Origin: an uncultured delta proteobacterium | GTDB lineage: Bacteria; Desulfobacterota; Binatia; UBA9968 | DNA: 64,000 nt | Assembly: GCA_963816145.1 (NCBI GenBank) | Contig: CAWFJP010000018.1 | Span: forward strand, 160,001-224,000 | Direction: 5' to 3' | Shown here: in pieces, positions 1 to 64,000 of the stretch | Layout of the letters: every line of letters starts with the position of its first letter | Numbering within the stretch: the stretch's first letter is position 1 | Position numbers and translations under genes: made by a program | Notes under the pieces: model-generated | Told to the model about the DNA's origin: nothing | Databases searched by the model: none | The model's input: only the letters and a program-made list of their open reading frames with translations

Positions 1-39
1 TTTTCGCTCGATATAGCGCCAGCTGAAATTGTCATGGCA

Positions 40-947
40 TCAACTTGCCGCCAAGATCTTGCCCGCGCCCTGATGCCTAAGCTCCTCGGCCAACCGTTCG
101 CCGAGATTCTCGGCTTCGTTGGTACGGCCCGCGAGCTTGGCTTTGCAGAACATCGCGCCATCCGGGCTGGCAACGATGGCGACCATAGCCAAGACGCTTC
201 CCGCCGCGCGGGCGCGGGCACCGATCGGCACGTGGCATCCGCCGCTCAAGCTGCGCAACAGCGCGCGCTCTGCCGAGGTCTCTGCTTCGCTCATCGAATC
301 ATGCAGAAAACCCAACATCTGCTGCAGCACGCCGTCGTCGCGCGCTTCGACCGCCAGCGCGCCCTGCGCCACCGCGCTGACGCAAACTTCATCCGGCAGA
401 AATTCACTGATGCGTTCGGCGCGGCCGATCCGTTTCAAGCCCGCAGCCGCCATGATCAAACCGTCGGCCGCGCCGTCATCAAGTTTGCGCAGGCGGGTAT
501 CGACGTTGCCGCGGATCGGCGTCACGACCAAATCGCCGCGATGGTGCAGCAGTTGCGCTTGACGCCGCAGACTGCCGGTCGCCACGCGTGCGCCGGGCGC
601 GAGAGCCGCGAGCTTTATACCGTTCTTAGTGACCAGGACATCCCGCGCATCTTCCCGCGCCGGGATCGCGGCGATGGTCAACCCGTCGGGGAGTTCCGTC
701 GGCAAGTCCTTCATCGAGTGCACCGCCAGGTCGATGGTTTGGTTCAGCAGCGCGTCCTCGATCTCCTTGGTGAACACGCCCTTGCCGCCCACCGCCGCGA
801 TCGGCCGGTCAACGAAGCGGTCGCCACTGGTCTTGATGATCGACAATTCGACCTGAAGATCCGGATAGTGCGCCTCGATCTGCTGCTTGACCCAAGTGGA
901 TTGGGCGAGCGCCAACGCGCTGCCCCGGCTGCCAATGCGCACCCGGT

Positions 948-951
<4 letters not shown>
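40..951 (-). CDS. hemC: Hydroxymethylbilane synthase (porphobilinogen deaminase)
   Basis: RIGSRGSALALAQ, GKGVFTKEIE, AVHSMKDLP, IRGNVDTRLRKL and GGCHVPIG motifs; directly downstream of hemA. Confidence 0.97.
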
Positions 952-2231
<1,280 letters not shown>

Positions 2232-3089
2232 GGCTTATTCGAAACCGGCCTCCATGCCGGCTGGGGAAAACCGTATCGCCCCAGAGGAAATAACCAAGCA
2301 CGACGCAGAAACCGACCATGGTCAAGAGCGCCGCCTTCTTGCCGCGCAGCCCGGCGGTGATCCGGCCATGCAGAATCGCGCCGTAAAAGAGCCAGGCAAT
2401 ACCCGAAGAAATCTCGCGCGGTTCCCATGACCAATAATCACCCCAATGGATTCCCGCCCACAGGCTGCCGGTGAGAATGCCCAGAGTCATGAGCGGAAAG
2501 CCCCAGACCAAAAGCATCAGGTTGAGACGGTCGAGGGATTCCAACGGTGGCAAGCGCTTCAATAGCGCGGTCATTTTCTTATGCTTGAGATGTCGCTCTT
2601 GCAGCAGATAGATCAAACTGACGCCGAAGGCGAGAGCGAATACGGCGTTGCCGAGAAACGCCAAGGTGACATGCAGCGGCAACCAGAACGACTCCAGACC
2701 GGGAGGAATTTCCGCGCCCGATTTTCCGAAGGCCAACGCCGCCACGCACATGAGAAACGCTAACGGCGCGACAATGCCGCCCAACACCGTGAGCCGGTAT
2801 TTGAGCTGGATCAACAGATAAACCCCAACCATCAGCCAACTCTTGAATAACAGCGCTTCGCCCATCAGCGCCACCGCGGCAAAACCTTCGTTGGCATAGC
2901 GCACCAACAACGCCGCGGTATGAAAGACCAAACCGCTCGCCAGCGCCAGCGCCGGCAACTTGGACGCCGTGTCCTTGCGAAAGACGAAATAGAAATAGCT
3001 CACCGCGGTGAGCAGATAAATCACCGCGGTAATCTTAACGAAAGTGGCTTCCATAGGCAGGGGTCATTATAAGCTAACCCGGCGTGCCT

Positions 3090-3599
3090 TCAAGACAACT
3101 GATGACAGAGGAAAGCACCACCAGAGAACTGATCGATTGAGAACTTGAACGGGAAACCCGGCCTCAGCGGGCCGCAACTTTCAACGACTGGCGCGCCATC
3201 AAATCGTTGACCACTTCCAACTTCGTCCTTCGTGATATACCGTCCGGAGATTCTCAGCCCCTCGCTAAATTGCTCCTTGGCGCCCCGTTGGCTTCGGATT
3301 CGTGTCTCTTCCTCGGCCAGATCGTAGGACACGGCGATGCGCGCGCGCTCCTTACTGACCAAGGCGCGGCCCTGCTCGGAATCCGGCACACGCAATACGC
3401 TGTACGTCGTCCCCAGGTCCGCGGGATCGAACAGGATCACTTCGCCGAAACTACGGCGCGTGAACACTTGCTTCCAGAAGTCCACTGCGCCCTGCAACCC
3501 GGCGGGCACTGGGAACAGAGTTTCTCGGGCGCAAACCGCCACAGGCAAGCGACCGAGAGCCAGCAAAATGAAAAATAAAGAGAATAAGTATCGAGACAT
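3090..3599 (-). pseudogene. Truncated secreted lytic transglycosylase-like gene (N-terminal part only)
   Basis: Signal peptide plus FPVPAGLQGAVDFWKQVF...RIRSQRGAKEQF.EGL.ISGRY resembles the MltD-like N-terminus; the catalytic SLT domain is absent and the tail is unrelated sequence. Confidence 0.55.
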
Positions 3600-3673
3600 C
3601 GGCAGCGGTTGAAAATTGACCGATATTCGTAAACAGGCTAGAGTCAGTCAAAATTGTCTCGCCGAGAAATTAC

Positions 3674-5200
3674 TTGCCGCCTTACTTTTATCGATTCGCC
3701 ATCGTTTTCGTTGGTCTACTCATCACCACCGGCTGCCGTTCATCTCACCGCGACCTCCCGCCCAACTTTCTGGTCGTCGGCATCGAAGCCAATCCAGCGC
3801 AGCTCGACCCGCGCTACGCCACCGACGCCAACGCCGTGCGCATCGGCAATCTAATTTACAACTCGCTGCTACGCACCGATGAAAAGCTGCGCTTGCAACC
3901 CGAACTCGCCGAGCGCTGGCAGATAATCGACCGGCAGACGTTTCAATTCGATCTGCGAACAAACGTCAAATTCCACGACGGCCGGCCGCTGACGGCCGCG
4001 GACGTGAAATACACTTTCGAGTCGATTCTCGATCCGGTCAATCGCTCGCCCAAGCGTGCCCTGCTCAAGCAGTTGCAAACCGTCGAGATAACCGGCACCC
4101 ATCGGTTGCGCTTTCACTTGAATGCGCCCCACGCCCCCTTCGTCGAGCATTTCACGCTCGGCATTGTCCCCCAGGGCTCGCCGCCGGACACTCGCCCACC
4201 GCCCGGCTCCGGGCCGTTTGTGTTAGACAGATTCGAGTCCGGCGAAAAGGTTTTGCTCAGGGCCAACTCCGACTACTGGGAGCGCAAACCGGACCTCGCC
4301 GGCGTGATGTTTAAAATTGTCCCCGACGCCATGGTGCGGGCCCTAGAATTCAAGCAAGGCGCCATCGATTTCATGCAAAACGATCTCGAACCCGACATGT
4401 TGCCGTGGTTGAAAAGCCTCGCCAATGCCGAGGTCAGCGCAAATCAAGGCACGACGTTTCAATACCTCGGTATCAATCTCACCCACCCGATCTTAAAGCA
4501 GCTCAAAGTGCGCCAAGCGCTGGCCCATGCCATCGACCGCGAGCGCATCATTCATCATTTGCTCAAAGACGGGGCGATCGCCGCCAACGGCTTGATTTCG
4601 CCGCTTAATGAAACCTACGACGAAAACCTGCCGGCATGGCCCTACGATCCGGCGCGGGCCAAACAGTTGCTCGACGAAGCCGGCTTTCGCGATCCCGATG
4701 GTGACGGGCCAATGACGCGATTCCGGCTTTCTTACAAAACGACCAATATCGACCTGCGCCGGCGCATCGCCGAGGCGTTGAAGGAACAACTGCTGCAAGT
4801 CGGCATCGAGCTGGATATTCGCAGCTACGAATTTGGAACTTTTTTCAGCGATGTGAAAAAGGGCAACTTTCATCTCTACTCGCTTGCCTGGGTCGGCATC
4901 CGCGACCCGGATATTCAGCATCAAATATTTCATTCGTCCAGCGTGCCGCCCAACGGCGACAACCGCGGCCGCTACGCCAACTCACAAGTGGATCGCTTGC
5001 TCGATCAAGCCCGCGTTACCATGGAGCCAAGCCAACGCAAACAGCTCTACGGGGCGGCGCAGCGATTGATCGCCGAGGATCTCCCCTACGTGCCGCTGTG
5101 GTGGCAAAAAAATGTCGTCGCCAAGAAAACTAACATCCAAGGCTTTGTCCCCTATCCCGACGGCGATTTGATCTCTCTAAAGAAAGTGACCTTGCACTAA
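3674..5200 (+). CDS. Peptide/nickel ABC transporter substrate-binding lipoprotein (SBP family 5)
   Basis: Lipobox-like ITTGC; PELAERW, LRTNVKFHDGRPLTAADVKYTF, GSGPF and VRQALAHAIDR motifs. Confidence 0.93.
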   Translation: MPPYFYRFAIVFVGLLITTGCRSSHRDLPPNFLVVGIEANPAQLDPRYATDANAVRIGNLIYNSLLRTDEKLRLQPELAERWQIIDRQTFQFDLRTNVKFHDGRPLTAADVKYTFESILDPVNRSPKRALLKQLQTVEITGTHRLRFHLNAPHAPFVEHFTLGIVPQGSPPDTRPPPGSGPFVLDRFESGEKVLLRANSDYWERKPDLAGVMFKIVPDAMVRALEFKQGAIDFMQNDLEPDMLPWLKSLANAEVSANQGTTFQYLGINLTHPILKQLKVRQALAHAIDRERIIHHLLKDGAIAANGLISPLNETYDENLPAWPYDPARAKQLLDEAGFRDPDGDGPMTRFRLSYKTTNIDLRRRIAEALKEQLLQVGIELDIRSYEFGTFFSDVKKGNFHLYSLAWVGIRDPDIQHQIFHSSSVPPNGDNRGRYANSQVDRLLDQARVTMEPSQRKQLYGAAQRLIAEDLPYVPLWWQKNVVAKKTNIQGFVPYPDGDLISLKKVTLH

Positions 5201-5216
5201 TTCGACATTCAAACTT

Positions 5217-5239
5217 GTAGGGGCGACCGGCGGTCGCCC
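5217..5239. repeat. GTAG-type REP-like palindrome
   Basis: GTAG followed by the perfect stem GGGCGACC-GGC-GGTCGCCC; intergenic. Confidence 0.7.
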
Positions 5240-5263
5240 GTTTGCCTCGGTGCATTCAAATCG

Positions 5264-6187
5264 ATGAAACGCTACCTCATTCAGCGCCTGCTGCTGCTGC
5301 TCCCGACCCTCTTCGGCGCGCTGTCTTTGGTATTCCTACTGGTTCATTTGATTCCCGGCGATCCCGTCGAAGTGATGCTCGGCGAGACCGCCAGCGGCGC
5401 CGATAAACAGGAACTGCGCCGGGCTCTAGGTTTGGATCAACCGTTGGCGCTGCAATACCGATCCTTTCTCACCAAACTCGCCGTCGGCGACCTGGGCGAT
5501 TCGCTCTTCGAACAATCGAGCGTCAGTTCAATCATCGGCCAGCGGCTGCCGGCCACGCTCCAATTAGCAATGTGCGCGATGGTCGCGGCGCTGGTTATTT
5601 CATTCCCACTGGCGTTTCTGGCCGCACGCCGGCCAGGGAGCTTATCGGATCGTTTCGCGTTGCTGTTTTCACTGTTAGGTCTATCGTTGCCAAATTTTTG
5701 GCTTGGACCGCTCCTAATGATTCTATTTTCCATCCAGCTCGGTTGGATGCCGGTTTCCGGGCGCGGCGGCTTACTTCACGTCATCTTGCCGGCGCTCACT
5801 TTGGGCTTGGGCATGGCGGCGATCCTGACGCGCATCTTGCGCGCCAGTCTAATCCAGGTCGCTCGCGCTGAGTTTGTCCAAACTGCTCGCGCCAAAGGGC
5901 TGAGCGAAAAGCAGGTGTGGCTCAAGCATATGCTGCGCAACGCGCTGTTATCGGTGGTGACGATCATGAGCTTGCAATTCGGCGCCCTGCTCGCCGGCTC
6001 GTTGATAACTGAAACCGTTTTCAGCTGGCCCGGCATCGGCAGATTGACCGTCCAGGCGATCCAAACCCGCGACTATCCGTTGGTGCAAGGCTGCGTATTG
6101 GTCATCGCGGTCGCTTATGTGCTGGTAAATTTTTTCACCGACATCGCCTACAAACTAATCGACCCGCGGGTGAGCTATGGCGAGTAA
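5264..6187 (+). CDS. Peptide/nickel ABC transporter permease (DppB-like)
   Basis: PGDPV..MLG; EAA-loop TARAKGLSE; TETVFSWPGIG; TRDYPLVQG. Confidence 0.94.
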   Translation: MKRYLIQRLLLLLPTLFGALSLVFLLVHLIPGDPVEVMLGETASGADKQELRRALGLDQPLALQYRSFLTKLAVGDLGDSLFEQSSVSSIIGQRLPATLQLAMCAMVAALVISFPLAFLAARRPGSLSDRFALLFSLLGLSLPNFWLGPLLMILFSIQLGWMPVSGRGGLLHVILPALTLGLGMAAILTRILRASLIQVARAEFVQTARAKGLSEKQVWLKHMLRNALLSVVTIMSLQFGALLAGSLITETVFSWPGIGRLTVQAIQTRDYPLVQGCVLVIAVAYVLVNFFTDIAYKLIDPRVSYGE

Positions 6188-6977
6188 GGCATGGCTCTGC
6201 GCCGGCGCGTCAATTTTGCTTTTGCTGCTGGCCGCAGCGGTGGGCGCGCCGATCATCGCGCCGCACAATCCCTCACGGCAAGATTTGGCCAACGATCTGA
6301 TCGCCTATAGCGCCGATCATCTGCTCGGCACCGATAAACTCGGCCGCGACATCTTGAGCCGGACGCTTTATGGCGCGCGCATCTCACTTTCGGTCGGCTT
6401 TGCCACCGTCGCATTGTCACTCGCCATCGGCCTGATCGCCGGATCACTGGCCGGCTACTTCGGCGGCTGGATCGATCTCCTGCTGATGCGCCTGGTCGAC
6501 ATCCTATTGGCGTTTCCTGGCATTCTCTTGGCCATCGCCTTCACCGCCGTGCTCGGCCCAGGTCTCGATCATGTCATTCTTGCGCTTTGTCTGATCGGCT
6601 GGACCGGCTACGCCCGTCTGGTGCGCGGTGAAATCATCGCGTTGCGCGAACGAGAATTTATCCACGCCGCCCGCGCTCTCGGCGGCGCGCCAAGCCGCGT
6701 GATCCTGCGCCACCTCTTGCCGAATCTTTTGGCGCCGCTCTTGATCCAAGCGACCTTCGGCCTCGCCGCTGCGATCATCGCCGAAGGCAGCTTGAGTTTC
6801 CTCGGCCTGGGCGTCGAACCGCCAACGCCGTCCTGGGGATCGATGTTAAACGACGGCCGTCAGTTCCTGCTTGTCGCGCCGCATCTCACCACCTATCCAG
6901 GGCTGGCGATCATGGTCACAGTTTTTGCCCTCAATCTGGTGGGCGACGGGCTGCAGGAACGCCTCGGAAGGCAATAG
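6177..6977 (+). CDS. Peptide/nickel ABC transporter permease (DppC-like)
   Basis: HLLGTDKLGRDILSR, AARALGG, RHLLPN and LSFLGLG.EPPTPSWG motifs. Confidence 0.94.
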   Translation: MASKAWLCAGASILLLLLAAAVGAPIIAPHNPSRQDLANDLIAYSADHLLGTDKLGRDILSRTLYGARISLSVGFATVALSLAIGLIAGSLAGYFGGWIDLLLMRLVDILLAFPGILLAIAFTAVLGPGLDHVILALCLIGWTGYARLVRGEIIALREREFIHAARALGGAPSRVILRHLLPNLLAPLLIQATFGLAAAIIAEGSLSFLGLGVEPPTPSWGSMLNDGRQFLLVAPHLTTYPGLAIMVTVFALNLVGDGLQERLGRQ

Positions 6978-7097
6978 CTCAAACCGTTCAAATCGCTCAA
7001 TCGCTGCGCTCCGTTCAAACCGTTTTCGGACCGGAAGTTTTTTTCAATTTCTGACAATTTGAACGGCTTGAACGTTTTGAACGAATTGAACGAGCTC
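6977..7097. repeat. Imperfect inverted repeat made of tandem 9-mers
   Basis: Left arm has CGTTCAA/CGCTCAA units; right arm has four tandem TTGAACGnn units at 7059-7094. Confidence 0.75.
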
Positions 7098-7157
7098 AAC
7101 TAGATTGCCTAACCCGGCTCACGATGGTAATTAGCAAGGAATCAGGAGGTCACGTCC

Positions 7158-7718
7158 ATGAAACTTTACACCAGCTACACTTGACCCTACGCCCACAGGA
7201 CAAGGATTGTCCTGTCCGAAAAGAAAATCCCCTATGAAACGATCGAAGTCGATCTCAAGCATAAGCCCGAGGATCTCGTCAAGCAGAACCCCTACGGTAA
7301 AGTGCCGGTTTTGGTCGACGGCGACGGCGTCATCTACGAGTCGGCCGTGATCAACGAGTATCTCGACGAAAAGTTCACCAATGTGCCGCTCATGCCGCGC
7401 AGTCAACTCGACCGCGCCAAGGTGCGAATCTGGGTCGACTTCTTCAACACCCGAGTCCATCCGACCGGCAGCGATCTGCAGAAAGATCGCGATCCGGAAA
7501 AAGCCCGCGCGCGCATGGCCCAGCACCTGCGCACGATTGACGACGCCTTGGCCGGCAGAGACTATTTAGTCGGGGATCAAATTTCGCTAGCGGATGTAAC
7601 GTTCATCCCCTTTTACACTAGGCGAGAACGCTACAAAGTAACGTTTGACGACTATCCCAACATCGAGCGTTGGGCGGAGAATCTCATCGCGCGCCCGCAG
7701 GTCGCGCCGACTCTATAA
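7158..7718 (+). CDS. Glutathione S-transferase family selenoprotein (in-frame UGA at codon 9; 186 aa)
   Basis: AGGAGG RBS at 7144-7149 and ATG at 7158. Reads MKLYTSYT-UGA-PYAHRTRIVLSEKKIPYE...NPYGKVPVL..ESAVINEYLDE in one frame with the 7302-7718 ORF; the UGA sits at the Cys of the CPY/F motif; SECIS-like hairpin follows. Confidence 0.85.
7182..7215 (+). promoter_or_regulatory. Putative bacterial SECIS element
   Basis: UGA at 7182-7184, 10-nt spacer, then the perfect stem ACAGGACAA (7195-7203)/TTGTCCTGT (7207-7215) with a G-containing apical loop (GGA). Confidence 0.75.
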
Positions 7719-7725
7719 CAGAAGC

Positions 7726-7800
7726 GAGATAGAGATATGAGATAGAGACCGCCCAAGGCCTCCCCCTCTGTCTCTGTCACAACTCTCTATCTCTACTCTC
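7726..7800. repeat. Low-complexity inverted repeat (GAGATA units vs TATCTC/TGTCTC units)
   Basis: Purine-rich left arm complementary to a pyrimidine-rich right arm, between the GST and OCD genes. Confidence 0.6.
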
Positions 7801-7810
7801 AGGAGTTCCC

Positions 7811-8866
7811 ATGCACCCCATCCTCGTCAGTCCCCAAGAGATTCGCGGCATCGTCACCATGAACGAAGCGGTCGAAGCGGTCCGCCTCGGCTTTCGCGAG
7901 TGGGGCGAAAATCCACAGTTAAACGCGCCGCGCCGGCGCATTCACATCCCCACCGGTGTGCGCGTAAGCGTGCACCAGGGCGGCGTGCCGGCAGCCAAAG
8001 CCACCGGGCTCATGACCCACTGCGAATGGGTCAAACCGATGGCCAACGAGCAAGTCTATCCGCGCCTCAATCATCCGGTGATCGTTCTGTATGACTCTGC
8101 CGAGGGCGAGCTCAAAGGCATCATCGTCGGCGAGATCACCTGCTCGGAGTTGCCGGATAACATCGCCGTCACCGGCCTGCGCACCGCCGCCACCAGCGCC
8201 GTCGGCACCGACGTGCTGGCGCGCCCGGATGCGTCGAGTCTGGGCATCTTCGGCGCCGCCGGCCAGGCAAAAAATCATCTGCTCGCGCTCATGCAGGTGC
8301 GCAAACTGAAAACCGTCAAGGTCTACAGCCGCAATCCCGAAAACCGCAAACAGTTCTGCGACGAAATGGGACCAATCACCAATTTGAATATCATGCCTGT
8401 CGCGACTCCGGCCGAGGCGGTCCGCGGTGTCGATATCGTATTGACAGCCACCAACTCCAGCGTGCCGGTGTTCGACGGCAATCTGTTGGAACCGGGGCAG
8501 CATGTCACCACCATCGTCGGCAGCAACGTCGGCCTGGTCAAAGGCGGCTTCACCGCCGCCAAACGGCGCGAGATCGACGACGCAACACTATCGCGCAGTA
8601 ACGTCCACGGCATCGTCTCGATCCAGCAAGCGGTACAGGACGAGCAAGCGGATATCTACGATCCGGTCAACCGCGGCGTGATCAAATGGGAGCAGCTAAT
8701 TGAAATCGGTTCCATCCTCGCCGGCAACAGCGAAGGCCGCACCCGCATCGACCAGATCACCTTCTACAAAAACAACGCCGGCCAAGGCGTCGCCGATGTC
8801 GCGCTGGGAGCGAAGGTGCTGGAGAATATTAAAGCCAACCAAGCAGGACTGACGCTGAACTATTGA
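7811..8866 (+). CDS. Ornithine cyclodeaminase/mu-crystallin family protein
   Basis: TGLRTAATSAVG, GIFGAAGQA, DIVLTATNS and GQGVADVALG motifs. Confidence 0.9.
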   Translation: MHPILVSPQEIRGIVTMNEAVEAVRLGFREWGENPQLNAPRRRIHIPTGVRVSVHQGGVPAAKATGLMTHCEWVKPMANEQVYPRLNHPVIVLYDSAEGELKGIIVGEITCSELPDNIAVTGLRTAATSAVGTDVLARPDASSLGIFGAAGQAKNHLLALMQVRKLKTVKVYSRNPENRKQFCDEMGPITNLNIMPVATPAEAVRGVDIVLTATNSSVPVFDGNLLEPGQHVTTIVGSNVGLVKGGFTAAKRREIDDATLSRSNVHGIVSIQQAVQDEQADIYDPVNRGVIKWEQLIEIGSILAGNSEGRTRIDQITFYKNNAGQGVADVALGAKVLENIKANQAGLTLNY

Positions 8867-8867
8867 G

Positions 8868-10299
8868 TTAAGTGCTTCTTTTATCCACGCCGCGCAGCGC
8901 TGAGGTGACGATGGCGATCGCTGCCAAGCAGGCGATGATCGTCCACGAGCCCTGAAACGCTTTGATGTAGATCTCGGCATTAGCACCCCACTGCGTGTAA
9001 GGCGGCACGCTGCCGCTCGCGAGGCCGTAATAGTTCAGCCAGCGCATGAACAGCACGCTGCCGACCGCCACGCCCATGGCGTTGGCGATGTTCGCGGAGG
9101 TCAGCGATAGACCGCTCACCGCGCCGACGTAGCGCGGTTCGACGGCGTTGAACATGCCGCTCAAGTTGGGCGACTGGAACAGCGACCAGCCCAAGCCCAA
9201 CAGCATCAGCGGGATCACCACACCTATCTGGCCAGCGGGCCCATCCAGCCGCGAGAAGCCCAACATGCTCAACATGGTGAGCGCCGACCCGACGGTGCAA
9301 AGCATGCGTGAGCCGAGGCGGTCGGCGAGCCAGCCACCGATCGGCGCGAGGACCACAATCACCAGAGAAAAACAGATCACCGTAAAACCGACCTGCGTCG
9401 GTGTATAGCCGGCAATCCCTTGGAGATAAAACGGCAATAAGAAAAACGTCGAGGTGTGCGACAGCGACACGAAGAAATGGCTCAGCAGCCCGGCCGTGAG
9501 CAAGCGGACTTTGAAGAGCGACAGATCGAGCAGCGGCGACTGGTCGCGCCGTTCAAAATATAGCAGCAACAACAGCGACGTCACCGCCACCGCGCCGGCC
9601 AGCAAAGCCGGCCAGCCGAAGCCGCCCTTGGCCACCTGCTGCAGGCCGACGACCAACGCCACTACGGTCGTGAGCAACGTCACCATGCCGACGGGATCGA
9701 TGGAGTAATCGCGCTTCTCGGTAACAGTCTCGGGGAGAATCTTCCAAGCCATGGTCGCCGCCGCCAGCGCCACCGGCAAGGTTCATGAAGAAGATCCAGC
9801 GCCAACCGATGGTATCGACCAAGAATCCGCCCACCGACGGGCCGGTGATATAGCCAAGATGAAACGACATCGACATCATGCCCAGGGCGCGGCCACGCCC
9901 TTCTTTGGCGTAGAGCCCCGAGGCGATGGCCCGGCCGTTGGCCAACACCAGCGCACCGCCGATGCCTTCGATGGCGCGAAAGCAAACGATCAACCATAGA
10001 TACGGACTCAGACCGCAGGCCGCCGAGCCGATGCCGAGCATGATGAAGCCGAGGGTATAAAGCCCCTTGCGGCCGAGCTTGTCGCCCAATCGCGCCATGC
10101 TCAAGACCAGACCGACGATGGTCAATTGATAAGCCAGCGGAATCCACTGCACCGCCGCCATCGTAGTATCGAAATGCAAAGAAATGGTCGGCAGAGCGAC
10201 GTTCACCGAGCGCGAATCGAGCGCGCTCAAGAACTGCCCGAGGCAAACATTGGCGAGGGCGAGCCTCTGGAGATTGGGAGTTATGGGTGCTTGAGCCAT
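8868..10299 (-). CDS. MFS transporter, DHA2 (14-TMS) family; frameshift near 9781, probably a sequencing indel
   Basis: ORFs 9553-10299 and 8868-9779 join as GWRWIFFMN-LPV; DSRSVNVALP and RLGDKLGRK motif A. Confidence 0.85.
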
Positions 10300-10482
10300 C
10301 GCGGATTGATTATCTGCTAAAGTACTGTCTTACCTGCTAGTCGTTACCGGAATTACTCACCGCGAAGGCACGAAGAGCACGAAGCTCGGAATATCACATT
10401 TTCGAACGCTTCGTGTCCTTTGCGCCACCTTAGAAAATACCTGTGTCGGTACGATCTGGGCGAAGAATTGGCACGAGGCTTC

Positions 10483-10550
10483 CGTCATACCGGCGAAAGC
10501 CGGTATCCATCCCCTGCCGCCCCTGGATGCCGGCCTCCGCCGGCATGACG
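10483..10550. repeat. GTCAT-CCGGC palindromic REP-like element, copy 1
   Basis: CGTCATACCGGCGAAAGCCGGTATCCA...TGGATGCCGGCCTCCGCCGGCATGACG. Confidence 0.85.
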
Positions 10551-10726
10551 AATCAAGGAAAAAACCATGGGTTGGTGGGGGGCGGCAATTTCATACTCTG
10601 TAGACGAGCGTCAGTTCATGGACACTTCGTGGTAAGAAACACTTTCCCATCTCGTCTACCGATTGACGCAGCTAATCTACTTGGATAGCTTGACTCGCAA
10701 AGATAATCCAGGCTGAAAGATAACTC

Positions 10727-11536
10727 ATGAGCAAGATCGCCATCGCCCAAGTGCAGTCCAGCACGGATAAGGCCAACAATCTCAAGAAAGCATTGCGGCT
10801 GGTCGACCAAGCCAAAAGCCAAGGCGCTGAACTGGTCGCTTTTCCGGAGTTCCTCATGGCGTTTTCGCCGGCAAGCCAGAGCGCCGCAGAGTTGACCGCG
10901 GTGGCCGAGCCCGTCGACGGGCCGTTTATCGCCGCACTTCGTGAATCTGCCAGAGTAGCCAACCTTGGCGTCTTGGCGGCGATTTATGAAACCAGTCCGA
11001 TAACCCATCGCGTCTACGACACTGCCGTATGGCTCGACGCGGCGGGAAACATTGCGTCGGTCTATCGCAAGCTCCACCTCTATGACGCCTTCGGCTTCAA
11101 AGAATCTGACAAATTTCATCCCGGCGCCGACATCGCGCCATTGGTCAACATCGGCGCCGCGCACTGCGGCATGATGATCTGTTACGACCTGCGCTTTCCC
11201 GAGCTGGCGCGGCTGCTCGCGCTTGAAGGCGCCAATATCTTATTTGCGCCGTCAGGCTGGGTCCAAGGCGATCTCAAGGTCGACCACTGGCAAACCATGA
11301 TCAAGGCCCGCGCCCTGGAAAACGGCTGCTTCGTCGTCGCGCCCAATCAAGTCGGTAATATCTACACCGGTCATAGCATGGCAGTGGACCCGCTCGGGCG
11401 CACGCTGGTCGATCTGCAAGAGAAAGAAGGTCTGGCGGTAGTCGATATCGATTTAAGCATAGTCAAAGAAGTGCGCGAGAAACTGCCGTTGCTGCAAAAT
11501 CGCCGCACCGATGTCTACGCTAAGCATCTCCGATAG
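10727..11536 (+). CDS. Carbon-nitrogen hydrolase (Nit1/deaminated glutathione amidase-like)
   Basis: E-K-C triad motifs FPEF, YRKLHLYD and ICYDLRFPE; KARALEN. Confidence 0.92.
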   Translation: MSKIAIAQVQSSTDKANNLKKALRLVDQAKSQGAELVAFPEFLMAFSPASQSAAELTAVAEPVDGPFIAALRESARVANLGVLAAIYETSPITHRVYDTAVWLDAAGNIASVYRKLHLYDAFGFKESDKFHPGADIAPLVNIGAAHCGMMICYDLRFPELARLLALEGANILFAPSGWVQGDLKVDHWQTMIKARALENGCFVVAPNQVGNIYTGHSMAVDPLGRTLVDLQEKEGLAVVDIDLSIVKEVREKLPLLQNRRTDVYAKHLR

Positions 11537-11603
11537 TGATTCTCCTTGGTAAGGTTGAAATCTCTCGGCTCTCCGTTATGACTATTACAACACGGAAGAA
11601 ACT

Positions 11604-11689
11604 CGTCATGCCGGCGAAAGCCGGCATCCATCATCATTCGTTTCAAGTCGCAAACTCGAAGATGGATTCCGGCATGCGCCGGAATGACG
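11604..11689. repeat. GTCAT-CCGGC palindromic REP-like element, copy 2
   Basis: CGTCATGCCGGCGAAAGCCGGCATCCA...TGGATTCCGGCATGCGCCGGAATGACG. Confidence 0.85.
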
Positions 11690-11728
11690 GATCAGAATAG
11701 GAGAATCAAGGAATCAGCTTCACCGATT

Positions 11729-12307
11729 ATGAGCGACAACCCAATTGAACGATTTCAAGAACTGTTAAACCAGGCTGATAAACTTGGTATCGAGCTGCAC
11801 AACGCCTTCGCTTTGGCCACCGCCGGCAAAGAACTCGATCCCACCGTGCGCATGGTGTTGTTGAAGGATGTCGATGAGCGCGGCTTGGTCTTCTACACCA
11901 ATCTGCGAAGCCATAAAGCTAGTCAATTGATCGATAACCCGTGCGCCTCGGCCTGTTTCTGGTGGCCGCAGCTAAAGCGCCAAGTGCGCATCGAAGGCCG
12001 GGTGGAACTCGTCAGCGACCAGGAAGCCGACGAGTACTTCGCCAGCCGACCGCGCGGCAGCCAAATCGGCGCTTGGGCCTCGCCACAGAGCAGCGAGCTG
12101 GCGTCGCGCCAACAACTTCTTGACGCTGTAGCGGCAATGACGAAGAGGTTTAAAGACCAACCAGTACCACGGCCGCCGTCTTGGTCCGGCTACCGGCTCG
12201 TGCCCGAGCGCATCGAGTTCTGGAAAGAACAGCCGGATCGTCTACACGAGCGCGAAGTCTACACGCGCCAAACCGACGGTTGGAATTTTAGTCTACTGGC
12301 ACCCTAG
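11729..12307 (+). CDS. pdxH: Pyridoxine/pyridoxamine 5'-phosphate oxidase
   Basis: RMVLLK, FYTN..S.K, YFASRPRGSQIGAWASPQS, RPPSWSGY and EFW...DRLHER motifs; the upstream ATG at 11684 lies inside a repeat. Confidence 0.95.
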   Translation: MSDNPIERFQELLNQADKLGIELHNAFALATAGKELDPTVRMVLLKDVDERGLVFYTNLRSHKASQLIDNPCASACFWWPQLKRQVRIEGRVELVSDQEADEYFASRPRGSQIGAWASPQSSELASRQQLLDAVAAMTKRFKDQPVPRPPSWSGYRLVPERIEFWKEQPDRLHEREVYTRQTDGWNFSLLAP

Positions 12308-12382
12308 CCCGCGGATTTGGCTGAAGCTCGATAGCCAATTCTCGTCGTTGAGTTTCCCCAAGTGAAAGGCTAAAGTCGCGCC

Positions 12383-13678
12383 ATGAATTTGCCGCACCTT
12401 GAATCGTCTCTCAATCGGCTGCTGACGACAACGTCGCGAACGACCGCGGCGATTCTCGACCGCGCGCTTTCCGGGCAGGATCTAAGCGTCGACGAAGCGA
12501 CCACGCTCTTCGAGGCCGAGGGCGCCGATCTGTTGGCGATGCTCGCCGCCGCCGACCAACTGCGCGCCCAAACCGTCGGCGATGTGGTCAGCTACGTAAT
12601 CAATCGCAATATTAACTTTACCAACGTTTGCGTTAAGCAATGCGGCTTTTGCGCCTTCAGCCGCGGCCATCTCGCCGAAGAAGGTTACTTTCTACCCATC
12701 GAAGAGATCATCCGGCGCGCTACCGAAGCGCGCGATCTCGGCGCCAGCGAAGTATGCATCCAAGCGGGACTCGCTCCCGGCATGGATGGCTGGCATTACG
12801 TCAAACTTTGCCGCGCCGTCAAAGAAGCGCTGCCGGAACTGCATATTCATGGATTTTCTCCCGAGGAAGTGCTTTACGGTTCAACACTCACCGGCGTCAG
12901 CATTCGCGACTATCTTTTGGCGCTGAAAGATGCCGGCGTCGGCAGCTTGCCGGGGACTTCGGCGGAAATTTTCGTCGACGAAGTGCGCCAGCGCATCTCG
13001 CCGGGGCGGATCAGCATTGACAACTGGATCGACGTGATTCAAACCGCCCACGAAGTCGGCATCCCGACCACCTCGACGATCATGTACGGCCATATCGAAA
13101 GCGCGCGCCATCGCGCCATCCATCTGAGGGTCCTGCGCGACGTCCAGAAGCGCACCGGCGGCATCACCGAGTTCGTGCCGTTGAGCTTCGTCTTCGAAGA
13201 AGCGCCGATGTCGCACCGCAAGGCTCTGCCCGAACTGCGCCACGGCGCCAGCGGCGCGGAAGTCATGAAGATGTACGCGGTGTCACGGTTGATGCTCAAC
13301 AACTGGATCCCCAACTTGCAGGTCTCCTGGGTCAAGGAAGGACCGAAGCTATCGCAGATCGCTCTATTGGCCGGCGCCAACGATTTCGGCGGCACGCTGA
13401 TCAATGAAAGCATATCCACCGCGGCCGGCGCCGGCTACGGCCAGCTGATGAAGCCGTCGGAGTTCCGCAGCTTGATCCGGCAAATGAGCCGCATCCCGGC
13501 GGAGCGTTCGACCACCTATAAAAAGGTCCGCGTGTTCGAGTCCGAGGACAACCACCGCGACCTGCTCGACGAGATTAACGACCCTTCACAACGCTTCGGC
13601 TCCTATCAAAATCTAATTCACCTCAAAGATTATCGCTTCCGTGACTTTTACAAGGAACAGCGCGATCTAAAGCAGTAG
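12383..13678 (+). CDS. cofH: FO synthase subunit CofH (radical SAM, F420 biosynthesis)
   Basis: NRNINFTNVCVKQCGFCAF (CxxxCxxC), PGTSAEI, TIMYGHIE, QVSWVKEG and GANDFGGTLINESIS motifs. Confidence 0.85.
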   Translation: MNLPHLESSLNRLLTTTSRTTAAILDRALSGQDLSVDEATTLFEAEGADLLAMLAAADQLRAQTVGDVVSYVINRNINFTNVCVKQCGFCAFSRGHLAEEGYFLPIEEIIRRATEARDLGASEVCIQAGLAPGMDGWHYVKLCRAVKEALPELHIHGFSPEEVLYGSTLTGVSIRDYLLALKDAGVGSLPGTSAEIFVDEVRQRISPGRISIDNWIDVIQTAHEVGIPTTSTIMYGHIESARHRAIHLRVLRDVQKRTGGITEFVPLSFVFEEAPMSHRKALPELRHGASGAEVMKMYAVSRLMLNNWIPNLQVSWVKEGPKLSQIALLAGANDFGGTLINESISTAAGAGYGQLMKPSEFRSLIRQMSRIPAERSTTYKKVRVFESEDNHRDLLDEINDPSQRFGSYQNLIHLKDYRFRDFYKEQRDLKQ

Positions 13679-13718
13679 GTTCGCGGCTCTCCGGCCAGTC
13701 GACGACGACTCCTAAGAA

Positions 13719-14351
13719 ATGATCGGCGAACCAAGTCAGTTCGAAGCCATCGGCAATCGCCTTGGCTTCAGCATTGTCGAAGACTCCCCGGAGCGGCTGC
13801 GTTTGGGCTGGCAAGGAGCGCGCTTCCCGGCCTTTCTCTGTGTCGGCATCGCTGTCTTGCTGCTATTCGTCAGCGTGCCGATCCTGCAAGCGCTTTCGTT
13901 GCGCGGTTTTACCGGCCCCGCCGGTTCCCTGTGGTACTTCCCGGTGATGAATCTCGTGCTCTTTGGGATTGCTATTTTTTTGGTCACCCAGCGGCGCACC
14001 ATTGAATTCGACAGCAAGACAAAATCTTTCGAGCTCTGCCGCCGCAGTCTCTACCGCAAGACCACACTGACGGCGTCTTTTAGCGAGATTGAAAAAATCA
14101 CCCTGGGCATCGACCAAGTCTTCAGCGGCTTTGCCATTGGCGGCTCCACTGCCGCGCAAAGCTTTCCGGTGCCGGCGTTAAGAGTACATTTCAGCGACGA
14201 CCAAGCCGCGCTCCTCGATCGCGGCAGTTTGCGCAGACTGGAGGACGCGGGCAAAAAGATCGCCGCAAGAATCGGCAAGACGCTAGAGATCGCGACCGAA
14301 CTGGCGGACGGCGATCCAAATTTGAAACCGAAGGTAAGGCAGCAAAACTGA
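13719..14351 (+). CDS. Hypothetical membrane protein (2 TM)
   Basis: 210-aa ORF with two hydrophobic segments; fills the intergenic gap. Confidence 0.7.
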   Translation: MIGEPSQFEAIGNRLGFSIVEDSPERLRLGWQGARFPAFLCVGIAVLLLFVSVPILQALSLRGFTGPAGSLWYFPVMNLVLFGIAIFLVTQRRTIEFDSKTKSFELCRRSLYRKTTLTASFSEIEKITLGIDQVFSGFAIGGSTAAQSFPVPALRVHFSDDQAALLDRGSLRRLEDAGKKIAARIGKTLEIATELADGDPNLKPKVRQQN

Positions 14352-14421
14352 CGAGACCTTTAGGTCAGAGCTGATTTCGGAAAGAGCCATCGTAGGATCT
14401 GGATGGCGGCTTTTCTAGGTT

Positions 14422-14448
14422 TGTCATTTCGAGCGGAGCGAGAAATCT
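14422..14448. repeat. TGTCATTTCGAGCG.AGCGAGAAATC repeat, copy 1
   Basis: Near-identical to 29659-29685. Confidence 0.7.
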
Positions 14449-14536
14449 CTTCGCTGCACTGCCGCGGGATTGGCATGAATCTCAACCGCGGCCGAATGAT
14501 TCACCCTAACCCAGCAATTAAAACGACTCCCAAGGA

Positions 14537-15214
14537 TCAGGAGGCCGGTCGCCGCGCCAGAACGTCGTGCAACTGGCCGATGGCTTTTTTGACCCCTTCC
14601 TGGGCCAATTGATCTGCGCTCAGCCAGCGCACGCCGCGCGCGCCGATATCGCCGAGCGAGAAGATGCTTTCACTGAGCGATTTCTGGGTTTCGTCGAAGC
14701 GCGCCGTCCAAACGATATCGCCGCGCCGGACATCGACCAGGTCGAGGATAAACGCCACCGACGCCGGACTCTTGGCGCCCCACTCGTCGCCAACCCGTTC
14801 GCGAAAGCGTTGCAGCCGGCTCATCATCACCGCATCGGCGTAGACCATCTCACCGACACGCTTGAGCCTAACTTCTTCGCTGCCCGGCGGCACGTTCAGG
14901 AGGGCCTCGCGCACTTCGCTCTCGGAAACCACTTGCCAATCGGGCAGCGCGACCATCGAGGCGTGGACAAAATGCGCCAGCGACTCGGCCGCTTCCTTTT
15001 CCGAAGTCCGCGGCGTCGGCACCGTGCTGAACGGCACACTCGGCACCGGAGCGGCCACGGACACCGGCGGCGGCAATACGGCGATTCGGCGAATCCGCCG
15101 ACCCTCCAAATCGGTCGACTGTTTACTCTGCAAAGTTGCCGGCGCAAAACCGCACGCGGAAAATATCGACAACAAAAGAAATGCTATCCCAATCGGCTTT
15201 AACATAATTGGCAT
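14537..15214 (-). CDS. Putative lipoprotein
   Basis: Signal peptide with lipobox FSAC; RIAVLPP; alpha/beta-like body. Confidence 0.7.
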   Translation of the reverse strand: MPIMLKPIGIAFLLLSIFSACGFAPATLQSKQSTDLEGRRIRRIAVLPPPVSVAAPVPSVPFSTVPTPRTSEKEAAESLAHFVHASMVALPDWQVVSESEVREALLNVPPGSEEVRLKRVGEMVYADAVMMSRLQRFRERVGDEWGAKSPASVAFILDLVDVRRGDIVWTARFDETQKSLSESIFSLGDIGARGVRWLSADQLAQEGVKKAIGQLHDVLARRPAS

Positions 15215-15293
15215 TGAAACTATCAGAAGCACCGCGCCGGCTCAAGAAAAACTTGTGCCGCCGCAGCTGACTGCCGGGGACGGCACAAGTAAA

Positions 15294-17096
15294 TTACTTC
15301 TCGGCGCCGATTACCCGTATGCCCAACTCGCGCAGCTGGCGCGGCGAGACCTCAGCGGGCGCTTCGGTCAGCATGCAAACCGCCCGCTGGCTTTTGGGGA
15401 ATGCTATGACATCGCGCAGCGACTTGGCGCCACTCAAAAGCATCGCCAAGCGATCGATACCGAAGGCGATGCCGCCATGGGGCGGCGCGCCGAAACTCAA
15501 CGCTTCGAGAAAAAAGCCGAACTTGGCCTGCGCTTCCTCCGCGTCGATGCCCATGAGGCCGAGAATTTTCTTTTGCAGATCGACCTGATGGATACGGATG
15601 CTGCCGCCGCCGACCTCCATGCCGTTCATGGCCAAATCGTAGGCCTTGGAGCGCGATTTGGCCGGCTCACTGTCGAGCAGGTGCAGGTCTTCGTCGAGCG
15701 GCGCGGTGAATGGATGATGCAAGGCAACGTAGCGTTTTTCTTCCGGATCGAAGTCCATCAAGGGAAAGTCGACGACCCACACCAGAGCGTAGTCTTTTTC
15801 CGGGATCAGACCGAGTTTTTCGCCCAAGTGAAGTCGCAGATTGCCCAGCGAGTCGTGGACGATCTTGGCGCTGTCGGCGGAAAACAGCACGACATCGCCG
15901 ACCTGTGCTTGTGAAATCCGCTCGACTTCCTTTTGCTCCGCTTCGGACAAGAATTTGGCGATCGGTGACTGCCAACCCTCGGCGGTAATTTTCGTCCAGG
16001 CAACTCCCCTGGCACCGAAGGTCGCGACGAACGGCGTCATGTCGTCCAAATCCTTGCGCGACAGGGCGCCGCCGTTGGGAATGCGAATGCCTTTGACCAC
16101 ACCGCCCTTTTGAATCGCCGCGGTGAAGACCTTGGCCTGGCAGTTCCGCAGTATGTCGGTAAAATCGCACAACTCCAAACCAAAGCGCATATCCGGTTTG
16201 TCCGAGCCGAAGCGATTCATCGCCTGTTCGTAGGTCAATTTAGCGAACGGCCGCTTGAGCTCGATGCCCTTCAGTTCCTTAAATAATAACGCGATCATGC
16301 CCTCGACCAACGCCATGACATCTTCGGGCTGCACGAAGGAAAGCTCCATATCGAGCTGGGTGAACTCGGGCTGGCGATCGGCGCGCAGATCTTCGTCGCG
16401 AAAACATTTGACGATCTGAAAATAACGGTCGAGGCCGCCGACCATCAAAATTTGCTTGAACAGCTGCGGCGACTGCGGCAGAGCGTAGAATTTGCCGTGG
16501 TAGATCCGGCTCGGCACCAGATAGTCTCGCGCCCCCTCGGGCGTGCTCTTGGTCAGCACCGGCGTCTCGACGTCGATGAAGCCCAAGCCGTCGAGATAGT
16601 CGCGGATCAACTTGGTCATGCGGTAGCGCAATAGCAGCGGCTTCAGACTCTGCGGGCGGCGCAGATCCAGGTAGCGATATTTGAGCCGGGTGTTCTCGTT
16701 GGCGTCGGTCTCGTCGTCGATAACAAACGGCGGCACCTGCGAGGCGTTGAGCAAACGCAAGCCGCGGCTCTTTAATTCCACTTCGCCAGTGGGCAAATCT
16801 GGATTGATGGTTTCCGGCGAGCGCTTGGCGAGTATGCCGCGCACGGCGATGACATCTTCGGAGCGAATCTGTTTCGCCTTCTCATGGGAAGCCGCGTCCC
16901 CTTCGGGGTTGAAAACGATCTGACAAAGGCCGCTACGGTCGCGCAGATCGACGAAGATCACCCCGCCGTGATCGCGCCGGCTGTGCACCCAACCGACCAA
17001 GGTCAATTCCTGCTCCACCGATGCCGCGCGCGGCTCACCGCAATAACAACTGCGCTTCCAATCGCCCAACTGATCGTTAAAGACTCGCTCCGCCAT
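15294..17096 (-). CDS. aspS: Aspartate--tRNA ligase (likely non-discriminating Asp/Asn)
   Basis: [51 protein letters not shown] and [12 protein letters not shown] motifs. Confidence 0.98.
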
Positions 17097-18379
17097 TAAT
17101 TTGCCTTCCTCGCCATCAATGCCGCTTCCAGATTGTCTAACGGAATTTCCTGTTGCTCTTTGCTGCTCATATCACGCAGCACCGCGCGCCCCTTGCCGAG
17201 CTCGTCGTCGCCCAGGATCACCACCGAATGGGCCTTGAGCTTGTCGGCCCGGCGCATTTGGCTTTTGAGACTGCGTGACTCGGCATCGATTTCGACGCCG
17301 ATACCCTGCCGTCGCAATCGATGCACCACGGGAAAAGCCCAATCGCGCGATTTGGCACCGATCCAAGCAAAATAGACAGCGGGACCGCCGGTGTCGCCCC
17401 GCTTTTGCAAGCGCAGCAACATGGTCAACCGCTCGACGCCTATGGCGAAGCCGACACCAGGAATCGGCGGCCCGCCGAGCTGCTGCACCAGGCCGTCGTA
17501 ACGCCCTCCCGCCGCCACTGCGCTCTGGGAGCCGAGCATCTTAGTGGTCCACTCGAAGGTGGTGCGGCAGTAGTAATCCAGACCGCGCACCATGCGCGGG
17601 TTGATGGTGTAATTCACATGGGTCTCAACCAGCAACCGTTGCACCGTATCGAAGTGCTCGCGGCAGGCTGCGCACAGGCTATCCACGATGGATGGCGCAT
17701 CTTTGGTTGCGTCTATGCAGCCCGGCTCTTTGCAGTCCAAGGCACGCAGCGGATTGCGATCGATGCGCCGTTGGCAGTTGCCGCAGAGCGCCGCCTCCCG
17801 CTCCTTCAAGAACGCCAGCAAGCGAGCGCGGTACTGCGGCCGGCAGTCAGCGCAACCGAGCGAATTAATCTGCAAGGCCGGCTCGGTCAAGCCCAGCGCC
17901 TGGAAAAAATCATGCAGCAGCAAAAGAATCTCGGCGTCGATGTAGGGGTCGCCCCGGCCTAGTGCCTCGGCGCCGATCTGATGGAACTGGCGCATGCGCC
18001 CCTTTTGCGGCCGCTCGCGGCGAAACATCGGTCCCAGGTAATAGAGCTTGCGCACCGGCTCGACCTTGTACATTTCGGCTTCGACATAGGCGCGCACCAC
18101 GCCGGCGGTGCCTTCCGGGCGTAAAGTCAGCTTGGTGCCCTCCGCGTTCTCTCCAGCGCGCGCGTCGCGATCTTCAAAGGTATACATCTCCTTCTCGACA
18201 ATATCCGTCGTCTCGCCGATCGAACGGCTGAACAATTCGGTCTTCTCGACGATCGGAATGCGAATCTCGGCGAAGTTATAGGCGCTAAACACCTGGCGCG
18301 CCTGGGCTTCGACCCACTGCCAGGTTTCCACCTCGCCGGGGAGAACATCGGCAAAGCCTTTTATGCTGGTGATTTTCAT
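17096..18379 (-). CDS. hisS: Histidine--tRNA ligase
   Basis: [35 protein letters not shown] and GGRYDGL motifs. Confidence 0.98.
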
Positions 18380-18462
18380 AAGCGAATTTTCGGCGTCCCC
18401 ACAAGACACCATAAGAGCTGGGCGAGTTCAAGTTAGCGCGCCCCGCACCGTCGCACGGCAGC

Positions 18463-19185
18463 CTAGCTACGGGCATCGTAACGGTAAATCCGCGTGCGCC
18501 GGGTGGTGCCGTGCAACTGGCTGAAAAGAAATCCGCGAAAGGTCATGAAATAAGCGAGCAATAGGCCAATCATGAAAGCGGACGCGAATAGCCGGACAAA
18601 CGTCGGCAGACCGAACAGCAACGAATCAAAGAAATCCAAAAACAAATAACCGGCGGCGAAAAGGATCAGGTTGGGCACCAGCCACTCGATCCAGTTCTCG
18701 ACGATAAAATTGTAGCTCGCGCCGATCAGCTCCAATCCCGAAACGCGCCCTTGATAAATCATTTCGGGGACAGCATTGAGCAGCAGGAACAAGCCCAAGC
18801 GCAGCAAGAGGTAAATAAGCGCGCCGTTGGGCACGCCGGCCAGGCCATTGGCCGCCGCCCACATGGGCAGCCAGAGAATAAAGAAAAACGTCAGCAGTTC
18901 ACCCAGATAGGCCGTGAAGCCATTGAGAAAATCGTTGCTATCGGTCTTGCCGCTCTCGACCAAGTTCTTTACCAGATAAAGCCCCGAGCTGGCGCAAGCC
19001 GAGCTGACCAACGAATAGACCAGGCCGCCGATCATGCCGAGCGGACCAACGACGATGCCAGTCACGGTTAGGATGATTCCATAAATGACCGGTGCGAAGC
19101 TGACGACCCAGTTCTTGCGCAGGCAGTCCCAGGACTTGCTGAGCGACGTGGCATACAACCAAAGGGTTACTTGGAGAATTTTCAT
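18463..19185 (-). CDS. Hypothetical integral membrane protein
   Basis: 240-aa multi-TM ORF co-oriented with hisS. Confidence 0.8.
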   Translation of the reverse strand: MKILQVTLWLYATSLSKSWDCLRKNWVVSFAPVIYGIILTVTGIVVGPLGMIGGLVYSLVSSACASSGLYLVKNLVESGKTDSNDFLNGFTAYLGELLTFFFILWLPMWAAANGLAGVPNGALIYLLLRLGLFLLLNAVPEMIYQGRVSGLELIGASYNFIVENWIEWLVPNLILFAAGYLFLDFFDSLLFGLPTFVRLFASAFMIGLLLAYFMTFRGFLFSQLHGTTRRTRIYRYDARS

Positions 19186-19270
19186 GGCGTCCAGTTATAG
19201 CAGAAAAAGTTTGCCGATTCAGAGCCCGCGGCGATAAGGTTTCTTCGCTCGCGAGGGGATCGACCTGGAA

Positions 19271-20056
19271 ATGATTCCCATCGACGGCGGCACGGCAAAC
19301 ATGGTCGTGGCGCTCACCAAGGGCGTGGTCGCTATCTCCCGTAGCACCACACCTTACCTGATCCAGGACATGCTCAGAGGCTCCGACAACCTGGCGATCC
19401 TTGGCAAATCCGCGACGCCGATCTGCAGCTTGATCGCCAAACCGGAAATCAAAAGCTTTGGCGATCTCAAGGGCAAGACCATCGGATTAGACCTCGCTGT
19501 CGACACAATTGCGATTTCGACGCGCAAGCTCATGCCGCTCAACGGCATCAAGGAAGCTTATTTCAAGGTCAAATAGTTGGTCGGCATGGCGGCCCGGGCC
19601 GACTGCTTGAGAAAAGGCGAATGCGATGCCGTGCCGCTCGGTCAGCCCGAAGATTTTCTCCTAATGAAACAAGGCTACCATCGCCTCGGCGTTTCCACTG
19701 ATGCGATGAAAGATTTTCAGTTTATCGTCAGCGCGGTACGCCGCTCCTGGGTCGAGAAGAATAAAGACGCGCTCATCCGCTACGTCCGCGCGCTGGCCTC
19801 AGTCTTTCGCTTCATGCGCGATCCCGCCGGCCGTGACGAAGTCGTCCGCATGGTCGTCGACACTACCGGCTCGTCGGAGGAGATCGCGCGCCAGACCTTG
19901 GCGCTTTACTTCGATCCGGACCGCGGGGTAACAGCCAAACAAGGCGAGATCGATGTCAAAGGCTTCGCCCCGGTCATTCAGGTGACGGCGGAAGCCGGCG
20001 AACTGGCGCCGCTCCTGCCTCAAGAGCGGAGCGTTTTATCGACTTGCAGTACTTAA
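19271..20056 (+). pseudogene. Degenerate NMT1/TauA-like ABC substrate-binding protein
   Basis: PEIKSFGDLKGKTIG motif; no signal peptide or N-terminus; in-frame TAG at 19574-19576; ragged C-terminus. Confidence 0.7.
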
Positions 20057-20088
20057 AGGCGGCAAGATCGCAGTGAGCGATTGGCAGG

Positions 20089-20373
20089 TCAGCAGGAATA
20101 GATCTGGACATCGTTTTCCTCGATGCGCTTGCCGCGGGTAATCAGCTTGACGATGCTGCAAACGTTGCGGCTGACATCGGCAAGATTGGCGACCGGGAAG
20201 CCGTCGTTCAAGTAGCGGCCGATAAACTTTTCCGCACCGAGGTCGACGATTTGCAAATAATCGTTGCTAGCGTCGATATACTGCTTCATCCCCGGCGCCG
20301 GGCTATCCAAGTCTTCCTGCAGCGCCCTGGTGATCTTGATCCCGACAAACAGGCGCTTGGCTGCTTCATCCAT
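20089..20373 (-). CDS. Hypothetical protein
   Basis: AAGGAG RBS upstream of ATG; 94 aa. Confidence 0.75.
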   Translation of the reverse strand: MDEAAKRLFVGIKITRALQEDLDSPAPGMKQYIDASNDYLQIVDLGAEKFIGRYLNDGFPVANLADVSRNVCSIVKLITRGKRIEENDVQIYSC

Positions 20374-20516
20374 CCGAAAATTCTCCTTACTACCGGGTTT
20401 TAACTTCCTAATGATAAATTAACTTCACACTGAGTAAAAGCCAAAATAGTCCTCGAACCGTACCTCTAGATAGCGTGTTACGACGCCCAGCGGCATGGCA
20501 ATTTTGACATTGCCAG

Positions 20517-21839
20517 CTAGGCAAACACGAGTTTGCCGTCCTTATCACGGATCAATCCAGCGCCGTTGCGCGATGACGGCATATTGTCTGCGCCTATCTT
20601 GAGATCGTTAACATGGACATGGCCATGAAACGTATCGACTTCAAGCATTGGTTTCACTTCGCGCCAGACCGCCTTGGGATCGCGGCCCTCGGCAACGTCG
20701 GCCATCGCCTTATGCCAGATGCGCCGGAGCATGATCACGCCGCGGTCCGAGGTCGCCAGATGCTCCCGGCGGCGATCGGGGATCTCTCCTTGCGATTCCT
20801 GCAACACCAAGTCTTCGAGCGCGGGAATGCCCTCCCAACCTTTATAGCGCCGCTTGTCGTAGGGCCTCTCTTCGGCCGTGCCCTTGAGATCCTTGGGCAA
20901 ACCGAACAGCCAGCCGCCGGTAAAATTGCCCTTGCGCGTCAGACTGTAGCGAATCAGCTCGAAGTGGGTATCGTCGATGATCCGAATCATGCCGCCGCCC
21001 TCTTGGCGCTCGTCGGTGAAGTCGGGCGGAAAACCCGAACGGATGCCGGAAAAGCGCCAGTGCACCGGCACCACCAGGCTCCAGGTATTGACGAACTTGA
21101 CCTGCGGCTCGCCGGTGTCGAGCACCGCGACGGTCTTCATGCCGAATTCGGTTTCGATATGCTCCAGCGGCAGCGGCGACCAATTTTTAATGCTGTAGTC
21201 GTTATAAGGCTTCAGCTCATCCGGAATGTCGCGAACGACTAAACCATGGAGGACGGTCGCATGGCCCATGTCGGCGAAATTTTCCATCCAGTTGAGATAG
21301 TTATAATTCCGGATATCGCCATCGGCGAGCTTGACGACCCCGTCGTCGCGCGCCAGCACGTCGATCTTCGGCAGCGGCGGCGGATTTTCTTTTTCCGGTC
21401 CCATGTAGGTCCAAATCACGCCGCCCCACTCTTCGACCGGATACCAGAGGTGGCGGATATTATCTTTGACTTTGCTATCGCAAGGCTCGAGCGGGGTATC
21501 GATGCAGCGTCCCTGGGTGTCATATTTCCAGCCGTGGTAAGAACACATCAGGCCGTCGTCGCACACTTGGCCATATTCCAGCGAAGCCAAACGATGGGGA
21601 CACCGGATGCCCAAAAGGCCAGGTCTGCCTTTACCATCGCGAAACACCACGAGTTCCTCGCTCAGCATGCGCACCGCTATGGGAATGTCTTTCAGGTTGG
21701 TCGACAAACAGACCGGGTGCCAATAACGCCGCAACATCTCACCGCCTCGGGTGCCCGGCCCAGTGCGCGGCAATTCGTCGAGCAATTGCTGGTAGGAACT
21801 CGGCGCCGTGGTACCGCGATCATTCCTGCTATCCGCCAT
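20517..21839 (-). CDS. Rieske non-heme iron oxygenase alpha subunit (phthalate 4,5-dioxygenase-like)
   Basis: GPGT.GGEMLRRYWHP; Rieske CPHR...CSYHGW; mononuclear iron ENFADMGHATVLH; EHLATSDRGV. Confidence 0.92.
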   Translation of the reverse strand: MADSRNDRGTTAPSSYQQLLDELPRTGPGTRGGEMLRRYWHPVCLSTNLKDIPIAVRMLSEELVVFRDGKGRPGLLGIRCPHRLASLEYGQVCDDGLMCSYHGWKYDTQGRCIDTPLEPCDSKVKDNIRHLWYPVEEWGGVIWTYMGPEKENPPPLPKIDVLARDDGVVKLADGDIRNYNYLNWMENFADMGHATVLHGLVVRDIPDELKPYNDYSIKNWSPLPLEHIETEFGMKTVAVLDTGEPQVKFVNTWSLVVPVHWRFSGIRSGFPPDFTDERQEGGGMIRIIDDTHFELIRYSLTRKGNFTGGWLFGLPKDLKGTAEERPYDKRRYKGWEGIPALEDLVLQESQGEIPDRRREHLATSDRGVIMLRRIWHKAMADVAEGRDPKAVWREVKPMLEVDTFHGHVHVNDLKIGADNMPSSRNGAGLIRDKDGKLVFA

Positions 21840-21978
21840 TTTCGCCCCCTTCGCCGTGCCTAAATCTTGCGTTTGGTTCGAAAGAAAATCTATAAACACA
21901 GATCATTTGCTGTCAACAATTACCTGAGTGTATTAAGTTCACCGAATAGACTCAATCCGATCGTAAGGAAAGACCCGG

Positions 21979-22995
21979 ATGATCCAAGCGACCAAATCAT
22001 CGATCAATACGCTGCTGCTCATCTTGCTGTTAACCACCCAGGCCAATGCCGGCCCCACCGCGGATAGCGCGCTCAAGAAGGGCTTCATTCAGTGCGGCGT
22101 GAACACTGGTCTGGCCGGTTTCGCCCAACCCGATAGCGCCGGCCAGTGGCGCGGCATCGACGTCGACTTCTGTCGAGCCGTCGCCGCAGCTCTCTTCGGC
22201 GAGACCAAGAAAAATCGCTACACCCCGCTTACGGCCCAGCAGCGCTTCACCGCCTTACAATCCGGCGAAGTCGACATCCTGTCGCGCAACACCACCTGGA
22301 CCTTCGCCCGCGACGCCGGCCTCGGTCTTAATTTCGTCGGGGTGAACTTTTACGACGGCCAGGGCTTCATGGTGACGAAAAAACGCCACGTGAAGAGCGC
22401 CAAGCAACTGGACGGCGCCGCCATTTGTGTCCAGCCAGGGACCACGACCGAGCTCAACCTAGCTGATTACTTTCGCGCCAACAACATGAAGTTCAAACCG
22501 GTGGTCATCGAAAAACTAGAAGAAGTATTAAATGCCTACTTCGCCGGCCGCTGCGATGTCTACACCACCGATGTTTCAGGGTTGATCGCCGCGCGCGCCT
22601 CCCGGGCAGCGAACTCGGGAGATCATATTATCTTACCCGAAGTTATCTCCAAAGAACCCTTTGGCCCGGTGGTGCGCCATGGCGACGACCATTGGTTCGA
22701 CATCGTCCGGTGGACCCTGTTCGCCATGATCGAAGCCGAAGAGCTGGGAATCACCTCGAAGAATATCGACCAGCAAGCGCAAAGCAGCAACCCGGTAATC
22801 CAACGCTTTCTTGGGACTAAAGGCGACTTCGGCAAGATGCTCAAACTGGACAACCGCTGGGCTTTCAATATTATCAAACAGGTCGGCAACTACGGCGAAA
22901 GTTTCGACCGCAATCTAACCCCGTTGGGTCTCGACCGCGGCATGAACCGGCTATGGAACAAAGGCGGCCTCATGTACGCGCCGCCGCTGCGTTAG
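21979..22995 (+). CDS. aapJ: General L-amino acid ABC transporter substrate-binding protein
   Basis: CGVNTGLAGF, RFTALQSGEVDILSRNTTWT, SKEPFGP, QVGNYGE and GLMYAPPLR motifs. Confidence 0.93.
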   Translation: MIQATKSSINTLLLILLLTTQANAGPTADSALKKGFIQCGVNTGLAGFAQPDSAGQWRGIDVDFCRAVAAALFGETKKNRYTPLTAQQRFTALQSGEVDILSRNTTWTFARDAGLGLNFVGVNFYDGQGFMVTKKRHVKSAKQLDGAAICVQPGTTTELNLADYFRANNMKFKPVVIEKLEEVLNAYFAGRCDVYTTDVSGLIAARASRAANSGDHIILPEVISKEPFGPVVRHGDDHWFDIVRWTLFAMIEAEELGITSKNIDQQAQSSNPVIQRFLGTKGDFGKMLKLDNRWAFNIIKQVGNYGESFDRNLTPLGLDRGMNRLWNKGGLMYAPPLR

Positions 22996-23031
22996 ACTCA
23001 GTGAGCGCCACTGAGAAATCCGCAATTCCCG

Positions 23032-24018
23032 ATGGTCCGGCAACTCGACATCCGCCAGCGCGCTGCGCTTTATCAAATTTTCCTGTTGGCCGGCGTCTGC
23101 CTTGCCGGCTGGTATTTCATCGCCAATGCGGTGGACAACTTGCTGGCGCGCCGCATCGCCAGCGGCTTTGGCTTTCTCTGGCGCGAGGCCGGCTTCGAAA
23201 TCGGCGAGAGCACGCTACTCTCCTTCAGCGCCGCCGATAGTTATTTTAAAGCGCTCACCGTCGGACTGCTCAACACGTTCCGAGTCGCGCTATTGGCCGT
23301 AGTGTTCTCGACCGTCATCGGTGTCGCCGTCGGGCTAGCCCGCTTGTCGCCCAACTGGTTGTTGACCAAACTCGCCTCAACGTATGTCGAACTGCTGCGC
23401 AATATTCCGTTGGTCGTGCAGCTGTTCTTTTGGTACGCCGTGATCACCGAAAGCTTTCCCGCGCCGGCCCAGGCCTTGAATCCGCTGCCGGGATTTTATT
23501 TGAGTAACCGCGGCCTCGCCGTGCCGACGATCTCCACGTTGCTGCCGCTCGCGATCGACTATCCTGCGTTTAGCGGCTTTAATTTTTCCGGCGGTGTAGC
23601 GCTGTCGCCGGAATTTACCGCGCTCTTTCTCGGCCTTGCCCTTTACACCGCAGCATTCATCGGCGAAATCGTCCGCGCCGGCATCCTCGCCGTCGACCGC
23701 GGCCAATACGAAGCGGCACAGTCGCAAGGATTGAGCCCAGCTCAGCTCATGCGCTTGATCATTTTGCCGCAAGCTTTGCGCCTGGTCGTGCCGCCGGTAA
23801 CCAGCCAATACTTGAACTGCATCAAGAATAGCTCCCTGGCTGTCGCCATCGGCTATCCCGACCTGGTGTCCATTGCCAACACCACCATCAACCAGACCGG
23901 CCAAGCCATCGAAGGTATCGCGGTGATCATGCTGGTCTATCTGACCATCAGCCTGGCGATATCCGCGTTGATGAATCGCTACAACCGGCGTTTCGCCTGG
24001 CGCGGAGGCAAAACGTGA
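23032..24018 (+). CDS. aapQ: General L-amino acid ABC transporter permease
   Basis: SGFGFL..EAGFEI, GLLNT, RNIPL, EIVRAGI and KNSSLAVAIGYPDL motifs. Confidence 0.9.
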   Translation: MVRQLDIRQRAALYQIFLLAGVCLAGWYFIANAVDNLLARRIASGFGFLWREAGFEIGESTLLSFSAADSYFKALTVGLLNTFRVALLAVVFSTVIGVAVGLARLSPNWLLTKLASTYVELLRNIPLVVQLFFWYAVITESFPAPAQALNPLPGFYLSNRGLAVPTISTLLPLAIDYPAFSGFNFSGGVALSPEFTALFLGLALYTAAFIGEIVRAGILAVDRGQYEAAQSQGLSPAQLMRLIILPQALRLVVPPVTSQYLNCIKNSSLAVAIGYPDLVSIANTTINQTGQAIEGIAVIMLVYLTISLAISALMNRYNRRFAWRGGKT

Positions 24019-25103
24019 ACTTGACCAACGGGCGCGGTGCTTCGGGTTGCCAGTGGGCGCGCAGCCGACTGTTTGGCAGTTGGCCGAGCTCGCTGGCAAC
24101 CTTGGCGATCGTCTATTTAGCGGCAAGATGGTTGCCGCCGTTGCTTAACTGGGCATTGCTCCGCGCCGTGTGGTCGCCGGACCGCGCCGCTGCCTGTCGC
24201 GATAGTCAGGGTGCTTGCTGGGCCTTTGTCGCCGACAAATTTCGCTTTATTCTGTTTGCCACCTTCCCTGCCGACCAGCACTGGCGGCCGGCTTTAGTGA
24301 TCGCCATCCTGCTCGCGCTCTACGGTGTGAGTGGCTTTCAGCTGGTGCGCCGGCTAAGACTGCTCTGCCTCTGGCTCGGCGGGCTTGCTTTAATTGGCCT
24401 GCTCATGTGGGGCGGGATTTTTGGTTTGACCTACGTCGAGAACGAACGCTGGGGCGGACTGACGCTGACGCTTCTGCTCAGCACCTTTGGCATAGCTCTG
24501 GCGTTCCCCCTATCGATCCTATTGGCCCTCGGGCGGCGCTCCGAGATGCCGCTCCTACGTTGGTTCTCGATTGGTTATATCGAATTGATTCGCGGTGTGC
24601 CGCTGATCTCGGTGCTGTTCATGGCCTCGGTGATGCTGCCCTTATTTCTGCCGCAGGGAGTTTCTATCGACAAGCTGCTGCGCGCGCAATTGGCAATGAT
24701 TCTGTTCGCCGCAGCCTATCTGGCGGAAGTCATCCGCGGCGGCCTGCAAGCGATCCCGCCGCAGCAAGAAGAGGCCGCCCTCGCCACTGGCCTGAGCTAC
24801 TGGCAACGCGTCTGTTACGTCACCCTGCCGCAAGCCTTGCGCGTCGCCATTCCGCCCTTGGTCAATACCTTTATCGGCTTTTTCAAGGACACTTCATTGG
24901 TCGTCATCATCGGCCTGTTCGATTTTTTCACCACCATCAAGGTCTCTCTCAATGAGCCGGCCTGGAGCGGCTTCGGCATCGAGGCCTACCTGTTCGCCGC
25001 CCTTGGTTATTTTGCCTTCTGTTATCCCATGTCGCGCTATAGCCAGGCGCTTGAGCGCCAAACCGCCCATGGCACCGGCTTGAGCGCGCTACGAGAAAAT
25101 TAG
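24015..25103 (+). CDS. aapM: General L-amino acid ABC transporter permease
   Basis: WGGLTLTL, LALGRRS, IELIRGVPLI, AEVIRGGLQAI and FKDTSLV motifs. Confidence 0.9.
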   Translation: MNLTNGRGASGCQWARSRLFGSWPSSLATLAIVYLAARWLPPLLNWALLRAVWSPDRAAACRDSQGACWAFVADKFRFILFATFPADQHWRPALVIAILLALYGVSGFQLVRRLRLLCLWLGGLALIGLLMWGGIFGLTYVENERWGGLTLTLLLSTFGIALAFPLSILLALGRRSEMPLLRWFSIGYIELIRGVPLISVLFMASVMLPLFLPQGVSIDKLLRAQLAMILFAAAYLAEVIRGGLQAIPPQQEEAALATGLSYWQRVCYVTLPQALRVAIPPLVNTFIGFFKDTSLVVIIGLFDFFTTIKVSLNEPAWSGFGIEAYLFAALGYFAFCYPMSRYSQALERQTAHGTGLSALREN

Positions 25104-25168
25104 CCGCGCCGGTTTGGGCTGGGCAAGCGGCATGTGCTAAAATTCACTTCATCCACTCGACAGCGAAG

Positions 25169-25915
25169 ATGAGGAAACTGTTAGTCTGCCAGCATGTGCC
25201 GCACGAAATCCTCGGCACCCTCAACCCGATGCTCAAGCGCGCCGGCTTTCGTATCCGCTACGTTAATTTTGGCCGCCATCCCGACGCCGAACCAACCCTG
25301 GACGGCTACGATGGCCTGGTCGTACTGGGCGGACCCATGTCGGCCTACGACGACCATCGGCTGCCCCACTTGGCGGTTGAGATGAGACTGATCGAAAGCG
25401 CCATGCAACGGAATTTGCCGGTCCTGGGCATCTGCCTCGGCGCCCAGTTGGTGGCCCGCACCCTCGGTGCGCGGGTCTATGCCAACCACATCAAAGAGAT
25501 CGGCTGGTACCATGTCGCGCCGTCGGACCATGCCGCACAAGACCCGCTGTTCGATGAGTTCGGCGAATCCGAAACGCTCTTTCAATGGCATGGCGACACC
25601 TTCGAGATTCCCAATGGAGCGATCCATCTGGCCTGGTCGCGCCACTGTGTGAATCAAGCGTTTCGTTACGGCAACAACGTTTACGCCTTTCAATTCCATC
25701 TCGAAGTCGACGAAGCGATGATCCTGCGTTGGCTCAAGGTGCCGGAGAACCGCCGCGAAATCGCCAGCCTGCATGGCGACATCGACCCGGACCAGATTCA
25801 CCTCCAGAGCGGCCACCACATCGGCCGGCTCCATGAGCTGAGCGACCGCGTATTCGGCGAGTTCATCGAGCTGTTCGGTCTGGACAAAAGCCGTCGCCGT
25901 TTGGTTTCGAGGTAG
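25169..25915 (+). CDS. Type 1 glutamine amidotransferase (GMP synthase-like)
   Basis: LGGPMS, LGICLGAQL, FQWHGDTF and FQFHLE motifs. Confidence 0.9.
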   Translation: MRKLLVCQHVPHEILGTLNPMLKRAGFRIRYVNFGRHPDAEPTLDGYDGLVVLGGPMSAYDDHRLPHLAVEMRLIESAMQRNLPVLGICLGAQLVARTLGARVYANHIKEIGWYHVAPSDHAAQDPLFDEFGESETLFQWHGDTFEIPNGAIHLAWSRHCVNQAFRYGNNVYAFQFHLEVDEAMILRWLKVPENRREIASLHGDIDPDQIHLQSGHHIGRLHELSDRVFGEFIELFGLDKSRRRLVSR

Positions 25916-26065
25916 TCGGCGATTCAACCGACGGTTGAACCGCAAGTGAACCATGGGATCAGAGTTTATGACAGATTTGAACGAATTGGCGTGAATTTGA
26001 CTTGAATGGATGGAAGACGTGAGAAGAAAAATTTTACCGTGAAAGTCAGCTCACGAACCTCCACG

Positions 26066-26197
26066 TCACGGCTCCGGCCGGTGCCTTCTAACTGCCACAA
26101 GGGATTTTCTTTGCTTTCGTAACGCCACCGTTGCGAAATAGGAACCGAGCGAGAGCACCGCAGCGAGCACCGACCGTTCAAACATGTGATAGAGCAT
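26066..26197 (-). CDS. Small hydrophobic protein (43 aa)
   Basis: CAGGAG RBS; MLYHMFERSVLAAVLSLGSYFATVALRKQRKSLVAVRRHRPEP; sigma54 motif just upstream. Confidence 0.5.
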   Translation of the reverse strand: MLYHMFERSVLAAVLSLGSYFATVALRKQRKSLVAVRRHRPEP

Positions 26198-26224
26198 GGC
26201 AGTTTTACTCCTGATGCGATACAC

Positions 26225-26240
26225 AGCAACACTGATGCCA
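26225..26240 (-). promoter_or_regulatory. sigma54 -24/-12 promoter
   Basis: TGGCATCAGTGTTGCT (GG-N10-GC). Confidence 0.65.
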
Positions 26241-26400
26241 TGTGTCGAGGCGAGAAATAACGGCGGCTTAGTTGATCGCGGCGCTGGACTGAGTTGTGAC
26301 AGATGCGGCAAGACTGTCAGGAATGACTGCACCCATGGCAATTGTGATTGATCAAGCTGAAACGAAACGCTAACCGAAATAGACCCAGGAAATTCTTACA

Positions 26401-27528
26401 ATGACTCGAACATGGCCGAACCTATTCCTCGTACTGCTATTGAAGCTGACGCTGGTCGCGACCGGCTCAGCCGCCGAACCCAAGCCGGCGACCGGCCAAG
26501 AATGGGAAATTTTCGTTAAGAAAGCCGAGGAGGAGGGCGAGGTCGCCATTTATGCCACCGACTCCATCGGCCATGCTCAGACAATCTGGGCGGCATTCCA
26601 AAAACGCTACCCGAAAATCAAGCTGCTTGGCACCTCGGTCGGCCGGGGTAGCGACCTATTCCCCAAGCTTTTCAGCGAACGGCGCGCCGGCAAATATCTC
26701 GCCGATGTCTTTCTCGCCGGTCCGACCGCAGTCCATCTCAACCTCTATCCGGCCAAGGTCCTCGATCCCGTGCCGCCGGCACTGATCCATCCGAATGTCA
26801 CCGATCTATCTAAATGGTGGCAGGGCAAACACCACTACGTCGACCCCGAAGGCCAATACAACTTCATGTACGAAAGCGCACTCTACGGTCCGCCGCTTTC
26901 GTTCAATACCGGCATCGTCAATGAAAAGGAAATCAAATCAGCCTGGGATCTGGTTCAGCCGCAATGGAAGGGCAAGTACGCGGTGCTGCAGTTAAACGCG
27001 ACGCAGGGTTCCACCGCTTTGTCGTATGTCTATCACCATCCTCAACTGGGTGCGAAATTCATCGAGCGCATCTATCGCGATATGGAGCCAACCTTCTTCC
27101 GCGATTTGCGCCAGGGAACCGACTGGCTGTCGCAGGGGAAGTTCCCAATCTGCTTTCTCTGCCGGCGTATCGACCGCGCCCAGATGCAAGGACTGCCGGT
27201 CGCTGAGCTTGATCCTTACGCCATCAGCGAGCGGCCCGGCATCGGCTCTGGCTCAGGATCTATCGTCTTGATGAATCGCCACCCGCATGCCAACGCTGCC
27301 AAGGTTTTTATCAATTGGTTTTTGTCGCAGGAAGGCCAGACCGCCTTTCTGCAAGCCAACAAGGAGGAGCTACGCGTCGGCTCCATGCGCGAAGATTTGC
27401 CGCAAGAGATTTTGCCGCCCCTGGCGCGCCGGAGAAAAGATAAAGATTATCTTTTCATCAACAGACCGGAGTGGATGGATTTCAAACCGATCCAAGCCCT
27501 GCTCGATCAGTTGAAAAAGGGCAAATAG
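26401..27528 (+). CDS. Extracellular solute-binding protein (Fe3+/thiamine-like SBP family)
   Basis: Signal peptide; AEEEGEVAIY; FQKRYPKIK; PHANAAKVFINWFLSQEGQ. Confidence 0.85.
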   Translation: MTRTWPNLFLVLLLKLTLVATGSAAEPKPATGQEWEIFVKKAEEEGEVAIYATDSIGHAQTIWAAFQKRYPKIKLLGTSVGRGSDLFPKLFSERRAGKYLADVFLAGPTAVHLNLYPAKVLDPVPPALIHPNVTDLSKWWQGKHHYVDPEGQYNFMYESALYGPPLSFNTGIVNEKEIKSAWDLVQPQWKGKYAVLQLNATQGSTALSYVYHHPQLGAKFIERIYRDMEPTFFRDLRQGTDWLSQGKFPICFLCRRIDRAQMQGLPVAELDPYAISERPGIGSGSGSIVLMNRHPHANAAKVFINWFLSQEGQTAFLQANKEELRVGSMREDLPQEILPPLARRRKDKDYLFINRPEWMDFKPIQALLDQLKKGK

Positions 27529-27616
27529 ACAATCGCTTGCTTACCGACGGCGGTGAACAAGCCAAAGTCGATCGGTGTGCTAGCGAGTTAAAAAATCCGG
27601 GATGGAAATCGGCCGG

Positions 27617-27751
27617 CTACTTTGTCCCGACACGAAAGCTATGCACGGCTCTCCTGGTTCTCTTGGTTTTGCCCAGCATGCGCAGAATTACGATTGCTGC
27701 CAGCGGCACCAGCACCACCACTAACGCTAGTAAGATCATGTCGTTTAACAT
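27617..27751 (-). CDS. Small single-TM protein (44 aa)
   Basis: GAGGAG RBS; MLNDMILLALVVVLVPLAAIVILRMLGKTKRTRRAVHSFRVGTK; below the ORF-track size cutoff. Confidence 0.6.
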   Translation of the reverse strand: MLNDMILLALVVVLVPLAAIVILRMLGKTKRTRRAVHSFRVGTK

Positions 27752-27780
27752 GTCGCGCTTCTCCTCTAGGGCTGCCTATC

Positions 27781-27858
27781 AGCAACCCGGAGGCCAGGCA
27801 GCAATGTAAACTTTTCAAACACTTAGCTTCAGTAAGAGTGTCGTTGACACTGTCAACG
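27781..27858 (-). promoter_or_regulatory. sigma54 promoter with IHF-like site and palindromic enhancer candidate
   Basis: TGGCCTCCGGGTTGCT at 27781-27796; TTTCAAACACTTA at 27813-27825; CGTTGACA-C-TGTCAACG at 27842-27858. Confidence 0.6.
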
Positions 27859-28000
27859 GTGGACAGAAATGACAAGAATGACAATCCAAGCGCGATCGTT
27901 TACCCGACGTGAGCGCTGACCACGGCAAAATATTTTAGCCACAGCGCAAAACGCCGGATATGAATTCTGAAGCAATGGAAACCGCCCATCTGGTGAAATT

Positions 28001-28420
28001 CTATTCGTCGCGCCCCGGCCGCACTGTCGACCTGCGGCCCTTCTTCTCCGACTGATGGCGCTTGTCGTCGAGCATGCGCATTTTGGCGCGGTGCGACCGC
28101 TTGCGTTTCTGCCGGCGGATCTTGTCGATGCGTTGCGCCTCGGCGCTGGCGGCACCGCGCTGCTCGGTGTCGATCTTATCGAGCAACAGTCGGCGCGCCA
28201 ACAAGCGATTGAGCGCCTGGGAGCGCTCCCGTTGGCATTTGACGCGGATTCCCGTGGGCCGGTGGTGCAGCACGACGCAAGACGACACTTTATTGACGTT
28301 CTGGCCGCCGGCTCCCGAGGATCGCACAAACTGCTCATCGATATCGGCCTCGCGCACGCCGAGAGCGAGCATGCGCGCGGCAAGCTGCTTCGCTTTGTCG
28401 GCAGAAATAAGCGTCGCCAT
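28001..28420 (-). CDS. Peptide chain release factor-like protein (ArfB/YaeJ-type ribosome rescue factor)
   Basis: [13 protein letters not shown] (GGQ), ERSQALNR and a basic C-terminal tail. Confidence 0.88.
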
Positions 28421-28441
28421 GGCTACTCAGAATTGACGATC

Positions 28442-29524
28442 CTATAGACCGTAAAGCGCCTTGGGATTGTCGAATAGAATTTTTCGCTTTACCTCTGGGC
28501 TTAATTCCGCCATCGCCTTGAAGCGCGCGATGGCATTAAGCTCGCTTGAGGTATCTCCATGGCCGTAGTCGGTGCCAATGACCAGATTCCCCTCGCCGGC
28601 GTAGGACAGGATGTATGGAAAATCGTCATCGGTCTGGGTCGACACATAAATATTATACTCGGCGAGACAATCGCGCGAGATCGGCCGGGCGCTGCCAAGC
28701 GAGCGGCGTATCGCCTCGTGAATCACCCAGGGCACCCATTGGCTCGACACCTCGATGAAACCCCAGCGGAGCCTGGGAAAGACTTGGGGAATCTCGCTCA
28801 TGATCAACGCATAGCAAGAGGTTACCGTCGGCACGCGAAAGGTCGAGAAACCGCCGCCGGCTTCGTTGGTCATGAGTTTGAAAAGTTCCGGGCTGCCGTT
28901 GCCCAGATGCACGGTGACCGGTATGTCGAGTCGCTGGGCCTCTTCGTAGATCGGATAGTAAAACGGATCGGTCATCATCCGGTCGCGTTCGAAAGGCCGC
29001 ATGCACACGCCGACCGCGCCGTGTTCTTTGGCGAAGCGGATCTGTGGCACGGCTTCTTCGGGTGACAATGCCGGGACGACGCAGGTCCAGCGCAAGCGGT
29101 CTTCGCCCAGCTTCCAAACATCCGCCAACCAGCGGTTCCACGCCCAGCTGAGCGCGATCTCGGCATCAGGCCGGCTGGTGAGCGGGGTGATCCACAGCGA
29201 GTTGAACAGCACCTGAACGTCGATGCCAAGCTCGTCCATATGCTGGAGCCGCTGGGTGACATTGGACAGCTCGCGCGCCGCTACCGGCGTGCCTACCTCC
29301 CGGCCAAACCGTTTGAGATGCGCTGCCGACTCTTGGTCATCGGGCGAGGGAAACTTACTGCCGAGATTTTCGCCATCAAGAACCCAAATTTGCCGTCTGG
29401 GATTTTCCGGCGACGGCATCAAGGTCGGACGAAATTTTTTCTCGCTGCCCTCAAGGTAATCCCACACCCGGTCGGTCTCCACCACATGGGCGTCAGCATC
29501 GATTACCGCAGTTTTGTAGTTCAT
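28442..29524 (-). CDS. Amidohydrolase_2 family protein
   Basis: IDADAHV, MDELGIDVQVL, TVHLG, IGTDYGHGD and ILFDNPKALY motifs. Confidence 0.9.
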   Translation of the reverse strand: MNYKTAVIDADAHVVETDRVWDYLEGSEKKFRPTLMPSPENPRRQIWVLDGENLGSKFPSPDDQESAAHLKRFGREVGTPVAARELSNVTQRLQHMDELGIDVQVLFNSLWITPLTSRPDAEIALSWAWNRWLADVWKLGEDRLRWTCVVPALSPEEAVPQIRFAKEHGAVGVCMRPFERDRMMTDPFYYPIYEEAQRLDIPVTVHLGNGSPELFKLMTNEAGGGFSTFRVPTVTSCYALIMSEIPQVFPRLRWGFIEVSSQWVPWVIHEAIRRSLGSARPISRDCLAEYNIYVSTQTDDDFPYILSYAGEGNLVIGTDYGHGDTSSELNAIARFKAMAELSPEVKRKILFDNPKALYGL

Positions 29525-29658
29525 CTGCACAACTCCCTTGATTAGCAATAATTACCCGACGGGAACTCGACTGTCCACTACGTACCGACAGCACAATTTA
29601 GTTGGTGGTTCCGTTTGGCAAATTCATTCTTTTCTTTGCCGACGCCCCTACTCACATC

Positions 29659-29685
29659 TGTCATTTCGAGCGCAGCGAGAAATCC
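29659..29685. repeat. TGTCATTTCGAGCG.AGCGAGAAATC repeat, copy 2
   Basis: Near-identical to 14422-14448. Confidence 0.7.
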
Positions 29686-29843
29686 ACTCGACGCACGCCG
29701 GCAGGACTACCCTGAAACGGAACCATGACGAAAATTCCCCTAAGCTTGTCGTAATCCGCGCGCACACCGGCTATAACCATCCCTAACTCATCCCGCGGCG
29801 CTCAGTGCGAATCCTCGGCAGCGCGGATCGATGCGACACAACC

Positions 29844-30938
29844 ATGAACGAGTTCACCAACCTTCGTCAACAAATGCGCGGAATTCTCACCGCTCTGGTC
29901 ATCGGCGTCCCGGCCGGCTTTCTCTTCTCCTGGCTGCACACACCGATACCATGGATGCTCGGTCCGATGATCGCCGTGGCGAGCCTGAATCTCATGGGCG
30001 TGACCATGCATTCGCCGCCCTATGCACGCCAAGCAGGCCAAGTCATTTTGGGCTCGGCGGTGTCGCTTTACTTCACTCCCCCGGTGGTGGCAGCCCTCGC
30101 CGGCAATTTGCCGGCGGTGTTGGCGGCCACGGTCGCGGTATTTATTGTCGGCATCTTCGGCGCGCTGACTTTGAGCAAAGCGTCCGGTGTCGATTGGAAG
30201 TCAACCTTCTTTGCGTCGATCCCGGGTGGCGCTATGGCGATGGCCGTGCTCGCCGATCGCTACGGCGCGCAGATGTCGCCGGTGGCGGTGGCGCACAGCC
30301 TGCGGGTTTCGCTAGTCGTTATCATCGTTCCGTTGGTCCTGACCTACAGCGGTATTCCGTTGGAAGCGGCGGCCTACAAACCCAATCTACCGCTGGTTCC
30401 CGCGATCTTAGTGATCTGGCTGGTCGTCAGCGGTCTTCTGGGCGAACTCTCAGAACGGTGGCATTTTCACAATGGCTGCCTGCTCGTGCCGATATTTTTC
30501 GGCGCCGCGCTGACCATGGGCGGAGTCGAGTTGTCCGCCGTGCCGCACGTGCTCACCGACTTCGCCCAGCTCATGTTCGGTCTGGTTCTCGGCGCGCGTT
30601 ACGAACGGGCCTTCTTCGTACGCCACAAGTTGTTCATTCCCTTCGCGCTGCTCAACTCTTTCTTCATCTTGGTCGCCTCGGCGATCGCCGGCGCCGCCCT
30701 CGCCTGGGCTTTTGACCTACCAGTCGGAACCATGATACTTGCAACCTCCCCCGGCGGCTTGGCGGAGATGACAATTACCGCCCAGGCGCTCCATATCAGC
30801 GTACCGTTGGTCGTGGCGTTTCATTTATTTCGCGTGGTCGTCGTCAACATGGGCACGCAGCATATCTTCGTTGGGGTTTCGCGCTTGCTGGCACGCGCGC
30901 CGACGCCGGAAACATCGGCACCAGCGCCCGAACTCTAA
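29844..30938 (+). CDS. AbrB family membrane protein (AidB regulator-like, internally duplicated)
   Basis: PIPWMLGPM; repeated PGGAMAM...AHSLRV and PGGLAEM...FHLFRV motifs. Confidence 0.88.
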   Translation: MNEFTNLRQQMRGILTALVIGVPAGFLFSWLHTPIPWMLGPMIAVASLNLMGVTMHSPPYARQAGQVILGSAVSLYFTPPVVAALAGNLPAVLAATVAVFIVGIFGALTLSKASGVDWKSTFFASIPGGAMAMAVLADRYGAQMSPVAVAHSLRVSLVVIIVPLVLTYSGIPLEAAAYKPNLPLVPAILVIWLVVSGLLGELSERWHFHNGCLLVPIFFGAALTMGGVELSAVPHVLTDFAQLMFGLVLGARYERAFFVRHKLFIPFALLNSFFILVASAIAGAALAWAFDLPVGTMILATSPGGLAEMTITAQALHISVPLVVAFHLFRVVVVNMGTQHIFVGVSRLLARAPTPETSAPAPEL

Positions 30939-31054
30939 GCGAATTAATCATTGCGCCATGGTTGGAAGAGTTCGCCGCCGAGGTTTCTCCTTGCCGAAAA
31001 CCCTGCGAGCGATGTATGATCGAGCTATCGTGTTTCCCGGGATAACTGCATTCA

Positions 31055-31333
31055 ATGATGACTGACCAACAATTGATATCTCGGGTGCGAGTCGATCCCG
31101 AGATCTGCTCGGGCCGCCCTTACATTCGCGGTACGAGAATTCAGATCGCAGTCATTCTTGACGCCCTCAGCGGGGGCTTGTCGCCGCGAGAAGTCCTCGA
31201 TCACTACCCCGATCTGGATGCCGACGACCTTCGCGCCGCGGTCGCCTACGCCTGCAAGCTCGCTCGAGAGAATGGCGGTTTGGCGGTGCTTGACCCGCGA
31301 CGCGGTATCAAAGAGAGTTTTCAGCTAAGATGA
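31055..31333 (+). CDS. DUF433 domain protein (putative antitoxin)
   Basis: RVRVDPEICSGRPYIRGTRI...YPDL..DDLRAAVAYA. Confidence 0.88.
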   Translation: MMTDQQLISRVRVDPEICSGRPYIRGTRIQIAVILDALSGGLSPREVLDHYPDLDADDLRAAVAYACKLARENGGLAVLDPRRGIKESFQLR

Positions 31334-32399
31334 CATGAATCGCGGTGGGCTCTAGCGAAGCCGTCACCGCGCATCCCTCGCTCAAGGCCGCAGACTGACA
31401 GCGCGCCGATTCTGCCGAGCCGACTAGCGAGAAGCCGGTGCAATCGACGACAATCTGGCTGTCTGCTTGGGCGCAAAACACTTCCCGGATTTTTCCCTCG
31501 AATCGAATCGGCCTCTCCTGGCTTGGCACGCCAGCCGCGACCTGCACGTTATTGGCGCGGAAACAAAGAATCACCTTCGCACCCACCGCGTAGCTTCCCG
31601 ATATCACAATGCTTTGGCCGCCGACCGCAACTCTCGATATCGCACCGTTCGAGGCTTCAACAACGCCGGCGAGACGATTTTCAATGCCGATAATGGCGGC
31701 GACTAGATCGTTTAGGGGACGATGGAAAATTTCCTCGCGGCTACCGAATTGCACGATGCGGCCGCGATCCAACACCGCGACGCGCTTGGCGAGCGCGAAA
31801 GCTTCGTGGCGATCATGGGTAACCAAAATTACCGTCACGCCCAGACCCTTCACGGTGCGATAAAAATCCCGTAGCAAGGCCTCCCGGCTGGTGGGGTCCA
31901 ATGCAGCGAACGGTTCATCGAGGAGCAGCAAGTCGGGCTCTAGTACCAACGCGCGGGCTAGGCTAGCGCGTTGCGCTTCGCCGCCGGATAAAGTTCGCGC
32001 CGGACGCTCGGCTAGATGGCTAATCCCCAAACGCTTTAACCACGGCCGTACCCGACTTTCGATCTCCGCCTTGGCGGCGCCACGCAACCGCAGACCCAGC
32101 GCAACGTTGCCGTAAACACAGTCATCGACAAGCAACGGTTGCTGGAACACCGTGGCGATGCGCCGCCGCAACGCCAACGGATTGCGCTGTATCGCCGTGA
32201 GACGGGGGAACTCGACGGTTCCCCGGTCGATGGGCTGCAACAAGCCCATGACCCGCAGCAGCGTCGACTTGCCGGCGCCGTTGGCACCGATGATCGCCAG
32301 CACCTCACTGCTTGTGACTTCAAGTAAAGGAATATCGAGAGCCGTGGTCGCGCCATAGCGCACCAGGACGTCGCGCAGTCTTAAGAGAGTCTCGGCCAC
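31308..32399 (-). CDS. tupC: Tungstate ABC transporter ATP-binding protein with TOBE-like C-terminus
   Basis: GANGAGKST, LSGGEAQR and LLLDEPF motifs; operon context. Confidence 0.85.
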   Translation of the reverse strand: MAETLLRLRDVLVRYGATTALDIPLLEVTSSEVLAIIGANGAGKSTLLRVMGLLQPIDRGTVEFPRLTAIQRNPLALRRRIATVFQQPLLVDDCVYGNVALGLRLRGAAKAEIESRVRPWLKRLGISHLAERPARTLSGGEAQRASLARALVLEPDLLLLDEPFAALDPTSREALLRDFYRTVKGLGVTVILVTHDRHEAFALAKRVAVLDRGRIVQFGSREEIFHRPLNDLVAAIIGIENRLAGVVEASNGAISRVAVGGQSIVISGSYAVGAKVILCFRANNVQVAAGVPSQERPIRFEGKIREVFCAQADSQIVVDCTGFSLVGSAESARCQSAALSEGCAVTASLEPTAIHVILAENSL

Positions 32400-33088
32400 C
32401 GCAGCGGCTCCCGCTGTTGAATGCGTGTCAGAAAGAAATTTATCGCAAAGGTGAGCAGCAGCAGGATCACGCTGAGGGCGATGGCGACGTCAAAGTTGCC
32501 TTTGCCGGTTTCAAGCACCGTCGCGGTGGTGAGTACGCGGGTCTGGCCGCGAATATTGCCGCCGACCATCATGGACGCGCCGACTTCGGAGATCACGCCG
32601 CCGAAACCGGCCATGACCGCAGCCAATAGCGGCAAGCGTGCTTCCTTGCACAATAACCATAATAGTTGCGGCTTGGACGCGCCGATGCCGAGCATTTGCA
32701 GACTTAGGCGCGGATCAAGGCTCTGAAAACTCGCCAAGGTTAATCCGGCAACGATGGGCAGCGCGATCACCACCTGGGCCAACACCATCGCCGTTGGCGT
32801 GTAAATCCATTCGAGAAATCCCAACGGTCCGCTGCGCCAGAGTATCAATGAAACGAAGAGCCCGACCACCACCGGCGGCAGTCCCATGCCGGTATTGATC
32901 AGCGCTACGACCGCGGATCGGCCGGAGAACCGCGTCAGGGCCAGTAGCACACCCAAGGGCATGCCCAAGACTAACGCGACTAAAGTCGCTGTCATGGAAA
33001 TTTTTAGTGACAGCCAAGTGATCGCCAGAATCTCGCGATCGAAACCGGCGACGAGGTCGATTGCCTTGAGCAGCCCTTGGCCAATCAT
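32381..33088 (-). CDS. tupB: Tungstate ABC transporter permease
   Basis: NTGMGLPPVVVGL, ISEVGASMMVGGNI and TRVLTTA motifs. Confidence 0.9.
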   Translation of the reverse strand: MIGQGLLKAIDLVAGFDREILAITWLSLKISMTATLVALVLGMPLGVLLALTRFSGRSAVVALINTGMGLPPVVVGLFVSLILWRSGPLGFLEWIYTPTAMVLAQVVIALPIVAGLTLASFQSLDPRLSLQMLGIGASKPQLLWLLCKEARLPLLAAVMAGFGGVISEVGASMMVGGNIRGQTRVLTTATVLETGKGNFDVAIALSVILLLLTFAINFFLTRIQQREPLRWPRLS

Positions 33089-33095
33089 TTCCAAG

Positions 33096-33950
33096 TCAGA
33101 CTCCGAGTTCGTCTTCTTTCTTGCCGGCAACGGGAACGAATAGCGATTCGCCGAACTTGTCGACACCGAACCCTTGAATGATTTTTTGCGTGGTTGGCGA
33201 AACCATGAAATCGGCAAAGGCCTTGCCGCCGGCAACATTGATGCGCGGACCGTTGGCGGGATTCACTTCGAGAACCGAATAGATATTCAATAGCGCACGA
33301 TCGCCTTGGACGAGAATCGGCAAACCGAGGTTCTTGCTCAGCGCCAGGTAAGTGGCCCGGTCGGTGAGCACATACCCATTGCGTTCCCTGGCGATGCCCA
33401 GCGTCGCGCCCATGCCCTGTCCCGATTCGATGTACCAAGGAGCTATTGGCGTTACTTTGGCAAGCTTCCACAAACCAAGTTCCATGTTATGCGTTCCGGA
33501 TTTGTCGCCCCGTGAGACAAAAGTCGTTTTCGCCTGCGCGATCGCCTGCAATGCGGTGGCTGCCGATTTCATGGCGCGAACTTTCGCCGGGTCTTCCTTG
33601 GGCCCGACAATGATGAAGTCGTTATACATCACCAGGCGCCGGTTGAGCAGTTTGCCCTTGGCGACAGATGCTTGCTCCAAACTCGGCGCATGGGCCAAAA
33701 CGACATCGGCATCGCCGCGCTCGGCCAAGGCCAACGCCTGCCCGGTGCCCACAGCGATCGTCTTGACTGAATAGCTGCTCTGCTGCTCAAAAAGCGGAAT
33801 CAGGACATCGAGCAACCCTGAGTCTTGGGTGCTGGTGGTGGTCGAAAGAATAATACTGCGGGACTGCGCCCAACCCGCGCCAGAGCACCATAGAAGCGCG
33901 AGGAAAACCATCGCAAAGAATGGTAATTTCAGTTTCGTTCGATTCATCAT
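33096..33950 (-). CDS. tupA: Tungstate-binding periplasmic protein
   Basis: TTTSTQDSGLL (TupA TTTS signature), AVGTGQAL, MYNDF and SRGDKSGTH motifs. Confidence 0.93.
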   Translation of the reverse strand: MMNRTKLKLPFFAMVFLALLWCSGAGWAQSRSIILSTTTSTQDSGLLDVLIPLFEQQSSYSVKTIAVGTGQALALAERGDADVVLAHAPSLEQASVAKGKLLNRRLVMYNDFIIVGPKEDPAKVRAMKSAATALQAIAQAKTTFVSRGDKSGTHNMELGLWKLAKVTPIAPWYIESGQGMGATLGIARERNGYVLTDRATYLALSKNLGLPILVQGDRALLNIYSVLEVNPANGPRINVAGGKAFADFMVSPTTQKIIQGFGVDKFGESLFVPVAGKKEDELGV

Positions 33951-33956
33951 TCCTCC

Positions 33957-34739
33957 CTAGACCAACTTGCGTTCGCCAAAGATCCAGCGTCGTCTCATGC
34001 GAGAACCGTAAGTCATTCCAAAGCGCCGTTTGGCCACGTCGGTGATTACCTGAACCGCTTCGTCGGCGGAGTCGGTGATGGTGATCCGTTCGAGGTCGAC
34101 GGCATCGATGGTCCGCGCTTTAACCAGTCTTTCGGACATAAACTCCATCAGCGGCGCCCAAAACTCCCTGCCCATGAGGACCAAGGGAAACTCGCGAATC
34201 TTCGCGGTTTGAATTAAGGTCGCGGTTTCAAAAATCTCGTCCATGGTGCCGAAACCGCCGGGCAAGGCGATGAACGCATAAGAATACTTCACTAACATCA
34301 CTTTGCGCACGAAGAAATAGCGAAATGTCACCCATTGGTCCAGGTAGGGGTTATGCTTTTGTTCTTGGGGCAGGACGATGTTGCAGCCGATGGAACGGCC
34401 GCCGACATCTTTGGCGCCGCGATTGGCCGCTTCCATGATGCCCGGGCCGCCGCCGGTCATCACGGTGAAACCCGCGCTCGCCAGACCCGCGCCCGCCTGG
34501 CGCGCCATACGGTAGTACGGATTGACTTCGGTAAAGCGCGCCGAGCCAAACACGGTCACGCAGGGCCCGGCAAAATGCAGCGCGCGAAAACCCCGGACAA
34601 ATTCGCAAAAGATTCGCGCCGCCCGCGCCAGTTCAGTAAAGCGCCGCTGCGGTCCCTCGAGAAAGCGCACCACCTCGGGCGCGCCCGGATCGATTCCCCA
34701 ACCATCGATCGAGACGATCTCGTTGTTCTCGTGCGGCAT
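33957..34739 (-). CDS. LOG family (TIGR00730) Rossmann-fold protein
   Basis: VFGSAR, TGGGPGIMEAANRGA and PGGFGTMDE motifs. Confidence 0.92.
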   Translation of the reverse strand: MPHENNEIVSIDGWGIDPGAPEVVRFLEGPQRRFTELARAARIFCEFVRGFRALHFAGPCVTVFGSARFTEVNPYYRMARQAGAGLASAGFTVMTGGGPGIMEAANRGAKDVGGRSIGCNIVLPQEQKHNPYLDQWVTFRYFFVRKVMLVKYSYAFIALPGGFGTMDEIFETATLIQTAKIREFPLVLMGREFWAPLMEFMSERLVKARTIDAVDLERITITDSADEAVQVITDVAKRRFGMTYGSRMRRRWIFGERKLV

Positions 34740-34799
34740 CGGATGACGACTCCTAGAGCGAAATGAATTGAGCTAACTGAAGGATTACCGCCAGGAGAG

Positions 34800-37796
<2,997 letters not shown>

Positions 37797-37814
37797 TCAC
37801 CTCCGCGCCGGAGT

Positions 37815-37843
37815 AAAAAAAAACCCAGACCTGGGCCTGGGTT
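37815..37843 (-). terminator. Intrinsic terminator inside the guaB 5' leader (attenuator candidate)
   Basis: AACCCAGGC-CCAG-GTCTGGGTT stem running into a 9-U tract about 21 nt upstream of the guaB ATG; no minus-strand gene immediately upstream. Confidence 0.75.
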
Positions 37844-37963
37844 GTGGGCGCGTACCGATTGTTTCAAAGCAAACATGAAATCTTATACCAAGAAATATTT
37901 TTCACGGCAAGAACACGCAAGATTGAGACAGGGCCCTCCATATGCTAGCTAATGACAACTATC

Positions 37964-38197
37964 ATGCCGCTTTACGAATATGAATGCACTAATGGCCATC
38001 GCTTCGAAGTGATTCAAAAGGTCTCCGCCAAACCGCTCAAAAAGTGCGACAGTTGCCGCGCCGGCGCCAAACGGACGGTGTCCCAAACCACCTTGCTGCA
38101 CAATCATGGCGTGCATGTGTTCGATCGCGTCACCGGTGACGATGTCCTGCGCGGCCGCCCGTCGTCCTTGAAATCCTTCAAAAAAGACAAGTTCTAA
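37964..38197 (+). CDS. FmdB family zinc-ribbon protein
   Basis: MPLYEYEC..GH.FEVIQK......KCDSC. Confidence 0.88.
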   Translation: MPLYEYECTNGHRFEVIQKVSAKPLKKCDSCRAGAKRTVSQTTLLHNHGVHVFDRVTGDDVLRGRPSSLKSFKKDKF

Positions 38198-38368
38198 AGC
38201 TTCATCCGGCGCTGGTACTCGTGACTCGTGTTCGTGCCGGAAGAGCACGACGCCGGCGTTGTCCAGCCTCGACCGGTTTCCCCGTTATCCATTATCAATT
38301 CTCAATTATCCATTCGGAAAAAATCCGTTTGTGCTTTCGGGGCGACCTCTGTTAGTTTTCCAGCGGCT

Positions 38369-39892
38369 ATGCTCGCCAAGGTCAACAGCGCCGCACTCTA
38401 CGGGATCGATGCTTTGCGCGTCGAAGTCGAGATCGATCTCGCTTCGGGCTTGCCGCAACTGGCAACCGTCGGCTTACCAGAAGGTGCGGTTAAGGAGAGC
38501 AAAGACCGGATTCGCGCCGCGGTAAAAAACTGCGGCTACACCTTTCCGGCCAAGCGCATCACCATCAACCTCGCTCCAGCCGACATCAAAAAAGAAGGCT
38601 CGGCCTACGACCTGCCGATGGCCATCGGAATACTTGCGGCCGAGGGAACCTTGGAGAAAAATCTCCTCGATGACTATTTTCTCATCGGCGAGCTTTCCCT
38701 CGACGGCTCGGTCAAACCGGTGCGCGGCGCGCTGTCGATCGCCATGGCTGCCAAAAAAGAAAACATTCGCGGCGTGATCTTACCCGAACAAAATGCTCCG
38801 GAGGCCGCGGTTGTCAGCGAAGTCGAAGTGTTGGGCGTGCGCGATCTGCCCCAGGTGGTGGAATTTTTGAACGGTACACGCGCCATCTCAGCCACCAGCG
38901 CGAATCTTGACGATCTGTTCAGCCAGCACTCGCAGTACACCGCCGACTTCAACGACGTCAAAGGCCAGCAGCATGTCAAACGCGCCCTCGAAGTTGCCGC
39001 CGCTGGCGGCCATAACGTCGTCCTCGTCGGCCCGCCTGGTTCGGGCAAAACCATGCTGGCCAAGCGACTGCCAACGATTCTCCCCGACCTGACCCTGGCC
39101 GAAGCCCTGGAGACCACCAAAATCCACAGCGTCATGGGCACGCTCGGCGGCCAAGCGATCATTGCTACCCGGCCTTTTCGCTCGCCCCATCACACCATCT
39201 CCGACGCCGGCCTCGTCGGTGGCGGCACCGTGCCCAAGCCGGGCGAAGTTTCGCTCGCCCACAACGGCGTATTGTTCCTCGACGAGCTGCCGGAATTCCG
39301 GCGCAATGTTCTAGAAGTCATGCGCCAGCCTTTGGAGGACGGCAACATCACGGTCTCCCGCGCCATGGGCTCGATCAACTACCCGGCAAGCTTCATGCTC
39401 GTCGCGGCGATGAACCCCTGCGTCTGCGGCTTTTTTACCGATCCGCAGAAAGAATGCACCTGCACGCCGCTGCAGATTCAACGCTACCGTTCGAAAGTTT
39501 CCGGGCCGCTGCTCGACCGTATCGACATCCAGGTTGAAGTGCCCGGCTTGCGCTACCAGGAGCTCGCCAGCAAAGATGCCGGCGAGTCGTCGAATATCAT
39601 ACGCCAGCGCGTCAACGACGCGCGCAAGATCCAACTGCAGCGTTTCGAGAAGACCAAGCTTCACGCCAACGCCCAGATGGGCGCCAAAGAAATTAAACGG
39701 TATTGTGCCGTGAAAGAAGACGCCGAGAAGTTGCTCGAGACGGCGATCAACAAGCTCGGCTTGAGCGCGCGTGCCTATAGCCGTGTCCTAAAAGTGGGAA
39801 GGACAATCGCGGACTTAGCCGGCGCGGATCATATCGAATCGTCGCATATCGCTGAAGCGATCCAATACCGCAGTTTGGATCGAAGCATGTAG
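38369..39892 (+). CDS. comM: ComM/YifB Mg-chelatase-like AAA+ ATPase
   Basis: VGLPEGAVKESKDR, INLAPAD, GPPGSGKTM, RPFRSPHHT, LDELPEF, AMNPC.CG and LSARAY motifs. Confidence 0.95.
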   Translation: MLAKVNSAALYGIDALRVEVEIDLASGLPQLATVGLPEGAVKESKDRIRAAVKNCGYTFPAKRITINLAPADIKKEGSAYDLPMAIGILAAEGTLEKNLLDDYFLIGELSLDGSVKPVRGALSIAMAAKKENIRGVILPEQNAPEAAVVSEVEVLGVRDLPQVVEFLNGTRAISATSANLDDLFSQHSQYTADFNDVKGQQHVKRALEVAAAGGHNVVLVGPPGSGKTMLAKRLPTILPDLTLAEALETTKIHSVMGTLGGQAIIATRPFRSPHHTISDAGLVGGGTVPKPGEVSLAHNGVLFLDELPEFRRNVLEVMRQPLEDGNITVSRAMGSINYPASFMLVAAMNPCVCGFFTDPQKECTCTPLQIQRYRSKVSGPLLDRIDIQVEVPGLRYQELASKDAGESSNIIRQRVNDARKIQLQRFEKTKLHANAQMGAKEIKRYCAVKEDAEKLLETAINKLGLSARAYSRVLKVGRTIADLAGADHIESSHIAEAIQYRSLDRSM

Positions 39893-40023
39893 GTTTACTT
39901 CGCGGTCGTTGCCGTTGTGGCGAGACTAGTTCGTGATCTGCGGTTTGCCGTTTCACTCCGCCGGTCCCGGATATTGCCGGGACCAAGCCCTCATTACTTC
40001 GGGATTGCGATACCGGTCGCTTT

Positions 40024-40224
40024 CTAAGAACGACCGGCGTTGGCATACCGGTTTGTTAGGGAAACCAGCCGTTGATGATGACTTGGCCGTTGGTCAAGTA
40101 TTTCAATCCTGAGGCCCATCCACCAAGCCTCGGAAGCACAGGCCGCGCATACCCGCAGATCGATGACATCGCTATAAGCGCGATAAACGGCCTTTACGGC
40201 TCTCAAACATCGTTGGCAGTTCAT
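40024..40224 (-). CDS. Small CxxC...CxxC protein
   Basis: MNCQRC...VCAAC; 66 aa. Confidence 0.55.
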   Translation of the reverse strand: MNCQRCLRAVKAVYRAYSDVIDLRVCAACASEAWWMGLRIEILDQRPSHHQRLVSLTNRYANAGRS

Positions 40225-40549
40225 TGATTCATCCCAATTCCCTGCGCTGAGACCGATACCCGTGCCCCGGGCATCGTCGCTAGCTAATTCACGCTCGCCG
40301 ATCACTCCCCACTGAAGTCCTTCGACATCCCTCAGACCAGAATGACGGGTCATTCATGTCCGTTCATGCCGACCGGCGCGACAGCAGCAATGGAAAACTC
40401 AATGCCGCGTTTCGCCGGCCAATGCCTTGGTGTATTTGCCGTGTCCTTTGCGGAGATACCGTAGCCGCCGCTGAAACCAGGTACCTTGGGGCCACTCCCA
40501 ATTCTGAACCGGCAATCGATTCTCATCATAGCCGGCGCCGGCCACTTTG

Positions 40550-41068
40550 CTAACCCGAAAGATCAATTCCCATGAATTCATTCCCGTGTCTCCTCTTCTT
40601 CGTTCCCATCGTAACTTGCCCATTCGCGTGAGTTTTTGCCCTAAATCTACCAGCCAACTTTTTGCCCTTCCAAGCAACACTCGAAGAATCTACGCGCGTT
40701 TGTTGATCCTTCCATTTCAGCAAACCGCAGCGCACATATTCAGGGTCGAAGCCGAGCGTTTCGCAGACGTTATTAAAACAAAACACCCCATCGCCGACCG
40801 GTTTAACGATCCACTCTTCGGCTTCGTCGCATAGCCGGCGATTTTTCTTGCGCCGAGAAAGCAAATTTTCTTGGTAGCAAGCGATCGCGTCGTTCAAAAC
40901 CGCGAACATCAGTCGCCTCTCCGCTTCGAGCAGAGTCTTTCTGCGCAAAGTGTCGAAATACTGGGCCGACAGTAGCGTGTCAGGTTGGAAATGCGCGCTG
41001 ACTCGATCGTCGCGTCCGACAGCAGTGCGATTTCCCGTGCCTGCTGAATAGGCGACCGTTCTTTCCAT
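40550..41068 (-). CDS. Hypothetical protein
   Basis: AAGGAAG RBS just after the trxA stop; helical ERRLMFAVLNDAI...FNNVCETLGFDPEYVR. Confidence 0.75.
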   Translation of the reverse strand: MERTVAYSAGTGNRTAVGRDDRVSAHFQPDTLLSAQYFDTLRRKTLLEAERRLMFAVLNDAIACYQENLLSRRKKNRRLCDEAEEWIVKPVGDGVFCFNNVCETLGFDPEYVRCGLLKWKDQQTRVDSSSVAWKGKKLAGRFRAKTHANGQVTMGTKKRRHGNEFMGIDLSG

Positions 41069-41080
41069 GGCTGCTTCCTT

Positions 41081-41419
41081 CTAATGGTTCTCAACAACCT
41101 GAGCATCTATGGCCCGTGCTATGACCTCTTTGGACGCCGCTCCGATCAGCCGTTGTTTTTCCGCACCATCGCGAAACAAGATCAGCGTCGGTATCGCCTT
41201 GACGCCATAGCGCTCGACGACCCCCGGATTGTCATCGACGTTGAGTTTCTTGATCCGCGCGGTGCCGGCGTACTGTTCAGCAAGCGCATCGACAATCGGC
41301 GCCAGCGAGCGGCAAGGTCCGCACCATTGCGCCCAAAAATCCACTAGAACCGGCTGAGTTTTATCCAGCACCGCATCGACAAAATTTATATCGTTCACGT
41401 TTTCGATCAATTCACTCAT
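41081..41419 (-). CDS. trxA: Thioredoxin
   Basis: VLVDFWAQWCGPCR; IPTLILF. Confidence 0.95.
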   Translation of the reverse strand: MSELIENVNDINFVDAVLDKTQPVLVDFWAQWCGPCRSLAPIVDALAEQYAGTARIKKLNVDDNPGVVERYGVKAIPTLILFRDGAEKQRLIGAASKEVIARAIDAQVVENH

Positions 41420-41690
41420 GGTTTTCCCCTCCGCTGATCGCTTCGACAATTGCTTTTGTCATACACCCTTCTGCCGTGAGCACCGCTCCGCCTCGATGCA
41501 TTTCTTTCAAAAGTTGCTTCCCGCCACCATCAATGAACGTCACCTGCTTCAATATCACCTTGATCCGGCGACCGGCGCCGGTTGTGCTTTGCCAACACAG
41601 GCGCAGTTCCTGAACCCAGGGACCAGTAAGCCGCCCCTCGAGCTCAAGGATGATCTGGTTATCGTCATGGTTGGTGGTGATCTTGAGCAT
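41412..41690 (-). CDS. STAS-like small protein
   Basis: LKIT...LEGRLTGPWVQEL...LKQVTFIDGGGKQLL; resembles 61511-61777. Confidence 0.7.
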   Translation of the reverse strand: MLKITTNHDDNQIILELEGRLTGPWVQELRLCWQSTTGAGRRIKVILKQVTFIDGGGKQLLKEMHRGGAVLTAEGCMTKAIVEAISGGENHE

Positions 41691-41707
41691 GGCTGGAACG
41701 GCAACCT

Positions 41708-42121
41708 TTATATCACCGCTCCGTTCACGACTGCGACGAACACCCCCTCGATCTCCTGTCCGCCATCGAGCAGCGCACGGTCAACCAGCAACCTTTCGAT
41801 TCCAAATGAATCGAACCACGACACCATGACAACCACACCTTCGCGGTTTAACACCTCGAGATAATCCGCCGGCCGCTCCGTGCTTGGATCGTCGTAAATC
41901 GCGATTGCACCAGCCGTCTGTCCATTCGCAATCACCGGCGACAACGATACCAAAGTCAACGGCGTTTGGAGCAATCCGACCGATAAACTTGCGAATTTCG
42001 CTTGTGACCCAATCTCAGCGCCTTGCACGCTGCCTACGGCGATGGCAACGAGCAATATCGCGACACCGGCAAGCCGTGAGACATTCGGTGCTTTGAAATA
42101 ATCGATATCGGGGAATGACAT
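41708..42121 (-). CDS. Hypothetical secreted protein
   Basis: AAAGGAG RBS; N-terminal hydrophobic signal-like segment. Confidence 0.65.
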   Translation of the reverse strand: MSFPDIDYFKAPNVSRLAGVAILLVAIAVGSVQGAEIGSQAKFASLSVGLLQTPLTLVSLSPVIANGQTAGAIAIYDDPSTERPADYLEVLNREGVVVMVSWFDSFGIERLLVDRALLDGGQEIEGVFVAVVNGAVI

Positions 42122-42148
42122 TGTCGCTCCTTTCACCCTAACCATGCA

Positions 42149-42313
42149 TCAGTTCCAGATGACCTGCCGATGCAGCACAACCCGCTGACCCGCCTCGTCG
42201 ATCTCAATGTCGGGCTCGCACCAACAAGCGCGGGAATCGATATGAATGAGGCCAACGGGCATGGGCGCGGTCGATGTTGGTCGAGCGATCCATTTTCTAT
42301 CGAGCTGAATCAT
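42149..42313 (-). CDS. Small protein with H-x5-CWCEP...H motif (54 aa)
   Basis: GAGGAG RBS; LIHIDSRACWCEP...VLH. Confidence 0.6.
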   Translation of the reverse strand: MIQLDRKWIARPTSTAPMPVGLIHIDSRACWCEPDIEIDEAGQRVVLHRQVIWN

Positions 42314-42345
42314 ATTGGACTCCTCTAATCCCTGGGCGTCACCAT

Positions 42346-42510
42346 CTATCGATCCGAACGAAGGAACCTGACCGCCGACTTGATTCGACGGATCGACCAC
42401 TCGATCGCGGTCGCCGCGAGCGCTGGTTCGAATCCTTGGGTAAGTACGCGAACAAATAAATTCGTCCCACCCAGGATTAGCAATGCCATCAACAGACTTT
42501 CGATCTTCAT
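42346..42510 (-). CDS. Small hydrophobic protein (54 aa)
   Basis: MKIESLLMALLILGGTNLFVRVL...RRIKSAVRFLRSDR; first ORF after a consensus sigma54 promoter. Confidence 0.45.
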   Translation of the reverse strand: MKIESLLMALLILGGTNLFVRVLTQGFEPALAATAIEWSIRRIKSAVRFLRSDR

Positions 42511-42550
42511 AAACTCAACCGCCTTTCGCTGCTCTGCTGTCGCTAACATC

Positions 42551-42696
42551 GGCAAGTCCCGTGCCACCAGGAAAAAGTTGGCGACGGATGGGTAAGAGAT
42601 CGGAACTACGAGAGTTACTTGCGGCGCGCGTTTTCGATTGGCTACTGGTGCCGAGACATAGGTGACGAACTGTCGGCACGCGCCGAAATGGTGGCT
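42551..42696 (-). promoter_or_regulatory. sigma54 promoter plus tandem enhancer boxes
   Basis: TGGCACGGGACTTGCC at 42551-42566 matches consensus; boxes TGACGAACTGTCGGCA-cg-CGCCGAAATGGTGGCT at 42663-42696. Confidence 0.8.
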
Positions 42697-43179
42697 TAAT
42701 CGGTGCAGGCAATCGGCGACCTGTGGCTCAAGCCGCGCCGATCACAGAAGAGTCGCAACGGTTTTAAGCCAGGCAATTCAGATCGACTTGGAGACGCTTT
42801 TCCTTAGGGGTCACCAACCCTAGTCCGCATCAGATTCACTGAACTAGAGACAGATACGAAATGAGACGTATCCGGCCGGGCATTATCAATCTGCAATTCT
42901 CTGAGGCGATTTTTACGGACAAGATCGTTGACGCCGGGGAGTTCGGCCCAGGTTTCCAGGTGGAAAGTTTCGACATCGCGCCTCCGGCCAGCGAGATCAG
43001 AATAACGCCCGCGCTCTCGCAAACGCCGGCGCTTCGCCTGCGTCGCGAAGTTGACGGATGCCAGGAGCGTTATCCAGTCAGCGCCGCCGGCAAGCGAAAC
43101 GACAGCCAACTTCGGACAATGGTCGAGAGTTTCAACGGATCCCTCGGCAGATAGTCGATTAGGGTCAAGATCTGTTAGC

Positions 43180-43629
43180 CTAGGGCGCACCCGGCGAATT
43201 GCAATTTGCCGGGTGGCAATGATTGACCAGCTGTAATAGGCGGTCGGCATCATGAGTGACTGCCGTCACGATCTTCCAGTCACCGTCGACTTTGCGGAAT
43301 GTGTAGGTTTCGCCCATCCGTTCAAGCTCGTGCCCATTTTGTCGATAGCGAATCCTTCGCGCGCTCACCACAGCGATGTTATCGCTCATCTGATTTACAT
43401 GAACGTCCGTTAGCTCGCTCCGAAGAAAACCACGGGACTTCAGGCTTTCCATCAGCCGGCCGATGACTACCGCTAGGGCTTTTGCATCCCCCATCGAATA
43501 AACGCCTTGCGCGGAAATAAATAAACACGGCACGTCGCAATAAGGAATGACGTTTAACGGACGCAGCGTCTGAAACGAATCGACGTAGTTTTGAAATATT
43601 TGGGCAACTGTCTTTTCGTCTTGCGTCAT
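43180..43629 (-). CDS. NTF2/SnoaL-like fold protein
   Basis: AGGAGG RBS; ...ETYTFRKVDGDWKIV C-terminal strand pattern. Confidence 0.75.
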   Translation of the reverse strand: MTQDEKTVAQIFQNYVDSFQTLRPLNVIPYCDVPCLFISAQGVYSMGDAKALAVVIGRLMESLKSRGFLRSELTDVHVNQMSDNIAVVSARRIRYRQNGHELERMGETYTFRKVDGDWKIVTAVTHDADRLLQLVNHCHPANCNSPGAP

Positions 43630-43663
43630 AGCACCCCTCCTGCCCGCTGCGCGATCGTCAAAG

Positions 43664-44125
43664 CTACCTGGGCGATGCCGGTTGATAAGTGCCAGGCTCC
43701 TGGCGAAAACTAATGGTGATGCGATTCCAGGCATTGATCGTTACCACCGCGATGGTGAGATCCACCACTTCTTGCTCGCTGAACTGCCGGCGTGTCCGCT
43801 CGTAAAACTCGTCGGAAACGCGATTGTCGGCGATCAAGGTCAGCTCTTCCGTCCAAGCAAGCGCTGCGCGCTCGCGATCAGAATAATACGGAGCTTCGCG
43901 CCAGGCCGACAGACCGTAGAGACGTTGCTCGCTCTCACCCTTCGCGCGCGCGTCTTTCCAATGCATATCGATGCAATAGGCGCAGCCGTTGATCTGCGAG
44001 GCCCGCACCTTGATCAAATTCCGCAGCGACTGTTCGATCGCGCATTCGGCAAGATACTTTTCCAACCCAAACATCGCCTGGAGCGCACCCGGCGCAACTT
44101 TTGTGTGATCGATTCGGGATGACAT
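43664..44125 (-). CDS. AhpD-like carboxymuconolactone decarboxylase family protein
   Basis: RASQINGCAYCIDMH, RERAALAWTE and INAWNR motifs. Confidence 0.92.
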   Translation of the reverse strand: MSSRIDHTKVAPGALQAMFGLEKYLAECAIEQSLRNLIKVRASQINGCAYCIDMHWKDARAKGESEQRLYGLSAWREAPYYSDRERAALAWTEELTLIADNRVSDEFYERTRRQFSEQEVVDLTIAVVTINAWNRITISFRQEPGTYQPASPR

Positions 44126-44301
44126 ACCGTTTCTCCTTTCAGTGCACGTCAAATCACCTTTCGCATGGTCAGGAAAAATTACGCGGTTTCGAATCAGACA
44201 CTCGGCCGGATCGCCTATTTTAAATTCGCTCAAACTGGGCAGATGCATAAACTCCGCCCACGCTGTCAATCCGACCGGCGGCCAATAATCATTGAGCGCG
44301 T

Positions 44302-44472
44302 TTATTCGCAAGTCGTTACGTTGAGCAGATCTTTCGCTTCCGTGCAGCTAAGCCCATACTCCTGTCTCAGTATGACTGCCGCGTCTTGGAGGCGATTCTC
44401 ACGCAGAGCTTGTCGCGCCTTGGCGGAAATACTTTCTCCGGCAAGCAGCATCGGCACCAACGAAAATTCCAT
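44302..44472 (-). CDS. Small hypothetical protein (56 aa)
   Basis: AAAGGAG RBS; MEFSLVPMLLAGESISAKARQALRENRLQDAAVILRQEYGLSCTEAKDLLNVTTCE. Confidence 0.6.
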   Translation of the reverse strand: MEFSLVPMLLAGESISAKARQALRENRLQDAAVILRQEYGLSCTEAKDLLNVTTCE

Positions 44473-44522
44473 ATGGATGCTCCTTTCGACCTATCCGATT
44501 GTTTTTCAAGTCTGCGGCGCCC

Positions 44523-45249
44523 TTACACAATGCCACCGCCGGCCTGTAAATTTTGCCCGGTTACCCAACGCGAAGCGTCACTGGCGAGAAAGGCGGAGAC
44601 ATCCGCGACGTCTTGCGGCGTGCCGACGCGATTGAAAGGCGACAGGCTCGCGCCGTAAGCGCGGTATTCGTGAGGCAGCATGTCGGTGTCGGTAAATCCC
44701 GGCGAGAGGATGTTTACCGTCACGTTGCGCGGACCGAGCTCGAGCGACAAGGATCGGGCGAATTGCTCGATCGCTCCTTTACTGCCGAGATAGAGTGCCA
44801 TGTTGGCAAAATGCATTTTTGTGCCGCCGCTTGAAACGACGACAATCCGCCCGCCCTCGCGCACCCGGCGAGCGGCTTCCTGCAATGTGAAGAACACCCC
44901 TTTTGTATTAATGTCGAAAATATAGTCGTAATCGGTCTCGGTGTTTTCGACCAGCGGTTTCGAGATATGGACACCGGCGTTGGCGACAACGATATCGAAA
45001 CCTCCCAGCGCTTGTTCGGACTCGCTGAACAAGCGCCGTATCTCGGCGGGCTTTGAAACGTCGGCCTGAATCGCAATGGCCCCCCTTTGCTATGATAGCG
45101 TTCACCACTTCCTCGGCGTGCCGTTTATCGCGCGCGTAATTGATCGCGACAGCGGCACCGTCGGCAGCAAGCCGCTGGACGATGGCTCGGCCGATCCCAC
45201 GCGAGCCGCCGGTGACCAGTGCAGTTCTTCCTTCAAGTGTAGACGCCAT
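44523..45249 (-). pseudogene. SDR oxidoreductase, frameshifted at a G run near 45080-45085 (sequencing error or pseudogene)
   Basis: TGGSRGIG in 44908-45249; ANAG, YLGSK and PGFTDT in 44523-45032. Confidence 0.8.
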
Positions 45250-45325
45250 AAACCCTCCTGGTTAAAGATCTCTGGCTAACCGCTATAAACAGATCAGCGC
45301 AAAGTCAGCCATGGTTAACTTAAAG

Positions 45326-45473
45326 TACAAACCATATGCCAAAAAATTGCGCTTACGCTCATAAAGAAAAAACCTTGCCGGATCAACAGGCTAGCCGGCG
45401 ATCGTTGGCCGGAGTGGCGATAAGATGACGAGATCTATGCGCCGACTTTCCGGCGCGCGCCGAAATAGCGGCG
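45326..45473 (-). promoter_or_regulatory. sigma54-like promoter plus tandem enhancer boxes
   Basis: TGGCATATGGTTTGTA at 45326-45341 (-12 is GT rather than GC); boxes CGCCGACTTTCCGGCG-cg-CGCCGAAATAGCGGCG at 45440-45473. Confidence 0.65.
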
Positions 45474-47579
45474 TTAATTGGGGCGGGTAATACCGAGCTT
45501 TCTCATGCGTGATTGAAGCGTGGTTCGCTTCATGCCCAATCGAGACGCGGCCCCGGTCGGTCCGCCAATCACCCATTTGGTCTCGCCGAGGGCGCGAACA
45601 ATATGCTCGCGCTCCGCGTTCTCGAGGGTCGCGAAACCATTCGAAGGAGCCATGAATGGGCTGTTTGACCGCGATTTCAACTCGGACACGGCAATTTGCA
45701 AGTCTGAACCACGCGACAGAATCACCGCGCGTTCGATATAATTCTCCAGTTCTCGGACGTTGCCGGGCCAATGATAATCCGAGAGCGCTGTCATAGATTT
45801 CAGCGGTATCGTATCGATCGGCTTTTTCATACGCCGGGCGTATTTTTGCGCGAAGTAACGCACAAGGAGGGGAATATCGTCGCGCCGCTCGCGCAACGGT
45901 GGGATCGTCACTGGAAAAACATTAAGACGATAGTACAGGTCTCTACGAAACTGACCTTCCGCTACCTTCTGCATGAGGTCCACATTCGTCGCCGCCACAA
46001 GGCGAACATCGACGTGGAGGGTGCGGCCACTGCCCAAGCGCTCGAATTCCTGCTCCTGCAGAACCCGCAAAAGCTTGGGTTGCAACTCGAGAGGGATATC
46101 GCCGACCTCGTCAAGAAAGAGCGTGCCTCGATGGGCCAGTTCAAATCGGCCGACTCGCTGTGCAATGGCACCGGTGAAAGCGCCCTTTTCATGGCCGAAC
46201 AGCTCGCTTTCCAGAAGCCCGGTCGGAATAGCAGCGCAATTCACCTTAACCAACGTACGATCGCGGCGGCTGCTCAAATGATGAACCGCGCGAGCGATCA
46301 ACTCTTTCCCTGTACCGGTTTCTCCTTGAATCAGTATTGTCGAATCGGTCGGCGCGACCGTTTGGAGCTGATCCAGTATCGTTCTCAACGCCGGGCTGTC
46401 GCCAATAATTTCTTCGAAATTGTATTCGGTACGAATCTCATCTTGCAAATATAGCTTCTCTTCGCTCAGCTTATTAGCCCGATCGACGACCTGGCGAAAC
46501 GCCAGTGAGTTTTCCACGGCAATCGCGATCTGATTGGCGACATGCTGCAGTAGGCGCGCATCTTTCTCCGGAAGCGACTCGTCGGTCAGGCTCGCCACCA
46601 CCAGTGTACCCAACGGCCGGTCATGGGAAATCAAGGGTAGGCAGTAGGCTGACTTGAGGCCCTCGGCGAGTATGCGCTGCGCAATGTCGGAACCGAAGCG
46701 CTCGATGTCGCTGCGATTGATCAGAACCGGCTGGCGGGTTTGTATCGCGCGTCCCGTGGGGGAGCCTTCGACGGGTATGGTCAGTCCCTCCTGGAGCATC
46801 CCCTTGCTCACCGGAAAATCCAGCGCATGAATTTGCAACGTTTGTGATTCCGCATCGTAGAGCGACAAGCTGGCATACTCGTGCGGCACCAGGCGTCGTA
46901 ACGAATCGGAAACGGCCTTGAGCAACTCATGTAAATCGAGCACCGACACAACGGTATTATTGACTTCGAGTAAAAGACTTAAGCGATCCCGTTCCTCTTC
47001 GAGTTGCCGCTGTACCGACTGGGCTTCGGCAAAATTATGCGCGTTATCCACCGCCACGGCGACTTGCCGAGACACCTGCTGCAAAAAGATCACGTCAGCC
47101 TCGGCGTAGGCGGCTTCAACTCTGCTACCAAAAGCGAGCGCCCCCAATCTTCTTAACGCTGTCGTCACTGGCACGACGCAAAGCGACTGCACGCCGCGAT
47201 CGCTCAGCCAGCTCGACAGTTCCGGAAACTTGCTATCCTGAGCCAAACGGGAAACCACCCAGGGTTGCTGCGTCTGCCAAACCCAGCCGCCAGGAGTCTC
47301 CATCGGACATTCGCCGGGAAGACAGGTGTAAGCCGGATCCGGTGTCTCGAGAACATGAGATTTCAAAACCTTACGCTCGGTGTCGTAGAGAATCAGACTG
47401 GCAAAATCGAATTGGACGACGCGATGCAAACGTGGCGCGAGTTCGGTATAAAGCCGGCCTAGGTCGCGGTGCGAAGCGATCGCTTCGGATATCTCAAGAA
47501 GCGCTTGGTATTGGCTGTGTAATAGATCCATCTCTTGTCGCTCGAAATCGGCGTCCTTCACGGTAGAAAGACTATACAT
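45474..47579 (-). CDS. FhlA-like sigma54 enhancer-binding protein (GAF-GAF-AAA+-HTH)
   Basis: Two GAF-like repeats; GETGTGKE, ESELFGHEKGAFTGA, FLDEVG, WPGNVRELEN and GAASRLGMKRTTL motifs. Confidence 0.93.
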   Translation of the reverse strand: MYSLSTVKDADFERQEMDLLHSQYQALLEISEAIASHRDLGRLYTELAPRLHRVVQFDFASLILYDTERKVLKSHVLETPDPAYTCLPGECPMETPGGWVWQTQQPWVVSRLAQDSKFPELSSWLSDRGVQSLCVVPVTTALRRLGALAFGSRVEAAYAEADVIFLQQVSRQVAVAVDNAHNFAEAQSVQRQLEEERDRLSLLLEVNNTVVSVLDLHELLKAVSDSLRRLVPHEYASLSLYDAESQTLQIHALDFPVSKGMLQEGLTIPVEGSPTGRAIQTRQPVLINRSDIERFGSDIAQRILAEGLKSAYCLPLISHDRPLGTLVVASLTDESLPEKDARLLQHVANQIAIAVENSLAFRQVVDRANKLSEEKLYLQDEIRTEYNFEEIIGDSPALRTILDQLQTVAPTDSTILIQGETGTGKELIARAVHHLSSRRDRTLVKVNCAAIPTGLLESELFGHEKGAFTGAIAQRVGRFELAHRGTLFLDEVGDIPLELQPKLLRVLQEQEFERLGSGRTLHVDVRLVAATNVDLMQKVAEGQFRRDLYYRLNVFPVTIPPLRERRDDIPLLVRYFAQKYARRMKKPIDTIPLKSMTALSDYHWPGNVRELENYIERAVILSRGSDLQIAVSELKSRSNSPFMAPSNGFATLENAEREHIVRALGETKWVIGGPTGAASRLGMKRTTLQSRMRKLGITRPN

Positions 47580-47703
47580 CGATGGCTATCCAATCAAGAC
47601 GGGAGCAGACCCCGCGAATCGAGCAAACCGGCAGCCGCCCCGATGTTGAGTGAAGCATTAAATTCAGCAATCAAAAACCCATTCCCGCTGCTATTTTCAC
47701 CCC

Positions 47704-47978
47704 TCACCCGAGCACGCCCTGGGCCTCGTGAACATAGCACCAGGTCCATGCGGCCGGCAGCACCGCGCGTATGACCGGATGTTGGGTTTGCTGACAGTGC
47801 TTGGTCGCGTGCTTGCCGGTCGACGAATCGCAACAGCCGACGTGACCGCAGCTTTGGCATTCGCGCAGCGCCACCCAAAACATGCCCTCAGCCAGACACT
47901 CTTCGCCAGCGTTTACGGTTTTTTGCGGCGGAAAATCTTCACTCGTGAGTCTGCTAAATGTTCACATAGGTCGGTCAT
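47704..47978 (-). pseudogene. UBP-type zinc finger protein, second copy (frameshift near 47950)
   Basis: GGAGG RBS; MTDLCEHL / ...AGEECL...WVALRECQSCGHVGCCDSSTGKHATKH...HPVI...WTWCYVH*; first Cys of the CEEC pair is Gly. Confidence 0.75.
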
Positions 47979-48041
47979 CTGTCCTCCGTTTAAACGAGTA
48001 TCGTTTCGATTTCTCGGTTGCACGCTTGATGCTAAGCCGAT

Positions 48042-49421
48042 CTATTCCAGCGGTTTCATCTCCCCCAGCATGGTCGGAATCAGCTCGGACACGGTCGGGT
48101 GGATATGCATGGCGCGCTGGATCGTCGTATAAGGCGCTTTGGCGTACATCACATCCAGAATCGAATGAATCACCTCATCGCACTCGATTCCCAAGAGCGA
48201 TGCGCCAAGAATTTCTTTAGTCTCCGCGTCGACCAGGACTTTCATGAATCCCTGTGTTTCCCCCTTCTCCACCGCGCGGCCCACCCGCGTCATAGGACGT
48301 TTCCCGAGCAAAGCCTTTCGGCCGGATTTTCTCACTTCCGCCTCGGTCATGCCGGCGCGCCCCAAAGGCGGATCGATGTAGAGCGCGTATGCGGAGAATC
48401 GATCGCTCAGCCGGCGCGGGTCGCTGTCGAGGATATTGGCAGCGACGATTTCGTAATCGTTATACGCGGTATGAGTAAAAGCGCCGCGGCCATTGCAATC
48501 GCCCAGGGCATAGACGCCGGGCACATTCGTTCGCAGTTGGTCATCTACTTGGATGTAGCCGCGCTGATCTACGGTGACGCCGGTATTCTCCAAGCCGAGG
48601 TCGTCGGTATTGGGCACGCGGCCGACAGCTAGCAGCACATGAGTGCCACTGACTGCCTTATCGCCGGCGCTGCAATCGACATTGACAGCGACCTTGGCGT
48701 CACGTTTTTCCAAAGCGATGCATTCAGCGCCGGTTCGAATATTGACACCTTCGGCTTCAAGAATTGAACTGATGGCTTGGGAAACATCGGTATCTTCGCG
48801 TTGAATAAGGCGCGGCGCCATTTCGACGACGGTTACCGCACTGCCAAAACGGCGGTACATCTGGGCAAACTCCAAACCGATGTAGCTGCCGCCAATAACG
48901 ATCAAATGCTCCGGCACGAAATCAACATCCATCATGGTCGAGTTGTTGAAGTATCTCACCTGGTCGAGGCCGGGCAGCTTGGGAGTAGAGGCGCGGCCGC
49001 CGACGTTTATAAAAACTCTTTCTGCTTCGAGAAGGTCATTGCCGACACGGACTCGATGGGCATCGACAAAACGCCCGTGGCCTTCATAGACCGTCACAGT
49101 CTTAGTATTCTTCAGCCACTTCTCGATGCCCTCGTTGGAGCTTCGTACCACCGCATCCTTGCGCGCTTTGACTTTCTTCATGTCAACCGTGATTGGCTGA
49201 TCGATCATCACTCCATATTCACCGGCGCGGCGCGCGATCTGTGCCGCCCTCGCGCTGGCGATTAGCGTCTTGGTGGGAATACAACCAGTGTTGACGCAAG
49301 TACCGCCAAACCGTTTGCGTTCAATGATCGCCACTTTCATGCCCGCGCCGGCCAGCCGAACGGCAAGCGACGGCCCGGCCTGTCCGGTGCCAATGATGAT
49401 TGCGTCATAATGAGTTGCCAT
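48042..49421 (-). CDS. Pyridine nucleotide-disulfide oxidoreductase (RclA/MerA-like, no C-terminal Cys pair)
   Basis: IGTGQAG, GGTCVNTGCIPTK, GGSYIGLE, ALGDCNG and HPTVSE motifs. Confidence 0.9.
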   Translation of the reverse strand: MATHYDAIIIGTGQAGPSLAVRLAGAGMKVAIIERKRFGGTCVNTGCIPTKTLIASARAAQIARRAGEYGVMIDQPITVDMKKVKARKDAVVRSSNEGIEKWLKNTKTVTVYEGHGRFVDAHRVRVGNDLLEAERVFINVGGRASTPKLPGLDQVRYFNNSTMMDVDFVPEHLIVIGGSYIGLEFAQMYRRFGSAVTVVEMAPRLIQREDTDVSQAISSILEAEGVNIRTGAECIALEKRDAKVAVNVDCSAGDKAVSGTHVLLAVGRVPNTDDLGLENTGVTVDQRGYIQVDDQLRTNVPGVYALGDCNGRGAFTHTAYNDYEIVAANILDSDPRRLSDRFSAYALYIDPPLGRAGMTEAEVRKSGRKALLGKRPMTRVGRAVEKGETQGFMKVLVDAETKEILGASLLGIECDEVIHSILDVMYAKAPYTTIQRAMHIHPTVSELIPTMLGEMKPLE

Positions 49422-49651
49422 AAGATTGCCCCCCTCAAATGGTCAAACAGAAGCAATTTCTATAGGATACACCAAACCCTTCAGTCATCATCGACGGCCA
49501 ACACTCCCTCATCTCCGGGACTGACAATCGTTGGAGAAATCTCGGCCGTAGCTTGCTCGCTCAGCCAATGACCCGAGCCCTCCGCTACGGAATCTGTCAC
49601 CTTGTTGACAACTTCCGACTGGAACGACGGGGATGAACATTCTGTTCAACG

Positions 49652-50113
49652 CTACAACCGCGAAACCACCCATAGGCTACCAGCGATCGTCACGACATCT
49701 TCCGCCAATGCGACGTAGAGGTCTCGAATGCCCAACGCTTGCACAAGTCCGGTGCGCACTCTGTAACCCAGGAAGCAGCCGGCCACACCGCCGACGGCGC
49801 CAAGGAGTACGCCGAGAAATATTTCTTGCGCTGCACCGGCGGCAACACAGGCGCCGGTCAACCCGCCCATCACGATGCGCGCGATCAGGCCGGGTGGCGC
49901 CGTGCGGCTCGGTGTCTGCGGCAGCTTGTCGGCCACCAGCTCGACGACGGCGAGCACAGTAAAAATCCCAACGGCGGGAAGCGAGCCGATGAGCGAGAGC
50001 GGGCGCTCTAGTTTCAGCCAACCCAAGTACACGGCCCACGCCGTCGCGGCCGGAGCCGTCAACGCGCGCAATCCGCCAAAGAATCCGATGAAAAAGGCCA
50101 GCAGTAGTGTCAT
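49652..50113 (-). CDS. DUF4126-like membrane protein
   Basis: GLRALTAPA, ELVADKLP.TPSR and ALAEDV motifs. Confidence 0.75.
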   Translation of the reverse strand: MTLLLAFFIGFFGGLRALTAPAATAWAVYLGWLKLERPLSLIGSLPAVGIFTVLAVVELVADKLPQTPSRTAPPGLIARIVMGGLTGACVAAGAAQEIFLGVLLGAVGGVAGCFLGYRVRTGLVQALGIRDLYVALAEDVVTIAGSLWVVSRL

Positions 50114-50153
50114 CGTGTTTTCCTGATCTTTAGATAGTGCGATTGGTTAGGCA

Positions 50154-50591
50154 TCACGTCTTTATCCAGCCGCCGCCCAATCCGGCAAGCAGTTCGTCGG
50201 TTGTTACGATCGCATGCGCGAAATTCGGCCCGTTTAGTTGCGGGGCGAAATCAGGATGCCACTCACCACCCCAGGAGCCTTTTGCGAAGGTCTGCCTTAC
50301 TGTAGGTCTCAATTGACAGGGGCTCGGATGATCCCAGTCCTCGAAGTCGCCGGGCTCCCACCGATGATGTGGGACGATGAAGATCTGAATCTTTGCCGCC
50401 CGTGCCGCCGCAACGACGCTGCTCAAATGCTTGAGCAGATTTTCTTCCACGGCGATGGCTTTGACCATGGACCAAAGCTTGCCGCCTTCGCTCAGGAAGC
50501 CATTGTAAGAATCGACAAGCAGCAGACCAGTTCGGTCGGCGGTATAGCCGGTCGTGGAAATTATGTTGTTTGCCCCCCGTCGACTCTGCAC
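50154..50591 (-). pseudogene. Isochorismatase-family cysteine hydrolase remnant (internal deletion)
   Basis: TGLLLVDSYNGFLSEGGK...GSWGGEWHPDFAPQ joins directly to NGPNFAHAIVTT; the catalytic Lys/Cys region is missing. Confidence 0.7.
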
Positions 50592-50638
50592 CGAAGCTTA
50601 GCGAACATGCCGAGCCGCCGGATCGCTTGGATTCCATA

Positions 50639-51259
50639 CTACAATTCCTCATACAGCCATCGTTTCACCAGCCGTGTATAGTGCGGCATGATTACAAAGG
50701 TGAGCAATGCCGTGAGCGATGCCGCGATCGTAAATCCCTTGACGAGTTGATCATTCAGAGGCGGCGGCAACCGGCTAAACAGCGGACCGAGTACTAGGGG
50801 CAGAATCAAAGTCAACGGATAAACTGCGCTAAGGGTGAGGAGGAATTGTTTCCAACGCTTTGGTGGTTTTACGCCTTCGGGCGTGAACCAGAAGTCTATT
50901 CCGGTCCTGATCTCATGCTGATCGCCTTCTTCCAGCAGGTCGCGCACACTATTGATAAAAGTTCGGCGCACGCTCGATTCAGCCCATGCATTGAGATGTC
51001 CGTGGGAGTCAAAACGCACGATGGTCGTGTATTTATTGCCGCCATGGGCCGGACGAAAAATCTCCCTGCCAAGATAACCGGGGGAACTGCTAACCGCGCG
51101 TAGAATATCTCCAAGCCAAACTTCGTAGCGCTGCGCCTCTCCAGCCTTGATGACATGGGTAATAATGAATGCGACCGTTGCATTTTCGCCAACCGTGTTG
51201 CGGTCGGGCCCGTTCAGCGCGATAGCGTCGTTAGTTAGAGGATCCATATTCGTGACCAT
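50639..51259 (-). CDS. Antibiotic biosynthesis monooxygenase-domain membrane protein
   Basis: ABM-like N-terminus (PGYLG, IVRFDS..HL.AW.ES); PKRWKQFLLT followed by 2 TM. Confidence 0.8.
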   Translation of the reverse strand: MVTNMDPLTNDAIALNGPDRNTVGENATVAFIITHVIKAGEAQRYEVWLGDILRAVSSSPGYLGREIFRPAHGGNKYTTIVRFDSHGHLNAWAESSVRRTFINSVRDLLEEGDQHEIRTGIDFWFTPEGVKPPKRWKQFLLTLSAVYPLTLILPLVLGPLFSRLPPPLNDQLVKGFTIAASLTALLTFVIMPHYTRLVKRWLYEEL

Positions 51260-53116
51260 TCAAAATGCAAAACAATCACAGCCCGGACTCCAGAGTCCAG
51301 ATTCACCGATCAGCCATCGGTGCGCTTTAGCCCCGACAGGATCACGTGGCAACTCTCCTATCGAGTGAGAAGCATCCGCAGTCTCCCGAGGCGCTTGTTT
51401 TTCCGGCGATCGGTGATAGCCGCCAAATTGCTTTGCCGGCGACCATCCGGGACTAACCGGAAGCGGCGGCGGCGCTAGTTGGGAGAACTCCTTCGCCCCG
51501 TATACGATGTTACCGCCAACAATCGTCAGCATCGATTCAAGCTGTTTGATTTCTACTTCAGGAATGGAAAAATAATCCCCGGACAGCACGGCTAAATCGG
51601 CCCATTGGCCGGGCGCAATCGAGCCTTTCTTGCCTTCGTCGCTAGAGAACCAACTGCTGCCCACCGTATATAGCCGGAGCGCTTCCATGCGTTCGAGACG
51701 GTTGTTTTCCGGATAAAGCGCGGTCCCTCCGACGGTCTTGCCCGTGACGAGCCAATACAGTGCGACGAAAGGATTGTAACTCGCGACACGGGTTGCGTCG
51801 GTGCCGGCACCGACAGGAACGCCCAGATCCAACATCCGCCGAATCGGTGGCGTCCGCTCAGCTTGCTTGGCGCCGTAGCGGTCAACGAAATATTCGCCTT
51901 GATACGCCATCCGGTGCTGCACGGCGATGCCGCCGCCTAGCGCTTTGATTCTCTCGATGTTGCGGTCGGAAATTGTCTCGCAATGATCGAAAAACCAGTG
52001 CAAGCCCGCGAATGGAATATCTCGATTGACGTCTTCATAGACGTTGAGCGCGCGTGCGATGGTTTCGTCGTAGGTCGCGTGCAGACGGAACGGCCAACGG
52101 TTTTCGACGAGGTGGTGGATCACCGCTTTGAGCTCGGATTCCATCACGGGCGACATGTCTGGGCGGGGTTCGAGGAAGTCTTCGAAATCCGCCGCCGAAT
52201 AGACCAGCATCTCGCCGGCGCCGTTCACCCGGTAAAAATCGTCGCCAACGCCCGGCTTCGTCAACTGCGTCCATTGGCGAAAGTCCGCCAACTCCTCCTT
52301 CGGCTTCTGGGTGAAGAGATTGTAAGCCAACCGCAAGGTCATCTCGCCGCGTTTGTGCAGTTCATCGATGACCGCGTAGTCATCGGGATAATTCTGAAAG
52401 CCGCCACCGGCGTCGATGGCGCTGGTGACACCGAAGCGATTGAGCTCGCGCATGAAGTGGCGCGTCGAATTGATCTGATCTTCGCGCGCTAACTTTGGCC
52501 CCTTAGCGAGCGTAGAATACAAAATGCTCGCGTTCGGCCTGGCGATCAGCAACCCCGTCGGATTGCCTTGCTTGTCTCGCTGGATTTCACCGCCCACTGG
52601 CGCCGGCGTGTCTTTGGTATAGCCGACCGCGCGCAACGCCGCGCTGTTCAACAAGGCGCGGTCATACAAATGCAGAACGAAAACCGGTGTGTCGGGCGCA
52701 GCTCGATTGATCTCGTCCAAGGTCGGCATGCGCCGCTCGGCAAATTGAAACTCGGTCCAGCCGCCGACCACGCGCACCCACTGCGGCGGCGGCGTGCGCG
52801 CCGCTTGCTCCTTCAGCAAGCGCAGCGCATCCGCCAGGGACGGCACGCCGTCCCAGCGCAATTCCATGTTGTAGTTCAGCCCGCCGCGGATCGGATGCAT
52901 GTGGGAATCGTTAAGGCCTGGAATCACGGTCCGGCGGCCGAGATCGACCACCTCGGTCTTCGAGCCTCGTAGACCCATGATTTCCTGATCCGAGCCGGCA
53001 GCGAGAAATCGACCCCCGCCGATGGCAACGGCCTGTGCGAAAGCGCAAGCGGCGTCTACGGTGGCGATGCGACCGTTGGTCAATATCAAATCCGCCTCGA
53101 CATGCTTTTCAGCCAT
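51260..53116 (-). CDS. YtcJ-like metal-dependent amidohydrolase (Amidohydro_3)
   Basis: PGLNDSHMH, RLHAT, DHCET, GAGTDA and GQWADLAVL motifs; ends GCDCFAF. Confidence 0.92.
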   Translation of the reverse strand: MAEKHVEADLILTNGRIATVDAACAFAQAVAIGGGRFLAAGSDQEIMGLRGSKTEVVDLGRRTVIPGLNDSHMHPIRGGLNYNMELRWDGVPSLADALRLLKEQAARTPPPQWVRVVGGWTEFQFAERRMPTLDEINRAAPDTPVFVLHLYDRALLNSAALRAVGYTKDTPAPVGGEIQRDKQGNPTGLLIARPNASILYSTLAKGPKLAREDQINSTRHFMRELNRFGVTSAIDAGGGFQNYPDDYAVIDELHKRGEMTLRLAYNLFTQKPKEELADFRQWTQLTKPGVGDDFYRVNGAGEMLVYSAADFEDFLEPRPDMSPVMESELKAVIHHLVENRWPFRLHATYDETIARALNVYEDVNRDIPFAGLHWFFDHCETISDRNIERIKALGGGIAVQHRMAYQGEYFVDRYGAKQAERTPPIRRMLDLGVPVGAGTDATRVASYNPFVALYWLVTGKTVGGTALYPENNRLERMEALRLYTVGSSWFSSDEGKKGSIAPGQWADLAVLSGDYFSIPEVEIKQLESMLTIVGGNIVYGAKEFSQLAPPPLPVSPGWSPAKQFGGYHRSPEKQAPRETADASHSIGELPRDPVGAKAHRWLIGESGLWSPGCDCFAF

Positions 53117-53155
53117 AGTGGATCCTCCGCATCGAAACAGCGGATGCTTACGGAA

Positions 53156-53857
53156 TTACTTATGCGCGGGCGCCGGCACGACGTATTCGGGAAATTTCGT
53201 CGGCGCTGCACCGTGCACCATTGTATAGGCATACTCCACGCCGACTCCGTAGGCGCCGCAATGATTTTTCACGATGTCCATGATCGCATCGTAGGTATCT
53301 TTCAAAGCCCAGTCGCGCTGCCACTCGAGCATCACCGAGAGCGCAGTCACGGGTTTGGCGCCGGCTTGAATCACGCGTTTCATCGCGTTGTCGTGCGAAA
53401 GCTGACTTACGTCGCCGCAGCAATCTTCGACGACATAAATTTCATAACCGTCGTGGATTGCCTGGATCGTCGGCAACGCCACGCAGGTCTCGGTCCACAG
53501 GCCGGACAGAACAATCTTCTTCTTGCCGCTCCTTTCTATTGCCGCGACGAAGTTCGCGTCGTCCCAAGAATTCATCGAGGAACGCTCGATGGGCGATTGA
53601 TTCGGAAATATAGCCTGGATCTGCGGCCACATATTGCCGCTGAAGCTCTTGGTCTCGACCGTGCTGAGGACGACCGGAACGTCGAACACCTTTGCGGCTT
53701 TCAACAGCGCGACGTTATTGTTGATGATCGCCTGGCGATCGAAGTTGGCGACGCCAAACAACATCTGCGGTTGCAGATCGATAATCGCGACGACACAGTT
53801 GTCCGGCGTCAGCAGACCTTTCTCGCTGCGCTTCGCACGATCATTATTTTGAGCCAT
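53156..53857 (-). CDS. YcaC-like isochorismatase-family hydrolase
   Basis: IDLQPQM, ERSSMNSW, GLWTETCV and LEWQRDW motifs. Confidence 0.9.
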   Translation of the reverse strand: MAQNNDRAKRSEKGLLTPDNCVVAIIDLQPQMLFGVANFDRQAIINNNVALLKAAKVFDVPVVLSTVETKSFSGNMWPQIQAIFPNQSPIERSSMNSWDDANFVAAIERSGKKKIVLSGLWTETCVALPTIQAIHDGYEIYVVEDCCGDVSQLSHDNAMKRVIQAGAKPVTALSVMLEWQRDWALKDTYDAIMDIVKNHCGAYGVGVEYAYTMVHGAAPTKFPEYVVPAPAHK

Positions 53858-53974
53858 GATTTTCTCCTCCGTCAAATTAGATAACGCTATTAAAATCGCA
53901 GATTTTGAATCATCTTTGCTGCTGGTACATTCTTCGAAAATGCTCCATCTTCGAAGCTTGGCCTGAGCAATCGT

Positions 53975-54376
53975 TCAGCCTTTCGATAACGCGTGCGCCA
54001 GCAGCGCGGTGTCGGTGAAAGCACGCATTCGTTGGAGATAGCCCTCGCGAACTGTCCAGACATGGGCAAAAGGCACATCGACGGGCACACCGCCTTTTCG
54101 TGTCTTTCCCTGGATGCGACCGAGCGCGACGACCTCGTCGTCCTGGGCGATGAATTCTTCGGCGACGAAATGAACGTCGAGAGCTTTATAGAAGCTGCTG
54201 AGAAAGCGCTCGAGCACGTCTTGAAGACCGACGAAATGGCCGCAGCCAACGGGCATGCCTTCCGGCATGTCGTAGACGACGTGCGGTGCCTGGAGCCCGC
54301 GCAGCGACTCCCGGTGGCCGGGGACTGTAGCTTCGTAGAAGGCGCGAACGCGCTTGGTGTTTTCTTCTTCAATCAT
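53975..54376 (-). CDS. SnoaL/NTF2-like protein
   Basis: VRAFYEA, EEFIAQDDEVVALG, PFAHVWTV and FTDTA motifs. Confidence 0.85.
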   Translation of the reverse strand: MIEEENTKRVRAFYEATVPGHRESLRGLQAPHVVYDMPEGMPVGCGHFVGLQDVLERFLSSFYKALDVHFVAEEFIAQDDEVVALGRIQGKTRKGGVPVDVPFAHVWTVREGYLQRMRAFTDTALLAHALSKG

Positions 54377-54456
54377 GTTTTCTTGCTCCGTTCCGATAGG
54401 TGTCGTCTCTTGCTCACGTCGAATTTCGCCGCCGTCGCCGGCAAACGTTTCTTGAT

Positions 54457-54726
54457 TCAATATTCCGCAACGGCATCGTCGGGATAACAGTACAACCAAC
54501 GTTCCCCTGGCTCCGCCGATGCGATCACCGGGTGTTTGCTGGCACGCGCGTGCTTGGTCGCGTGGCGATTGGGAGAATCGTCGCAACAATGGGTGGCGCC
54601 GCATTCTTGACAGATGCGCAGATGAACCCAATCCGCGCCGATTTTCACACATTCATCGCACTGACGATGTTTGGCGTGTTTGACGGTCGCGACAGCCTCG
54701 ATATGCGCGCAGGTTGCCTCAGCCAT
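54457..54726 (-). CDS. UBP-type zinc finger protein
   Basis: AGGAGG RBS; CAH...CDEC...HLRICQECGATHCCDDSPNRHATKH...WLYCY. Confidence 0.88.
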   Translation of the reverse strand: MAEATCAHIEAVATVKHAKHRQCDECVKIGADWVHLRICQECGATHCCDDSPNRHATKHARASKHPVIASAEPGERWLYCYPDDAVAEY

Positions 54727-54739
54727 CATCAATTTCCTC

Positions 54740-56391
54740 CTATCGGGCAGCGCCTGATGGACGAAGGAGATCGCGATCGACCCCTCGCCCACTGCCGACG
54801 CCACGCGCTTGATATTGCCGCCCCGGACATCGCCGACCGCGAACACTCCAGGCAGACTCGTTTCGAGAAGATGTGGAACCCTGGCGAGCGGCCAATGCGC
54901 GGCAGCCAAATCCTCTGGCGATAGATCCGGGCCCGTCTTGATAAATCCTTTCGCATCGAGCGCGACGCAGCCTCGAAAGCCACTGGTGCCGGGAACTGCA
55001 CCGGTCATGACGAAAACATGCCTTATGTCGTGGGTCTCGATGTTACCGGTCTCGATGATCGCGCCAGCGCACGCGTTCGAGATGATTATTCCCTTCGAGG
55101 GCGACGATTTCGGTGTTGGTTCTGAGGACAATGGCCGGATTCTGTTCGATCCGACGAATCAGATAGCGCGACATGCTCTCGCGCCAGCCCGTTCGCCCGC
55201 ACGAGCATATGCACACGCTTCGCGGTCTGAGCCAGAAACACCGCGGCCTGGCCGGCCGAGTTCCCGCCGCCGACGACAACGACTTCTTCGTTTCGGCACA
55301 ACTGCGCTTCCATGAACGTCGCGCCGTAGTATACGCCCGCGTTCTCGAACTGCGGCAAATTCTCGATGGACGGTTTCCGATACGCGGCACCGGTGGCGAT
55401 GATAACGGTGCGCGCTGAATACGCGTACATCGTCGTCGATCTCAATGGCGTAGGGCTTGCGGTCGCACACGAGGCGTTTGGCGTCCTTCGCGATCATCAC
55501 CTGGGCGCCGAACTTCTGCGCCTGGGTGTACGCCCGTCCGGCGAGCGCTTGACCCGAGATCCCGGTCGGAAAGCCCAGATAGTTCTCGATCTTCGAGCTG
55601 GAACCGGCCTGCCCGCCTGGCGAGTTGGTCTCCAGCACCAAGACATCGAGTCCCTCCGATGCGGCGTACACGGCCGCGGCCAGTCCCGCAGGTCCCGCGC
55701 CGACGACGATCACATCCCGTATCTGGGTCTGGTCGATGGCCTCATTGAAGCCGAGGCATGCCGCGATCTGCTGGTTGGATGGATTGCGCAGCACCATCTC
55801 GCCACGGCAGATCAGCACGGGAACATCTGCGGCAGTGACCTGAAACCGATCGAGTAATTCCTGGACCTCGGCGTCGCGGTCGAGATCGATGTACGAGTAT
55901 GGATGGGCGTTGCGCGTCAGGAACTCTTTGACGCGCAGCGTTCCGGAGCAATGGTTAGAGCCAAGGAGCACCACGTCGCCAAGCCCGTGGGCGATCAGCT
56001 CCACCCGGCGCAGGATGAAAGCGCGCATGATCAGCTCGCTGAGCTCGCTATCGGTCTGCACCAGCGCCAGCAATTGTTCGCGATCGAGCTCGATCACTTC
56101 AGACGGCTCGCTGGCGCGGGATCGTACAAGCGCTGGGCGGCCCGAAAGCATGTTGACCTCGCCGGTAAAGTGGCCCGCTTCATGGACCACGACGAGAGTC
56201 TCGCTGTTGCCGGACGGCCGAACAACTTCGATCCGACCCGCGGTGACGACGAAGAACGGTACGATGCGCGCTCCGGCCTCGACCAGCAACTCGCCGGCTC
56301 GGATCGAACGTACATGCCCATGAGCGGCGATCCGTTTTATCTGCGCCGGCGTCAAGGTCGGAAACGTGCGCTCGGCACCCGAGGCAAGCAT
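54740..56391 (-). CDS. cNMP-binding-domain thioredoxin-reductase-like flavoprotein; several frameshifts (about 55418, 55181, 55052 and the stop)
   Basis: cNMP domain (FTGEVNMLSGRP); GAGPAGLAAAVY, IENYLGFPTGISG, GGGNSAGQAA and GDVRGGNIKRVASAVGEG spread over four frames. Confidence 0.82.
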
Positions 56392-56459
56392 CGATGCCAG
56401 AGGAAGAACTGCATTCAGTCATTGGAGATGCACCGTTATCGATTGCATTGGCATTCCGA

Positions 56460-57479
56460 CTATCCCATCGTCAGCACCGCGCGAAACCGCGCCTTGCCGC
56501 TCATCATGTGCTCGTATCCTTCGGCCGCTCGCTCCAGCGGAAATACTTCATTCATGGGCCGCACGCCGGTGAGCAGGCTGAAAGAAAGCGTATCCTGCGA
56601 GTCAATCGAGCAGCCGGAAGGCCAACCCAAGATCGAACGTCTACCCAGGAGCAGCGGAATCCCAGACACTTGGAGCGGCTCAGCCGCGGCACCCAGGATG
56701 ACTAATTTTCCGTTGACGCCGAGACCGCCCAATGTCGCGCTCATCGCGTCGCCATTCGTCACCGTCGCGAGGACGACCTTGGCGCCGCCCAACTTCAGCA
56801 GTTCCGCGGCGGGGTCTTGCGCTTTACTATCGATGTAAGACCAAGCCCCGAGCTTTCGTGCCAGCGGCTCCTTGTCCATGCCGCGTGCGATGGCAACGGT
56901 CCGAAAACCCATTTTCGCGGCGAACTGCACGCCCAGGTGGCCGAGACCGCCGATGCCGAGTATGGCGACCAGATCGCCGGGCCGCGCGCCGCTGTTGCGC
57001 AGAGGATTAAAAGTGGTGACTCCCGCACACATCAGCGGTCCTGCTTCGACCGCTGAAAGTCCTTCCGGAATTGATGCCAGTGCACCCGCGGGAGCGATCA
57101 TGTATTCGGCGTAGCCGCCGTCATAGGCGATGCCGGGAACTTTGGGCGCGACCTGGCAGGTGACAAAGTCGCCACGGCGGCAAGAGTCGCAATAGCCGCA
57201 ATGTCCGCCATGCCAACCGACACCGACGCGTTGACCCACCGTCCAGCCCACGACACCGGCACCGAGCGCGTCGATGACGCCGGCGACTTCATGACCGGGA
57301 ACGCGCGGATACTCGATGCCCGGCCACAAGCCTTCCTTGGTCATGGCGTCGCTGTGGCAGATGCCGCAGGCCTCAACCTTTATCCGTGCCGAACCGGTGC
57401 CGGGTTGCGGAATATCGCGTTCGACAATTTCAAAGGGTCCCTTGGGGCGAGTAATTTGAGCGACGCGCATCTTTGACAT
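56460..57479 (-). CDS. Zinc-dependent alcohol dehydrogenase (AdhP-like)
   Basis: CGICHSD, GHEVAG, CGYCDSCRRGDFVTC and GIGGLG motifs. Confidence 0.93.
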   Translation of the reverse strand: MSKMRVAQITRPKGPFEIVERDIPQPGTGSARIKVEACGICHSDAMTKEGLWPGIEYPRVPGHEVAGVIDALGAGVVGWTVGQRVGVGWHGGHCGYCDSCRRGDFVTCQVAPKVPGIAYDGGYAEYMIAPAGALASIPEGLSAVEAGPLMCAGVTTFNPLRNSGARPGDLVAILGIGGLGHLGVQFAAKMGFRTVAIARGMDKEPLARKLGAWSYIDSKAQDPAAELLKLGGAKVVLATVTNGDAMSATLGGLGVNGKLVILGAAAEPLQVSGIPLLLGRRSILGWPSGCSIDSQDTLSFSLLTGVRPMNEVFPLERAAEGYEHMMSGKARFRAVLTMG

Positions 57480-57525
57480 AGTTCCTCCGATCGTAAATCT
57501 TTCTGCGACTCGGATATGTGGATGC

Positions 57526-58359
57526 TCACTCCTTGATGAACGCGAGCAGATCTGCGTTGATTTGATCCTTGTGCGTCGAGCACATTCCATGCGGTAATCC
57601 GGGATAGACTTTCAACATGGAACCCTTCACGAGCTTGGAAGACAACATGGCCGAAGCGCCGATCGGTACGATCTGGTCGTCGTCACCGTGCATGATCAAG
57701 GTCGGCACGTCGAACTTCTTGAGATCCTCGGTGAGATCGGTCTCGGAAAACGCCTTGATGCAAAAGTAGGAGGCCGGAAAACCGGCCATCATCCCCTGGA
57801 GCCAAAACGATTCGCGCACGCCCTCCGAGATTTTTGCTCCCGGCCGGTTGTAACCATAGAAGGGCAGAGTCAAATCCTTCCAAAACTGCGAGCGATCGGC
57901 AAGCACACCAGCACGAATTTGGTCGAATGCAGCCATCGGGAGGCCGCCGGGATTGGCCGCCGTCTTCAGCATCAGCGGCGGCACCGCGCCGATCAGCACC
58001 GTCTTGGCCACACGCTTGGTGCCGTGCCGGCCGATATAGCGCGCGACCTCGCCGCCGCCGGTGGAGTGGCCGACGTGGATAGCGTCCTTCAAATCGAGGG
58101 CTTCGGTTAACTTGGCGAGATCGTCGGCGTAGGTGTCCATGTCGTTGCCGCTCCACGGCTGACTCGAGCGGCCGTGGCCGCGCCGGTCATGGGCGATGCA
58201 GCGGTAGCCGCGCGACGCCAGATAGAACATCTGGTCCTCCCAAGCGTCGGCGCTTAACGGCCAACCGTGGCTAAAAACCACCGGCTGCCCGCTGCCCCAA
58301 TCCTTGTAGTAAATTTGTATGTCGTTGGAATTGTCCTTGCCTACCGTGACGTAACCCAT
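57526..58359 (-). CDS. cpo: Non-heme chloroperoxidase-type alpha/beta hydrolase
   Basis: [31 protein letters not shown] and PHG motifs. Confidence 0.88.
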
Positions 58360-58412
58360 GGCAAATCTCCTTCAATTAGAATTTCATATCTGGTCGGTTA
58401 TTGACGGCGGAA

Positions 58413-59345
58413 TTATGTTGGTTCGATGGATATCACTACTTTTCCGCGGCCGTGCCTCGCATTTACATTTCCCCTGTAGGCTTCCGCTGCCCGGGCGAAA
58501 GGCAACACGGCATCGACGAACGTGCGGAGCTCGCCCGCATCCAACATCGCGCCGATCCGGACCAGCTGGGATTGATTCGCTTCGACGATAAAAAAGCCCT
58601 GCTTCACATGCTCGTCGATCGTAGCTTCGCTGTCCGCGGCGATGGTGATCAGCCTCCCGCCGGGCTTGAGCACGCTCCAGGATCGAGCCAATGTTTCGCC
58701 CCCGACCGTGTCGAATATCACGTCCATTTCCCGCGCCTGTTCTTCGAAACGCACCGACTGATAATCGATGATCAGTTGAGCGCCCAACTCGGAAACGAAC
58801 GAACGATTGCGCGCCGACACAGTTGTCGTTACATGAGCGCCGTGCCTGCGAGCGAGTTGTATCGCGAAGACACCCACCGCACCGGCGCCGCCATGCACCA
58901 GCAGACGCTCGCCGGCTTGAAGCCGCGCGCGATCGAACAACCCCTGCCATGCCGTCAACGCGCCGATCGGAACCGAAGCCGCCTCGGCATGGGTCAGAGT
59001 AACCGGCTTGGGAGCGACACTGGTCGGCTGGGTGAGGCAAAATTCTGCGGTCGCGCCGTCGGCAAACCAATCGTTCATGCCGTACACTTCCTGGCCGACG
59101 GCGAAGCCGGCCGCGCCCTCGCCGATAGCCGCAACAACGCCGGAGAATTCATGCCCGGGGACCGTGCGGCTGCGCGTTTCGCCGCTTTTGTTATGGGTTG
59201 TCGGGTACCAAATCAGCTCCTTCGAGGTGACGCCCGCCGCGTGCACCCGAACCAGCAACTCTCCCTTGCCGGGTTGCGGTCGCGGCACATCTTCTTCGAC
59301 CAACACCGGTCCCTCCGCAGCATCTGACAAGCGCATCGTTCGCAT
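58413..59345 (-). CDS. NADP-dependent MDR oxidoreductase (quinone oxidoreductase-like)
   Basis: PGHEFSG, ALTAWQGLF, HGGAGAVG and GKVVI motifs. Confidence 0.9.
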   Translation of the reverse strand: MRTMRLSDAAEGPVLVEEDVPRPQPGKGELLVRVHAAGVTSKELIWYPTTHNKSGETRSRTVPGHEFSGVVAAIGEGAAGFAVGQEVYGMNDWFADGATAEFCLTQPTSVAPKPVTLTHAEAASVPIGALTAWQGLFDRARLQAGERLLVHGGAGAVGVFAIQLARRHGAHVTTTVSARNRSFVSELGAQLIIDYQSVRFEEQAREMDVIFDTVGGETLARSWSVLKPGGRLITIAADSEATIDEHVKQGFFIVEANQSQLVRIGAMLDAGELRTFVDAVLPFARAAEAYRGNVNARHGRGKVVISIEPT

Positions 59346-59366
59346 AGTTTAGCTCCGTAAATCGGC

Positions 59367-59930
59367 CTAGGAAGCGCTCGCGTTGCGCTCGACCCAGCCG
59401 GCGTATGCGGTTATGAACTTCTGCAAGAATTCCCGCGTGCTGTTATCCGAGAGCGCGCCCTTCTCGTCGAATTTGGCGGAAACGCCGCCGATATACGCCT
59501 CCGGCATTTGCAGGCACGGCATATTGAGAAAGACCAGCGATTGGCGCAGATGATGGTTGGCGCCGAATCCGCCGATCGCCCCCGGCGAAACGCTGACGAT
59601 TGCGCCCGGCTTGCCGTCCCAAACGCTTTTTCCATGGGGACGCGAGCCGACGTCGATGGCGTTCTTGAGCGGCGCGGGAACCGAGCGGTTGTATTCGGGC
59701 GTCACGAACAGCACCGCGTCGTATGCTTTCATTTGCTGGCGAAACTCCGTCCACGCCCGCGGCGGCTGGCCGTTGTCGTCAAAGTCCTGATTGTAGAGCG
59801 GCAATTGGCCGATCTCGACGATCTCCGGCTGCAGCGAGGCGGGTGCCACGGCGATCAATTCCCGAGCGACTTTCCGGTTCCACGATGCCGCGCGCAGACT
59901 GCCGACAATAACTGCAACTTGTTTTGCCAT
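59367..59930 (-). CDS. NAD(P)H-dependent FMN reductase (ChrR/YieF family)
   Basis: GSLRAASWN, TPEYNRS..LKNAIDVGSRP and SPGAIGGFGA motifs. Confidence 0.93.
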   Translation of the reverse strand: MAKQVAVIVGSLRAASWNRKVARELIAVAPASLQPEIVEIGQLPLYNQDFDDNGQPPRAWTEFRQQMKAYDAVLFVTPEYNRSVPAPLKNAIDVGSRPHGKSVWDGKPGAIVSVSPGAIGGFGANHHLRQSLVFLNMPCLQMPEAYIGGVSAKFDEKGALSDNSTREFLQKFITAYAGWVERNASAS

Positions 59931-60048
59931 GTGATTGATTCCTCATTTCCTTTCCAACAGCGGCAGCAAAATATAAATCACGATTGAACGACCCTCGGCT
60001 TTAAGCTGAGGGTCGTAAATTTGTCGACTGGAAGTCGACTTTTCTTTC

Positions 60049-60132
60049 CGTCATTCCGGCGTAGGCCGGAATCCAGATTTTTTTGGCCTTGCAGCGCTGC
60101 CGAAGATGGATGCCGGCCTGCGCCGGCATGAC
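60049..60132. repeat. GTCAT-CCGGC palindromic REP-like element, copy 3
   Basis: CGTCATTCCGGCGTAGGCCGGAATCCA...TGGATGCCGGCCTGCGCCGGCATGAC. Confidence 0.85.
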
Positions 60133-60205
60133 AAATCTTCACTCCGCGTGAAGGCACGGTTTTCGTTTATCAGCGAAACGAACATTGCACCGTCAACTCC
60201 AACGC

Positions 60206-60949
60206 TCACGCGTTGAAGCCGCCGTCGATAGTCAAACTCGCGCCGGTGACAAAGCCGGCTTCGGGGCCGGCCAGATACGCGACCATTGCCGCGATGTCGT
60301 CGGTGGAGCCGTAGTGCGGCACCGCCATGAACTTAAGCAACATCTCGGCGAAATCGCCCTTTGCCGGATTCATATCCGTGTCGATCGGACCGGGTTGCAC
60401 GTTGTTGATGGTGATGCCGCGCGGACCGAGGTCGCGCGCCAGCCCTTTGACCAGTCCGACGAGACCGGCCTTGCTCATGGCGTAGACCGCGCCGCCGGCG
60501 AACGGCATGCGTTCGGCATTGCAGCTGCCGATGTTGATGATGCGCCCGCCCGACTTCATGTGTTTCACTGCGGCCTGGGTGGCGACGAACACGGCGCGCA
60601 GGTTTACTGCCACGGTGCGGTCAAAGTCCTCTAACCGGTAGTCCTCGATCGGCGCCATCGCCGCGACGCCGGCGCTATTGACCAGGATGTCGATACCGCC
60701 GAATTCCGCAACCGTCCGCTCCACGGCAGCAGACACCGCGTTGGCATCGCTGCTGTCGGCATGAATCGCCAGCGCGTTCACGCCAAGCCCTTGGGCGGCT
60801 TTGACCGTTTCGTGCGCTTGCTCCGGTCTGCTCACATAAGTCAGCGCGACGTCGGCGCCTTCGCGGGCCAGACGTTTGGCGATGCCGGCGCCGATGCCGC
60901 GGCTGCCGCCCGTCACCAAGGCGCGCTTATTTTGCAGTGATTGGCTCAT
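60206..60949 (-). CDS. SDR oxidoreductase (BdcA/YjgI-like)
   Basis: [13 protein letters not shown] and QPGPIDTDMNP motifs; AAGGAG RBS. Confidence 0.92.
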   Translation of the reverse strand: MSQSLQNKRALVTGGSRGIGAGIAKRLAREGADVALTYVSRPEQAHETVKAAQGLGVNALAIHADSSDANAVSAAVERTVAEFGGIDILVNSAGVAAMAPIEDYRLEDFDRTVAVNLRAVFVATQAAVKHMKSGGRIINIGSCNAERMPFAGGAVYAMSKAGLVGLVKGLARDLGPRGITINNVQPGPIDTDMNPAKGDFAEMLLKFMAVPHYGSTDDIAAMVAYLAGPEAGFVTGASLTIDGGFNA

Positions 60950-60981
60950 TGAAGTTCTCTCCTTGCGGAATTGGATATTCC

Positions 60982-61055
60982 TCTCGCCAAGGCGCCAAGA
61001 ACGCCAAGTTCGGATCGACATTTTTCTTTGCGGGCCTTGCGTCTTTGCGAAAGAT
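60982..61055. repeat. Inverted repeat of CGCCAAG/CTTTGCG units
   Basis: CGCCAAGGCGCCAAGAACGCCAAG...CTTTGCGGGCCTTGCGTCTTTGCG; similar architecture at 10358-10425. Confidence 0.7.
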
Positions 61056-61076
61056 ATTCCGAAATTCGCATATAAC

Positions 61077-61514
61077 TTATTTGTCGAAAGTCGTGAGTTG
61101 CGCGCCGTCGTCGGCGGCGAAGATCGCGAGCAGGCTCGCCGACTCTTTATTGCTGGCGTTTTCGCTGACCAGATGGCGGCTCCCAGGCGGCTCGAAAAAG
61201 CTCTCGCCAGCCTTGTAGACTTTGGCCGGCCCGGTTGCGGAGTTTTCCGAGCGGATCGCCCCCGAAAGTACGTAAGCGAAGACGCTGCCGGCATGGCGAT
61301 GCGCGCCCGACTTGCCTCCGGGAGCATAGTTCACCAGGATCGCGGTAAGGTTCTTACCGGGCACGTTGCCGAGCTTCTCGGCAGATACCTGCTTGGTCTG
61401 GACGCCCACTTCTTCGCCATCGGCACTCGACAAGGTTCCGATCCAGACAGCACTGCAAAACACCAGTACGCCACTGGCCATGATCCAGCCGGAGTTTGTA
61501 AATGATCGGTTCAT
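61077..61514 (-). CDS. Secreted cupin domain protein
   Basis: Signal peptide; YAPGGKSGAHRH, YVLSG and GESFFEPPG.RH motifs. Confidence 0.9.
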   Translation of the reverse strand: MNRSFTNSGWIMASGVLVFCSAVWIGTLSSADGEEVGVQTKQVSAEKLGNVPGKNLTAILVNYAPGGKSGAHRHAGSVFAYVLSGAIRSENSATGPAKVYKAGESFFEPPGSRHLVSENASNKESASLLAIFAADDGAQLTTFDK

Positions 61515-61777
61515 GGTTTTCTCTCCTGCTCCCGGACCATCCATTCTCGTATGTAGGGCGAGCAGTGGAGCAGTTCGATGTTGTCCTCTTCGCAGGTATT
61601 GAGAAACCGCACGACCTCAACGTCCACGAGCATTACGCCATCTAGGTCCAGCGCGATGGGCGGATGATCACATTTTATTTCGGTTTTGAATTCATCGAGA
61701 TGCTCCGATCTCAGCCGACCGCTCAGACAAATGATCGTTTTTCCCTCGTCGTAAACTTTTTCAATTTTTACTGTCAT
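61511..61777 (-). CDS. STAS-like small protein
   Basis: LSGRL..EHLDE...LDLDGVMLVD.EVVRFL...CSPYIREW. Confidence 0.75.
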   Translation of the reverse strand: MTVKIEKVYDEGKTIICLSGRLRSEHLDEFKTEIKCDHPPIALDLDGVMLVDVEVVRFLNTCEEDNIELLHCSPYIREWMVREQERKP

Positions 61778-61812
61778 CTGCGATTTCGTTGCCTTGGATG
61801 GTTACACACCTG

Positions 61813-61904
61813 TGCAACGACGAGACCATCTGTAAGTATTTGAAACTTTTGCAATCAACGTGGATGCACGTGCCGAAATTTCAGCATTTGCTGAATTGTC
61901 GGCA
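61813..61904 (-). promoter_or_regulatory. sigma54 promoter plus tandem enhancer boxes
   Basis: TGGTCTCGTCGTTGCA at 61813-61828; IHF-like TAAGTATTTGAA; boxes TGCCGAAATTTCAGCA-tt-TGCTGAATTGTCGGCA at 61871-61904. Confidence 0.7.
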
Positions 61905-62071
61905 AACATTTGAAAAATCAACTGGGCTATTGATGAGCGCCGAGCCGTAGCAGAATGCGGCGATTCGAGGTTATGCAGGAAGTAAAGTTTGTAGCGGCGA
62001 AAGAAGCGACCGTGCTCCTTTTCGTGACCCGTAAATCGATTTGACCAAACCCCGGACTCGATCCAGGGCCT

Positions 62072-62134
62072 GAATCCAATTTTTCATTGCCCTTGCAGCG
62101 CTACCGAGGATAGATGCCGGCCTTCGCCGGCATG
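62072..62134. repeat. Partial GTCAT-CCGGC element, copy 4
   Basis: GAATCCA...CCTTGCAGCGCTACCGAGGATAGATGCCGGCCTTCGCCGGCATG closely matches the copy-3 spacer and right arm. Confidence 0.7.
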
Positions 62135-62373
62135 TGGGAAGAATGAAAGTGAAATTCGCCGAGGAAAGCCGATTTGGAGTTTTAGATCACGAAGTAACTC
62201 TGCCATCCGGGGTCAAGGTCTATAACCCCATGCGAGTCTTCCCAAACAACGACGGCAGTGAATTGGTTTTTTCTCTGTATCGCCGACCGGACGTGTCGGA
62301 TCAAGAGTTTGCGGATGATGCCGAGTCGGTGGAGAAGGACTTAGCGAAGTTGAAGACCTTACTTGAAAAATAA
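62134..62373 (+). pseudogene. 5'-truncated SRPBCC/polyketide cyclase-like gene
   Basis: FGVLDHEVTLPSG..YNPMRV.PN.DGSEL.F...DA..VEKDL..LK.LLE is the C-terminal part only; starts abruptly at the repeat. Confidence 0.7.
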
Positions 62374-62833
62374 ATGTCCGAGCAACGACGCCAGGGCAGA
62401 AGATTTTCAAAATCATACCTAGCGCTGCAACCGGTTGACCGGTATGCAAGAATTCAAGACCAGCTGCTTCATTCAAAGGTAGTCAAGTTGCAATTGCCTG
62501 ACCCCGCATCCCTACTCGTATCGATCCGGTCCTTTGTCCCGCTTCGCAAACGATGCGTGAATTTCATCGACGCTGCGCGAATGAAAGATCGTGCAGTTGA
62601 TGATTGATTGGTTGACGATCCGTGCCAAATCGGCAATCCTCAACGACTGACGAACTAACCGACGTTACAGCTTGGCTCAGCGTGGGGAGATCGAGTCGGA
62701 TTTGTATCGTTGTCGGCGGTTCGGTAATTCAACGCGGTCCGATGCGCAAAGTCATCGCTTCCAAATAGATCTCGCGGCGGAGTCGGGAGTTTCTGCGGAT
62801 GGAGGAGAAAGGGCAAGTGAGAAAACCGCAACT

Positions 62834-63088
62834 CTAAACTTCTGGTGCGACGCTCAGCGCATCTTCGATGAAAGGCGCCGCCTCTGGATAGACCCGTTTC
62901 GCAGTTTCAAGGAGCAGCTTCGCCTCAACCAAGTCACACAAGATATCGACGGTTGGCGGCTCCTCGCTGTTTTGGGACGTGGCGACGATATTATTTTTGA
63001 GGACCGTATATTCGGGAGAGGTAATATCGCACGCCGCTACGAACAGGTCGTAGTGCTCAGGCGGCAGTTGGATCATCAGGCTCGTCAC
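62834..63088 (-). CDS. Hypothetical protein
   Basis: 84-aa ORF between two diverged direct repeats. Confidence 0.55.
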   Translation of the reverse strand: MTSLMIQLPPEHYDLFVAACDITSPEYTVLKNNIVATSQNSEEPPTVDILCDLVEAKLLLETAKRVYPEAAPFIEDALSVAPEV

Positions 63089-63174
63089 TCGTTGAAGCTA
63101 GAAACTTTTCAGTGAAACTACAAGTGCCGGTCGCGATCGAGTCGGCTCTGGACAGTTGCCGGCGGTACGAAGAG

Positions 63175-63285
63175 TCAACGGGGGCCGATGCGCAGGCTCT
63201 TCGTGGCCAGATAGATCTCGCGCCGGAACCACAGCAAGCCAAGAAAGAAACTCAACATCGCCGCAATGAACAGTAAAGCCAGCGG
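63175..63285 (-). pseudogene. 3' fragment of a DUF2721-like membrane protein gene
   Basis: PLALLFIAAMLSFFLGLLWFRREIYLATKSLRIGPR*; a shorter second copy lies at 62729-62782. Confidence 0.55.
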
Positions 63286-63322
63286 CGGTTGGTTGATTGA
63301 CAGTTCTTACCGTCCGGCCGAC

Positions 63323-64000
63323 TTAAGAAGTCTGCCGGGCTTTGAAGCGGTGCTTTTCGATTCCCAGGCTCTTGATCTTCGACTCAAGCGTCTGCCGCGG
63401 AATTCCGAGCTTGGCGGCGGCGCCCGAGCGGCCGGCAATCCGGCCCTGGCATGCGGCCAAGGCGTTTTCGATCAATTCTTTTTCGTTCTCGACGAGAGTA
63501 GCGACTAAAGACACGACTGGCCCGGATCGTTGCCCGTCGCGTTTCAACCAGGTCTCGTCGACGGAAAAGGTTTCGCCATCGCACAGCACCACGGCCCGCT
63601 CGATGACATTCTGCAGCTCGCGAATGTTGCCGGGCCAATCGTAGGCTTGGAACAGCTCCATGGTTCGTTTGTTGAGGTTTTTGAACTTCTTGCCGGCCGC
63701 TTTGCCGTACCGTTCGATGAAGTACTCGACGAGCAATGAAATGTCGTCCGTCCGTTCGCGCAACGACGGTATCCGAATTGGAAAAACATTCAACCGGTAA
63801 TAGAGATCCTGGCGGAACGTCCCCGCCGCCACGGCGGCCTTTAAGTCCCGGTTGGTCGCGGCGAGCACGCGCACGTCCACGGCTATCGGCTGGCTGCTGC
63901 CGACCCGTTCAAATTCCCGCTCCTGAAGCACTCGCAAGAGCGCGATCTGGGTTTCAGCCGGCAGCTCGCCAATCTCGTCCAGAAAGATCGTCCCGCCGTC
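63323..64000 (-). CDS. sigma54 enhancer-binding protein, FhlA-like (C-terminal part; runs off the window)
   Basis: [45 protein letters not shown] and [13 protein letters not shown] motifs. Confidence 0.93.

What the first reader, a model, noticed from the sequence alone, without database searches (positions are those of the whole stretch)
7144..7718. Hidden selenoprotein: a GST with Sec at the catalytic position and a perfect SECIS-like hairpin
Seen: a strong RBS (AGGAGG) and ATG at 7158 open MKLYTSYT-TGA-PYAHRTRIVL..., which continues in frame into a complete GST. Ten nt after the TGA is a perfect 9-bp stem (ACAGGACAA/TTGTCCTGT) with a GGA loop. The stem-loop spans two AGG Arg codons, which suggests selection at the RNA level. 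Known: Cys-GSTs (omega/xi-like classes) use a CP(F/Y) active site; bacterial Sec insertion needs a hairpin with a G-containing loop shortly after the UGA; GST-like selenoproteins have been reported mainly from metagenomes. Inference: a U-P-Y-A deglutathionylase/reductase that gene callers truncate to 138 aa.
Basis: partly seen in the sequence, partly recalled or inferred. Interest (0 to 1): 0.82.

Follow-up and report, generated by a model that had tools for sequence, protein, structure and literature searches.

The report
Selenocysteine-containing glutathione transferase, truncated by annotators
This gene encodes a glutathione-transferase-type enzyme whose catalytic residue is selenocysteine, read from a UGA "stop" codon with the help of a conserved RNA hairpin; it belongs to a kind of selenoprotein already listed in the literature, but here it is nearly fixed across a whole soil-bacterial order and is mis-annotated as a shortened protein almost everywhere.

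Summary
Window 7158-7718 reads through one TGA (7182-7184) into a complete 186-aa GST (Pfam N and C domains; AlphaFold pLDDT 94.7; residue 9 caps helix alpha1). The genome has tRNA-Sec, selA, selB and a Sec-containing selD. In 166 distinct homologous coding sequences from genomes and metagenomes the aligned codon is TGA; one distinct sequence (2 loci) has TGT. Two database proteins have Cys there. The hairpin core after the UGA is nearly invariant at synonymous sites (Arg16 AGG 39/39, against 0-6 per column elsewhere). It is lost in the Cys form, which encodes the same peptide with other codons. Classical covariation is weak. TGA is otherwise an ordinary stop here. Cys forms nest inside Sec clades, so Sec looks ancestral. 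Function is inferred, not shown: a glutathione-dependent reductase or peroxidase working through a Se-S-glutathione intermediate. The gene is syntenic with a peptide-type ABC importer and an ornithine-cyclodeaminase-family gene. GST-like selenoproteins have been listed since 2005, so this is a new member of a known kind. New here: order-wide fixation, two paralogs per genome, systematic truncation in databases (118 of the best 120 hits).

The parts
7144..7149 (+). Shine-Dalgarno sequence AGGAGG, 8 nt before the ATG
   Evidence: Read. A start codon at the aligned position occurs in 166 of 166 distinct Sec loci, and a GGAG/GAGG/AGGA/GGGA motif lies 4-18 nt upstream in 161 of 166.
7158..7718 (+). 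Full coding sequence of the Sec-containing GST (186 codons plus TAA), with UGA at codon 9 read as selenocysteine
   Evidence: Translation. Pfam GST_N_2 8.2e-24 and GST_C 5.1e-14. AlphaFold pLDDT 94.7. Foldseek TMq 0.88-0.94 to solved GSTs.
7182..7184 (+). In-frame TGA = Sec codon (residue 9), at the N-cap of helix alpha1
   Evidence: TGA at the aligned codon in 39/39 complete loci and in 158/160 further loci; the other 2 have TGT. Cys is at that position in P0002 and P0014. Helix 10-21 in the model.
7195..7215 (+). bSECIS-type hairpin. The window has 9 bp; the conserved core is 7197-7213, with a GGA apical loop at 7204-7206
   Evidence: Fold; per-locus folds; synonymous-site constraint; pair counts; loss in the Cys form. 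The loop lies 23-25 nt from the U of UGA, against 24-26 nt in this genome's selD.
7302..7718 (+). The 138-aa GTG ORF that standard gene calling reports: an artefact of reading TGA as stop, not a separate gene
   Evidence: ORF list. Database proteins of 136-168 aa.
3674..6977 (+). Conserved upstream neighbours: substrate-binding protein (3674-5200) and two permeases (5264-6187, 6177-6977) of an Opp/Dpp/Nik/Gsi-type ABC importer
   Evidence: Pfam and NCBIfam; no specific model is over its cut-off. permC lies upstream of the GST in 29 of 30 genome loci that are >=63% identical.
7811..8866 (+). Conserved downstream neighbour: ornithine cyclodeaminase / mu-crystallin family protein
   Evidence: Pfam PF02423 1.6e-37. 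Present downstream in 27 of 30 loci >=63% identical; the 3 misses end <350 nt after the GST.

Best explanation
Window 7158-7718 is one gene for a 186-residue selenoprotein of the GST superfamily. Translation starts at ATG 7158. At UGA 7182-7184 the hairpin 7195-7215 (conserved core 7197-7213, G-rich apical loop) recruits SelB with Sec-tRNA(Sec), so selenocysteine is inserted instead of terminating. Sec9 lies in a U-P-Y-A motif at the N-terminus of helix alpha1 of the thioredoxin-like domain. That is the place of the catalytic Cys in Cys-type GSTs (C-P-F/Y, as in the omega class and the Burkholderia 'SspA-like' GSTs). Inferred, not shown: the selenolate acts next to bound glutathione as the nucleophile of a glutathione-dependent redox reaction. 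It forms an enzyme-Se-S-glutathione intermediate that a second glutathione resolves. The reaction would be reduction of a mixed disulfide, of an oxidised small molecule, or of a hydroperoxide. Conserved synteny suggests the substrate may relate to what a neighbouring peptide-type ABC importer brings in. My odds: real Sec-decoded gene about 0.93. Given that, a glutathione-dependent redox enzyme via Se-S-G about 0.75. Within that, thiol-transferase/reductase versus peroxidase is roughly even.
For: Sec machinery in the same genome:
- tRNA-Sec scores 74.2 bits against a cut-off of 47, and ARAGORN calls it SeC with anticodon tca.
- selA scores 616.5 bits, selB 417.4, and selD 380.1 with its own in-frame TGA, all adjacent on one contig.
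- selA is found in 38 of 41 genomes of the order and 22 of 22 high-quality ones, including single-chromosome assemblies that also carry the TGA-GST.

Conservation of the UGA:
- The aligned codon is TGA in 39 of 39 complete loci from 3 families and 5 genera, at 49-94% protein identity.
- It is TGA in 158 of 160 further loci. In all there are 166 distinct Sec coding sequences against 1 distinct Cys one.
- A Sec/Cys pair exists: P0002 and P0014 have Cys at residue 9.

Translation on both sides of the UGA:
- 166 of 166 loci have a start codon and 161 of 166 an SD motif, 8-9 codons upstream.
- Codons 20-48 keep their amino acids while varying synonymously.

RNA-level selection on the hairpin:
- Normalised codon entropy is 0.18 for the 6 hairpin codons against 0.73 for 75 other conserved codons (Mann-Whitney p = 3.5e-5).
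- Arg14 is AGG in 35/39 and Arg16 in 39/39. The other Arg columns use AGG in 3/38, 6/39, 3/39, 2/39, 0/30 and 0/37.
- Val18 is GTC in 39/39, against 5/39, 1/38, 7/35 and 12/34 elsewhere.
- The Cys form encodes the same HRTRIVL with CAC AGA ACA CGA ATC GTC CTG and has no stable hairpin (-5.6 kcal/mol).
- The apical loop lies 23-25 nt from the UGA, against 24-26 nt in this genome's selD.

Not a reassigned code: TGA closes 14 of 34 long frames in the window.

Fold and active site:
- pLDDT is 94.7, with strand 2-5 and helix 10-21. The fold is a full GST fold.
- K48-V49-P50 and E61-S62 are invariant in 45 diverse members. These are the G-site cis-Pro and Glu-Ser positions, a role I recall rather than tested.
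- In the best PDB match the query's Sec position aligns with the Cys of TCPF.
- Glutathione can be made: gshB scores 399 bits and plant-type gshA 483 bits, both over their cut-offs.
- Chemically installing Sec at the catalytic Ser of a tau GST gave strong glutathione peroxidase activity (abstract of PMC10812501).
Against: - No experiment shows Se in the protein.
- Classical covariation is nearly absent. RNAalifold gives a covariation term of 0 with 4 invariant pairs. Only 2 cells show double-sided changes among 405, and 9 of 500 shuffles reach the observed values.
- The single-sequence fold is only z = -2.77.
- No Rfam family matches the hairpin.
- No NCBIfam model reaches its cut-off; the best is SspA at 99.6 against 314 bits.
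- Reads: only assembled contigs were available. The independent DNA run's pieces stop at 7176. Only one short RNA-library contig, from a relative, spans the UGA.
- The sel genes lie on another contig of a MAG with 6.72% contamination. mitigates this.
- Substrate and reaction are pure inference. The ABC transporter's specificity is undetermined.
- Three of the 41 related genomes (G001, G004, G036; 65-93% complete) show only Ser-type GSTs without TGA.
Confidence: 0.9

Rival explanations
1. The gene is a real Sec-GST, but its reaction is glutathione peroxidase-like. Sec is oxidised by a hydroperoxide to a selenenic acid and recycled by two glutathiones. It would then not be an omega-type thiol-transferase or deglutathionylase. 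This is a rival for the mechanism only, nested inside the best explanation.
For: Placing Sec at the catalytic position of a tau-class GST raised hydroperoxidase kcat 177-fold and created H2O2 reduction (abstract of PMC10812501). Tau GSTs are the top structural matches of the model (4chs, TMq 0.94). Sec is almost never replaced by Cys in this family: 166 distinct Sec sequences against 1 distinct Cys sequence. That fits chemistry in which Se matters most.
Against: The U-P-Y-A motif and the best sequence matches resemble Cys-type GSTs with C-P-F. To my recollection their known activities are thiol-transferase or reductase. In 40 of 166 distinct members a Cys sits three residues upstream (CxxU), which suggests disulfide-type exchange. 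No peroxide-stress genes were seen next to it.
Confidence: 0.35
2. The UGA is read through or bypassed without selenocysteine, for example by near-cognate Trp or Cys insertion, or by termination and re-initiation. The hairpin would then serve another purpose, such as pausing, mRNA stability or attenuation.
For: No direct evidence of Se incorporation. Covariation is weak. No Rfam match.
Against: The UGA aligns with the catalytic Cys of homologs. Both the distance from the UGA to the loop and the G-containing loop match this genome's own selD element. selA co-occurs across the order. The hairpin decays exactly where UGA became UGU. TGA is otherwise a normal stop.
Confidence: 0.04
3. The gene is a pseudogene or an assembly or sequencing error: a Cys codon mutated or misread to TGA. 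The only product would be the 138-aa C-terminal fragment, or nothing.
For: Gene callers output the truncated ORF. Raw reads over 7182-7184 could not be inspected.
Against: The same TGA appears in 166 distinct coding sequences from independent assemblies, down to 49% identity. There is purifying selection before and after it. A fragment starting at 7302 would lack strand 1, helix 1 and the active site of the fold.
Confidence: 0.01
4. The protein is a non-catalytic SspA-like regulator: a GST-fold protein that binds RNA polymerase rather than an enzyme.
For: The best NCBIfam and PDB sequence matches are named stringent starvation protein A.
Against: It scores 99.6 bits against the SspA cut-off of 314. 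The G-site residues are invariant. The closest 'SspA' structures (4qq7, 4hoj) were solved with bound glutathione. Maintaining a costly Sec codon implies catalysis.
Confidence: 0.03

Closest known systems
GST-like selenoprotein family of the marine metagenome surveys (Sargasso Sea 2005, PMC1088965; GOS 2008, PMC2398784; reviews PMC9312934 and PMC13188914)
   Same: A COG0625 / PF13409 GST-superfamily protein with an in-frame UGA, Cys homologs and a downstream bacterial SECIS-like hairpin. It is known only from bioinformatics and has no assigned function.
   Different: In the passages I saw, the literature gives only table rows: 4 and 12 marine sequences, with no motif listed. The clade here is from soil, wetland and groundwater, with record titles mostly reading Candidatus Binatia or Deltaproteobacteria. 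Sec is nearly fixed, there are often two paralogs per genome, and synteny is conserved. I could not compare it with the published representatives (PPR62222.1, MEK9676863.1) because no tool could fetch them, so identity of subfamily is untested.
Omega-class GSTs (human GSTO1/GSTO2; PDB 1eem, 3q18)
   Same: GST fold (TMq 0.89-0.91) and sequence E-value 4.5e-24. A nucleophile sits in an X-P-F/Y motif at the start of helix alpha1. A mixed-disulfide type mechanism is expected (recalled knowledge).
   Different: Sec instead of Cys. Only 27-30% identity. It lacks the roughly 20-residue N-terminal extension: query 2-183 aligns to chain 25-213. It is 186 aa long, against about 240.
Bacterial 'SspA-like' Cys-type GSTs solved with glutathione (Burkholderia 4qq7 / 6v91; Neisseria RegF 4hoj)
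   Same: They are the best sequence matches (E 7.6e-34 to 9.7e-30). A Cys in TCPF aligns with the Sec position, and length and fold are similar.
   Different: About 32-35% identity. They have Cys, not Sec. The window protein is far below the SspA equivalog cut-off (99.6 against 314 bits).
Engineered or semi-synthetic seleno-GSTs (e.g. SeSh14, PMC10812501)
   Same: Sec is at the catalytic position of a glutathione-binding GST scaffold.
   Different: Those are man-made (a Ser-to-Sec chemical conversion in a tau GST). This one is natural and genetically encoded through UGA and a SECIS.

Membership tests
Bacterial selenoprotein gene (UGA decoded as Sec) | In-frame UGA that aligns with Cys in homologs (a Sec/Cys pair) | tested here: met
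   P0002 and P0014 have Cys at residue 9. 2 of 160 loci have TGT and 158 have TGA.
Bacterial selenoprotein gene (UGA decoded as Sec) | Stem-loop immediately downstream of the UGA, with a small apical loop containing G. This is the criterion as worded in PMC1088965; the numeric limits of the bSECIS model are recalled only. | tested here: met
   Hairpin at 7195-7215 with loop GGA. It is conserved in all Sec loci folded and lost in the Cys form. The loop distance matches selD's. The covariation test itself is weak. bSECISearch was not available.
Bacterial selenoprotein gene (UGA decoded as Sec) | Genome encodes tRNA-Sec, SelA, SelB and SelD | tested here: met
   all are over their curated cut-offs. 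selA is in 38 of 41 relatives.
Bacterial selenoprotein gene (UGA decoded as Sec) | Selenium demonstrably incorporated at the UGA | not testable with these tools
   Needs 75Se labelling or mass spectrometry.
GST superfamily | Thioredoxin-like N-domain plus all-helical C-domain | tested here: met
   Pfam GST_N_2 (84.4 bits against 25) and GST_C (52.7 against 20.7). AlphaFold model. Foldseek TMq up to 0.94.
GST superfamily | Glutathione-binding (G-site) residues: the cis-Pro loop and the Glu-Ser pair (roles recalled from GST structural literature) | tested here: met
   K48-V49-P50 and E61-S62 are invariant in 45 diverse members. Actual glutathione binding was not tested.
Omega-class GST | Catalytic Cys in a C-P-F/Y motif | tested here: inconclusive
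   The motif is U-P-Y-A (Y in 162 and F in 4 of 166 distinct sequences). The position is equivalent, but Sec replaces Cys.
Omega-class GST | Class-specific N-terminal extension and class-level sequence identity (recalled criteria) | tested here: not met
   The protein starts 8 residues before the nucleophile. Query 2-183 aligns to GSTO1 residues 25-213, at 27-30% identity.
Stringent starvation protein A (NF007016) | Score over the equivalog cut-off | tested here: not met
   99.6 bits against a cut-off of 314.
Published 'GST-like selenoprotein' family | Same subfamily and Sec position as the published representatives (PPR62222.1, MEK9676863.1) | not testable with these tools
   The accessions appear in review tables, but no tool could fetch them. 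Supplements are closed.

The most novel reading that the evidence does not exclude
This family would be a natural, genetically encoded seleno-GST that works as a glutathione-dependent selenoperoxidase or reductase: an independent evolutionary route to GPx-like chemistry on a GST scaffold. It is fixed across a whole order of soil bacteria (Binatia-type MAGs), duplicated into two paralogs, and functionally tied to a peptide-type ABC importer and an imine-reductase-family enzyme. A subset would have evolved a CxxU selenenylsulfide switch.
Probability: 0.25. Interest if true: 0.6.

Novelty: new member of a known kind. Interest (0 to 1): 0.42.

Why it matters
- Annotation. Of the best 120 database relatives, 118 are N-terminally truncated products lacking the active site, and NCBIfam has no model that would rescue them. 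A family model with the Sec position flagged would correct hundreds of records.
- Biology. Selenoprotein families usually have many more Cys than Sec members (GOS reported 12 Sec against 1,036 Cys GSTs). Here the ratio is inverted, at 166 distinct Sec to 1 distinct Cys coding sequence, and Sec looks ancestral. That makes this a good natural system for asking what selenium buys on a GST scaffold.
- Ecology. It points to selenium dependence in an abundant, uncultured soil and wetland lineage. I found no paper linking that lineage to selenocysteine.
- Enzymology. It is a natural counterpart to engineered seleno-GST peroxidases.

Tried and rejected
- Reassigned genetic code: rejected. TGA closes 14 of 34 long frames in the window.
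- Pseudogene or sequencing error: rejected by conservation.
- Covariation as proof of the hairpin: tried and found weak. I rely instead on synonymous-site constraint and on the loss of the hairpin in the Cys form.
- Rfam scan of 7100-7300: nothing meaningful. The best match was Chloroflexus-1 at 14.1 bits against 181.5.
- Reads. All runs served were assembled contigs, so allele frequencies at 7182-7184 could not be read. The independent DNA run X2 yielded pieces ending at 7176 and gave almost no depth over the TGA. RNA-library contigs of three studies cover 7300-7574. One 151-nt RNA-library contig covers 7180-7219, with a 5' part that reads a relative's start codon. This is presence in RNA libraries, not proof of transcription.
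- Assigning the ABC transporter a substrate: failed. Opp, Nik, Gsi and Dpp models all hit below their cut-offs, so a glutathione-import link is speculation only.
- The second paralog's neighbourhood (cupin, NMT1-like binding protein, LVIVD repeat protein) gave no functional hint.
- Phylum-wide search. Only 1 of 300 other genomes, of the same family, had a close match at E <= 1e-45. That threshold excludes distant GSTs by design.
- Not used: complex prediction, the search of protein representatives, the protein-atlas search and the viral collections.
- Supplementary files were not requested because they are closed. Supplementary tables of the cited surveys and reviews may list GST-type selenoproteins, their taxa or their Sec positions, which could lower the novelty further.
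- Literature limits. I saw only table passages of PMC1088965, PMC2398784, PMC9312934, PMC13188914 and PMC1976440, plus method passages of PMC1088965 and the abstract of PMC10812501. 'Not in print' rests on searches (Binatia + selenocysteine, 0 papers; Binatota + selenoprotein, 0 papers).
- Unpublished genome. Counts include G005 (locus L033), which may not be published without its depositors' permission. Dropping it changes 41 to 40 genomes and 39 to 38 loci, and changes no conclusion.
Full report
OBSERVATION. The sequence is as described. AGGAGG lies at 7144-7149, ATG at 7158, and an in-frame TGA at 7182-7184 (codon 9). The frame then stays open to TAA at 7716-7718. With TGA read as U the product is 186 residues, beginning MKLYTSYT-U-PYAHRTRIVL. 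Table 11 yields only a 138-aa GTG ORF at 7302-7718. Ten nucleotides after the TGA, ACAGGACAA (7195-7203) pairs perfectly with TTGTCCTGT (7207-7215) around a GGA loop. As RNA this folds at -11.9 kcal/mol, against -6.55 +/- 1.93 for dinucleotide shuffles (z = -2.77; 3 of 200 shuffles fold as well). On its own, then, the hairpin is only moderately unusual.

WHAT THE PROTEIN IS. The read-through product matches both GST domains over Pfam's cut-offs: GST_N_2 at 8.2e-24, GST_N_3 at 9.1e-23 and GST_C at 5.1e-14. An AlphaFold model built on 45 diverse family members is confident (mean pLDDT 94.7, pTM 0.89). It has strand 2-5 and helix 10-21, so residue 9 caps helix alpha1, the nucleophile position of thioredoxin-fold enzymes. 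Foldseek finds complete GST folds: tau GST 4chs at TMq 0.94, the glutathione-bound bacterial 'SspA-like' GSTs 4hoj and 4qq7, and human GSTO1/O2 at TMq about 0.9. By sequence, the best solved relatives are Burkholderia 'SspA' entries (E 7.6e-34), in which a Cys of TCPF aligns with the TGA position; GSTO1 follows at 4.5e-24. No NCBIfam model reaches its cut-off (SspA 99.6 against 314 bits), so curated annotation has nothing that would name or repair this gene. K48-V49-P50 and E61-S62 are invariant across the 45-member alignment. I recall these as the glutathione-site cis-Pro loop and Glu-Ser pair. Two non-TGA GST paralogs in the same genome carry Ser at the aligned position and belong to a different subfamily.

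SEC MACHINERY. The window's own assembly (7.8 Mb, 31 contigs) holds the following:
- a tRNA-Sec (74.2 bits against a cut-off of 47; ARAGORN: SeC, anticodon tca);
- selA (616.5 bits), selB (417.4 bits) and selD (380.1 bits) side by side on one contig, with selD itself carrying one in-frame TGA.

That contig is not the window's, and the assembly has 6.72% contamination. I therefore checked relatives. selA is over its cut-off in 38 of 41 genomes of the order and in 22 of 22 high-quality ones. These include single-chromosome assemblies that also carry the TGA-GST. TGA is not reassigned: it closes 14 of 34 stop-to-stop frames of at least 300 codons in the window.

CONSERVATION OF THE UGA. A six-frame search of 41 genomes of the order (3 families, 5 genera) found a match in all. 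By my reading of the rows, 38 have at least one copy with exactly one in-frame TGA. G001, G004 and G036 (65-93% complete) showed only Ser-type matches of about 40% identity. In 39 of 39 complete loci the TGA sits at the same aligned codon and is followed by P-(Y/F)-A-H-R-T-R, at 49-94% protein identity. One further locus is cut by a contig end. The own genome holds a second Sec paralog (53% identity). The species-level genome collection and the metagenome collection gave 80 loci each. Of these 160, 158 have TGA and 2 have TGT. After removing duplicates there are 166 distinct Sec coding sequences and 1 distinct Cys one. Two database proteins of full length (P0002, P0014) have Cys at residue 9. 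The other 118 of the best 120 database hits are 136-168 aa, that is, truncated by gene callers. In a phylum-wide draw, only 1 of 300 other genomes, of the same family, had a close match, and it also carries TGA.

TRANSLATION ON BOTH SIDES OF THE UGA. A start codon stands at the aligned position (or one codon upstream) in 166 of 166 distinct Sec loci. A Shine-Dalgarno-like motif lies 4-18 nt before it in 161 of 166. Between the UGA and the 'annotated' start, amino acids are conserved while codons vary synonymously. For example E21 is GAA 25 / GAG 14 and K36 is AAG 19 / AAA 20.

THE HAIRPIN. Per-locus folds show the same stem-loop everywhere. The core GGAC(A/T)AGG(A/C)T(T/A)GTCC is essentially invariant among the 166 distinct Sec sequences. 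The decisive evidence comes from synonymous sites within one alignment of 39 sequences:
- Normalised codon entropy is 0.18 for the six hairpin codons (13-16, 18, 19), against 0.73 for 75 other conserved degenerate codons (Mann-Whitney p = 3.5e-5).
- Arg14 is AGG in 35/39 and Arg16 in 39/39. The six other conserved Arg columns use AGG in 3/38, 6/39, 3/39, 2/39, 0/30 and 0/37.
- Val18 is GTC in 39/39, against 5/39, 1/38, 7/35 and 12/34 elsewhere.
- Thr15 is ACA in 33/39, against 0/32, 2/35, 0/32 and 3/34 elsewhere.

The natural control is the Cys form. It encodes the identical HRTRIVL with CAC AGA ACA CGA ATC GTC CTG, and the stem is gone (-5.6 kcal/mol).

Against this, classical covariation is weak. 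RNAalifold keeps four invariant pairs with a covariation term of 0. Counting the window's nine pairs over 45 diverse sequences gives 85.4% paired, five pairs that never vary and only two double-sided changes. The outermost A-U pair is present in 8/45, so the conserved element is a 7-bp stem and not the 'perfect 9 bp'. No Rfam family matches.

The geometry agrees with the genome's own selD. There a 5-bp hairpin places its apical loop 24-26 nt from the U of UGA, against 23-25 nt here, and both loops contain G. [quoted passage not shown] The numeric limits of the bSECIS model I only recall.

EVOLUTION. The tree has 50 rows: the 45 alignment members, three Cys forms, and two Ser-type paralogs from the same genome as outgroup. 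On it the Cys forms sit inside Sec clades at two separate supported places. L081 and P0014 are sister to L175 (support 98/87). P0002 lies inside a 17-row clade (100/98) that also holds the window's protein. Sec therefore looks ancestral in the sampled family, and Cys is a rare secondary replacement. The root is set by the outgroup only, and no formal clade test was run.

CONTEXT.
- The gene follows a substrate-binding protein and two permeases of an Opp/Dpp/Nik/Gsi-type ABC importer, and precedes an ornithine-cyclodeaminase/mu-crystallin-family gene.
- Among the 30 genome loci that are >=63% identical, permC is upstream in 29; the miss has only 335 nt of flank. The OCD gene is downstream in 27; the three misses end <350 nt after the GST.
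- Among the 50 loci below 63% identity, the permease pair is kept in 6 and the OCD gene in none.
- The Cys form shares the synteny.
- The transporter's substrate cannot be named.
- The genome can make glutathione: gshB scores 399 bits and plant-type gshA 483 bits, both over their cut-offs.

MECHANISM.
- Shown: a GST-fold gene with a conserved UGA at the catalytic position, a conserved downstream hairpin under RNA-level selection, and the Sec machinery.
- Inferred: SelB-dependent Sec insertion, and a selenolate that acts beside bound glutathione and cycles through an enzyme-Se-S-glutathione intermediate.

Whether the substrate is a mixed disulfide or oxidised small molecule (omega-like) or a hydroperoxide (GPx-like) is open. 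Chemical Ser-to-Sec conversion of a tau GST gave 177-fold higher hydroperoxidase kcat and new H2O2 activity (abstract of PMC10812501). That makes the peroxidase reading credible. In 40 of 166 distinct members a Cys lies three residues upstream (C-H-T-U, a CxxU arrangement). The window's copy has Ser there.

COMPARISON AND NOVELTY. 'Glutathione S-transferase' is listed among new selenoprotein families of the Sargasso Sea (4 sequences) and of GOS (12 Sec sequences against 1,036 Cys homologs). It appears as 'GST-like' in the 2022 and 2026 reviews, with no motif given and functions called largely uncharacterised. So the kind is known. Three things I did not find in print, within the passages I saw and searches (0 papers each): the order-wide, almost exclusive use of Sec in this terrestrial lineage; the paralog pair; and the conserved synteny. 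I could not test whether the published representatives belong to this subfamily. It is not an omega-class member: it has no N-terminal extension and only 27-30% identity. It is not SspA either, being far below that cut-off.

READS. Runs holding the stretch come from soil and wetland metagenomes. Only contigs could be laid. They show the gene body in three RNA libraries, and a relative's start-UGA-hairpin stretch in one. They give no allele counts at the TGA.

VERDICT. This is a genuine, mis-annotated Sec-containing GST and a new member of a known kind.

Noticed in passing
G000:C3:481818-482375 (locus L059; context L224): A second Sec-containing paralog of the same GST in the same genome: 53% identity, TGA at the same codon, same hairpin core. 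Many relatives also carry two copies. Its neighbours (cupin, NMT1-like binding protein, LVIVD-repeat protein) differ from those in the window.
   Followed up: partly
G000:C30:562492-566803 and C30:576761-576851 (loci L009, L010, L018, L001): selA, selB and selD are adjacent, with tRNA-Sec about 10 kb downstream. selD is itself a selenoprotein (…KAAG-U-AAKLGPGD) with its own hairpin after the UGA.
   Followed up: partly
window 6979-7092: The intergenic region upstream of the gene holds TTGAACG-type units repeated every 9 nt (7058-7092), facing an imperfect inverted copy (6979-7024). Pieces of it match 46 places in the own genome, counting itself. Many unrelated metagenome contigs end in it. It looks like a dispersed REP/MITE-like intergenic repeat.
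   Followed up: partly
window 7726-7800: Between the GST stop and the next gene, GAGATAGAGA occurs twice (7726-7735, 7739-7748) and faces an inverted copy (7770-7793; 24-nt arms, 83% complementary). It may be a terminator-like or regulatory palindrome.
   Followed up: no
family alignment A2; residue -3 relative to Sec (window residue 6): 40 of 166 distinct Sec sequences have Cys three residues before Sec (C-H-T-U-P-Y, a CxxU motif). The rest have S (57), Y (51), A (13), T (4) or F (1). The window has Ser. A subset may form an internal selenenylsulfide.
   Followed up: partly
window 3674-6977: The ABC importer cluster next to the GST shows a binding protein and two permeases. No ATPase gene lies between them and the GST or directly after it. 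I did not look for the ATPases elsewhere.
   Followed up: no
loci L061-L140 (record titles): Record titles of family members carry many different phylum labels: Candidatus Binatia, Deltaproteobacteria, Thermodesulfobacteriota, Chloroflexota, Alphaproteobacteria, Acidiferrales, Udaeobacter and Eisenbacteria. Yet the proteins form one tight tree and many share synteny. The cause could be inconsistent labelling or binning, or horizontal transfer.
   Followed up: no
window 948-3054 (minus strand): Glutamyl-tRNA reductase (hemA, 461 bits) and a CcsB-type cytochrome c biogenesis protein lie upstream, on the opposite strand. These are ordinary genes, recorded for annotation only.
   Followed up: no
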